A stretch of 64,000 bases of DNA from Tubulanus polymorphus. Taxonomy: Eukaryota > Animalia > Nemertea. A model generated the notes under the pieces. The model was not told where the DNA came from. It saw only the letters and a program-made list of their open reading frames with translations, and ran no database searches. Below are positions 1-64,000 of this stretch, in pieces (positions within the stretch are counted from its first letter, which is position 1; the number at the start of each line of letters is the position of its first letter). The stretch lies in contig NC_134030.1 of assembly GCF_964204645.1 (NCBI RefSeq), positions 5,808,778-5,872,777 on the forward strand. Reading direction: 5' to 3'. The translations under genes and the position numbers were made by a program.

Positions 1-3000
1 ACTACGCTTTCGCTTTTCAGAACGTTAAAATATTATTATTGACACGCGATAGCACGTTCGAATTCACAATTTGAAAGCAGCGCGGCGGCGGCGGTGAGTG
101 CTCTCTCCAGATTCGTTTTAGACAGAAAATTCGTCGAATGACGTCAGGTGGAAATAGGTGGGTTTCGTATAAGTTTCTCTATCATCCGTCAATCTGCGCG
201 AAACGCGTAGTGTTTCTAACTGTTCCTGTCAGGTGGTGGAGTATCCTCATCAGTTAAAAGCGTTTAACTTGTCAAACAACTCTAGCATATCTGCAGTATA
301 CTGACAATCTGAACTACCTGAGCCACTCTTTTAGAAGTCAATGCTTAATTAACTTTAGTAAAACAAAACAGGACGAGTGATAAGATTTTAACTATTTCCC
401 GGAACACGGCCATTAGCCCGTTCTACTCTATGGCTTATTGTTGAATTGCATCCGCCGCTTGAATATTGAGGACGTGGTCATCTTTTTTTCTTTTTTAGTT
501 TCTAATCAATTTTTTGTTGAGATGCTAGTATCCGTCGCCCAGTTTATCATGAGTAGTAATAAGTAATAGATATAGTGTTAATTGTTAATTCGACGACCTT
601 GGGATCGGAATAAAATGAATCGCGCTGCTCTTATGTCTGGCTGTAAAGTTTCCGATACATAGAATCATCGGTTTGTTCGTATTTGGATTACCTCATTGCT
701 TTGAATTGTTTCTAGAAAAGTAGGTTGTATGTCTCAGTTCCGAAGGGTCTATCTGTAAAATATCGTAATGGACTTTTTTGTCATATTCGCTCCTTATTCG
801 CTTCAAATATGATCGGACGCGTGTTTGCTCATACAGAAGGTTGATCGTCGTTCCTCGCTTCTTTTTTTATTGTTTTCGCGCGTGTCGGTGGTCGACATTG
901 ATCCGACGATGGACGTGATGCAGTTATACTGTTAGGTCGAGAGAAAAAAGCATTCTTATTGCAACGCGCACGGTGACTTCAAAGCGGCGATAATTTGTCA
1001 TCAAGAGAAAATTTATTCGAAGGTGAAACAAGCAAGAAAAACAACACTGAAACCATATCATATACGTTTATAGTTGAAAATATTTGGAAGCATAAGAAAT
1101 TTGCAGAGAGGGTCGCGTCTGTTTAAGATCAATATCAACTTGCTTGCATTGATGTTATTGAAGCATTGGCCGTTATTAACAAACATCAATTGAAGACTTC
1201 GTTAATTGACTTCGTTATGTAATAATATGCTAAGGGTTTTTATACACGAATTGCAGTTCTATTTGATGTCGAAATGTCGAATGCACTCATGAACCGAGTT
1301 ACCTTACCGTTTGCTTATTTTGCGATCATTTAGTTCAGTGGTTTGGGGTTTACTGTTACACCGCGCCGATGGCATATAACTTCGATGTTGTTGAAATCGT
1401 ATTTACATTTTCCGCGTATTTACTTGGACACTGGCGATGATTAAGTCATTTAATAGCAAAATTCAACATCCCTTCGGCGGAATTACTCGCGCATAGTAGT
1501 GATAATAGTAATCGGCAGTTGGCTGGTGTAGTCGGATGGGCAATATTTCAACCGGCGTGTGTTATGTTATAGTAAAACATCACGCTTAAATTAAACACAC
1601 AGGAGATATGTTTTACGCCGTCGGTTACACAAGAACATTTATCACGTCATTTTGATGATAAGCATCCTTCGAATAGAACCGTCATTTATATATGAAGAGC
1701 GTTGATCTATTTGCGTTTAATTTGACTCGTAGCGCTTTTCGACAATGTGAATTACTGCCCGGAAACCGACTTTTCATATGTCGAGTATTTCAGTATTTAC
1801 GATTATGTTTTTGTTCATTTCGTCTGTTCACGAAACATCGAAAATTATTGGTAGCATTTATCGGCGATTATCGTGATTATTCCTATTGTAATGCAACTCT
1901 TAAAACCTATCTTTTTCTTCAAGCTCATTATATAGTTAACCACACTTAAATTATGTATCCATGTTCTATGTAAGAGCCTTAAAGCAGTGTTCATTTAAAA
2001 AGGCACCAAATATGATAGATAATGATAAAAATAATTTATTGGCAAAAGTGCAATACTTAAACTAGTCTTTTGAATACATCGCCGCATTCAGATAGATGTT
2101 AAGCTTTAAGATTTAGAAAGTAGCCATTGTGAATGAGAAGATCGATAGAAGTAGACCAATGAGTGCAAAATTCTGTCAAAAATCTATACTTCGATGCGTA
2201 ATTAAGAGAATAACATTTATCAAATCATTATCCGCAGCAACGTTTGTCTCCTCGGGTGTGTCGTGTGTTCAACTTCGTGTATATATATTTCATCCTACGC
2301 TTTATAAGATAAATCTGTCAGTCTTCAAAATAAAAATAATGTAAAATTGCTTCTGCTAATCATTTGTGTTCGTTTTAAGGACTCTTCATGAGAACATTGT
2401 CAATATTCAATCAAATGCGTCCGTCTTTGATGCGTATAACGCATAGCGAATTTCTATACGCGCATTTTTCTGTTATGTGTTTTCTTAGCAATAAACTGCC
2501 GAGCAATAAATCTACATCTTGCTGCAAATGTGTCTGCGTTTCGCTGATTCAGTTATAATGATTGAAAACCTGCGGAATGTATTTAGATCGCAATTAGTAA
2601 CCGGACCATTTTGCGGCTCCGGTTAAAACCGTAATGCCATCACCTTTTCGCGCAAAGGGCGTTTTCTCCCGCTTACTAATTTGGTTTCGCTAACATTAAT
2701 CTTCATTTCGTGATATATCCGTTCGTCCTTTGAAGCTGGAGCGTCTTTAGTGGCGATGCTTCAATCGGCAACGCCGTCTTAGAATAAGCAATCAGCAAAT
2801 TAGATACGATATTAAGGTTTACCGGTTACCATTATATTTGTTATTAACTGAGACTTCATGTAAGGAATTACATTAGCGCCTGTTTGTCCCAGGTATATTA
2901 GACAACCGTGAGTCTTCGTTATATTGAATTACTCCTGCAAAGAAGAGATTGCCGCGGGATTTCAAAAACTGGTTTGAAGCCGGGCAACAATTACTGGTGG

Positions 3001-6000
3001 TGTGATTTATAAATTTACCGCATTATTATCGCTATTTGAATCTGTAGTGTTTGTGTGTTGACTGGACGATGTGATGTTTCTTCACCGCAAATTCTCCCAA
3101 GGTAAGCACACAAAATACAGCGCGATGATACGCAAATAGTTTGACAGACTTCAGGAACCACTGCGCGGAGACTGATCCGTGATGTCAATCCGTAAGTGTG
3201 GATGGACACAGGTTCCGAAAACTAAGTTAAAGGAACGCAGAATCTATGGCGGAAAATGAGTATTGCCACAAATATAAAAAGGAAATAATATGAAAGTTTG
3301 GTGGTACCCATAGAAAAGGCAATTTTACAAAAGAACTGATGGGCCTAAACTAAATTAAGCTACCTAACTGCTTCTTATTTTTGCGCAGCATTTCAGAAAT
3401 GCAGTCATTTCATTGCAGGAAGGTTTTGTTGTTTGTGACCTTTCCGGGAATCGCATTTCATTGGTTCAAACACAAACGTTCAACGAACGACGTGTTCTTA
3501 TTTCAATCGTTCACTCTGTCTCGGGTTTATGGGCGAAAGCCCCAACCCTCCAGCCAGTCCTGGAAGTGATTTTATCCACAGTGATCCACGAGTCTGTAGC
3601 TACATTCAACTGTGCTAAAATGAGGGGCCAGTTGCTCAAAGGTTGGTCAAAGATGACGGACGGATAAATACCACAGTGACGATGAACATTAATTTGTCAC
3701 TATGTCAACTACTGGTTAATTCTAACCAGCCTTGAGCAACGTCCTAGACACGAAAGTTCTTGATGAACCCAAACCCCGCCACTCGTCCGGAATTTCGACG
3801 CTTGATGGACTGATATTTTTGATTTATCGGAGTAAACATTTCGAAACATTATTTTAGGGATGCGTAACGCACGTTATTGAAGGCCAATACAAATAAGCGC
3901 GCACCTGCTGTCACTTAAGCAGTAATGAACATATTTGTTCAAACATAATAACGGCCATTACAGTTGCGGATTGAGATTATTGGTTCCGTTGACACATCAT
4001 TTATAATACCAACGTGCACAATTTGGATTGGAATGCAAATGATTTAGTCGACGCGTTCGATACAAGTTGTGATTTGATTAAAATAAGAATATGTATATAT
4101 TTCATACTTTTCGCGGAATGAAGTGCGTTAAATCCTTGTGAAAAATGGATCAATTTGTGCCGGGTTTAAGCGATTAATTTTTTCCTGTCGAATGCACGTG
4201 CGAATTTAAAAAACGAAACAACAAAGAAAATATGAATACGAGTTTCCTAGACCTAGCGTATACAATATTTTTCAAGTAAGAATAACAATATTTTTCTAGT
4301 TAGAATAACGTTGATTTTCATATTCATACAGACTGTTTCGCTACCGTTAGTATGAAAAACAGAATCGCTTGAATAATGTTGAATATATACTTTCCGGTGG
4401 TAAAACATCATAAATCATAGATAGTTTCGGGGACAAAAATAAGATATCTTCCTCCTTGCAAATGATGAATAGAAAGAAAATAATTAGTGACCACGATGAT
4501 AATGAGATATTAGTAATATACAGGACGATGGCGCCGTTGTCAGTAATAAGCCCCCATTTTGATGAATTAGGGTTGGAATACAGTAGTTTCGGTCGGTTCT
4601 TAACACGTCTGGGTTGGGTCATCCATTATCTTCTATTTCGTTCTTTTCATTATTCGATTATAAGTCGATCGCTAAAGTACCTAGATACAAGTTTTCTCTA
4701 ATCTTCCACGTCACGTATAAGACTGTTACTGTCTCCATATATCTATGAGGACTCGCCTGCAGTATGTGTGAGTTAAGTTCGAAGTTCCAGATTTATCAAA
4801 ATTAGTTGGTTAGAGTCAAACATTAACTCACTGTTGAACTGGGTGCTGTTCTAAACGCCAGTCGCTTTCAGATTCTCGTACGGTTTTATGTTCTACCTTG
4901 TTAACCGAAGGTAGTTCGTTTCTTGGTAGATCTGTTATTTTCCCTTTGAACCGCGTTTGATATTCAATCCAATTACACGTTGAGAATTCTATGTAAGCTA
5001 ATCGCCTGATACACGAGATTCCTTTTGACCTTAACCATTTTGCAAAGAGCTTTTTTTAGAGGTTACTTTGCTGGATTCTTCAAGGTTTCGTTCACAATGT
5101 ATATAAAGAAACTGAACAGTTGCACAGGTAAACGAATGGGAAAGGACTTACAATATTTTAGACCCTTCCTTCCAAGATAGCCACCTTCTGTGCGTATCCC
5201 CATATGACATTATCCAATTACCTTGATTTGAAAAGTGACTCCTCTGGTAGCCATGACTGATCCAATCACTAGCAGGCAAATTGATGTTAGGAGCTCAGAC
5301 CACTATTCCAAAATCCCCCGCATCCTATGTTAAAACAAGAAGTTCAGGCGCGTAAATCCTGCTAATGGCTTCTAGGCCAGTATCGCCCCACACGCCCAAC
5401 CTTACTTTGAAATGATCAAACCTTTTGAAAGGAGTCGTATTCCAGTACAGTTATACTAGTACATCCGAACCGAATATTGAAGCGAATCCCCACCCTATTT
5501 GGTACCCTTACTCCAGACCAAAACAATCCAGAGAATCCCTTATTTCATCATCAGTCTGTCGTACCTATAACCGAAATTCGTCACCTATTCTATGTGTAGA
5601 AGTATGGCAACATTTATGGGGACCTCCTTTTTATTCTTGGTACTTTTTTGGGGTCCTGTCCTAAGCATCTTGAAGCTACTAACCTTATAGAGGGGGGGGG
5701 GGTTAGGGGGATTTCTATGTAACATTATTTCTATTCTAATAAACGTATGGAATGTTTGGAGTTATTTCAAGGCACCTCTTACAGAATACGACACCTGGAT
5801 CTACGTTTTCTTAATGCGTCGGATTTTATTCACCCAGGAGAGTTGAATGGTTCATTTCTGATGATCAAATTCCAGAATGGAATTCTAAACGTAACTACAG
5901 AATGAGTTCCTATTCTTGTGTGTATTTATCCTCTTCTCTTAGCGGTAAGACTTAACACAAACAACGCCAACAATCTTACATCGTTTGGTCTAAAATATTA

Positions 6001-9000
6001 TTCAAAAGGCGGCTTTTCAGGAGCGAAACATCTGAATCAAGATTTACCGATTCGTCTATTTATTGAGCTCGGTTTTAATGCTTTCTTCGTACAATGCTGG
6101 CAATGCTGAGAGAGGAAACCTGAGCAGAAAATCTAATATAACTAAGTGGTTGATCGGACAATGAATCGTGATCCGATCTGGCCGCATATAATGCTTATAT
6201 ACCAGGAAAGAACCGGCACTTGTTCGCCGTATGAATAGAATGAAAGTATCATCCCTCGAGGTAATTAGTCCCATCCGACAGCTAGCCATAACAAATATCA
6301 TCGTGGAAATCAGAGGCACCCATAGAAAAGCCAACTATACCAAAGAACTGATCGGTTGAAGATGAATAAAGCTTCAAATGCCTCTAATCTCGTTGCACAC
6401 ATTTCGCAAAAGGCACGACTCACTTTTATTGCAGGAACGTCTTGCCAACGAGACGAATTCTACGTGTGTATGGTATAAGTGATTTTCTCCAATGCTAATT
6501 TATACTACTAAGTGATACGTGTTATATTAGTGGCCGCTGCCATCTTGTTTTTGGATATAGGCATCCGGTTTAAAGTTTTGTGCGCGCATATTCTTGTCGA
6601 TAACATATCATTCTGCGCATAATTCACGAACTGTTCTCGGTTATGAAAACATTAAAAATCAAGCTATTGCGGGGCCATTCTGTTGTTTTAAGATAGGCGT
6701 GTAAAGCGTGGAGCGGTGGTGAGAAGATATAGTCTAGGCCGTCCGTAATTAGGTACGATCGCGCGGCGCATGCTTGACACTGGCAGAGAGAGCAGGCTGG
6801 AGCGACTAATAAAATCGCTTTCTTGCCGATATTTGCTACTGATAAAAGGGAAATCCACGTCAATAAAACCGCTAATGAGGCTGTGGATCACCTTCGAAGC
6901 CATTCCAGAAACCTTTTCGTTTGAAAACCGACGACGAAACTATAATCGCCAAGTGAGGAATAACAAAGATAAATCTAGAGCGCAGTGCGGAGACGGGTCG
7001 CCGCATGTAAATAGTTGCAAATTATGGAAATAAAACGTTTATTCGATCGGATTTCGTACTAAAGACCTGAGCAGAAATTGACAAGTTGCGTTTAATCGAG
7101 TAAGTACGTCCGTAATTATGCGATGAATTTGCCGGTGATTGTCCACTGAGAGGCCGTGAAATTCCGGCCATATTTGCTTTTTGGCGTTGGCCAGATAAGA
7201 GTCTTTTATAGGCGACACATCAGCAAGGAATGATTTCCTAAGCCCGGGGATGACATTAATGTCTCCCCAGCAGCGTATAAACGCTGTTTTATAGCACTGT
7301 TGGTAAACTTTAGGGCCGATTAAGTCATTCTATTTACGACCGTATTGAGTAGGATATACGCACCCCTTAATGTGTATTGGCCGTAAACGGTCATAACGTA
7401 AAAACCAATATTGACGAAAAAAATGAATAGACGGTTGATGTGCAGTGGCAGCTCGGCATGCGTAACCGCATCTGTTCACTAAATGTGCAATTTGGTGATC
7501 GTTACTCGGCGCCATATTGCTATGATTTCGACGCCGCGTTTTTTCCCTTTTTTAATGTTTACGTCTGGTTGGTCGATGACGTTTTCACATCCATCTGACG
7601 CGCTGCGCGGTCATATCCTAAAAACTATAATCGCGCAGAAGAATATCGTTTCGCCGGGATTTCCTCGGAAAACTGCGCCGTTTGTAGATGGAAAATCAGT
7701 CGGCGGGTTTTTCATTTCGCCTCTACAGCGATCGTGTAGGTTAAACATCGAGACAGTTGCGGACATCGATTCTAACGACATCAATATTTTCATTAAAATT
7801 ACACACACACAAATAACACACAAGCACATGCGGATTTGAGTGGCGTTTCGTTCCTCGTAAAACTGTCAGGAATCTAATAAATTTCTCAGTCGCGGCGTTT
7901 GAAACGTGAGATCAACGGGCTAGCTCGTGGACTGATAATAGCTCAAAGCCACCAGACCGGGGTTTGAACCGTTGCCGCGTTCGGTTGTCGTAACATCTCC
8001 GTAATCTTTGTCAAATTTCATAAAATGAAGATAATACGAAAGATCCCTTCGATCTAAATTGATTTCTCATCGTCAAATGACAACAATCTATTAGGTTCTG
8101 CTTTCGTCAGTATAAATCAATTTTCTATGAAAATTCGACGACGACTATCTATAGAGATTTATAGATCACCAACAACGATCTACACAGCGTATAAGTGAAT
8201 GAAGAAAAAATTGGCTAATAATATTATTATCATAAAATGGACCCGGGTGAAAACAACAGCTGGGAGTCTTTATTATAGATTGATTGGCGCGTGGCGTTCG
8301 AGGTATATAAATAGTAGTTGTCAAGCCCCGATGATAAGGAAAGGTTATTACGAAAATAACATGCTTTTATAGTTCGCTATTCTCAGAGAAACGAACTTAC
8401 CTAATGCACGTAAGCACGGTCTGTCCATTAAACGATTGTCTTTCTCAAGCGATTCATCTTTCGCCATTGATTTTTATAATATGTTGATCTATTATCGTGT
8501 GCAGGTCACAGGTTCGATCTTGAATATCGGGGTAGGAAGAGATGACTGCCGACAGCGCTGCCAGCGTTACTAGAAACAGTCACTAGGCGGCAGCACCCTG
8601 ACTTCAGCTCAGTTCGTCTTCATAGATCCGCGGTGATGTCATTTTTTCTAACTCCCAGACGAAATTGCGTCTTGCATTTTTTCCAAATGTTTTTATTTGA
8701 GATGAACTGCAGACGTTGTAACTCAAGGGATTTCACCAGGAAAGCAGAAGCTTTAACTGGTAACGTTATAAAAGCAGTTTCCAGTTCGACACAGCACATG
8801 TCGGGATTCTTCTTGAAGTTTTCTAAGCCACGAATACAAAGGAACTAAATCGTGTAACAGATTCTTACCGTGTAAAGTGAAGCTTATGAAGGTTATGAAG
8901 AAATACGTGATGGTAACTGAATCTTCTAAGGATATATTTGGGAACTTTACACTTTAATTGGAGCCAATTTGAATCACGCACGTATGAATATTCGATAGAT

Positions 9001-12000
9001 CTTCTGGTAGAGTTTATCGGTTAGCGGACTCGATGAGACAAGGTAATGCATAAAGATTCATTGCCTTTTTCTTAGTTTACATTATGATATCAGTCGTACT
9101 GTTTTCCTCTGAGTTAAACATTGTCCGTGGGCGCTTTTCTTTTTTGTTTTCTGTGTTCGGATGGATCACTTTTCACCTTGTTCTTAGAATGTCAACCGAT
9201 AAGGGTATCATTCTGATGCCATATAATAGGGCGGCATCGCTATGCCAACGAAATGTTCACGTGAAACCTTTGACGTTTCTTAGTAGTGTCGCGGGAAAAA
9301 AAGTTCTCCATACCGGGGCGGGCGTTCATTTTATACAAAGTAACAAACTCGAAACGTCAAACAGTCAGTGCAGGTAAACATTAATTCATTGCCACTCGTT
9401 ACCAGTCATTTCAATCTTGATGGAAAACGATACCGAGTGAATTCTTTCTTCATTACCCATTCTACATCCTACTGCTATGTCCCATTAGATATAAGCCTAA
9501 CTTGAACTGACTATATAGGTCTTGCATGGACGTCACAACACATTTTCGACACAAGACACATGCTAGATATTACCGAACCATTAATCGGCGATTGCTAGTT
9601 CCAACCAGTGAAAAATACAATCATGTGATCATTTGATCGACGAATTTATGCTGCAAATCAGTCTCCGCTCCGAATTCGCCTAAATGTGTCAACCTTGGTC
9701 GCATTCGGAAAAACATACGGCGAACAATTCGCCGAAGAAATTCGCCTAATCTGCCATAAGCGTTAGCGGCGCTTGACGATCAGTTTTGACGCGTTGACGT
9801 CACATTTGAGACCGCTATACACGTTTAAAACTTTGAGATTGACAATAAACGAGCGAAGCGTTTGAATTTCGAGTTTAATTAGTTGATACGTAGAATATTA
9901 CTTGAGTTCTACCTAACATAATACAACATCCATTACAGCGAGTCTTTGTCAACATTTCGCGTGCGAATGACCATAAATCTTATCATTCTATATGTTATTA
10001 GATCGGGTCGACTCGTGCAGATCAGATCGAGTGATTTCCTAATACACATATAGGATTTGAATCATATGGTATTCCCATCTATTTCCGCCACGCTCTCTTG
10101 CGTTTTAGCGATGCTTCCAGAGTTCGAAAAGTACACACCGATTTTATCGACTACAAACATGAATGCAATACGCATGCAGCGGAAGGAGCTTCTTCATTGC
10201 ACGAATTTAAAAATAAAATCTATTCACGTTCACCTTATAAGGTTAATAAGGTGCCAACAGAAGTTCACCCTATGATTCAATTAAAGTATTAAAAGAACTC
10301 AAAGTTGACGACACTGATCGGCTTTTATTTAATTAAGATTGCACAGAGTAGAGCTAATGATTTCGGCAACGTGGTAATCACCCCTAATTCCCTCATCTGT
10401 GAACTACTGTGTCCTGATTACACGTCTTCTTTTCTACGCCCCAAAGTCGGAGGAGAAAATTAATCCCGGTGAAATGAGAATGAATTGAGGGATACGAAAC
10501 AAGGAAATAACGTTTTGATTCACTTCGCGATACGTGCGTGCAGCTTGTATTGAAAAATAACGTGTTTATTTCACTTACGAAAACTATTTTGTTTTTTCAT
10601 TCGGCTTTTGACCTTTAAAAACATTTATCACCATTTGTAACTAACCACGTCTCGTCTTAAGTTATCTAGCTAGCTATTCAATGTAGAGATTCTACCGTGA
10701 ACTTTTGAAAAATAAACGTCGGTATGAAAACATCATACGCCGTTGGAAAACTCAGCCTTGGATTGGTGTTGATATATTTGTCATTGAGGTACCACCAAAT
10801 AAGTGTTATCATTTATACATATGCATGTATATATGTTTTTCGGCAGTTTAACAGAACATTTTCGCCTTTGCGATGTAATTGCTCCCCGAGTGTGACATTC
10901 TGGCGTGTTTAGCTACCACTAGAGTTTCAGCAGATTCCGCGATTCCGTGATAGATTCTGACGAATATTTACGACCGTGTTCCCTCGAAAGTGCATTTTGC
11001 TATGTGTGCGCACTACTCTCTCCTTTTTTGCGTCCGAACAAATCATCGTATGGCGCTCTCTCTCTACCTATTAGCGTGATTTACATCGCGAATCTCTGTT
11101 TCTGGAATTTTTTTAAAAGAAAGACAGAAAGACTCCAACGAGAGTTTCCAGACGTATGTTTTCGTCGAAATTTTATCGAATAAATCCATCAAGTACCCAT
11201 TAAAATAGTGCACGCTTTGTTATTGTACAAGTCGCATTAATGAGCCACGTGTCATTAAAGAACACCGAATGAATCGGTCATAATGCGCGCTTTCTCTAAA
11301 CGAAATATATTGAAATACGATTTGACATGAAATGTATAATTGTCTCTCTTACGGTGTATATAACGTAATAAAGAAAATATGGAACGAGTCTCCTTAATCG
11401 CGACTCGATATCAAATTACATCAGATTCTTTGGGTAAATATGCATACAGTTAATCGATGATTCAAAATGATACGTTGTATTTACCGTTAAACAAGTAAAT
11501 GGTGACGTCAACGTGCTTGATCTCTATACTATGACACACTTAACTTTTTACGGATTTTCTCGGTTACTGCCCACTCAAAATCTTAATATATGGTATTATA
11601 CCGGTGTCAAAACGAGGATCCACTGTGTTGCAATAACAAACGCCATTAATAGAGCTCGTTCATGACAGACGACAATCTTAAGACGATTGCAATTCGACGA
11701 TCCACATTAAATGTGCATCAGATGACCCATGTGAGTCGTTAGTATGGCAAACACAGCTGCGCGTCCTAACTAATAAAGAAAGAAAGCGAGCAAGTGATTT
11801 CCTATTGGCAGGAATCAAATTAATATTAAATTGGCTATCGCGGCGATGCTATCAGACAATTTCTGTCCGCAGTCCCGGCCTCCCGGCGTTTACAGATTCT
11901 GCGCCAGATATCCCGAGAAAGATGCGAATCTAAATATTGGTGTACAAGCGAATATTCGCGCAAGACCCTTCGCGATTTCTCCAGAGAAAAAACCAAACGG

Positions 12001-15000
12001 TTCCTTGTCATTCATCGAAATTCGCGCGTTTATATGATGTTTCGTATAGTACGAGACGACAAACCTTCTCAATAACTTCGCTTTCGTGAATCTGATCTTC
12101 GCGTATTCAACATCCCGCCCTGATCAGACTGCGTTTTATTCTATGTATCATGTTGAATAGCCATATCTTTTGCATCTTAACATTCGAACTATTTAATCTG
12201 CAATAACGTAAATATTTGATTAACGCTTGATGTTCCGGCGTGCATAAAATGACAATATGGACCCCGCTAAAACAAAATGACTTATAACGAGTGATGACGG
12301 TCGCTATTGTCCAGAGTAATTACAGAGAAGACTTTCAATCAATGACCGCAGCGGACTCAGCTTCTCGATCCCGTTACAGTCGTTAATCTCTTCATGTCCT
12401 CGTCGCTACCCCAGTCCCAATCATTGCCGGACTCGTAAAATCAACTTCGGCATCTTGCGTTATTGAGCTCTATTAATCTGGCGTTAATATTTGTCGCGCT
12501 TCGTACAGAAAATGTAGATTGATTAACGAGATGACACCCAACTCGTCCGTGATGACCATTAATCCATATAAAGTATTACGTTATTCGGTATGAGAAAATA
12601 TGCACATTCAGTTCGAAGTAGTTCCCGCTATAGTCTCATTCGCAGTTAAAACATTCGTTCATGCTAAAGGTTGGTGGTTAATGGATTTTGAAAGTGGATA
12701 ATGAACAAGAGCCATTGCCACATATCTTACGTAATACCTCACCTTTAGATTGTGGAGTAAGTCAATTTACAGTTAGTTTTTGTATAGTTTTTGTAGAGAC
12801 ATATTATGCCCTTGTGAGACGAAAAATGTTAATTCGACCAATGCGTAGAATCGATAGCCTTTAGGGAAATTAATCACCGTGAAATCTTTTACACATCTTG
12901 AATTGAAACGTGTTCAGCATACAAAACGACGCATCAAGGACGGCGTTGTGAGATGTCCAATAATATCACCGAGAAACAACGGGAACGAACGAGAAACAAC
13001 GGGATCGCGGTGATGATGATAAAGGCCGCTTTGTAACTGATTGAAAAGCCGATAATCGCTAATATATAGTGAGTTTGGTTTAACATTTTGAAGTGCTTTC
13101 TTTTTAATGTTGTAATGGCAAATAGTGGCATATCATATTCATCGTCGCATTTACGTATAAACCGAAGGGTAATTATATACAGACGAACATCTATGAAACC
13201 AAAAACTCAATACATACATAGCTAAAACAAACCGATATATGCATCTATCATGCGCTTAGATCCATATCAGGATATACGCTATGTTTGTTCAGGTTCAAAG
13301 ATGAACAAACGAGATATGAATTGTATTTGATGAATTTTATTGTATTTTCGACGGTTTCCAATCACACACATACATAAACACGACAAGCACACTCACGTCT
13401 AAATTGAACGTCATTGAACGATTAAGCAGCCGACATTTTTAACCAAAGCAGTGGTATGTATCATTTCTCATAGGCCGATATCATAAACAAACGAAAATTA
13501 TTCAGTGCTTGGTCACATTTCCCAGACCTTAAATATAATCATCGACCATGTATACATCCGAGTAATTTTAGCTGGTTATTGAGTTATATCGGCGGTTATA
13601 CGTGGAGTCAGGGTTTTGTAGTTTTAATTTTCTGGTTTTGGATAAAAAATCGCCATCTTTCAATACACAGATTATTCGTTGTAGAAGATAATATAACAGT
13701 AGTCAAAATAAATTCAATACCATGCATAATGAAGAAAAATATATCTTCGATTTGAAAACTCTTCCAGTCATCGTCGAGATAGTTGTTTATAAACGTAGTC
13801 CTGTCCTTTTCATTGCGTGGCAGAGATACAGGCCACAGCATGAATCTTGATGATCCTGGTACATATCAAAGAATATCGTTTCTTAACGAGTCTGTTTACG
13901 TTGATGTTATGATTGTAAATTATGCAGTGACAAGAGAATGAACGCTTTTAAAAGCCTTTGATCTTTTACAACATGAATATCGAAGTTTAATACTGAATTC
14001 TATTTCGTACTGATTAATGTGATGCATCTCGTTACTTTCTCCAGTTTGAAGAAGACAGATTTTTCCAAAGGAAATCCAATTAAGAAAATCGCCCTAATTT
14101 TAGACAGTCGGAAATGCGTAACGAACATGTTTAATTGGCTTAAGCCCTACCTACATCGTACGTCAGCTCTCTTCCGGTTTAAGTGCAGTCACACGGTCTC
14201 AACATCTGCCGAGACCTTTAAATTAGAAATAGTTTAGTTCATGGTTCATTTTAGTTCATGGCTCTACCTTAAAGAATCGCTTCACCCGTTAGTAGGGATA
14301 AAGATTAAAATCATGTTTACCGAATATACAATCAGCAATCGCATTATTGTTCCATAGTTTTAATTATATCAAAATCCTCTATATACATTCACCGGGGTAT
14401 TTGAGCCCACTTATATTTAATAACATGTCAAACATAATCTTCTTTGCTCCTTATCTTTATCTGCCCTGTTCCCGATATAGCTACTTCGTTTTTCGATCTC
14501 GGTCGAAATCTTGATCTGGCAGGATATTGGTCGGAGTATCCTTTCCGATCGGCAGAATTTCCCGCATTACCTCGGCAATGAGTATTCAGGAAGACATTCT
14601 CGTTGTATGTAAAAATCGTTATTTTGAAAAAGTCAAACATAATACCTCCAGATTGGACACGATTACGAGCGCTCATCCTCACAAGATTGAAAACGTCTTC
14701 GACGAAAACGAAAAAATTAGTCACTTTAATTAGGATAGATCCCGATTTTTATCATAAGAACTGCGGCTTACGACTGGCCTAGACATAGGCATCATTTATA
14801 CGCGTCTCAGATGATTAATTGAAGTATTTTTTAAACTAACATCTTCCATGAGAAAACGTGATCTGTAAGAATCTCAATAGAAATACCAGTATTATCTTTA
14901 ACGAACAACTCGTACAGTTCTGATGGACATTCGTCGATACGAAAAAAGGGTTTTTCACTTCCGAAGTTGGTTCCATTTTTTGAGTTGATTCAAAAATCAA

Positions 15001-15043
15001 ACCAGGCACTGAATAAGTTCCTGCTTATTTTCTCAGCAAATAG

Positions 15044-15349
15044 ATGATAATAATGATAAATGTGTCTTATATAGCGCTAAATCAAGCGAAGCTGGTCAGA
15101 GCGCTTAAGTTTCCAGTATTATTACCCTAGCCTATAAATTCAAACCATGTATCAGTCATCTCTCTCTGGGGAAATGTAACATCAACTAATAAGCGTTCCG
15201 GAGTCATCTATCAGGCCAGGTACCCATTTACTCCTGGGTAGAGAGTGACAATGAGGATAAGTGTATTTCCCGGGGACGCTAATGTACGTAGTTCGAACCC
15301 CGACCTGGCAGACTCGAACGCTCTAACCACTCGGCCACACCGCTCCACC
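15044..15349 (-). mobile_element. tRNA-derived SINE, apparently near full length
   Basis: Minus strand reads TGGAGCGGTG-TGGCCGAGTGG (A box)...GGTTCGAAC (B box), then CTCTCTACCCAGGAGTAAATGGGTACC (resembles conserved SINE central domains), ending GCGCTATATAAG...ATCATTATTATC (LINE2-like simple-repeat tail). Confidence 0.8.
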
Positions 15350-18300
15350 AGATTCATATTCTAGTTTAAGTATAGGCCTGCTCCTTACTTTCAATGAAGA
15401 TATCCTCGGTTTTTTTCTATAAGTAGGAGGATTAAGGTTGAATGGAGCGGAGAGAGTTTCTTTCGATGCTCGATCAGGCAGAATCAATGAGTTCGTGTAA
15501 CGGTTTGTTACGTTAGCAGACGATAAGAAGTAAAATCACGCGCATCCGATGGATTACCGTTGTCAAGATATCAACAAACGAAATCAATGTTCGTGTGTTG
15601 TTTGGTTTACATTGGGTAGCATAGCGTGTGGTTTTATCATCATTCATTCTTGATATTGCTAAATAAAAAATTAGCGCTAAATCTGTTTGCATGTCTGGAG
15701 ATTCGACCAGCGCTGATCCAAAGCTAATGAAAACCAATAGGTGTGAGAACCAAACGAATTACGTAACCGAATACTAAGAAACATTAAGACAAAAAAAAAT
15801 TTTGAAGTGAAATTTTGAAGAATTTGAAGTGAATTCCTGGATTTATTTTTTCTTCTGGATTTTTTTGTGACTTTTTCAATTAAATCCTGGGCAACCGTTT
15901 TCTATTTGTGTAAGGATATCTGACACCCGGGGGACACAACAGGCTAAAGAACTTCAATCAAATGATACCATAAAAACTTCGTATGTTTTTCCACGCCTAA
16001 AAGGATTAAGTAGCGAGCTTTGCTAGACACGTTCTTTGATGATTCTTCTCGAAGAGGATAAAAATAGTCATTACTTTATTTCTGTTGTCAACGAAATTAA
16101 GTATATCTTGTAACTGACTTCATGATTAAAAAGGACAAAGGACAAAGCTAACTAGGTGGTGTCTCTCGAAGTAATTGCTGAGACTATCCACCCTCAAAAT
16201 GTGAGAGTTTGCCAGTAATTGAATGAAATGGGTGCAATTTCCTAAACAAAACAAAAATAAACGTCCAATTCGATTTAATGGATACACATCTGTGCATCCT
16301 TGTCGTCATCGCCAATGACACAATATTCATTCTACGCCGAATAATCATTTTAGGGTATGAAACGAAAATAAGATTGATCAAGGGGTAATTAGAAAGGAAA
16401 AGTAATGTAATGGTAACGGCGTTATCCTGCCAAACACACTACACCTAACTTCTAATACTAGCCGTCACTGTCAGCATCGAGTGTAACATTAACGCGTTGT
16501 TAACCACTACTTGGCTTCAAAACCGTTCATTATTGCGAAATGTTCAGCAAATACACGGTATTAACTCTGTCATTGTTTTAGCTCAAATAACCGAAGATCG
16601 CTTGACGTTTTCCTGTCAACGATACGCGCAATCAAATGGTAGGATACGTACTGACATCGCGGCGAACGTTTCAGGTACAGATGACGACGAGTTCTCCGCG
16701 TATTTGACCCGCGAGCCTAAACTATTCATTAATAATCTACCGGGTTTGAACGTATTGATCTGACTGGTCATATCGTCGTCGCCGCCGGTGTCATTACAAA
16801 ATTCCCTCCTGCTCCACGTAAAGATTTGCGCCGAAACCGTATCAAATATTCTCAGATAACGTCATTGATATCCTTTCCTTTTCATCGTCGTCTATACTGA
16901 CGAAAGATTAAGTGAAATACCTTAGGGAACGGTGTGTCCATGGCGCTATGCGATTATGTCGGATGATACCGCGTCTAAATATATAGGTAAAATGGGTGCA
17001 AAAAATGAATCAGAAATTATAGCTCAAACGGACATTGTTCTTGTTATGATGAGGTCGACCGCAATTTTCTACGGATTGAAAAACTGCGACGACAGTGAAA
17101 ACGGATATGAATGTTGATCCCAGTATAATCGCTTTTGACGGGATTCTAATAGGAAAATCAATTACGAACTGTCGCCAAGAACGCACTATGTAATTTAAAC
17201 CCTGTAGCTTCATCCTACATCTCGACGCAATATGCATGTGTCTCGAATTATACCCTAAACCAAATGCCAGCCTATTTTTATGATATTGGGTAGAAAGGGA
17301 ATTGTGTCTCGTAATACCTTTGAATAATTGCTTTTTTCGTTAAAAGTTTCATAGAAGAGTCTAGTCGACACTCCTCATGGGAAATGAAAAATAGAAACGG
17401 CTGCAGCGAGGAATAGTATATGAATACCACGACTTGAATTACACGAACGTATAGAAAATCCCGATTAAAATAACTAATTCATATTGGTTTTTCGGGAATT
17501 ATTCAAGTATATATATGGATTAGAAAAACTAATGTTTGATGAGGATGATTAGAAATATGAAGATAAAGTGGTTAATTCTCTGATGTCTGAAAGGTACATC
17601 CACAGTGCAGGTCTCAGACAGCGTAACAACATACTGGGTTCTATAGACAAGTGATTGTCTGTCTCAATAAAGTTTTGAAAATGGCTCATATAGAGTCAAA
17701 CGTCAGATTCTCTCCTAGAGTTATCCATTTTATTGTGGGGTTTTTCACCGTAAGGTGACATAATCGTACGAACGAGTGTCCACGTAGCTGGTCACGTATT
17801 CACGTCAGAGTTGTCAGTTAGGATTTGACTCTTCAAGTTAGATATTTGAAAAATAACCACATTCAACTCCATGTTTAGATCGTATTCATAATCATAGTGT
17901 TGAGGGCCGTTTCTAAAGTTGCAACAGTCATTGACGCACTACCGCAACTTTAATGATGCGTTTAGTCATTTTTTTTTTGTAAACAAGCACCTGGATCGCG
18001 AAGACTTATACGCGTTAACGATAATTTGACACGTAGCAATAAATATCTGAAAAGTGCCTTAAGGCCGTCTTGAAAAGAATTTTAGTCGTGTAAATTTACT
18101 GAACATCGCAGCAAAAACATACGCGAAAGTTGTAACAACAAATAATTTTCCAGTTAAAAATGTGAGCATATTTCTACAACTCCCGAGGACTAGAATTCTA
18201 TTTTAAAGCTATGTGATAAATTATGTGAATATGTGTGTAGCGTGCTAGGTGATAAATACGAGCCCATCTGATTAGCACCTTATAACATGCAATAGCTATT

Positions 18301-20027
18301 TTTGATGGGTGCAGCATCCATTTGCTTGACCACACGCGTTGTCAACGTCCCCAGCTTCATTATCATATATTGAATTATGAATTTGTGTTTCATTTTAGTC
18401 GAGATCGACACTAACGCTTGCATTCTTACAAGACAGAAGAATTTTCCTCGACGAATCGGGTGAGTTTTTTGCGCATATCGAGTAGTATAAGTCATGGATT
18501 AGTGTATTTTGTAAATAAGCATCCAAATCAATGGTATTGTTTCTGACGTAATCTGTCATATTTCGTTTTCAACATGTAGATATATTTTACCATAAGAAAA
18601 TCTAAGTTCCCTACGCCATCTTAACGAGAACCTTATTTTCCATTCACTCATAATCCATCCCGTATGTCCAGTTCCACTGTTGTAAGTTTGAGTCTTAGAA
18701 TTATATGATGTTAGAGTAGTTGAAGACTAAGCGATCAAATCTAACTCACAAAGTGTGGAACTATGGGTTCGGGCTAAAGGCCTTCTTATTCACGATTGTA
18801 CGTCGAGTTTAACTAATAGTTCAAATGCTGTAACAAAATGAGATGTATCAATTCATTAGTAAAAACTAAAACTTTTGCTTGGCGTCAAAATATCATGAGG
18901 GTCAATGCGGATAGTATTGTAGTTGCTGTGTATCGTGATTGAATCCGGTGCAAACTTTGGATTCGAGCCAGACGCACACACAACAGTTGGAAATCCATTC
19001 CTTTGTTCCGCAGTGTTCAGCACTAGAAAACATTCATGAAAATAAATTTAATCAACATTTTGCGAAACCTCAAATTCAGTTCGAGTCCAGCCACTAGGGT
19101 ATTGTTAGTACGCGCGCATATTATAGAAACATGCTTAGATCATAATTTCGTTTATATGCGGAAAAATATAAAGTTATTATTGATATTTGTACGACTGTCT
19201 GTGCGCCCGGCTCAATAAAAGCTAAGTTGTGTTTACGCCTACCAGAGTGGGCTCGACATCTATTGTCGCAAGTGAATCATATCTTACGGAAATACCCTAA
19301 GGTTGGTCAATTCGAATGTTTGATGATATATCAGTTTGTCTGAAAAATCATGAGAAATGCTTTTGTCTGTAGACACTACGCAAGAAATTGATTTTGCCAA
19401 AAGAAAGTAAACAGACTTTTCGAAATACGTATGAACAAGTTGCATGTGATTTGTGAAGATGTATAAATCTTAAGCTAAGAACCTTGTTGATCATTTCAAT
19501 GCTTCGAAATTTCAACGTATCGTACGTATCGTAATATGAAAGTTAAACGAGAAATACCTGGAAGGTGAAGTTTGACTTGAATTCTACGGAGTGAAGGTGA
19601 ACCAGTTAAGAGATCAAATGAGTATCAAGAACTCTGATAAACATGATAATAAGGACAAGGCTAGAGGTAAATGGCCTCACAGTAAAAATGTCAGTCTCAG
19701 TGACGTAAATAATTACTCAGCTAGTACTAGTGTTCATTGGATCTCTAAACAGGGAACAGAAACGACGTAGAATTAATTCCATATACTCGTCAAACCGAAG
19801 ATTCAGTTAGATCGATCTTGATACGATGTATGTGGACTACCCTAATGAGTAGTCGTATTACATTATTTTAAGTGATTCTTTTCTTTGTAGAAATTCGTCG
19901 ACATGGTGAAATGTGGATGATGTGATCGACCCGTATAGTCAGAGTTTGGTCGTTACTGCCAGGCGAAAATAGGACATACTTTAAAGTTTCAACGCATTTC
20001 TAAAAAACGGACACAGCCTCGCGAACC

Positions 20028-21206
20028 ATGAGTAACGCGGAGGGTGTGACCGAAGGGTTTACTGTGGCCAGAAATTCTAACGAACATAATAACTTGGGTG
20101 TCAGTAACTCGTGTCTGATGGAATTGCCGGCGTTTGGCAATCTGATCAACTACAGAATCGTACTGAATGGCTACCTGACTCCTATCGTAATATTGTTTAC
20201 AATAATCACAAACAGCTTAGTATGTCTCGTACTCCTGAAGCCGCACATGCGATCACCGACGAATATGTTGCTTGTGGCGATGGCCATGTCGGACACGTTT
20301 ACCGGCGTGTTTCCCTCGCCGGCGTTCGTTTATTTCTACATGTTTGGGCACCATAAACAATACGTACCGTACGAGTGGTGTATGGTGAACGAGTATATAA
20401 CAGGAGGAATACCAACTATATTTCACACCGCGTCCATTTGGCTGACCGTCGCGCTGGCCGTGCAACGTTATATATATGTGTGTCATACGTTAGCCGCACG
20501 GCGATGGTGCACCGTACAGACCGCCGTCATCGGTACTTTTATCATTTACATAGCTTCGACGATATGTCATTTAAGTAAATTCGTCGACACCTACTTCGAA
20601 CCGATGGACTGTCCGAGCGTCGTCGATAACTATACATTGACAACGACGTGTTTGCCCGTAAAACGGGACTTCTTCGAAGAGAACGCCGTAGTATTTTATA
20701 ACGTTTACTTGTGGTTCCGAATTATTTTTATACACTTCATCCCTTGTACCTCTCTCATCATACTGAACGCGTTGCTTATAAAAACGATGCGGGATGCTAA
20801 GCGCCGCCGCATGCAGCTGTTACGTCAGAACAAAAAAAGCGAATGCAAGAAAATCCAAGACAGCAACTGTACGACTTTGATGTTGGTCGCTGTCGTTGGC
20901 GTATTTCTTGTCGTAGAATTACCGTCTGGTATTGTGATAATGATATGGGTTATTGATGAAACTTATATGTTACAGATTTTAACTGAAAATTCCATCGGCT
21001 TGTTATCATTGTTCACCAACTTTTGTATACTGGTCTCATATCCGGTGAATTTTTTTATTTACGCCGGAATGAGCAAGCAGTTTCGCGACACGTTCAAGCG
21101 CTTGTTCGTCAAAGGACCGATGCCACTGGACCGCGAGCATTCGCAATACATGTCCCTTGCTACGGAAAACGGCCGGACTTGCGTCACCAACGAAACGACA
21201 ATTTAA
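20028..21206 (+). CDS. SPR: Class A neuropeptide GPCR, sex peptide receptor / myoinhibitory peptide (MIP, allatostatin-B) receptor-like; 392 aa, single coding exon
   Basis: Seven hydrophobic segments. Motifs MRSPTN, HTASIWLTVALAVQRYIYVCH (QRY in place of DRY) and SYPVNFFIYAGMSKQFRDTF match the SPR/MIP-R family. A splice acceptor TTTTCTTTGTAG ending at 19890 implies an upstream non-coding exon. Confidence 0.9.
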   Translation: MSNAEGVTEGFTVARNSNEHNNLGVSNSCLMELPAFGNLINYRIVLNGYLTPIVILFTIITNSLVCLVLLKPHMRSPTNMLLVAMAMSDTFTGVFPSPAFVYFYMFGHHKQYVPYEWCMVNEYITGGIPTIFHTASIWLTVALAVQRYIYVCHTLAARRWCTVQTAVIGTFIIYIASTICHLSKFVDTYFEPMDCPSVVDNYTLTTTCLPVKRDFFEENAVVFYNVYLWFRIIFIHFIPCTSLIILNALLIKTMRDAKRRRMQLLRQNKKSECKKIQDSNCTTLMLVAVVGVFLVVELPSGIVIMIWVIDETYMLQILTENSIGLLSLFTNFCILVSYPVNFFIYAGMSKQFRDTFKRLFVKGPMPLDREHSQYMSLATENGRTCVTNETTI

Positions 21207-24200
21207 AAAAAAAGGAAAGAAACACAAAATAAAACTACCGTATAGGGTCGATTTTTATATGTTATCCACGATAACAATCTTCAGAGTTTCAGATGCTGAT
21301 TGGTAAGAAAAGTAGACGACACTTTTTCATCATGTTTAGCACGCACCTGGTGAGCCAGAAGAGTAGACTTTTGATCATCGCTAACGCCGTTTTGAAAAGT
21401 ACATCTGCTGCCCATTTTTGGCGTGGGTGTGTTGATACTGCGTGTTGTTTAAAGTAGTTAAGGATGGGTAGATGAAAATAGTATTGTTATAAAAAAGCTA
21501 TAATCCCGAAAGAGTATATATAAAAATGTTATTAATGATATGAAAGTAGTATATATTTATTTAGATCCATCAGTGCCAGTTTCATGCTTGTGAATATAAT
21601 GAGAAATCTCGCAACGTTGTGTGTGTGCATGTATGTAGCAAAAATACACTATCCATAAATTTGAACAGCCAAATTCAGAAACATTGAGTAACGGGACACC
21701 CGCGATTTAAGTTGAAAATCTAGAATTATATTTTTTTGAAAACATAGGTTGAATAGTCTAGAAAATGACGAATATTATAGTGGGTTTTCTTATTGTCTGA
21801 ATACCATAATTAGTTTTTTGTTATTAGACGATCCTGTTCCGCAGTTCGTGAGTTATAGCTAACGGATAGTTAATTTTCGATGAGTTTATTCTAAGCCTGA
21901 ATTCAGAACTGTGGAACTGGATCGAGAATGATAAGTTCGCATGTACATATTGATTATTATGAGCTTCGAGCGAACGAAAACATGAACGATTTTGTTTCAG
22001 GAACTTTAGTTTAGGCAAGTGCTGTATCTCCGCGAAAACGTCTTCCGTGTAGATGAAGATATGAAAAGGTCTGTCATGTCGGATTGCGTGCAGACATATT
22101 TACTGTCAGGAAAATTTCCCCTGAGAAATGCCGCGAACTTGATCGGTTTTAACATGTTAGACTTTATCGTGAAAGTTGATTCTGTAAGTTAGCGCAAACT
22201 CTCAAACATGTGTGTGCCTCCCTCTTTCTCATCTGTAGCATGTTCATCCCTTTATATTGTTAAGACGCGAACGGTCTTTGTTATGTGTACATAATTGATT
22301 GTACAAAAAAAATCCGAGGTAAATATCGGCATGTCGGTGTGGTGGTTAACGCGACGATGGCGTCACAAAAAATAATCACCGCCAATTTACGCCAAATTCC
22401 CTGCTGACTGTGACTGGACGGTCGCTCTGCGGTCGAATTCGTAGTATTTTGTAACTCGTGCGCACGCACGTTGACGTGTTTAGCGTGAGTGATGGATGAC
22501 ATTTGCTGGTAAAAAATATGCTCGATTGCTGATGAAGATTGATAAACCTCATTGATCTGTTGATTAGTTAGAATATTGTGCAAAACATTGATCGAACGCC
22601 GTACGATCGATGACCGTGAGCGTACTTCCGGGCGAAATTAATTAGCGGCAGACTTGGGATTTCTGTTTGGCTGTATGGGAACTTCTTGATTTTTTCTCAA
22701 GAGCGTGATTTGGTTTGCAGACAATGTCAGCGCTGCTTGTTTGTTGAGTTACATGTTGTTCGAATGTATAGACTGAAGAACTGCTTATTGTGGAATGAGA
22801 AATTCGCGACGAATGTGAATGAATAAACGAATGAATTGCTGTTGAATGAATGGAGTGTGATATTACGGAATGTACTTGGTATCTCGTCAGCCCGTCATTG
22901 TTCGAGGTTCCGACAAACTTTATCATTACATAGCCCTAACATTGAAAACATATCTTTACGCTTACTAAAGTACAGGCGTCATTTATAGGGTTTTTTCACC
23001 GAAAACGTCATTTTAAATCCTTCGAATTCATTATGTTGGTGATTGATCAAATATGAATGACCAAATATACGACGTTAATCGAAAAATAGATATCTTATTT
23101 CACAAAGTAAGTTTGTTTTATAGTTGAATAGAATGAATGAATTATGTACGACGGATTTAAGCTGATTATACGTTGTTTGTGATGTTTGTTAATGATTAAC
23201 GAATCTCTGATAGTCTGTTCGAATTGATTGGGTAGATGTTGACAGGTGGTGACAACGAGAGTGAGTGAGTGCTTGATTTATGATGTTAGCAGTACGCCTG
23301 TCTGTTTGGGTCTGTACATTTGAAACTTTCAGACCAGTATGTCGGACTTCCGTGTGCCTTTATGTCATCTAAGGTTAATTAACGTATGGTGTTTGCCTAC
23401 CCATCCTAATTCGATTTTTAAAAAAAACTAAATTTCCGGTGATATCATCAGAAACCCAGCAGATTAATTAAATTTGCTGATGCAAATAAACTGCTAAACT
23501 ACTGGAAGTGCTTCTTTAAGATACGGTTTAGCTCTTCTGAAACGACGCCCTGGAAAATGGTGCTTAATGTTGTGTAAGTGTGTATCATTATCGTAATCAT
23601 ATTTTCTCAAGCGGCTTCGATTTTTCAAGTCGATTCTTTGAGATGCGCCTCCCTTGGATCGAATTTTGCAACTGGCTCCAGAAAACACGAAAACCCTTGG
23701 AAATAACTTATAATGCAGTAGGATTTTATGCAGTTAATCCTTTCATTCAAACCCACCGTGAAACAAAGAATTCGTTTCATGACTATATGGCTTCCATGCA
23801 TTTAAGTAAGTTTTTCAAACTTTATGTTTGTTTAAAATGAATCCATTGAGTATGTATCTGTGCGTGTGTGTGCGTGTGCGAGTGAGTGGAAATATGATTC
23901 AGTAATAAGTTTCAGGTGTTTGACCATGTTAAAATTGACTTGATGCCTGCAAAATGTTTGATTGCTTTAAGAATGAATGTATAAAGATGCTGTGGTGAGT
24001 GGTGTGTGGAGCTAAGCGTCTATATACAACGAAATTATATGAAGATTCTGTATGAAAGAATTTCTTTTTTGTGCGAATGGAACTGGACCTTTGACTGTAG
24101 GTCACCCGAATGATTGATGGATGGATTTACGCGTGATTTCAAAGTAGCCAGAGTTATTCATGTCTGACCAGATCTGACCAGTTAAAAAGTTGCATTTCCT

Positions 24201-26159
24201 GCGTAGTCAACCGGTGTTTTGGAACTTACCAACGTGGACGCTGGTCCGTCATTTCTAGACAAACTTATTTCGTAACCCATTTTAATGTTTTGACGGTCAA
24301 ACCAGCAGAAATGATTCTGTTCAGATTGAAAAAGAAAATCAACGAAAAATAATTCAATTCGGTTTTACATTTCATCGATAAATGTCGCTTAGTTCTCAAG
24401 GATTGAAAAGCTTTCCTTATCTCGTCAACGAGTGTCCTACACTGACTGCCGACCGACCGAATCAGAAAATTTCGCATTGTAAATTTGATGTGTCAAGGGC
24501 TCTTAAAGTCTTCACGTTTCCGCTATTTCTACGGCGAATGCTGATATCGACCTCCATTTGTGAAGTTGTCTTCCCGGTTTTGTTAACGTTGTTCACACTC
24601 GACGAGATGTAAAAACTTCCCCCGCGCGGTGATTTTTGATAAGATGAAAATGACTCGAATCTAATTACATGCTTATATAGTTATTTAAATTGTCATTCAT
24701 ATTCGATGTTCATATATTAATGATATAATGATGATTATAATGGTGTTCATGAAAAAAGGCAATCTAGCTTATGTTGCCGAAAAACCGTGGCCTGCTCGCT
24801 AAAAGGCTGTTTGAATATTCCAACGGGAGATCGATGAGAATATTTCTACGGGTTTGTAAAACGTCGATTTGTTTTGCAGCTGAAGTTCAAACAGCCTTTG
24901 GGCAACAGGTCGGCGATGTATTTTACTATACGATGTTCGGTTATACGGGGGTCTATTCGAGAAGCCAGCGCTTATAACGGGTTCAAATAATATAATGAAT
25001 ATTAATTATTCATCCCGATACAGCCAGCTATCGAATATATAAATCAATGTGTCTATCAATTCTAAAAAATGCTGTTGTATTTGATTGCAGTTCAGGTGGT
25101 ATACTCCTAAGTTCGCTAATATGTTATGTTTCTAAGTAATCTGACTGTATCACGGAATGCTACCGACAGAACGATATTGTTTTTATTTCGTTGTATATTC
25201 TGGCAATACTTGGGTAGCGTAACCGGTGTACATAGATTCGTTGGAGCACATTTTTGAATATTCGTGTTCGAAGTGTATAAAGCAAACAGCACGCGTTTTC
25301 AATAAGGCTTGACATTTTTTTCGCATATGTTACAGGCCATTTTTAACATAGGTAGGCAATGAGACCAACATGAGCGATTGTTCTTTGACCCTGAAAAAAT
25401 TTGAATTAAATTTAAAGCGTTAATATTTTGCGATGTTAATATTTTTCGATTACGATCCGAACATTTCAATAAAATTCAACTTTCCTCCCAGGTTGAGATG
25501 ATCGAAGACACTCAATTTCGACCAATGTTATATATATGCCTTCTTTGACTGATATGTTTCTCAGAATTCAGTCCCAAAACCTGTTTGCCAATTCATAAAT
25601 TCAGGCACAAATCGTTAATTCTAGTCACAAAATCCATATTTCCCTTCATTGTTGTGTCGGTGGCACCCCCGTGTCCCTCCTCTCTCCTGAAGCTTCACCT
25701 GACTTGATTGTGAAATGAAAATTTACAAAAAAAAAACAACGTCGCTTTAATGTACAATTTATACTGCGATATTAATATATATAAATATATGTTATAAAAA
25801 GAATGTATGCATGCAATTTTCGAATAAAATGACGGCGGTGTGAAATCTATATGCATTATTCTGTTATTTCATTTTTGACAGCGATTGATTTACTTGTCGG
25901 ATGCGGATATTTTTCCTTTCGAGTAGATTGGCAGCGTTTAATTTACTTGTCAAATCTAGAAAAAAAAATCCCCACGCGTAACGAAGTCGATTTTCTCTTT
26001 TTTTGTTTCAAATCTCGAGTGAATGTTGATGGGAATCGATTCTATTTATTAGTCAGAATTTGACAGCGCTGACGAATTGAGCCACAACGTGTCCAAGATA
26101 AAAGCCCGATTTTTACATAAATACGTGATGAACGGATTAAAGTGAGGAGTCAGTGCCGC

Positions 26160-26235
26160 TATAAAACATCCTCGCTTGCCAGGGATTATTCAACTTCTGT
26201 CGAGTTGAACGTGACGACCAGTGAGGTAAGGTAAG
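26160..26235 (+). promoter_or_regulatory. Candidate TATA box and short non-coding first exon of the MS4A-like gene
   Basis: TATAAAA at 26160-26166 and tandem donors GAG|GTAAG|GTAAG at 26226 and 26231. The MS4A-like coding exon has an acceptor at 28094 that needs an upstream donor. Confidence 0.5.
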
Positions 26236-26287
26236 CCACACTCAGACGTATTAAAACACTCGGAATTAAAACCCAATCGAAACAAAT

Positions 26288-26634
26288 CTAAAAGATTAGA
26301 AACGAAACGTATTCATCAAGAATAAAAATTAAAACGATTAAAGGACACGATATTTCGTTTCTAGAAGTCGAATAAAACGCTCGAATCCGCGTAAATTGTA
26401 GATGGATTAAGAAGTCCCACAGGAATCTGATACAATTTTTAAAACGCTTCGGCTGTTGACTAACAGCCATCGTCAGGTGGAATGATCAGAAAAATAAATG
26501 CCTGCTATTTCTGGTTCTGGTCATTCCACCTGATGATCGCTGATCTAAAACAGTCGAAACGTCATCTTAATAAATTCCATCGTATAAAATTTCATCGTGG
26601 GACATCTTAATTCAATTTCGTTTCTAATCTTTTA
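26288..26634. mobile_element. Imperfect inverted repeat made of two Penelope-like terminal fragments with hammerhead-like cores
   Basis: CATCGTCAGGTGGAATGATCAGAA pairs with TTCTGGTCATTCCACCTGATGAT. Outer TAAAAGATTAGAAACGAAA pairs with TTTCGTTTCTAATCTTTTA. CTGATGA...GAAACG on + (26530-26561) and CTGACGA-stem-GAAGCG on - (26476-26445). Confidence 0.55.
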
Positions 26635-28108
26635 TATTTGTACCGATTAACAGTTTTACAAAAATTCGACCACGCGAAATTACCACCGCAAGCATTCAAA
26701 AATGAATAAGATATCAATACGACTGCGGCCTTTAATACGCGACACTATCGATGTTAAATACCACGTTTAGAATTATCAAAATTGATCAATTAACAATTTA
26801 TTTCTACAATGGGAGACCCTCTGACAGTCGTCTCGCTATATGTCACAACGAAAATTAATTAGTCTATATGCCGCTACGTGTCGCATAAACATGTCGCATA
26901 TCATTTGACAATCCGCCGCCATTTTAACGCGTCATCATCGGGTGGCGCACGACTATCGAACGACAAAGGAACGCCGAGGAATTTATGTAGGCGCGACATA
27001 CACAGGGGCCATTGTCGTGCATATTTGACCCATTTCGTAAACTCAAATAAAAGCCGAACGACGGTACGTAGGGTATACCAATACACGGTATCTCCATTAT
27101 TTGTACACGGTTCATAAATGTGGTGATAAGGATTTTGTTATCTCTAGAACCCTTCGATTCGCGGACATGTTGTAAATTGCGTATATATACATATGTACTA
27201 ATCGTATGCTCACGGTGTACGTAGTTATAAATACGGCAAGCCTGGTCAGGATTTTAAACCATTCGGGTAATCAAAAAGGTAGCTATAATCTACGCACTTT
27301 GTATTATGTATGTAAATTAATCCACGTTTGCATCCCGGGTCACACTCAACGGTTTCCAAGGGAGAAGATTGAAGAATGACTCACTTAAATGCCGCGTCAG
27401 TGATGGGACCAAACCCATTTCAAATAACTCCTTCATCACGGAATTATAATAGAACATACGTAAAGTTTAGGTATTAACTAAGGAGTTGGAATCTATATGA
27501 AAATTTATGTAACAGGGTTCTTATCAGGGAATATCAGGTAATTTTTGATATTTTTTCATGCAGGAAACTGATTTTTGTTGTTAGAAAATCTGGGGAATTT
27601 GAATTGGTTGGTGTCGTGTGTTCTTGCTCATGACGAGCACAAGAAACCTCTTTATGAGGAATAGCTGCAATTGAGTATGCCTTATGATATGATCAGCGGA
27701 ATTGTTGTCAGGGGTCGATACAAGGGTCAGGGAAATATCGGAGAATTTTGCACCCCCTGAAGAATCCTGATTTTCGAAAAGCAATAGTATCTGAATATTT
27801 CCTGTCGGTGCACTAATGAGGTGACATGTATAGACTCAAGACACATTCTAACCTGTTTTTTTTTTTCATTCATTGAACTGAAGAATATTGGCAACAGACG
27901 TAGGTATTTCATGAATAATAGATCTCCGTAAGCCGCATAGTTCGTTAAACAATGAGTGTCATTAGAGAAAGAATTATACACGGTTGAAGAATGTTTTGAC
28001 TTCCGTCGTCGTATATCGTTAAACTAACTAGGTACGAACTAATGTATGCAAAGGAGGGTTCAACTTTCACCGCTAAGTTTGCTCTATTTTTCAGGAAAGC
28101 AAGTCACC

Positions 28109-28669
28109 ATGGGACGCAACGCGTTTATCATAATTTTTGGACTGCTGGAGGTTATGTTCGGAATGCTTTCAATCGTCGCCGGAGCCGTGGAAATTGTGGT
28201 CTACCAATTTAATTATTACGGAGCATTCGAGTTTTGGGCGGGTATTTGTGATATCGTTGTGGGTGCATTCTGCGTGTATGCCGCCTGCCGGGTCAAGAGA
28301 ACGCCTGCTGGTATAGCGATGGGTCTGAGTATCGTTCTCGCCGTCCTCTCCATTGCAGCCGTCGTTTTGGGCTCGTTGTATTTCTATTTCCGAATGCGAA
28401 ACGCGAAAGGTTATTGTGACTCGTTGGATTATTACCAAAACTATCAAACCGGGGTCAGCTCCCGTAGCCTGAAAAAATGCGAGGAGTTCTACGTGGCGTA
28501 CGGTATGTTGGTTATGGCCATGTGCCTAGCGGTTATAGTATTCATCATGTGCATCGTACAAGCGGGCTTCTTGTACGCCTGGAGGAAAGCAATGAACCGT
28601 GAAAGGCAATCGAACAATCAACGTCCGCACAAATTCGGCATCAGTAGCATTCAAGATACGAAAGCCTAA
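28109..28669 (+). CDS. Four-transmembrane MS4A/CD20-like protein, 186 aa
   Basis: Acceptor TATTTTTCAG ends at 28094 and CACCATGG (good Kozak context) gives ATG 28109, so the ORF-track start at 28046 is probably intronic. Four hydrophobic helices, a FWAG motif in TM2 and a Cys pair in the TM3-TM4 loop. Confidence 0.7.
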   Translation: MGRNAFIIIFGLLEVMFGMLSIVAGAVEIVVYQFNYYGAFEFWAGICDIVVGAFCVYAACRVKRTPAGIAMGLSIVLAVLSIAAVVLGSLYFYFRMRNAKGYCDSLDYYQNYQTGVSSRSLKKCEEFYVAYGMLVMAMCLAVIVFIMCIVQAGFLYAWRKAMNRERQSNNQRPHKFGISSIQDTKA

Positions 28670-30265
28670 ACGCCACGTCTGACTTTGTACCATTCCTGTC
28701 GAGTTAAGTTTCTATTAGCATATATGTACTTTCGTACGTGTGGATACTGCAAAGTATAACACCTGAAATTAAGACCGCAGATTCATAAAGAATCTATTGA
28801 CTAAAAAGATGACGTTTGTGTTTTATATGCCTGGCTGTATTAAGTATGTATTTTATTTTACTAGTATAATTAAGTCTTAAATGTTATTTTATACTTTAAA
28901 TGTATATATACGTATTAATTTTTTAAAATTGCAGCAGGAAAAAAGCTATGGAATACTTCAACATTGTACATTCCGCAAACAACCTTATAAGATAGTATAT
29001 ATAATTTTCCACAAAGTTTTCAAAGTTCGTGTATTTTACTCTGACTATGTACTCACGTATTATGGTGTATAATCTATGTTTTTCCATTGTTGGACTGGAC
29101 GTTACTTGAAACGGCCATGTATAGATTATTTGGATTTCCATGTTCTAGATTTACTCTTAGTTTCCGTGTAATGAAATGAAGAAAAAAATCCACTTTGAAA
29201 CTCCATACAACAGATCGAGTTAGCCGTATATACGAAATGAAAATATTTTTCCTACAAAATCCAGTTCTGAATTTAAGTCCGTCTCGAAATCTGAACCGTC
29301 CCTCTCAGTCTCTTGGAGTAGATTGATGATGATAATAATCATAATAATAAGATAGACTTAATTGCCGTCCTGCTGGTCTGAGGTGAATGAGTTCACTCGC
29401 GTTCGTTTCCATCCTCCATTTAATTCCATCCTTTGTATCTCGGCCCCGAGTATAAATATTCGTCCGTTTTAGATTTATATTTATTCATTCTACAGCAACT
29501 TTTAAACATATTACTCTCATGTTCATTTATACTTCGCGAAAAGCGAAACTATTAAAAAGGGTTCGTCTTTCTTGAAAACTCCTCGAAATTCTAGAAATAC
29601 TTACAAGGACCTCAGATCTCCGCTAAATTTGAGAAATTCACCGGCTTCAAACTCATACATTTTTAGACGGTCCAAAAGAGTGTATCGAGGCACCCCGCAG
29701 TAGTGTAAACCCTGTGAAATTTGTTCAGTCAGAATTAATGGAACCTCGTTCTATGTCGGTTATAACCACCGTCTTTATTCCGTTTATCTATGAAATTCGT
29801 TAGTTTATCCACTGATATGAATTAGCCATGGCTTCAGAATCCGTGGTGAAGCTTAAAAATATCAACAAACCTAATCTTTGTAAATATATTCATACATTCA
29901 ACTATACGTATCGTGTAAAATGCACTTCTTAAAAGAAAATTATGAAATAAAATTGAAACTTTTCGGATGCATTTACCTCAGTGATGGCTTTGCATCCCCC
30001 TCCCCGTCGACAGACACGCATTTCGATTTGAATTGAAAATTTCGATGCGATAATTTTTTTCAGGTGAATTAGAGAAAACATTATAGATAATCTGTTAAAC
30101 ATAGTATGTACGTCCTTTTTGCAAAAACTTAACTTGCAAATGGATGATTACTTTGAAATTGTTAGTTTTAGTCCCGCGGCTTTTCCTAATTGCTTTCAAT
30201 CTTTGTCTGTTTTCGGTTTAAAAACATAACAAGCCATCTTTATATATAATATGATATTCTTTATA

Positions 30266-30377
<112 letters not shown>

Positions 30378-32115
30378 TGCTTATGTTGACGATGTAAAAA
30401 AATAATCAATTTCGCCGTTACATTATAACACCTATAATAACTTAATGGTGATTTTGAAAAAAGTAATATTATTTATCTATATTTATAAACTACGACGCAT
30501 CAGGAACGTATGTAATAAAATAAAAGAATTATTTGTATGACAACTGATCGTTTTGTTTGTCTCTTTTTATAGAACTATTTTTTCATTCATCGGTCCGTCC
30601 AAGTCGATCAATGACTACCTTGGTGTGAACGAATACGTCGTGTGACCGTTTCACCTGTTGGTCTTTTTAATTCATCAGTATGATTAGATTAAACCACATC
30701 TCACTCTGAAATATCAGTCGTAGTCGAGTAACCCGCTTGGTACGGCTTAAGTTTAATAAACTTTTATGAAGTATCAATATTCAAATCATTAGGGTAAACG
30801 GCTAACTGTGGCCGGTAGGGAAATTCGCTTACTATAAATCAAATATTGAAGCGACAGATGTGTAAATTCAATTCGACCTCCAAAACATATCAAGTTTAAT
30901 TCGATTTTATATAAAATACATCGAAGGGAAAAATTGACCTGAAGTATTCATACCTACCAAATCCACTGCCAACGTCCAATGCCAGCCAATCTAAAGAGCA
31001 CTCTTCGATACATGTTCTTCAATTCATAACATCAGTACCGAAGCTTCAAGGCCCATGGGCTTCTTGTTTATGGATTTTGTCTTACAGTCGTTTCTTAATA
31101 AGATCATTATTAGAATTACCAATCAGATTTAGAAATGTACGTCGTTGACTCTTTCTTTGCGCACACAACAAGCCGGACTACCAATAGCAAATTACATAAA
31201 AACATATAATGTCCGTGTTGAATAACCTTTAGTAGAATGATCGATGCCACTTCGAAGGTCGCCGCGTCTGCGATTGAGATAGTACATATTCATTTTGAAT
31301 AGATCACACGAATATAATGATTTACAACAGATGTGACCAAGCCTGATACATATAATATGCATATACTGATTTAGAGAGATGCATATACCGAAAGATATTT
31401 CTTTTGACTCCATTATTGATTGGTAACAAGTTTAAACGGTTTAGAAATTGTGAACAGTCGCTGTTGTTTTTGGAGTAATAGAAAGAACAACACTTATGAT
31501 AGTACTTAAAAACAAAAGGTAAGAATTATCGAGAACAGACTTGATTAATTAAATATTTGTTGCACAATTGCGGAAGATCTAGACGAATGAATAAATCGAA
31601 CTAAGAACATCGGATGACCGCAAAAAATACCGAACCGTTTTGTTGGCAGATTTACTTCTTTTGAAAATCGTTTGGTTGAGGTTTAGCAAGGAGGAATCTC
31701 TCGAAAAGACTACATGGCAAAAAGCTTTTTGATCGGAATTTTAAACAAATGCGCGACATTTTTTACACTTGTTATCTTTTGTCATAAGCCGTTTTTATCA
31801 TATCTAAATCGTATTAGCGTTTGTCATTGGCCACATAGCATGGCCTCAATAACGTCAGTGGATTCTTAGACTCTAAAACATTGATTTCCATATGCTGCTC
31901 CACGGCACTGGGGTGTGCCTCCATATGGCTCTCAAAAGAAGTTTGCAGATTTTATCATCAAAATGTTTTCGAAGGACTACAGCAATTGTGATCAAAACAA
32001 CCGGTCTAAACTGGTAAGAAATATTTGAATGTTTCACGGTTTAAAAGATCGCTTGTTGTACCACAAAAAAGACATCTTAGTTCGTAACATGGATGCATAA
32101 ACTAGTCTAGCCTGA

Positions 32116-32181
32116 AAAAGTGATACCTTGTTTCTCATTTTGCTGAGCTTAAAGGTTGACCCGGCCGGCCGCTTATATACC
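32116..32181. repeat. Dispersed repeat fragment; inverted copy at about 40921-40982
   Basis: Its reverse complement AGGTATATAAGCGGCCGGCCGGGTCAAC...AAATGAGAAACAAGGTATCA resembles AGGTACATAGGCGCCGGCCGGGTCAAC...AAATGAGACTTGAGGTATCA at 40922. Confidence 0.6.
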
Positions 32182-32963
32182 TACATTAATTTCTTTTAAA
32201 GTCATGATAAAGTAAATATTATAGACGCGGCAATTAACAAAATGACCCGACCGATTAGGAGAAACAAGGTGTCACTTGTCTTTTTAGCCTTATACCACCA
32301 TGATCCAGACCAGCGTGGAACTCGATGTAATTGTCAAACGTCTGCCTGGATCTGTTTTCACTAAGGTATAATGTGCATACACCATACGAAACTTTCGCTG
32401 CACAAAACGGGGCGTATCCCCATACCTCGTTAACAAACACAATTTGCGTGTTATATTGCTACTCGTTTGTTTTTGCCATTCGTCGGTAACGTAATCTAAT
32501 TACATTTTTGGGTGGGAAATATATTGCATTCGTGTGTTGCCAGTGTTGTTTGCCCATCCATTGATATATTATCAACTTGACAAACACAGAATATGCAAAA
32601 TGTATATGATCAGTGTTGTATGCTGAGCCCTGCACCTAGCATTAACATTCTATCGCCTTCACATTATCCTGTTCAAAATAGAAAACCTTGCCATATCGAC
32701 TAAACTGGGTAAGTACGCTTTTCTACCAAATTCGTTTTCTCGAAGTACGAAGCACTTTCGCATCTCTATTTATCTTTGTTTCATTGACAATCTTGAGACT
32801 TGGTTGTATTGATAAGAAAAACTTAAACTGTAAAACGTTTCGTTTACGATGAAAAGACGATAATTTCTCAATTATTTCTAGTTGTAGTAAGTCAAATCGA
32901 GGTATATTACATATACCTTACTCCAAATGACAGATAATTTAGCAGTTTTTCAGTATTAGCTCT

Positions 32964-34037
32964 TCAAAGTACACTGTGGTCATCCGAACATGTCGGAACG
33001 GCACAATATTCCCATCTCATCTCGCGGTCCATTGTGTAACACCATGGCTCTGCTGAGTCGTCAGGATTTCGGCAATAGTTCACCGATTCGGAGCTGATGT
33101 CTTCGAATTCACTGATATCTTGTACAAGCCGGCGGTATGGTTTGTGAGGCGCGGTACTGTCCCACCGTTGACAATTGATTCCCGAACGTGTCTGATGATG
33201 AAGCCACGATATTCTTTGCCTTTCGTGGTCCATTTGCAATGTTTCGCTGAAAATGGTCCAGATAGGGTTTGATGAAAAATTTAAAGATTCGAACATGTTG
33301 TTGGTGGTATGGGCATCGATCACTTCGTTATCGAACGCCTGCGAAAGGAGACGGAAATTATCTTATGCCTATAGGTTAATATATTTGTACATAATGCCTG
33401 GCATTATAACTTAATGCATCGAATTTTAATACCTCTCAGTTTTCTGCAGCATTTGAACATATCAAGACGTGATATTTGTTAAATTAGATATTGTATTCAC
33501 AGCTGCTGTCAACTCGATTTAGGCATTTCGGAATGCTAAAATGAATTTCCAGCATCTATGACTAAATAAAAACTAATATCCACCCAAAATCGAGTATTCA
33601 TTCATTAGGTTTTTGGTATTGTGAGACCCAGCCCCGAAGCCTGGGTATAAACTGGTTTTATTACATTCAATTATATCTAAAGCTGCTCGAAACACGACAA
33701 TCATATTCATCATACCTTGCTGTAAGTATCTGATGTGGTTCAGGATGAGTAGATATTCCTCGTTAGGGAAATCGTCGTAATGCCGCAGTACGACGGAACC
33801 GGTCTTTACAATCGAACACTTTCGGCTAACAACGTCGTATCTAAACGCCAGGCATACACCTATGTATCTTCTATACGCACAACCCCTGCCGCATTGTATC
33901 GCCGAATTCATTCCATTCAATATCTCGATTTCAACGTCTTTTTTCAATTCCACATTTCGTGCGACGAACGTAGTTTCCCTAGAAAAACTAACTACAGCTA
34001 AATAGGCAAATATCGCCAAACAGGTTGAGGTAACCAT
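32964..34037 (-). pseudogene. Secreted PAN/apple + kringle protein (about 201 aa if repaired); exons 34037-33716 and 33246-32964; 1-nt frameshift near 33197 (pseudogene, null allele or assembly error)
   Basis: Signal peptide MVTSTCLAIFAYLAVVSFS and PAN pattern CxxxC...CLAFRY...C. Phase-1 donor CAAG|GTATGA fits acceptor CCATTTTCAG|CG. The kringle start CKWTTKGKEYRG is in one frame and QTRSGINCQRW...NYCRNPD...PWCYT...WEYC in another. Spliced length is 605 nt, one short of a multiple of 3. Confidence 0.8.
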
Positions 34038-35060
34038 CGCACCGCTTGTGTAGCCTATGCCGCATCGATTACATTCCACTTTTGACTAGATTCGAAGATT
34101 TCGTGCGTTGAATATTTCAGTTCGTCGATTGTATTCGATAATATGAAATCATCTGTAATTATTTCGGACCAGCCGATCATTACAGTTGACTAATAGTTGA
34201 AAGTCGTGTTTGTGATGCGGGGATAGATGTATCAGCGAAATTAATTCATGCTATTTGCGTTGGAATATCGAACAAGCCTAGTGAATTCTGATGTAGCCAG
34301 GTAGACAAAAACAAATAAACGATTCATTAATTTTTTCGTAAACAACTTATAATATGTATATTTTCGGTTTCGTTCGTTTTCCACAATCATTTAAATATAC
34401 AAAATCGAGTGATGTTGAGCAATAACAAATTTGTTATAATTACGAACCCCTTTTTACAGTGAATAATTTACTCGGTTATATTTATGCGTTATTTAAAAAT
34501 CTAAAACTTAAAAAACCAATTAATACGTATAACCATTCGATAACATTTTGATGTTTCAAATGTAAATTTCCAACGAATCTATAAAAATACATTTTGATCA
34601 TTTCACAAACTCTACTCTCCTCAATTTGCGCTGGCGATGCCACAAAAATATTTCCATCCAACGTTTGCTCCCGACCTTATTGAAACTTAGTCATACGACC
34701 AGCCCTATTATATGGGCACATTTCAAGTGTGTTCATCGGTTTCTATGATACCACTAGCCTAGCCCATCGTGCGAGTATATATAAGCAGACCCGATAAATT
34801 AATATTTACATAAAGCACATAACAAATAATAATGACATAGACTATGTATAGCGTAAAAGCCACATCGTTATGTTTGAACAGACGGCATATTTAAATATTC
34901 CAGAATATAAAGTTATCAATCTCTTAAAGTCTTTTAGTATCGGCAACAAGTATGTAACGGTAATGGTGGTGCGAGTGTTTTTTAAGAAACGTCCGGTAAA
35001 TTAGCGACAATTCCTATGCCGTATTTATAACGTCCGATCGTAAAACTACGATATTTATCG

Positions 35061-38000
35061 TCATTCATCGAAATCGGGTTTTCCGAAGAATTCGTCCTCA
35101 TTCTTGACCACCAGTCCATCTAGAAATAAAACGAATGTGAATTACATCCTCAGACAGAAATAAGATAGAAGTAGTTAACATCCTTCTAATGATGCGAATG
35201 ATAAGAAATCCGTTAGAAGATTTGAAAGAGATTTACAGAGCTTTACAACATCTATGTATCTATATTTCTGACGATTTTTTCCAGCTCTCTTTACTCAACC
35301 TGAGCAGCGTCTAATCGGCCATTACGACGGTTTAGTTCATTAGTTCCTTAATCATTGAATGTGCAAATACAGAAAACGTTGCAAAGGTCACTGCAAAATC
35401 GGTGAAATTTGCTTGCAATAACCTCTTATGTTTTCTTTTCAAACATCGGTTTCAAAAGATGGTGTACATAACACGCATGTGGGTGCAAATAGAATACCAC
35501 CCAGAGAAATAGCAGCAAAATCAGTCAATTCATCTCTACAGGTCACCCGGGTAGAGTGAATGGATAAGCTGAAAGATAATTCCATCGATAAGACAATAAC
35601 CTTTGCAACGCGTCTGGTAAACGAGACAACCAAGTGGATTAATTGATCCTATCCCGAGTTCCGCAGTGGCCTGTAGAGAAGAAACCAACCTGTGAAGGTT
35701 GCACGGGTTTTGTTTTGGCATGGCATCGTCATAGGTTGCCCTCATGTGACAGAAAATCACTGTGTATGACCGGGACGTCCTGCTTGCAATCATGTTTTTT
35801 ACATATATATTTTAATACGGTGAATTATCTGTGGTGATTGTGTTACAGTATATGATATCATGATGATACATATAATGCTTTGTGATAATGAATATGATAA
35901 CTAGGACATACTAACTTCCACGACCAAACTGAAATAGTATAATCGAAATCTATGAAGCATACATCAACTATATCGTCACAATGGTGAGTATGAAGGGTGA
36001 GTTTTCTACACGTATATGCTATTGCTAAAACAGTTAACAAGCCAAATAATATGAACATCTATGATCGTTTCGAAACCGTAGATTGTAATACTGTGAGTAT
36101 ATTGACTTCATCAACGATCTTTCCATCTATAGATATTTGGCATCTTGCTGGGTAGCTTCCTGCCCACCTTTCGTACCACAGTATTTAGTAACAAATCGGA
36201 ATAATGATAAGCTATATGTACTAAACGACTCCTCTATATGAAATTGATACATAACGTCTACTCGCTTACCGATTTATTTATCAGCTGCAAATATAATTCG
36301 GGGGTTTAACTTTGAGGTTAGTCAAGCAACTGTGCGCGGCAGACAAATTACGTATTTGAAGGGCTCGGACAATTTGATATCAAGGAGTGTATTTCGATCT
36401 CGTAATCAAACGAAAAGTAAAATAAATTGAATAACCACAAACGTTAAGTAATAAAAACTAAGCAAATCGAATAACCGAAAATGATTAAGAGGCAACGATG
36501 ATGAAAGATTTAGCAAAATCTTGATAGATCTTCAGAGGTTTCAACGCCATACCTGCATCGACAGATTGGTTATCTGTTTCATCTATATTCTTAGCGTCCA
36601 TTTTGCTCTTGTCGTTGTAACTCTCAGCTGGATCGACGGCGTTTTTCCTATTCAGAAAACGAGAAATAAATGAATAACCAACCTAGAAATATTATTCGAT
36701 ATATGTTGGGATTGGTATTAGAATCAATGCTGACATTAAACTTACTTATGCTTTACTAACGGTTTCTTGATACATTTTACAATTAGGAGGACTTACTTTA
36801 ATTTAGCATTTTTCCAATAGAACTCAAAGAATATGGCGCCCGCTACCAAACAACACACGAGTATGATAGACGCACCAATAACTGCAAAGAAGCGAATTTA
36901 AGTTTCGTTGATTATTTTAACAGTAATTGATATTTTCATTGATATATTGACATAGAGATGATGTTTTAAAGAAATCGAAAATTGTACGTACCTCCCCACC
37001 AAACAGCCGATATACATCCGGCCAGTTCACAACTAAATCAACAGAGGAAAAACTGATAAAATAATTGTACGAAAAATCTAATAAAGATAAATTAACATTG
37101 ATAATTTATCAGGCCATTGAATAGAAATGCATGTAGTGACGTGTACGGTACGAAGTATAAATCGGATATTTAACTTACGAGTCATCCGTCGATGCTCCTT
37201 GACTTGGCATCAGATCTGAAATCAGAAAGGAATTGTAATTTTGATGCTGAACGTAGTGAATCTATACTGTCAAATCAGAAAAGCTCATAAATGAAAGTAT
37301 CTATCTGTCCGAGAAATCTACGAATCTAGAAAGTCTTTTTTCGAAAGTTCCCTCCATCAAAAACTTACTTTCTTGACAAACAGTTCCATTCTGAATGTCG
37401 TAAAAGTTGTCCAGACATGCGCACAGTCCGTTCTTGCACGTACTGGCGATCACAGCAGCCGAACACTGGACACTAGTCGAACATGTTACATTGTCACCGA
37501 TAAAACCTATGATAGGAAAAAGAAATATTCGGTTTATATCGTTCACCGTCTTCATTTCGTTCCATCCGACGGTTTGTTGCTTAGTACGTATTAAAACACG
37601 ATGTTAGTGCTTGTTAGTAAGACAGATAAGTAAGAAGTATAAAGCGAAATGTGATGAAGATGTATACATTGTGAAATACTTACGTTTTTTACATTCAGTG
37701 CCGTTGTCTATTTCACTATGCCCCGGTATACAAGCGCACGTGTTTTTATAACTGACGACGTGACTGGTGACGTTAGTTTCCGTTCCGTTCACGGTCGTGT
37801 TTGTAGTAACGGTGACGTTGCTGTCGATTGTTGCGTTGTTGCAAAAAGTTTTCGGCACGGCAGCCGTGCAATCGTCATGACTCGAACAATCGGAGGATAC
37901 CGTACGTTTCGTGCACGTCGTGTTGTCCGCGTTTTCGTAGTAACCGCTCAAACAGCGACATCTTCCGGATTGACACGAACTATCGGTGACGGCGGAACTA

Positions 38001-41000
38001 CATTCGTCGTTCATCGAGCACGTGTCGTGTATTGTATTTTTGATGCAGTCATCCATCGCGTCTGACGGATGATAACCGACCAGACAAGCGCAGGTTTGGT
38101 TCAGACATCGACTGTTATTTACGGCTAAGCTGCAGTCGGAGTCCGCTAGGCAAGTGTTGTCTCCTATTTTACGTTTGTCGCAGCTCGTCAAATCAACAGA
38201 GTGTTGGTATCCGCCCAAACAGGCGCACTTGGAGCTGTGACATTTACTGTTCACTACTGCCGCGTTACAGTCGGCACTCGTCGAACAGGAGTCTTCAATC
38301 TTTCGTTTTTCGCAATGACTTGTATTCACGGGTTTGTAACCCATATCGCAAGTGCATCTTCCGCTGTGACAATTCACGTTGGTCATCGTAATGCAGTCTG
38401 TGTGAAGGCTACAAACATCCGATATTTGTCTCTCTGTGCACACAGTGTTACTTACAGTGGCGTAAAACCCGTTGTTGCATACACATGTACCCGATGTACA
38501 GTTACTGGACATAACGGCGTCGGAGCAATCCGGATGCGAGCTACATGTCGCGTCTCCTATCTTTCTTCGGATGCACTGCGTATTGGCATTCTCGGCATTA
38601 TACCCGCTCAGACAAGCGCACGTACCAACATTGCAAAAACTGTTGGTGACTGCGTGTGAGCAGTCCGTGTGAACCACGCACGTGGCATCCCCTATTTTTC
38701 GTCTCCGGCATTGGCTATTCCCCGATTCGGCGTTGTAACCACTGTTGCAAAGACAGACGCCGTTTGAGCAGTTGCTGTTGGGGACAGCGTGCGAACAATC
38801 GGTATCTATTGAACAGGTTGCGTCCGTGATTTTTCTAAGCGTGCAAGTGTCGTTTTCTGAGTTAGCGTGAAATCCGCTGTTGCAATAACAGGTGCCAGTC
38901 GTACAATTGCTGTTTGTAACAGCAGCTGAACAGTCGACATCGATAGAACATGTAGCATCAAAAACTCGCCTCAAAACGCATCGAGTGTCGCCATCCTGAG
39001 ATACGTAACCGGTGTTGCATGAACAAGTGTTACTGGTGCACGAACTCTGATTGACCGCGTGTTCGCAATCCGTGTTAACGGAACACTGATCACCGATCAC
39101 TCTCAATGTGCAAGTGGTTAGATTCGAGCCGGGTGTGAAACCGCTGTTGCACAAGCACGTCCCGTTGGTGCAGTTACTGTTAGTTACGGCATCGTCACAG
39201 TCGGCATCGACGGTACAAGTCTGGTCGTTGATCTTTCGACGTTCGCAAACAGTATTTGCGCTAATTGCGTTGAAGCCGCTATCGCAGACGCACGTACCAT
39301 TTGAACAGTGACTGTCGGTTACTGCATCGCTACAATCCGAGTCGAGGTTACACGTCGCATCGCCGATTTTTCGTTTCAAACAGACGGCATTCGATCCATC
39401 GTCGAGAAAGCCGCTATTGCAGACACACAGACCGTCCGTGCAGTTACTGTCAGCGACCGCGTGGGCGCAGTCGGTGTGTAATGAACATACGTCCCCGATC
39501 ATCCTCTTCGTGCAGGTTCGACTCGTCGTGTCGTTCATATCGGCGTAGTAGCCGCTATTACAAACACAAGTATTAGCGGTACAGTTCGTCGAGTTGACGG
39601 CACTGTAACAGTCTATGTCCACGTTACAGTCGTCACCGATACGACGAAGGGTGCAGTTGTCTTTAGCGGAATTTGAGATGAAGCCATGCACACAAGTGCA
39701 CTGATCAGTCGCTGGACAATAGCTGTCCACGACGGCATCTTTGCAATCCGTGTCCAAAGAACAGTGGTCGTCTATCTGCCTTAATCTACACGCAGTTCCA
39801 TTAGACGTGGATATGTATCCCGTATTACATAAGCACGTGTTATCCGTACAGTTACTGTTTTGTATCGTCGGGGTACAGTCCCCATCAACGTTACAAACGT
39901 CGTTAACTTCGCGGGCTACGCATGTCGTGTTACCGGCAGTAACGTAATATCCCGGGTTACAGGCGCATTGGTTATTGTTACAATTGCTGTTGGTAACGGC
40001 GTTTATACAGTCCGCGTTCGATGAGCAAGTTTCGTATATTTTTCGGCGTACGCATGTGCCGTTTTCTTCGCGAAAACCCGATCCGCAAAGACAAATACCC
40101 CCCGCCGTGCATACGCTGTTCGCCACCGCGTCGCTGCAGTCGGTGTCCACGCTGCAGTGCGTGACGTCATTCAGCGTACGCAATGTGCACGTAGCGTTTA
40201 CGTTGGTCGAGTAGTAACCGGAGTCGCAGGTACAAACATTGTTGCCGCAGTTACTATGTTGGACGGCGTGGGAACAGTCGGTATCCACCGCGCACGAATC
40301 GTAAATCCGTCCTGAAAAACGACCAGAGATATTCCATTTATAGATCAAAGAATTTGGTATCTCTCAGATGGTGTATCAATTTCACACGAACTTAAAACTG
40401 ATGACGTTAGTGCTTCTCGGATATCTAAACATGGAACAAATAAAATACAACGATAATGTGTTTGATAAAAAAGCAGTTTGTCGATTCTAGGAGACATTCA
40501 ATCACTTGCACTCGGATGTTGGCATCTGCAATTCTTCATTCCATTCAGGTCACTCCGCAAAAAAATGGAAAAGTGCAAAAAATTAATGAAATTTCTAACT
40601 ACACATCCTACGCACTACACATCATTTACTTACGCAATACACATTGGGTATTGGCGTTTTCGGGCCGGTAACCCGAGTTACAGTGGCAGCTATTGTCGGT
40701 ACAGTTGCTTAGGGCAACGGCGTCCGAACAATCTGTGTCTACGAAACAAGCGTCCGATATCTTCCCTGAAAATCAATCATATTAATATAGATCAATGAAT
40801 CGATAAGAGATCAAACGCCCACATGTCCATGCCGGGATTCTGTTTTCGACAGCATTTTAGGCTAAACAAATAATTTCTATGGTAAAATTGATTAAAATGA
40901 TTTGAAAAGAAATATTTTACAAGGTACATAGGCGCCGGCCGGGTCAACTTATTAGTAGAAATGAGACTTGAGGTATCAATTTAGCCAAACCATACGACAG

Positions 41001-43896
41001 CTTCCTAAGGTCTTCTATCATCAAAAACCCTTAAGCCTAGCGCACATCGACACTGCGATTGGAGACAACTAGTTCCTACCGAACGATTACCCCGCGCACA
41101 TCGAAATCTAGTTACAACCGGTCAGTTGCAGCAACTCCATGGCGCGTGTCGATCGTCGAGATCCAGAGCGCGCACATCGACGGATATGACTGCGATTGAG
41201 TACAACCAGTTGCTCAAAAGTAGAACATGGGCAACTGGCTGGAACTGGAGATAGATCGACGCTTACCAATCGTAAGCTCGCTCACATCGACACATTCAAG
41301 CAACTGATCGCATCCAGCCAGTTTCTCTCATGCGCCGAAAACTGCCTTGCAACTAGTTGTCTCCAATCGCAGTGTCGATGTGCGCTAGGCTTTAAAATTA
41401 AATCTATTATCAAAAGTCATAGGAACACACTTAAGCAATGATTTATGACGAGTTGGAAAAGCAAAGTTGGGAAAACATCTGAAACAACTGAAACGGAAAA
41501 TAACTCTAAATTTATTGAGGTATCAACAAAATATATAAAATGTTGAACTGAAATAAGATGATGAAAGATGAAATAAGAGACGTTTGAAATGTAATTGATT
41601 TGTTAAGGTTAATCACACACGGATAAGGGATGCGTAAAGATTCAAAGGTGTGAAAAATAAAACAAATATATGACACTAGAGAGTGAATAGCAATTATTAG
41701 CAACGTATTTCCGAATTTTAAAAATCGATTAGTTGTCTTCGATTATGTATGATCTTGAAGATTTGCAATTTATGATAATGAGTCGAAAATCTTCTTGAAT
41801 ATATGCTTTAATGGGTTGGCTGCTGTGTTCGATCGTGCACCGGGAAAGATAACCCCGGTTAAGGGTAAGATCCATTACATATATTATTCATCCCTGCGTC
41901 CCCATCTGACACAAAGGGTCTATTGAATAGTTTGTATATGCTAGTCCATGGGTTATTAATTGAATTGTTTTATAGATTGTAACCTGTTCTATTCGATTCG
42001 TACATATATTCTTATTAATAGAGCTTAGCATTATTTCCATAACTATACACAGGTACATGTATATAAATCCAATTCAGGCGAAGTTTGTGATTCTTCGTGG
42101 GAACCGACTGGCAATTATAGGCCGTCTACGACGAGCTGCGTAGCCATATCTATCAATCAGGAATGGGTTTATGCAATGTAGAACGGTTTTAATAATTCGA
42201 TAGTCCGGAGGTCAACTACGTATTGATGTCGGACGGTTACGTTAAGGAACAAAATTAATAATGTTACGAATACAAACTTACGTTTTATACAAGTCGTATT
42301 GTCTTGACTGCCATAATACCCAGTGTTGCATGCGCATTGGTTATTCGTGCAATTCGAATTAGAGAAACCATTGAAACAATCCGGATCCACTGAACACGCA
42401 TCTCCGACTTTTCCTAGAAACAAAAACACGATCAATTACACATAGACAATGCGGGTTATATAGGAAGTCGGAACTGAGGACGAAACCTTACTTCTGTGGC
42501 AAATCGTTCCCAACAGATTCCTGTAAAAACCGGAATCACAGACACAAAAAGAGCTAACGCAACTCGAATGAGGAACGTACTGGCTGCACTGGCAACAACC
42601 ACCCGGTTTCAAAGAAGCGCAACTGTGCCCGACTAATTTTTCTGAAAGATAAAATGAATTAAAGTGTTTCATTTGGTTGCTGCTTCAATAGTAAAAGCCT
42701 ACGAAAACTACGTACGTTCGTCAGTGCCATCGGCGCAATCATCGTCGCCATCGAGTACCCATGATTGCAGTTTACACAAACCGTTCCAACAGGAGAACGC
42801 TGGATATTTACAGGGATTGTCCACTAAAAAAGCGAAAGAAAAAAAACAAATTTAAGAGTAGAAAACTACGATTAACTTCAGGTTATCAATAACGTCCTGA
42901 ACTAATTGTCAACAACCAATACATGACAGAGTAGGGTACTTAAGAATTTTCGGATGAAATCGTAATAAGGTATCTTTTTGATAGGACCCTCCAATTCTAG
43001 AAAATTATAACTTCCATTGTCTACCTTCGTCACTATTATCTGTGCAGTCGTTGACGGAATTTTTCTGAGCGGATAAAGGAATGCAGGTTCCATCGTTGCA
43101 CGTAAATTCCGTCGTACCATTACAAGTTGTAGTCACTGAAGAAAAAAATGCATGAGTTTGTTCTCTCAAATATTGCATTTCGTGGTTATTCGTCATTTCT
43201 ACTTCGCTTTTTGCCCGCACGCGTCGTGGTACATATGATATAACATATGGTAAAAGGAAAGGAAAAAAATGGTAATTCTTTGTTGTAAATTTTGAGTTTT
43301 TTCTTTCTTCGTTAATGGAATAATTGAATATGAATATATTCTTATAGAACTGGCTGTGGTTTTTCGCATATATGCATCACAGTGGAGGAAACGTCTGACG
43401 TGCACTAAACAATTTCTAAATAACGCGTTATAAACAATCATATTATATATGGAAGTACGCGTAGTAATTGCGTCACGAAACGTCAGAAACATCCCGGGTT
43501 TATTGCATTGTGAATGACTCATTTTGTACATTAATACATCAATACCGTGTCGAAACGAAAACAAACACATATAAAATTCAATTATTTCTTAGAAACTAAT
43601 CTTAATTATTTGGAAAACATCAGTATATAAATCAATTTACAGTACATTTGCCTAACTTCGAGAAAATGCACGAAATGCGTTTATTTATCTTGTACGAAAT
43701 GTTAATATATCACGCTCGCTAGAAAACTCGAAAATCGCATATATATTTTCAATACCCCGTTTGAAAAGGAATCTAACTATAAGATTCTATTTCCGGTAAA
43801 AGTTTCGAACTTACCTCCTGTGATTAGAGATGACAGTGTCAGCATTATCAAAATAATCCACACTTCTGTCTGATCCATGTTTGATTTCGGACACAT
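35061..43896 (-). CDS. Type I membrane protein, about 1265 aa: signal peptide, 2 LDLa-like modules, 23 six-Cys EB/EGF-like repeats, TM helix, short acidic tail. Exons 43896-43815, 43135-43025, 42823-42716, 42641-42492, 42413-42282, 40765-40634, 40311-37684, 37506-37369, 37215-37179, 37032-36992, 36881-36797, 36647-36553, 35119-35061
   Basis: All introns are GT-AG with consistent phases; summed CDS 3798 nt. N-terminus MCPKSNMDQTEVWIILIMLTLSSLITG (alternative ATG at 43878). LDLa ends DCTDNSDE and DCADGTDE. TM VIGASIILVCCLVAGAIFF. The last exon is the least certain. Confidence 0.85.
41034..41391. mobile_element. PIF/Harbinger (Tourist-like) MITE in an intron of the EB-repeat gene
   Basis: Perfect 41-bp TIR AGCCTAGCGCACATCGACACTGCGATTGGAGACAACTAGTT, TTA on both flanks (41031-41033 and 41392-41394), and internal CGCACATCGA repeats. 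Confidence 0.9.
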
Positions 43897-45579
43897 AGTT
43901 GCGATTTTCCTTTTTTCAAAAACTAATTTTCGTCCATAGATACCTGATTCCGAACTTGGCGAAAAGTTCTATGTAAATTCCGCGCAAATGCTTGCAAAAG
44001 TTTGGTAGTGTTTCCTTTAGTTTTATTTAGAAAGTAATTAACGAAATCGTAGTCCTTATTAATTGCTTATGTAAATCTATGAATATGGCGGTAAATAGGG
44101 ATTGAAGCACCCGATAGGTATGGCGTGGAAGGCGCCATATATACCGACTGGACGCTGCTGAAGGGTGGACAGGTAGACGTGACCAACACCGGACAACACA
44201 AATTCGATTGTTTACCTCATCTTTCATCGACGGCGTAGACAATATATCGATGCTCTTTGTTTTCGTATCCTACGATACCGGAATAACAAATTTACTGCAA
44301 AATCGATTGTTCTCGTCATTCTCTCATCAAATGCGATACATTAAGCACAAACATAGATAACGATGATATTATAACATTATAAACGAGGTGTTTGTGAACT
44401 TTAAATACGGTATACCAAGTTCAATTGAAAATCAGGTGACACGTCCTTCTGAAGGATGCCTTTGATCTAGTAACTGTTGGCCAAGGTTCAACGGAGTAAT
44501 TCTCACGCAAGTGATGTAGAACTCATTATTTTATAGTCTTAAAACCAAGCGACCTCGTTTGTTTGTCTGAACAAATCAAATGTAGTTCAGACAGTTCCAT
44601 ACTTTATTCATCGAAATATCGTATTCCGTCAAAATCACATTATATATCACCTTAGAGTTGCACCTTGTTTTGCGGGTCCTCCGCCAAGAAGATTTTGAAT
44701 ATTGAAACGTCTGAGATATGTTCTGGTGATAATGAGAGCTCATATTTCAGTGAATTTTCTGTCTGTAGATGATATAATGGCACTAAGGTTATCTTTGGTC
44801 TATGGGCAGTTCCAGATGTTCTAATACCACGAGGGGCGGATTAAGCCTAGGTTTCTGAGTACTGCTGAACTGTATCATAGCCCAATGGGGCTCCGAGATG
44901 CAATCTAGGCACATGTGGGGCATCAAATCTATCCTTTTCATATTCATCCACAAAATATGGCGTATTGACCTGTTAAATGAAATATACATTCATAAAAGAA
45001 ATGATAAGTTTATTAGTGTTGCACAACTGTCACCGGCAAAACAATTTGATAACCCCCACCTACTAGCCCCAACGTGAAATAACGTTTACTGTGATGTTTA
45101 AGTACAGTAGGTTTTTCAATTATTGGTGCGACATACCCGGTATCGCAGTTGCAGGACCGGTGGCTACGCCCCTGCCTATATGTAACGATTTAAATGCGGG
45201 TAAATTGACGGGTTTTTTACCAGTTCTCCGCCTGTTCCTAAGACACGGTAGTTATGTTAGAAATCATTTGGACTTCTCAAACAATGAAGTTTAAAGGTAT
45301 CGCTCAATGAGGGGGTATCTTCAAATTTCACATAACGATCAAACGAACCCAATCAAACAGCTGACGCAGCTTGATGAGCGCATATAATGCAGGACTCACC
45401 AGGACTGAATCCACAGATTGCGATCATTATCACAGGGAAGCATATTAGGACAGGCATCGGTTGGTATAAGTTATAATAACATACATACGCTCTGAAATTT
45501 TTTGAGGCGGAAATAATCATCGTTTACAGATACTGCTTGGCCGGCGGTACCGGGGCGGCAGGGGCGCCTTGTCCCGATC

Positions 45580-45901
45580 ATCCTCCCTCTGCAGGGACTC
45601 GAACCTGATGGCATCGCTACACTCAGCCACGGCACGAACCCCTGCATCAGTAGACCGGGTGCGCAGGTACATGCGCAGCTTTCCGAACGAAAACTGGCGG
45701 CACCAATCAGATTGCTCGTTGTATAATCGTTGAGGCAAATTTCAACGAAGAACTATAAATGGAATAACCCCGGCTAAAATAAAACGGGATTTCTGATTGG
45801 CTTAAAATCACATCATCTGAGCGCACACGGTCGATTACGGCAGGGTTTCGTGCCGTGGCAATCTCGATGCCATCAGGTTCGAATCCCTGCCGGGGGAGGA
45901 T
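45580..45901. repeat. Divergent pair of tRNA-like/SINE-head repeats (45580-45664 minus, 45820-45901 plus); partial third copy at 47547-47582
   Basis: Shared GCAGGG(G/T)TTCGTGCCGTGGC...GATGCCATCAGGTTCGA(G/A)TCCCTGC...GGGAGGATG. B box GGTTCGANTCC in all three copies, A-box-like TGGCTGAGTGTAG in the minus copy. Confidence 0.7.
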
Positions 45902-47458
45902 GTGTCCCGATATGAGGGGATTTGTTATCGCATGCCAGGATGTCATCAAAACGCATATCCTGGTTTTAAACATTTCAGATGCTTTTTCAAAAAGAGGACC
46001 CCACGATCCCCGCAAGATCTCACTGCGATCTGGGCGCTCGCAAATACATCCTCACTGCAGTAGTTGCCGGGCCAATGTGTTTCTCCTTCCGACGGCCCTG
46101 CGTACAGACACAGATATAGGTCTACGTCCTTATCTAACCACTCTTATCTATTCTAACACGGACCTACTAAAGATAACGCATGATTGCGAAGGATACGAAG
46201 TCTACACTGTATGCGTAGTACATTTCGTAGTTGTTGGTATGTAGAGCCGCTTTGTTTTAGTATGACCTGGTTTCCTCTGACGCGCACACACAGCACTGCT
46301 GATGAAAATACTTTCTGTACATAACAAGGACGATTAGATAATGATAATTGCTCTATTTCTGAATTCATAGGTATGTTAGATTTCTATATATATTTCTTAT
46401 TACTTGTGTTTGTTTTTGATGCTCTCCTCAATTTGAATGTCTACGTCTATGAAACCCTTGTTACGCAATACGTGATTGAGTTGGTGTAGATCTTTCGAAT
46501 GTACGTGTTCTGATGACTGAAATATCAGCGAGGGAAGGCGGTGCGAGAGCAGACGTGTTGAATTTTAACTCGGTGTATATGTACGGAGTAACAGCTTGCT
46601 AAAACAACGTCCGAGTTATCCCTTGAATTCCTGTCAGGATATAATTACTGGTACTCTGGTGTCTCAAATACGAAAATCGGCTTATCCGCACTTAGATTTC
46701 GTTAGGTTTATTTACTTAGAACCGGTAGAGAAGTGACTGTATTAACCGGACCGATCGTTATGTTTAGGGACTGTGATACGTATATACATTATTGTACATG
46801 TATATAGCAAGGAGTACAGACATATCGGAAAGAAAAGGTACGAGATTTATTGACTACAAGAAACTGGGAAACTAAAAAACTTGCATGGCGTTGCGGGAGC
46901 TCCTCATTTTCACTGCTCAATTAATTCAAACCACACGCTACACCACTAGGCCTATACAACCCGTATCGTTTATTTATGTATACGTACATGTATAACGTTT
47001 CGAATTGAATTTCCATACATTTGTCAGACACTGAAATAGCGACTTGTGCGTTACGTTTTATCCGGTATGTAAATTGGTTCACATGGGTAGTGTCTTTTTT
47101 ATGTTGAATATGTGTCCACAATGAGATTTATTGTGGTTTATAAGCCGTGATGACAAGGAGATCCGGCGCGGACCTGACCGGAGGCGAAATATGGCCCTGC
47201 TCGATTATTAGAGAGCGCGTTTGCACACTCGTATGATTACGGACGGTTTGAAAATTCATCGTTTTCTATCAACTATTTACCTAAATAACAAATGCACTAC
47301 GATATTTATGATAAATATCGTAGTGCATTTGTATTTTAGTTTAATAGTTGACTTCTATAGACATTCCTTCGCCGCTGATATATATTTCATTTACCAAAAT
47401 GTCCGCAGTACCAACCATCATAACATCACGTTAAAGCACATCCTCCCCTAGTTACATG

Positions 47459-47546
47459 TTAGTAACCTAATCGTTCGTGGTAAGCTTTTATAATCGGATG
47501 TGCTTAATCCGATCGTGAAACTAAACCACAGACAGGTTACTGACTA
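47459..47546. repeat. Dispersed repeat; inverted, longer copy at about 58373-58488
   Basis: ACCTAATCGTT.GTGGTAAGCTTTT.ATAATCGGATG and ATCCGATCGTGAAACTAAACCACAG.CAGGTTACTGACTA are both present as reverse complements at about 58373-58488. Confidence 0.8.
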
Positions 47547-47638
47547 GATGCCATCAGGTTCGAATCCCTGCTGGGGTAGGATGGATAAAGCAATTAGAGT
47601 TTTAACTTCGGCTACTACTTATTTTGTGTTTTTGCAGG

Positions 47639-48742
47639 ATGTCGTGTGTAGCTGCCTGTTCGTCACGACGGATATTTGTGAAATGTTTTGCAGTTTTAAT
47701 CGCCGTGCACGTAGCTGCGTACATTATCTACGTAAACTATCCAAACATAGCCAACACCGGAGCGATATACAGCGGCAAAATTTACAAACACTTTTTCGTG
47801 AATGTGGCACATAATTCTACATTTAGTGTGACGAATCAGAGTAGGCCTACAGAGAGTGACGCTCGTATTAAACATGTCATACCATATCTTCGACAAGTAA
47901 ACGCTTCTCGTCGAATCAAGCGACGTTTTGAGTTTTCTTCACGTTGCGGTGGTGTTTGCGACGATAAAGTCGGTTTAGTTGTTATTGTTACAACTTCGGT
48001 AACGAACGTCGAGCGAAGGGAAGCGATACGGAATACTTGGGCTTCCACTGCCGTACTTAACAGCAATTCCGTCCCGGTGCGTTTCTGCTTTATCGTCGGC
48101 ACGGTATCCGACGAAAAACCGATGAAAGCGCTTCGAACTGAAAGCCAGTCGCATGGAGACATAATCCAAGCTAATTTCGTCGATACATATCGCAATCTGA
48201 CTATGAAATCGTTAGCTCTTCTTGAATGGGTCGACCGATTTTGTCCGGCCGTGAAATTCGTCTTGAAATCGGACGACGATACGCTCGTCAATGTTTCGCT
48301 TTTGCTACGTGAAATCAACAAGGTTCGGGCTAGTTCGTTCTTCTTTTGTCGTGTGCATTCAGGTGCTCCCGTTGTTCGCAACAAAAACGACAAATGGTTC
48401 GTATCCCTTGCTGAATATCGCGGCATCCACTACCCAACGTATTGCTCTGGAAGTGCCTATTCGCTCACAGGAGATATCGTCCGTGATTTACTCGAGAAAT
48501 CGCTGGAAAGTCCGCTGTTTTGGTTAGAGGATGTATACATATCTGGCATCTTGCCACGAAAGATCAACGTCAACCATGTGTCTACCAGTTTGATGCATTT
48601 TTGGCGCGAGGACCCTGAGCCATGTTCGTTGCGTCACCAAATCGTCTCTCATCGGATTACTGCGCAAGAACTCATCAAAGTATGGAAGCAAATACATGAT
48701 CCCCAACTAAGTTGCCCCATACAAAAAACACAACCTGCATAG
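47639..48742 (+). CDS. Beta-1,3-galactosyltransferase family (CAZy GT31, B3GALT1/5-like) type II Golgi protein, 367 aa, single coding exon
   Basis: N-terminal TM anchor and motifs RREAIRNTW, DTYRNLTMKS, KSDDD, YPTYCSGSAY, EDVYISG. Acceptor TTTTGCAG ends at 47637, immediately before ATG 47639. Confidence 0.92.
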   Translation: MSCVAACSSRRIFVKCFAVLIAVHVAAYIIYVNYPNIANTGAIYSGKIYKHFFVNVAHNSTFSVTNQSRPTESDARIKHVIPYLRQVNASRRIKRRFEFSSRCGGVCDDKVGLVVIVTTSVTNVERREAIRNTWASTAVLNSNSVPVRFCFIVGTVSDEKPMKALRTESQSHGDIIQANFVDTYRNLTMKSLALLEWVDRFCPAVKFVLKSDDDTLVNVSLLLREINKVRASSFFFCRVHSGAPVVRNKNDKWFVSLAEYRGIHYPTYCSGSAYSLTGDIVRDLLEKSLESPLFWLEDVYISGILPRKINVNHVSTSLMHFWREDPEPCSLRHQIVSHRITAQELIKVWKQIHDPQLSCPIQKTQPA

Positions 48743-50803
48743 AGAATCGAGCGTTCTTAATCCGTGGGAACATTTGCTATGTTAGTTATCCAAGTTAAAC
48801 TCGAGAGCAGTTTAACTTCAATTCTGGAGTCAAATAACGATCATTTGAGTTAAATGGCTTTTTAATTCCTGGGATTCCGTCATGCGACATTCCGCCAAAA
48901 ATGCACAGTCCTAAGTATGGCCATGGATGATGGACTCGAGAACGCGAGCGAGTTTTAAAAAGACTCCATTGTATGGCGCAACGGTGGACTGTATCCGTAC
49001 TCTGAACATGTTTTCTTGTTATTGAGAACCCTTATCTGATCTGAGAATTGAAGAGATTTCCATTGTCATGCCTCTCGAGATGAAGAGGGCATTTTAATTG
49101 ACTTGGTGGATTTACGATCAGTATGCTGAAAAATCTCTCCAAAAATGGATTTATACTTCATTTGTTTATACTTCTGTATCAGCTTGTATTAGAAACACAC
49201 GTAATGTATTGTTATTAAATGAATGCGCCATTTATTTCCAGTGTTTATAATGATGATATAATGGGAATTATATAACCATATTATGTATATATTTGCTATA
49301 AAATGAGTATAGTTTCAATTCTATACACGAGCAAGCGAAACGAAAATAAAAAATAAACCGTCATCGTTATTTCTGAACTAAAAGTGGGAATCGACGCTCA
49401 TCATCTTTGGGTCAAAAAAGCTGTAATCCTCTTTCAATGTAAATGACAACAGACTGAATCTTCTATGGCGCCATGGCGTCAGAGACGCGTAATCCATTAT
49501 GGTTAAGTTCATCCATCCAAGCCATCCAACTAGACCCGTAACGGACTACGCGACAGGGGAGAGAGGGAATACTTCAATGCTGATTGGAAGTATTACCGCT
49601 CCCTCGTACTACGATTGAAATTTAGTTTTTGGCAATAACTTCTGACAGAGGACGTTCGAAATGCCATAGATCACCACCGTGGCCTGGTGAAAAAATCCGT
49701 TGACCCCAATACCATTTGTACTACCCCTTAGTCCAGCGGGCTCATCACTTTCCATCCATTCATCCGTCCGTTATTCTGTCTGTAGACGGAATCCAGTTAT
49801 TTCGGGAAGCTTTGACGCTTGGGTTGTCTTGGTGGGTTTATGCAGGAGTTTCACGCTATTGATTACCGGTACATTAATTCGCCAGGGGTAAGGAATATTG
49901 AATTGTCAAGGATCTCTTCACCAAGTGAGTATGGCCTAATAGGCCCTAAATATGTTTGCGCCAGACTTCGTCCGCAGAGAGAGTCTCACGAAGGGAGCAC
50001 ACAGAAATTTGTCACTGCGATAAACATTTCATTCACACTCGAAAAACATAATGTACAAAGTAATCTTAAAATATAACAAAAGAAAATCTGTCTGCAATGA
50101 TTGATGCGCTTATTGTACAATATATTAAATTGAATTTAGTATGCGCTATAGTGTTGAATTGAATTGTTCTGGATCGGGGCTGTGTTCTGATGACATGGTA
50201 TTAATTGGAAGAAAAATTCAATTATATTGTATTCAAATAGCTAAATTCCTTCATCAAATATATACTAGTAATTTTTCTTTTATAAGCGAGACAAATACGA
50301 ATGAAACTGACTAAAAAGAGAAAATAAAGTACAAAAAATTCATTTATCAGCTAAACCTATTATCTTCTTATCTTCCCAACCCAGTACCGTACAGTGCTGC
50401 CATCTCGGACTAGAAATGGCTTCCTCATCCTCGACTTCGGTACTATTAAAATATTGTTAAAAATCGACTCTCTCTAGGGACTTCGGACCCAAATTAGATA
50501 AAGAATTAAGATGTAAGTAAACCACAAAACAAGCACTGGTATTTGGCAGGAGGCACACGGCGTAGTTTATCGATGTCAACCCCCAAGAAATTGCTATCAG
50601 TATCAATATTATTCTGTCTGCTCTGCCCTGGTTCTACTTTCTTCTATCTATCATTATCAATCATTCGAATCAATGCATGCAACGAACGTTGACGGAGTCG
50701 GGATTTATCCCCCCTCCCTCCAAGAGCCCAAACAACATGCCGACGCCAATGGCAATTAATCTTTCTAAACTAAGAATATCTATTCTCGTTTTCAGTCAGT
50801 AAA

Positions 50804-51567
50804 ATGCGGGTGAATGCCACCAGTACGGAAGCTGTGTGCGGAGTTGGTTGTTATTTGTTCGTATGGAGCGTATTTTACAAGATTCTGCGTTACGTCAGTC
50901 CGCAGCGTTCACGAGAATGGCACTGTCGAACTATCACGATGATTCATGCTATTGTCGTTGTCTGTTTGTCAGCGTGGTGCGCTTTTGTACAAGGTCCCTG
51001 GCCATTTACCGATCCTGGTAGGTTCAATGGAATACATATATATATATAAAAAAGATCGATGAAAGTATGACAATTTTCCTTGAAAACCTGCAGCCATTTT
51101 GGTTTCAACAGCGCCAGTTTTTAGGGCTGCAGATGTTAAGAGTAATACCATGACTTAAGGACTAATGCTACTGTATTAGAGTGTATGTCTATTTCAACTT
51201 GTTTCAACAGACATATTATCTGTGGTATTGCTCAATAGTCAGTGTTGTTAGCCCCTTTGGGACTTCAGGCATCACAGCTGGATGTTGCATTCACCTTTCC
51301 CCCTCTGTCCATCCAAATATTTTAGGAAGTTTTGAAGAGGCTTCAATGTCTTAATATTTTAGTTTAAATGTATGTCTCTACCCTAGACAGCCCAACAACT
51401 GGCCCGATCAGAATCAATTGATCATTTTTGTTCGCCGCAATCAGCACCTGTTTTTTGTTGCTCTATTACAGGTGGCCCAAACACTCCGCTACAAGAACTG
51501 ACAATTATGATTTGTCTCGGTTACTTTTTGTTTGATTTTGCCTGGTGTTTGCTCAATGGTACTGAAG
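50804..51567 (+). CDS. TLCD5: TLC domain protein TLCD5/TMEM136: shared coding exons 50804-51017 and 51472-51567
   Basis: EWHCRTITMIHA...GPWPFTDPG|GPNTPLQ...LGYFLFDFAWC...TEG resembles the TMEM136 N-terminal half. Phase-1 GT-AG junctions. Confidence 0.88.
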
Positions 51568-52375
51568 GTAGGTAGAGAGGGTATATATACCACGCTCCCA
51601 TGAAGTGGTATATATCATATATATATCATAGATCGCACTCAATCAAATAGATGACCTCTGCACCAAAATTTTCTGTAGACAGGATTCATTTAAACTGCAG
51701 GGGTTGCTCAAAATAATATGTCCCTCTCAAGCTTCACATTAAAAAAATTAAGGCTATGAACATTCTAGCAATTTCAGGAATTAAAAAATGCCTTCGACGC
51801 TTGGTGGATGCAGTGCAAAGTATTTCCGCTTTTATTAATTCTGACCCCCCCTTTAAAAAATTCTAGTGAAGCCACTGATGATATCTCCTTTTACTTCCTT
51901 CCATTTGATTTTCAAATCTTCAATGGGGAAGTTCATTAAAAATGAACTAATTTAGAAAAATGAAGACCTACCAGTACTGTTCATTGCCATTTGGTGGGAT
52001 TGCTGGTTTCGCGGGTTCCCCATTTAAAATGTGCTTATTAGGACTCCAGAGTCGGTAGTTAACTCACAACTTAAGAACTCGTACGTTCCACTGACTGATG
52101 GGTTTCGTGAAAAAGTAAGTTTAGAATGGTTCTTGTTGTTCTCATTCAACTCAAATAAGCTAATATCAAGCAAAAATAACCCAAACATGAGTTCGAAGCT
52201 TTTTTGTGGAACTCGTTTCTGAGCTCTATCAAAAAATGATTATCTGCATTTGATGAATCCTGACCTGTCGGTAGAATATCGATCTTTACCTTCTTCTACA
52301 CAACCCTTTTCTCCATTGTGTGTGTGTGTCATCGTGTCAATGTGAAAAATTTGCTCATATCATATCTGTTTGTAG

Positions 52376-52857
52376 GTATAGTGATGCTGTGTCACCATAT
52401 TGTTAGCATAATCGGCCTGGTCAGTGGTGTATCACTGGGCATCGGAGCCACAGAGCTAACAGCCGCCATTATGGCGTTGGAATGCACGAATCCTTTGCTT
52501 CAAATCCGGTGGTTTCTACGGGAAAGCGGGTGCAAAGCGAGCTTTAGCGCTAAAATCGTAGACGTTTTTTTCGTCATATCATTCGGCCTGATGCGCATCG
52601 TTTTCGGTACATATTTCATGTACTGTTACCTGCGACACCCGCGTCCCATCCTGGTCGGGCGCGTCGGGCTCAGCGTGTTGTACGTAATCAGCTGGATTTT
52701 CTGGTTGCAGATATTGCGATTTAGCTTTCGACGGGTAACCGTAGGTTACGGAGGCCGCAACGTCGACGACACTAAAACCAACGGAATGGCTTCACAGCGC
52801 AACAATAATAGTTCAACTTCGGGCCGCGTGGTGGCGGATGATTCGAAAAGTTTATAA
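52376..52857 (+). CDS. TLCD5: TLCD5 terminal exon copy A (predicted isoform 263 aa)
   Basis: Acceptor ATATCTGTTTGTAG|GT, phase 1. Encodes GIVMLCHH...LECTNPLLQIRWFLRESG and is open to its own stop. Confidence 0.82.
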
Positions 52858-54822
52858 TCGATACAGCGAAGCGAACTTAATCCCGTTCACTTCTGGATTA
52901 TACTCGCGCGGATTAAGCTGGTTTGGCTGTATTATTTTCCCTTCACAGTGTTCTCCACACCAGGTTTTAGAGGGGCGCCTAGATCCCTTACAGCCTCCCC
53001 TTATAAAATATCCGATGCTCGTACCAGAAGATCGCACCAAAATCAAGCTTAAGTTTCTGTATTTTTTTGGGGGGGACCGAATAAAGTCTTGCTACTTCAG
53101 CAGTTACGATGTCATACCCTTTAAAATTCCAGCGTATGGGGAACACTGCTTCGGATTATTTCTAATCGTTGTAGTTCTGGAACCGGTTCCATTATTGTCG
53201 ATTTCGAATTTTACTCAAATTTCAATAAGTCTTCAATTGAATACTGACTTTTAACTCCTTTTTGGAGAGACAACGATGGAATTTGGTCCGGTCTTTCTTT
53301 CTCTGATGAGTTACAATTGATTTTATTTTTACATTCCCTGTATCACTTTTATGTTCAATACTTATAATTTCTCATACAATCGATCCCTATGAAATCTTGA
53401 TGTCTAATGATTGCTTGCGAATGACCTTGATTTGGTATTCCATTACTTTCTGGTGTAGATGAATCATTTAAGTGTTAATGCCGTATGCTACACCTTACTC
53501 GGTGGTAGAAAACAATCTCGTGAACCAGAGTTCAATAGCAGTTTTTTGAGTTGACGACTTGGCACCGAGCGTAGATCAGTATACTGTATAAACTAGATTG
53601 TTGCACTATGGCCTAGTGCGTGTTGTACTTAACATATTTTAGAAATTGCTTTTTACCTAATATTGGTTTTTTGTACACATGTATGGAGTACTTTATTTTG
53701 AACTTATTAAGTTATTTGATTAAATGGAAGATAAATTATTTGCAGAGTATTCAAAATATTCTGGAACACCGCAGAGTAAAACTAATCATTTCTTAGCATT
53801 TGATTGACAACTCCAAGAGACATTTTATACGCTATTCCATCACTAATTGGTCATCCATTTTTGTCATATATAAAGTAATTGTACACAGTAAATCAACGAA
53901 ATGTACACCGCATCAATGATCATATTTTTGGTCAAGCTCACAACCTTTTTCCGTCCTATCAACAAACATATGTATAAACATTTTTCTATTTTGTTACTAA
54001 ACACTATTTTCTCGGTAATGAATTCTTTTTGATGAAGTTCGAATCTATACCAAAAAATGTGATGAATATGTGCTAAACTTAAAATGTGCTGAGAAGATGT
54101 AGAAGTGTAGGTCGATACAGTTGAACCTCCTTATGATGAACCTCAGTGGACTAAAAGCTACGTTTGTTAGGTTGAAAAAAGAAAAGATACTAGCTTCTGG
54201 TCACATGATGAGGTTCCGCTTCTATTCTCTATGAATTATTGAAACAAAATTTTAATTTATACACCAATGATTATGATGTGGTTGGGGGTTATTGATTATT
54301 GTAACACTTATGATTATTCTCAATAATTTTTCAAGATTTTAATTATGTACTGGTATCAACAGATAACATGTGCTTGTAGTTTTGTTAATATGGTGGAACT
54401 TGCTTAACTCGGATCATTCAGGCCAATGAAAGTTCATCAACTGTGATCTTTAGGTTATCCATACATCAATTAATTGACGAATTGATACCCGAAAGTGCTA
54501 GAGATGATTTCAAAATCTTAAAGAATTCCATCTCAGTGTGTTGAATAACAGGCATACCTGCTATAGTTACTTGTTAATATTTCACTATGTTTGACAGGCG
54601 CTTCCATCTTTCAATAGAAACGAATTTCTTCTTCAATACACCGCGATGCAGTGTACTAGCAAAGTCCATCGCCGATGTATACACTGCACTGCGGTGTAGA
54701 CGCACTGAAAGGGTTAAACTGATCCGAATTAAGCAGGTTTGACAATATCCATAGACGTAGCCAACTCACTCGCTTTTTAACTTACAATTCATCACGCTTT
54801 TGTATTGTATATCTGTTTCTAG

Positions 54823-55250
54823 GCACTCTGATGTTATTTCACCACGTGATGAGCATTATTGGGCTGTCGACCATACTATCGATCGGTACAAGCGCCGCCG
54901 AAGTGACCATCTGCATTCTAGCATCAGAAATAACTAATCCGTTCCTTCAAATTCGCTGGTTTTTACGCGAATGCGGACTGAAAGCTTCACTCGGCGCAAA
55001 AATCAACGACGTCGTTTTCGTGCTGTTGTTCGGCCAGTTTCGAATCGCGTTCGGCTCGTATTTCATGTATTACTATCTGAAAGACCCTCGTCCGATTCAA
55101 TTCGTGCGTTTCGGGCTCGGTATGCTCTACGTCGTTAGCTGGCTGTTCTGGATTCAAATCGTGAATTTTTCGTATCGAAAAATTACTCGCGGTTACAACG
55201 ACGACTATTCGTCTAGATCTCGCGACGATGTGAACTCTAAAACCCTTTGA
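54823..55250 (+). CDS. TLCD5: TLCD5 terminal exon copy B (predicted isoform 245 aa)
   Basis: Acceptor ATATCTGTTTCTAG|GC, phase 1. Encodes GTLMLFHH...SEITNPFLQIRWFLRECG and is open to its own stop. Confidence 0.82.
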
Positions 55251-56055
55251 TCTCGGTGAATGGGGTACCGGCGATGCTACTGATTCCCAACAGAATCCGC
55301 TGGATTTTTTCTTGAACTCGAATCAAAATCTAATGATATTTTCTCAAATTCTATGTACATGTATTATGTACAGAATCATGCCTCTGTGATCTCTAAAAGA
55401 ACTCATGAGATCTAAGGTAATCTGCATAGATGCGTGATTTGACGGATTTTTTTTTTGAAAGAATGGAAATTGGGATCAACGTTTGTCGTTAGTTTAAAAT
55501 GAACCGATCTTGATTGAGTACCTCTGATATCTTTGAGGTACCATGCGACTAGATAACTAGCGTGCCAGTGTACCCCGTTTTCTGTAAACCCCGGTGTCTA
55601 CCTGTACTAATGCAATGCAATCGCGTGCTAATTTATTTTGAGGTGCTGACCAATGTAATTTCACTAATCGAACGGAATATCAAATAGATGACTGCCTCAT
55701 AAATCTCCATATCATCCAACAACTCCTGGATGTCATGAAGAGATTTGTGATGGAAGGTCTATATTTTTATTTTCTGATCAGGATTTAAGTCATCAGTTAT
55801 GGTTTCGTTCTTTTAGTATGCGTGGTAGGAAGCAAGGGCATATTTTTCAGTAGTAATCCATTTATCCCTGTCGTCAGTCTTCACGGATTCCTTAATGAAT
55901 TTATTTGCTTTATTAACAAACTCTCTTTTAAAGTTTAGATTTTTACTTGCACTAGTGAAATAACCAGGCAGCAATGGTTTCACCACAAATTTTGGTGTAT
56001 TCGGTCAAAGTTGAACATTAAGTGATGCACTGTTTTTGTTTTATGTTTGTTTTAG

Positions 56056-56585
56056 GTGCGTTGATGTTGGTTCATCACGTCATGAGCATCGTCGGTCTGT
56101 CTGTGATCCTCGGTCGCGGTTATTCCGGTACGGAGCTGACCGCTTCGATTTTCGGCTCGGAATTTACGAATCCGTTGTTACAGACGCGCTGGTTTCTACG
56201 GCAGTCCGGCCGCCGGGACTCGTTAACGGCGCGCGTCGTCGATGTCGCGTTCATGACGTTGTTCGGCTTCCTGCGCATCGGAATCGGATCAAATTTGCTA
56301 TACTGCTATTTAACACACCCGCGTCCGGACTGGATCGGTCGCTCGGGCGGTATCAGTTTATACGTTGTTAGTTGGAAGTTTTGGTTGCACATCTTACGTT
56401 ACGCGTTTCGGAAACATTTCACCAAAAACATGAAACTACCCCCGACGAGGGTGGCGGCGGCTGACACGTGCTCCTATTCGGAGAACGGATGTGCCAATAA
56501 TTCTTTGCATCAAAAACCTTTCGAATCACCTGTCCATGACACTCGAAAGCGTAACATCGCATCTGGAGATGCTGATCGAAATTAA
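56056..56585 (+). CDS. TLCD5: TLCD5 terminal exon copy C, most canonical-looking (predicted isoform 279 aa)
   Basis: Acceptor TTTGTTTTAG|GT, phase 1. Encodes GALMLVHH...GYSGTE...FGSEFTNPLLQTRWFLRQSG. Confidence 0.87.
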
Positions 56586-58233
56586 ATCCAAAAGTGCACA
56601 GTACAAGTGTATATATATTATACATATATTATATTTCTATTTTTGGTACCTCTGTATATGGATATACTCTGTAACTCAAAGATACAGTTTATGTTCAGAC
56701 CAAAAAATCAAAATGTATGACCGATATCTGCTTCATGGTTGTGCAATATTAACTTAATCGTTTTATTTACTGCGTTTAGAATCCGCCTCGTTGCCCGCCG
56801 AGATTATATATATGCCTTTGCTTCTGTGGCCATACTGCTAGTGATGAAAGGGCTTCAGTCGCCGCCTAGGCCTCATCCTACTATACAAGTGCTTTCAATC
56901 GGGTTGTATGTGTCGTTTATTGCAAGCACAATTTATTGTAATGCACAGTCAAACCCACTTAATCTGGATCAGTTAAATCTGGATTTTGATCCATTCCGGA
57001 CATTATTTATGGTCCACCTGTAGATGGGATTCCTCATAAGCCACACTCTGACTTAACCTGTTCCAAATGTTGACCCATTTAGAATGGTCTAACTTGTGAA
57101 TGCGCCTATAGACTGGATTGATTTCATCGGTTCCAACAGATTAAAAGGGTTTGTACATCGATTCATAAAAACCTGGCCCCTCAGTCTTGATTTTCTTTCA
57201 ATTGCACAAGTCCTAGTAACACATTTTGTATAAAATCATGAGTTTATACGAAGATGTTACCCCAAATGATTTTATTTTGGTCGCTTTTCAGCTTTTTTAT
57301 CCTTTTCTAACATTATAACATTTTGCACGACAGTACATGCACTCTCTGCACTAACCAGATCTCATTGAGTTTTCCTGACTTGTGTTATAACCCAATTGCA
57401 TTGGGCATTCCTTCATTGGTAAATATAAGGTCAGATGATAGTTTTCAAGGTAACGTAGTCAAATATTACTTGGGCAAAGTGGAGTTTACTATTTCTGTTT
57501 ACACCTCTACTGTACTGTTTGCTTCATCTGCTTTTTAAACAGTTTTCGACGTATTTTAGTTTATACTCTATTATTGAATTTAATTTGTGTAAGGTTTTTT
57601 TTGAGTTGTTTATGAGATGTTGATTGTTAACTGTATTCCTATGCATCGAGGGAGTGAATGACACATTCGAAAACTGAACGACGATGAATGCTCTGAATCG
57701 GCCAACAGAGCTGTAAAATTCCTCCCTAAATTAGCAACCAGTAACCTGATGTGCGGGTACTTTTCTCCCAACGGAGTCACAGTATTTGTCTTAAATCTGC
57801 TGTGTAAATAAGATAGATTCATCTAAGCTTTGTTATAGATCTCAACTGAAGATTAAATTATTATCAATTATCTGCACTGTATGTAGAGGATGGTTTTCAC
57901 GCTTTTAAATAGTTGACAGATTTGAGTTGCAAACTCTGGCAAACCAACAACTGTAAAATTGGTCTTGTTGATTGAGCTTTATTATACATTTTATAATTAG
58001 GAATATGTGGAACCACAAATTTCCAAATGTTTGTCAACTTTTCTATACAAATATATAGTAGAAACTTGTGTCCTTTTGTAAAGAAAAATCTAATCAAGGT
58101 GAAAAGTAATGATAAGATTTGTTATTTGAATCAAAAGAATTTGTTGTTGTTTTGTTGAATTTCACTATCGAGGAAATTGACTAAACAAACATGCTACAAA
58201 GTATTCCCTACGATGACCATTAATGAGGATATA

Positions 58234-58546
58234 CAGTGAACCCTGATATACCGCCCCCAGGTTTTCTCAATGTACATCTCTATACAAATACATACATAGT
58301 AAAACACCCCCCGATATACCGCCAAAATCGTTCTGCGCCGATGTGGGCAGTCTTTCGGGGCTGACTAGGTGTTAGTCAGTAACCTGACTGTGGTTTAGTT
58401 TCACGATCGGATATTTTCACAAACCACATAAGTTGGTATAAGCCCATCCGATTATAAAAAGCTTACCACCAACGATTAGGTAACTAACTAGGTGTAAGGT
58501 CAAACAGCCTCATGGAAAGATTTCATTTTCATTGTGAGATTTACTG
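58234..58546. mobile_element. Possible Tc1/mariner-type MITE remnant containing the 58373-58488 repeat
   Basis: TA-CAGTGAACC at the left end and GATTTACTG-TA at the right end; TIRs short and imperfect. Confidence 0.35.
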
Positions 58547-59034
58547 TATTCACATAAGAGTTTTCATCAAATGGTTAAAACATGCTACTCCGTAGTGTCG
58601 CTGGTCCCCTGAACTACGGTTTTGTTTGGCGTTTCTTGGATTGCAAGTGTACAGCCACGACATCCATCTTCTTTATGAATCTGACATGTAATTCTACTGA
58701 AAGCTGGGAAAATGTGGTAGAACACTGTGCATCACGAGATAGCAACTCAAAATAGTGAATCACGCGATAAAAGCGAATATGTTAAAATTCTGACGACAAC
58801 AAAAACTGACAGCTATGTACATTTTAATAACCATTTATTTTTCCGATCTATAAAACGATAATTTTTCATAACACTAGACACCTTGTAGTAGGTATTTATC
58901 AATTGGTCCATGATGCGCGTTATTCCAGAACTATGTAATATAACTGTATATATATAAGATGGCTGCTCCCCGGTGGTCGTATTGGTGATCTGTATACGAT
59001 ACAGATTAATGTTCACACGGTTCAGTTTTGAAGA

Positions 59035-62000
59035 TTAGACAATTCCCAATTTCTCGTTCAACGCGAGTTGAGTTTTCGTTAAATTCGATAAATACACGAC
59101 CATTAGTAAATCCTGTAAATAAAAAGAATTAAGAGAAATAAATAGATCATACTACAATATTTTACAGTCCTCTTCAATTCAGGGCCGTTTACAGATCAGG
59201 AATTACAGATCTATATTTCCCTGCTGAGAAAATCTGGGAATTCTAAACTTTTCTTGAAAATCAGAGAAGTCGAGAAAATTGAATTTCTGGAGCTAAGTTG
59301 TTCCTGCTATGGTGAATTGGAATGGCACAAGGAACTTCTTGATAATAAACAATCAACACTGAGGATGTCGTATCATATCTAATCCGGGATTTTGGTCAAC
59401 TCAATAGTCAGGGAAATACTAGGGATCGTTGCATTCCCTGATCTTTAAAAACCCGTTCAATTATCGTCTCCACATACAAACCTTCAAATTAGCGTTTAAC
59501 ATTTCCTCCATTTCTTCCGGTTTCAGTTGTGGTATACTCGTTACCATATCCATCATAGTTCGACCGACTGTGTTATCAGCGGGGATTTTACCAGACTGAA
59601 ATACAAGTGATACAACCACGTTAATTAATCGGATTTGACAAACTACGGTTTCAATCTTCACAACCTTCACGCTGGATGTAAAGACTATTGAGGACTTTTT
59701 GCTGCTCTGTCTGTATGCAGTCCAATGCAAACAATTTCAAAAAGGGTAATCATTCAACACATGGGCACCTACGAAAGTTTTTTTTGAAGACCTATCAATT
59801 AGCAAGTCAGCATTGTAAACGTACCAGCACATCATCAATATACGCCAATGCGGCGTCTAACATTGCCTGTAGTCTATTACACGAAGCGGCCACCTGCTGC
59901 AGATCTGAATAAAGCGTAACCATCCTTTTCGGATTGTGTTTTCCTTGTTGAATCCAATCAACTGAAAACGAAGAATACTCAAATGAAAGCCAAAAAATAA
60001 CCGACTATCACCAGTCGACCTACAATTTGTTTCCAATTCGTCGTGATAACAACCTATCCCACCTGCCCCAGAACTCATGTATCTAGGTAGACTAAATATC
60101 TGGATCAAATCAAAACGCGGATTAAGCAGGGTCTACTGTGTAACATACGACACAGTTATGTAATACATACCACCGACACGCTCTGGTTCATAGCACACAA
60201 CTTTGAAAGGTATCGGGGTGAACATCGTACCACACGTTTTACCAGGAACGCCCATATTCGAACTGCAAAGATCGAAATGTTTTTTTTTCAAAAATTGTAA
60301 TGATTGATGTGTAAAAAATGTCCATAGTAAACGATACTGTTACTTAGTGTCACTCAATATATATATATATCAATCTCGCAAGTGGCACCGGTCGAACATT
60401 TTATCAGATTATACAAAATCAGTCACTCAGTCTATACTGTTGTTTCTACGTAGATAGACTTATCTCATTCACCTGATAAAGCTACTATTCATCAGTAGTG
60501 AAAGCATGCGCGTCTAATACACAAGCTTGTAGCGAATCTATAAAAAATCTAGCGAATTTCAGAGAGAATCTATCCTGCTGATATTTGACAACGTACCTCA
60601 CGAATGATTTGATGTTCATGTGGCCACCTTTCAACGCCGTATCGATCGTCATATGAATCGGCGTTTTACATTCTCTTGAATAGTACTCGTGTATGAGTAC
60701 AGAATGCTCGGTCACTTCAGTACCAGTCGAGTACCTGTAAAATAAATACCGTTCATCGTTCAAAGACAAGTCTTCAATTCGTACATTAAACTCACCCAGC
60801 AAATTCAAAGAGAGAAAGGAAGAGGAAAGAGAGAAAGACACGGTTCCCACAGTTATACGAATTCAGAAATTTTTCATGGGTGATTTTTCAATTTTCCCAA
60901 ATAGAAATGAACACATATCGTCATGCTACAGTCAACATTTTAGTGGTGACTGGCTGATTAAGGTGATTTTCAAGGGAAGTCGCTGAAGAAATTTGCCCTT
61001 GGCAGATGCAATATGTAAAATGTAATGAATTTCCCAAATATTTCACTCATTTGAAGAAAATTTTTTGAAATTCCCAAATATTTCCAAACCGGGAATTAAT
61101 ATTTCAAAATTCCCAAGTTTTTCCAAATTTCCCTGTAATGTGGGAACCATGAAGAGAGTGAAAGAATATGCTGGAAATTTATTCTTAAGTCTCTTACCAG
61201 CCAACTATGACCTCTAATGGATTTACTCGTCGATGTAATTCAAACATATTTCGAGCAAATTCAATATCAACAGCAACCTGAAAATAAAATCAGTTTTTTT
61301 TCAAGTTCTAAATGTTTAGCTCAGGAGAGTAGGAGGGAAAGGGGTATAATCAGTTTTCATCAAGTTCTAAAAGTTCAGCTCAAGGCCTAGTTTCACAAAA
61401 AGGATTAAGGCCTAAATCGACTTAAGATAAACTGGTCCCAGTTTCACAAAAAGGTTAAACTCTTTAATCGATTTAATTTCTTCATTAATTCAGTTTTTCT
61501 AAATCGTTTTATGCCTTTTTGTGAAACTAATGTCTATTTATTAATTGATGAGACCTGTTTTTCTGGGATATTTTGCTTACTTTTTGGGGTACATACCTCA
61601 TTTATGTCTTAACAGAATGCCAAAAATCGCGGACAACAACTGAATACCCGATATATTTCCAGTTCTGTACCAATTAGATGGATTGGCAAAAAGACTCCTT
61701 AAGTCCAGTTGAATGAGAGAGAAAATCCTCCATTTTGTCAAATTTCTTGGATTTGAACATTGTTACCATGCCTACGCCACCCTGATTTAGTTGTTGAGAC
61801 CCCACAAGAAAAATAACTTCATTTCGTAGGCATGGTGACAATGTAAAAATTCAAGAAATTTCACAAAATGGAGGATTTTCTCTCTCATTCAACTGGACTT
61901 AAGGAGTCTTTTTGCCAATCCATCTAATTGGTACAGAACTGGAAATATATCGGATATTCAGTTGTTGTCCGCGATTTTTGGCATTCTGTTAAGACATAAA

Positions 62001-62650
62001 TGAGGTATGTACCCCAAAAATTAAGCAAAATATCCAAGAAAAACAGGTCTCATCCATTAATAAATAGACATTAGGCCCAGGAAAGTATGTCAGGAAATGG
62101 GTTTTTACCTCATCGTCAGATTCATTATGCGGAACAGTAAAACAGTTTGTAACTTCCACGGATCCTTTATCATAGGTACCTGCAACAAATTAATTCAGCC
62201 ATAGTTAGTTAATCCCAGCCAAAAGTCTATCCTGATTCCTATACACTTACAGCTTTTTTGAAAAGACGTTGTCGTTGGGCGCCATTATTACTCAATTAAG
62301 GATTAAGTAGGAAATACCTAGCTGTTAGTGTTAGGTCACTAAATGATTGGCTTAATATGACCCCTGCCCAAACCACAGTGACACTAAATGTGTACAGATT
62401 GAGTCATGACATACCATGGCATACGTCAAAATAAAATTGTATTTTAATTGCATTGAAAACCCGTCGTGCCCATCTGGAAGTGAATTAAATGGTATCGCGC
62501 GCGACCGATCATAAACTTGAGTTACTAGAACGATTAAATACCTAACAAAGTTCCTATTACGCGTCGGGCATCTTCGTTCCGTCGCTCGAATGAGTCTACA
62601 ATACTGAATAAAACCACGGGATGAACCCGGCACACCAGGGAGGACGCCAT
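59035..62650 (-). CDS. EIF3F: Eukaryotic translation initiation factor 3 subunit F, 272 aa. Exons 62650-62542, 62179-62109, 61277-61198, 60734-60597, 60262-60171, 59961-59825, 59595-59482, 59112-59035
   Basis: Spliced product [37 protein letters not shown]...[21 protein letters not shown]...IVGWYSTG...HSVLIHEYY...[22 protein letters not shown] (MPN domain plus C-terminal helices). CDS 819 nt, all introns GT-AG. AATAAA on the minus strand at 58839-58834. Confidence 0.96.
60839..61151. mobile_element. MITE-like insertion (hAT-like ends) in an eIF3f intron
   Basis: CACGGTTCCCACA...TGTGGGAACCATG inverted termini and internal TTCCCAAA repeats; no clean target-site duplication found. Confidence 0.55.
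61384..62077. mobile_element. Host MITE with TIR GGCCTAGTTTCACAAAAAGG, right TIR interrupted by a foldback element
   Basis: The right TIR reads CCTTTTTGTGAAACTA (61514-61529), then the insertion, then GGCC (62074-62077). Confidence 0.75.
61530..62071. mobile_element. 542-bp foldback/palindromic DNA element with a TA target-site duplication
   Basis: Arms 61530-61776 and 61825-62071 are near-perfect reverse complements around a 48-nt loop; TA at 61528-61529 and 62072-62073. Confidence 0.92.
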
Positions 62651-63215
62651 GTTTGTTCCAGAGAATCGAGCGAGACGTAATCTCCGGGGAATTCAATTTC
62701 TAGAGCCCAGTTCGTTTGTTTCACAGAAAACCCCCAAAAATATAGATTTAGAGGGAAATATGAAAAGAAAATTTTGAGGCGTTATGATGTGACCCCAACT
62801 CCGGACTAAAACGCGAAATTGTAGAGAGTACGGGCTCCCGCCGAATATCTCCGATGATTGCCGAATGTGCTTGGATTGATAATCTCCACTTGGCTATGGT
62901 TCTAAGCACAAGGTTAACTCATTCGGTACATTGGGAGACTAAAACACGAAAGTCTCGGAGAGTATGACTTTCCCGAACGTCTCCGACGATTGCCGAACAT
63001 TTGAGTGGACGCGAACCTAATTCGGTGTGAATCACAAAGGGACCGCCGTCTCTCAACCTATTGCCGATAGACTATCGCCTTGATGTTGCGGATTACAGTG
63101 CGAGAACATCGTACAAATCATCAGGAAGCGATTACGCAACGACTGCATGGCGTTAACTAATTAATTTCCGCGAATCGGCGGAAAATAATTGATCGGATTT
63201 TATGCATTATTCAAA
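62651..63215. promoter_or_regulatory. Putative bidirectional promoter between eIF3f and a divergent gene
   Basis: CpG-rich 565-bp spacer between divergent ATGs, both in an AANATGGCGTC context. Confidence 0.6.
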
Positions 63216-63258
63216 ATGGCGTCGTCGAATCCGGCTACGTCCTCAAATGAAAAGACAG
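63216..63258 (+). CDS. First coding exon of an unidentified gene (MASSNPATSSNEKT), continuing beyond the window
   Basis: CAAAATGGCG start context, donor CAG|GTAAT at 63259, followed by AT-rich CpG-poor intron-like sequence. Confidence 0.55.
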
Positions 63259-64000
63259 GTAATATAAATATAAAGGAATTTTTACATATTCATATAAATA
63301 CCTTTGCATAATGTATGTTATAATGTTATAGACTATGTACTATGTCGTGATTTGTTTTGATAAGTGTTAATCTCTGCTGAATCAAGTTTTGCGAGGAAAG
63401 ATTAACAATTTTAGTAGATTGGAAATTGAAGCATGCATATTGCAAATGCAATGGCCAATAATGCACCATCTCTTCCCGCCCATGACAAGGCGACACTAGA
63501 CAGTGGCTGGTGTTAACTATTAGTTTACTCAAGCATGATTTAATTGTAAAAAAGAGCAATTGTTGTGCCGTGGCCCAATTGTGTTGTCTTGTAACTACCT
63601 GGTTGCCCTGAAAGTCATTTTCACTCTGCGGGCTGGCTAGAAATAAAAATGCATTCAGCTGCCTTTATTATGCTGCGCTACTGTCTACTGGACCTGTGGT
63701 TCTACGCTTCCCTATTCTGAAGTGTGAATTATCCTCGATGCATTGAACCTTTATTTCTCTTGTCATATACATTGCTATATTTTAATATTGGTAACTGTTT
63801 TGTTGGGGGTTTATTAAAAAAGTGAAAGTATGTAATTTCGTGCTAGCAATAGCTCTTACCTGTACTCTTTTGATTTTGGATTTCTTCTTTCTTTTTTCTT
63901 AAGTTCTTTCACTATTTAAACTACCACTCGCCCCTTCCACTTTTTTCATTGTTCCAAGTTCAATTGCAGTGAATTCCAATATAGTATCCTAACAACTATT

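Follow-up and report, generated by a model that had tools for sequence, protein, structure and literature searches.

The locus analysed here is probably a single TLCD5-like gene of the nemertean Tubulanus polymorphus in which constant exons 1 and 2 are spliced to terminal exon A, B, or C to give three enzymes. All coordinates refer to the window, that is, the whole stretch of 64 000 nucleotides that was analysed (NCBI RefSeq assembly GCF_964204645.1, contig NC_134030.1, positions 5,808,778 to 5,872,777 of the forward strand). In the proposed mechanism, the phase-1 donor at 51567 would be joined to one member of a tandem set of three paralogous 3′ exons, each of which would supply Gly104, helices 4–7, the predicted active-site residues (His-His, Glu, Asn-Pro, Arg-Trp, and Arg), and a different cytosolic tail; the products would share a common front with helices 1–3 and carry different catalytic backs. 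The initial annotation of the locus had put forward one gene for three enzymes: the anatomy, the unique exons 1 and 2, the selection on the copies, and the junction to C agree with that proposal, whereas the junction to B was not seen. The constant front is made up as follows:

50804 to 51017, + strand: constant coding exon 1, with ATG at 50804; residues 1–71 plus 1 nt; helices 1–2 of the TLC fold
51472 to 51567, + strand: constant coding exon 2; residues 72–103 plus the first base of Gly104; helix 3

Exon 1 (214 nt) ends in the donor CTG/gtaggt, as read from its translation and splice site, and its translation is identical to residues 1–71 of the public protein P0001. It is joined without a break to a 5′UTR that reaches upstream to at least ~50570. 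Exon 2 (96 nt) is bounded by the acceptor ttacag/ and the donor GAAG/gtaggt, the latter lying at 51567 in phase 1. Transcript evidence was taken from X2, the RNA-like assembled contigs of one public run (one study, one sample). Within X2, contig 9 covers 50650–51016 plus 80 nt past the start of that stretch, the exon 1–exon 2 joint (51016>51471, GT..AG) is present, and depth is zero in intron 1 and in 51650–52249. A six-frame search of the whole 268-Mb genome returned one match to exon 1. By tblastn with E up to 100, no second copy of exon 1 or exon 2 was found in the window (best other match at E 0.16–0.57), nor was a homologous one found elsewhere in the genome; the single exons 1 and 2 and the phase-1 donor that had been described earlier are thus borne out with the right coordinates, and the tBLASTn search for extra copies that had been suggested with them came back empty. 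The exchangeable part consists of three exons:

52376 to 52857, + strand: alternative terminal exon A; Gly104 plus 159 aa; helices 4–7; 39-aa tail; stop TAA
54823 to 55250, + strand: alternative terminal exon B; Gly104 plus 141 aa; helices 4–7; 21-aa tail; stop TGA
56056 to 56585, + strand: alternative terminal exon C; Gly104 plus 175 aa; helices 4–7; 55-aa tail; stop TAA

The acceptors (ttgtag/ for A, ttctag/ for B, and ttttag/ for C) all lie at the same Gly codon, which is completed as G+GT in A, G+GC in B, and G+GT in C, and all three frames are open to their own stops. The exon starts, phase-1 acceptors, common Gly, and separate stops that had been reported from the initial reading were all confirmed, as were the product lengths of 263 (A), 245 (B), and 279 aa (C), obtained here as summed codon counts of unjoined sequences. 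The 279-aa form (exons 1+2+C) is identical to the public NCBI protein P0001, the sole publicly annotated isoform; proteins containing A and proteins containing B were both searched for in the public protein collection, and none was found. The motifs HH, E-x-T-N-P, and RWFLR were found in the translations of A, B, and C, in agreement with the HH, E-x-x-N-P, and RWFLR noted previously. A stop-containing terminal exon of this kind has three matches in the whole genome, which are A, B, and C and no others, with 54–56 % protein identity and 36–43 % nucleotide difference among them.

The tandem layout, and nothing else, would be consistent with three ordinary tandem genes or with an assembly artefact that duplicated one exon. 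Exon 1, however, matches once in 268 Mb and exon 2 once in the window, and tandem genes with homologous exons 1 and 2 each are refuted. Copies that differ at more than a third of their nucleotides are not collapsed or expanded repeats, and a second sample yielded contigs in which A, B, C, and the spacers recur with few changes; the cassette stands against the artefact that the initial annotation had considered, and either version of this explanation is scarcely credible.

Synonymous sites are saturated between the terminal-exon copies (pS 0.71–0.77), pN is 0.26–0.32 (0.26 for A–B), dN/dS is 0.15 for A–B and 0.12 for B–C, and identity by codon position follows the order 2>1>3. Since synonymous sites are saturated at a dN/dS of ~0.12–0.15, A, B, and C have all long been maintained as coding sequence. 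The initial annotation had left room for a neutral ratio; the values point to purifying selection on all copies. Exons A and B might nevertheless be leftover duplicates, used through splicing noise or only to lower the output of C as the one functional protein. Such a view accords with the public annotation, which holds the C isoform only, with C being the ortholog-like copy, and with the sufficiency of a single terminal exon in other species. It is quite improbable in view of the low A–B dN/dS at saturated sites, of frames open over 142–160 codons (0 in 20 000 random draws of local non-coding composition), of the retention of all 14 conserved family residues lying in the terminal exon (9/9 invariant plus 5/5 near-invariant in A, B, and C), of X2 contigs that cover A and B and break at both acceptors, and of an acceptor tract conserved between A and B:

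52362 to 52375, + strand: A acceptor tract, atatctgtttgtag; conserved between A and B
54809 to 54822: acceptor tract of B, atatctgtttctag, conserved with the acceptor tract of A

This tract has been kept despite the saturated synonymous sites. The direct-repeat family D2 starts 14 nt upstream of the A and B acceptors and reaches no further upstream. SNP density was also tried as a test of constraint and was rejected, because X1 is identical to the reference over 2.4 kb, introns included, and the test is confounded by haplotype structure; X2 contig 15 shows 0 differences in the B coding sequence versus 6 in its 3′ part (P ~0.07, hand arithmetic).

The exon 2>C joint (51565>56054, GT..AG, cut +2) was seen directly in X2. 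Contig 10 of the same set (52374–52911) starts at the A acceptor and carries 26 unplaced upstream letters, the same count as on the exon-2 side of the exon 2>C joint; the exon 2>A junction is strongly indicated. Contig 15 begins 2 letters ahead of exon B, at 54821 (these letters, AG, also end exon 2), and has no overhang, and no exon 2>B junction is displayed among the X2 contigs. The contig of exons 1–2 extends 2 letters past exon 2, and these agree with GT, as in A, C, or the unspliced intron, but not with the GC of B; junction words of exon 2>B are therefore rare in X2 or were removed from it. We infer that B, too, is spliced to exon 2. The junctions that the initial annotation had predicted were thus recovered to different degrees: directly for C, near-directly and by the overhang only for A, and for B as a contig break at the acceptor with no junction.

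Exon A and/or exon B could also be expressed from a start of their own or from an unrelated upstream exon, in which case the front would differ or helices 1–3 would be missing. The B contig without exon-2 letters and the GT continuation of the exon 1–2 contig are compatible with this, as are an X2 depth of 9–20 over the TE-rich A–B interval (53428–54707) and the presence of Met as the third residue of each terminal exon. This Met, however, is also conserved in single-exon orthologs and so is no sign of a start, the TLC fold requires helices 1–3, and the A–B interval is without a TLC-like or long hydrophobic ORF. Moreover, phase 1 kept at the same Gly matters only with a phase-1 donor, exon 2 is the sole homologous exon of that kind in the genome, and the overhang of the A contig matches the exon 2>C joint in length. 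A separate front for A and/or B is accordingly unlikely, and splicing of all three exons to exon 2 is preferred. The A–B interval also contains the following:

54450 to 54720, strand not assigned: highly repeated element with a boundary at ~54717, outside the coding design of the gene

In X1, X2, and X4 the depth over this element reaches thousands, and numerous loose ends lie at 54715–54721.

Candidate 3′ ends were sought by pattern scan, and one signal was located close to exon A:

53080 to 53085, + strand: AATAAA, candidate poly(A) signal of isoform A, 223 nt past the A stop

The X2 contigs end at 53154, and depth drops to 1 in 53250–53449; contigs as such cannot reveal RNA ends. Neither AATAAA nor ATTAAA occurs between the B stop and exon C, and ATTAAA is present at 56581 (overlapping the C stop) and at 57140. 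X2 coverage continues from B to the C acceptor, and X4 (same sample as X2) contains unspliced pieces spanning the B and C acceptors. Because B lacks a canonical poly(A) signal ahead of C and coverage runs from B to C, the two may belong to one long composite terminal exon within which B is an alternative 3′ splice site. A poly(A) site at 55992, where the B contig ends, was considered and rejected, since a T>C change at 55993 in the same sample accounts for the break. Of the separate poly(A) sites originally envisaged for the three exons, A alone has a canonical AATAAA close by. Under the preferred splicing scheme, the choice would be made by competition among the three acceptors, the use of A would be coupled to the proximal poly(A) site, and B transcripts would probably run on through C. 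No convincing inverted repeats turned up when the exon-2 intron was searched for docking/selector RNA pairing with the three acceptors. Separately, a 14-nt exact direct repeat was observed at 51642 and 55679 (~0.08 such pairs expected by chance, own estimate).

Membership of the TLC family was assessed with Pfam PF03798 (curated cut-off 24.6 bits). Exon A scored 38.6 bits (E 1.4e-9, profile positions 78–188/198), exon B 40.3 bits (E 4.2e-10, positions 78–190/198), and exon C 40.3 bits (positions 78–165/198); exons 1–2 alone gave no PF03798 match, as expected of such short pieces. The residues invariant in 40 homologs (H110, H111, E139, N142, P143, R148, W149, F169, and R177) are all present in A, B, and C. 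Only the C isoform (the public protein) was folded. The AF2 model had a pLDDT of 86.8 and a pTM of 0.79, and its best Foldseek matches were yeast ceramide synthase (8qtn) and human CerS6 (8qz6), with TM 0.57–0.63 and E 4e-4 to 9e-4; the C isoform is accordingly modelled with a ceramide-synthase-like multi-helix membrane TLC fold. The NCBI name of P0001 is “TLC domain-containing protein 5-like”, and the putative label TLCD5-like rests on this name plus a Capitella homolog. Judged from sequence, the gene is the sole TLCD5-type gene in the Tubulanus polymorphus genome. We know of no biochemical activity for TLCD5/TMEM136. Within the family, TLCD1 and CLN8 are lysophospholipid acyltransferases whose conserved residues are essential for activity (PMC11838012). 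The present gene resembles these two and the ceramide synthases in its Pfam TLC domain, His-His, Arg, and further conserved residues, and ceramide-synthase-like fold.

Among outside homologs, 68/71 scored best against C, and the tree was resolved as (C,(A,B)) with SH-aLRT 96 and (A,B) with SH-aLRT 99. By these comparisons C is ancestral, and A and B are sister copies derived later. One duplication gave a fast-evolving copy, which in turn duplicated to yield A and B; both events fall within the worm's own lineage. In contigs of five other organisms a single terminal exon was found, with nothing further within 2.8–10 kb downstream. An exhaustive representative search with A gave no match above 48 % identity, which leaves A without a recorded ortholog; the top match to A (P0007) was rejected as an unrelated gene model built of near-identical internal repeats.

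The arrangement suggests that the TLC fold can be recombined where helix 3 meets helix 4. More tentatively, the fold could be modular at this point and one promoter could serve three enzymes with different lipid/acyl-chain specificities, an idea to which we would give slightly less than even chances; the isoforms may differ in lipid/acyl substrate or in partners. Because the three predicted isoforms share helices 1–3 and the catalytic residues and differ at ~45 % of helix 4–7 positions, they form a comparison set, and, if the interpretation is true, no TLC-family gene would have had such a cassette described before, and the isoforms would serve as natural chimeras for mapping TLCD5 substrate choice. 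For annotation, the lesson is that stop-containing duplicate exons inside the last intron get missed, the public record listing C only.

As far as the literature consulted shows, a cassette of exchangeable terminal exons is unreported for the TLC/TLCD5 family; TLCD5/TMEM136 and the other TLC acyltransferases are described there without isoforms of this kind. The earlier remark that this reversed UGT1A design was not known to be described for the family agrees with our finding no TLC/TLCD5 report, but the design is not unprecedented, being preceded by pipe and PGRP-LC. In Drosophila pipe, one shared first exon serves ten isoforms; each of them has a sulfotransferase domain of its own, encoded in a row of tandem homologous terminal exons that are used in a mutually exclusive way (PMC3291829, PMC9013439). 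As in pipe, a constant membrane-anchoring front is combined with an exchangeable enzyme part from tandem homologous terminal exons, and the present gene would be a lineage-specific, non-insect example of that type. Pipe, however, is a Golgi type-II sulfotransferase whose whole soluble catalytic domain is swapped, whereas in the TLC enzyme a polytopic fold is cut mid-way, with helices 1–3 constant and helices 4–7 swapped, and all variable halves must therefore pack against one constant half; there are also three copies instead of ten, in a nemertean instead of an insect. In Drosophila PGRP-LC, which 3′ region is used depends on competition between RNA structures (cited in PMC9013439). The joining of a constant 5′ part to one of several alternative 3′ exon sets bearing the specificity domain is common to PGRP-LC, lola, mod(mdg4), and the present gene, but complementary docking/selector sequences were not found here, and the variable part is a catalytic membrane half where in those genes it is a binding domain. 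Tandem duplication has also produced internal exons that are mutually exclusive, such as those of the PKM and ATE1 7a/7b type (PMC9013439, PMC9741552); these are similar in their origin, same phase, use of one per mRNA, age, and purifying selection. They differ in that the exons here are terminal, with a stop and a putative 3′UTR of their own, and encode ~60 % of the protein instead of a short segment; since translation ends at the first stop, no dedicated mechanism is required for exclusivity. In UGT1A and the clustered protocadherins, every variable first exon is driven by a promoter of its own, and which one is used is decided at transcription. Those genes likewise join one of many large paralogous exons to constant exons, but the polarity is mirrored: here one promoter would be used, and the choice would fall at the 3′ splice site and/or at polyadenylation.

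The TLCD5-like gene consists of two constant coding exons followed by three tandem paralogous terminal exons, A, B and C. The elements used below are as follows:

50804-51017, + strand: exon 1, coding, constant (214 nt; ATG at 50804; donor CTG/gtaggt)
51472-51567, + strand: exon 2, coding, constant (96 nt; acceptor ttacag/; donor GAAG/gtaggt)
52376-52857, + strand: terminal exon A, open frame to its own stop
53080, + strand: AATAAA, 223 nt past the stop of A
54823-55250, + strand: terminal exon B, open frame to its own stop
56056-56585, + strand: terminal exon C, open frame to its own stop
56581 and 57140, + strand: ATTAAA (pattern scan)

Exon 2 ends in phase 1, and each terminal exon is preceded by a pyrimidine tract and TAG and completes the same Gly codon. 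On translation and splice-site inspection, all exon coordinates of the initial annotation proved exact, as did its phase-1 acceptors at a common Gly, intact frames and separate stops in A, B and C. Its product lengths (263 aa for A, 245 aa for B and 279 aa for C) agree with the predicted products, obtained as summed codon counts; the isoform sequences were kept unjoined, and terminal-exon searches were run exon by exon. The public annotation holds the C isoform only (P0001, the 279-aa protein, whose sequence equals the product of exons 1, 2 and C), and proteins containing A or B were not found there. Just upstream lies an intronless 372-aa open reading frame (47624-48742, + strand; Pfam Galactosyl_T PF01762, E 3.8e-48), predicted to be beta-1,3-galactosyltransferase-like and located on the same strand as the TLCD5-like gene.

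The copy number of the constant exons was determined by searches with their peptides. In tblastn over the whole window, exons 1 and 2 returned self-matches only (next best E 0.16-0.57), and a six-frame search of the 268-Mb genome gave one match for exon 1 and three for the terminal exon, all at this locus. The single copy of exons 1-2 proposed initially is thereby borne out, and an array of three ordinary tandem genes is ruled out, exon 1 being unique in the genome and exon 2 in the window. Duplication by the assembly is likewise ruled out, because the copies differ from one another at 36-43% of nucleotides and are reproduced in contigs of a second sample.

Selection on A, B and C was compared over 120 aligned codons. 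Synonymous differences were saturated (pS 0.71-0.77, with pN 0.26-0.32), and identity by codon position followed the coding order 2>1>3. The dN/dS ratios that had been proposed as a check were low and non-neutral (A-B 0.15; B-C 0.12). Since A and B are mutual closest relatives, the low ratio between them argues that both are under constraint. None of 20,000 sequences drawn at the local non-coding composition contained an open frame of 142 or 160 codons. Directly ahead of their acceptors, A and B share a 14-nt tract with a single mismatch, even though homology stops beyond it and synonymous sites are randomised; this likeness is compatible with selection on the acceptors of the two exons.

In Pfam, A, B and C all hit the TLC domain PF03798 (profile positions 78 to 165-190 of 198; 38.6-40.3 bits versus a cut-off of 24.6). 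An alignment of 40 full-length homologs contains ten invariant columns, nine of which fall within the terminal exon (H110, H111, E139, N142, P143, R148, W149, F169 and R177). A, B and C retain all nine, in keeping with the shared TLC motifs noted initially, together with five near-invariant residues. AlphaFold2 modelled the public C isoform with confidence (pLDDT 86.8, pTM 0.79), and the structures that the model resembles most are those of yeast ceramide synthase and human CerS6 (TM 0.57-0.63). Exons 1-2 supply helices 5-31, 37-63 and 77-100, and the terminal exon supplies 105-124 (with the His-His pair), 128-153, 160-190 and 196-229, followed by a disordered tail; by this model, an exon swap would exchange four of the seven helices together with essentially all of the conserved active-site residues. 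Two proteins of the same family, TLCD1 and CLN8, are acyl-CoA-dependent lysophospholipid acyltransferases in which conserved residues are essential (PMC11838012). In the literature searched, TLCD5 is uncharacterised and is named mainly as a GWAS locus.

Splice junctions were sought in public sequencing runs, seen as assembled contigs aligned to the window. Run X1 is DNA-like (a single contig through the introns, flat depth), and run X2, made in the same study from a different sample, is cDNA-like by depth, which is zero in intron 1 and at 51650-52249. X2 contains the exon 1-exon 2 junction (joint 51016>51471, GT..AG) and the exon 2-C junction (joint 51565>56054, GT..AG, cut shifted by 2, with 26 letters on the exon-2 side). 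Contig 10 of X2 (564 nt) aligns at 52374-52911 and carries 26 extra upstream letters that do not fit the genome, so that contig and genome diverge at the A acceptor. In size this overhang equals the exon-2 side of the C junction, the pattern expected if two branches leave one graph node where exon 2 ends, and this geometry makes the evidence for an exon 2-A junction near-direct. Contig 15 (1172 nt) begins at 54821, that is, at the B acceptor minus AG, letters common to exon 2 and the intron, where spliced and unspliced graph paths would be expected to merge; it carries no upstream letters. The X2 exon 1-2 contig runs two letters past exon 2, and these fit GT (A, C or intron), not GC (B). These observations imply that the B acceptor is used, putatively with exon 2 as its upstream partner, and the 2>B junction is at best minor in this sample. 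Run X4, from the same sample, contains unspliced pieces spanning the B and C acceptors. Among the three junctions predicted initially, 51567>56056 is thus seen directly in X2, the evidence for that to A is near-direct, and B is represented by a contig starting at its acceptor.

At the 3' ends, X2 depth drops after 53154, past the AATAAA at 53080, and a pattern scan found no AATAAA or ATTAAA between the B stop and exon C. The end of contig 15 at 55992 was rejected as an RNA end, because the adjoining T>C difference at 55993 in the same sample marks a graph bubble; X2 coverage extends past this contig to the C acceptor. In the most economical model, A would act as an alternative last exon of the classical kind, served by a proximal poly(A) site, and B transcripts probably continue through C and use its poly(A) site, in which case B would amount to an alternative 3' splice site in one long composite terminal exon. 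Whether B ends early or runs through C makes no difference to the protein. The three poly(A) sites envisaged initially were thus overstated, although A does have a canonical signal nearby. X2 depth is 9-20 at 53428-54707, most of the A-B spacer, with none in the exon 2-A spacer; this could reflect read-through past A's first poly(A) signal or a distinct transcript on either strand.

Very high contig depth (up to ~65,000) with many loose ends was seen in all runs at 51250-51449, 52850-53250 and 54450-54720, with a loose-end boundary at ~54717. All three stretches are interspersed repeats, located in intron 1, 3' of exon A and within the A-B interval. A "go back" joint, 54717>52946, occurs in DNA-like and RNA-like runs alike, pointing to a shared repeat family for two of them. 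Separately, an exact 14-nt direct repeat, ATCAAATAGATGAC, lies at 51642-51655 (75 nt past the exon-2 donor) and 55679-55692 (364 nt ahead of the C acceptor); we estimate that chance alone would yield about 0.08 pairs of this kind in 6.7 kb, and the repeat could be either coincidental or an intronic splicing element.

Of 71 outside homologs, 68 gave their highest score against C. A tree built from 71 terminal-exon peptides (quick method, 125 columns, deep forks unresolved) places A, B and C in a single clade (SH-aLRT 96), within which A and B are sisters (99); the A+B stem is long (0.75) and the end branches measure 0.47, 0.47 and 0.38. In contigs of five other organisms the three-exon layout and the intron position are the same, with a single terminal exon each and no second one within 2.8-10 kb downstream, and among 1.84 billion representatives no protein resembling A or B exceeded 48% identity. 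Together these results indicate that the cassette was born in the Tubulanus polymorphus lineage by two successive tandem exon duplications, old enough for silent-site saturation. The top match of the exon A peptide among representative proteins, P0007 (483 aa, from another organism), is a gene model with a TLC domain in which the helix 3-6 region recurs as three to four near-identical internal repeats; the gene call probably spans a mis-assembly or a tandem duplication of very recent date. The Tubulanus polymorphus cassette, in contrast, is old and diverged.

We consider it quite probable that one gene at this locus encodes three alternative catalytic halves, the chief uncertainty being the use of B. 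The initial interpretation was largely right, and its remark that it knew of no such cassette in this family agrees with our literature search, in which none was found for TLCD5 or another non-CerS TLC protein. Besides the poly(A) sites, it overstated the novelty of the design: constant 5' exons with tandem homologous terminal exons, one per mRNA, are established (PMC3291829, PMC9013439), and tandem exon duplication is their standard origin (PMC9013439, PMC9741552). Drosophila pipe already uses this arrangement in ten isoforms that share a common first exon and each carry their own sulfotransferase domain (PMC3291829), as does PGRP-LC, which chooses among 3' variable regions (cited in PMC9013439).
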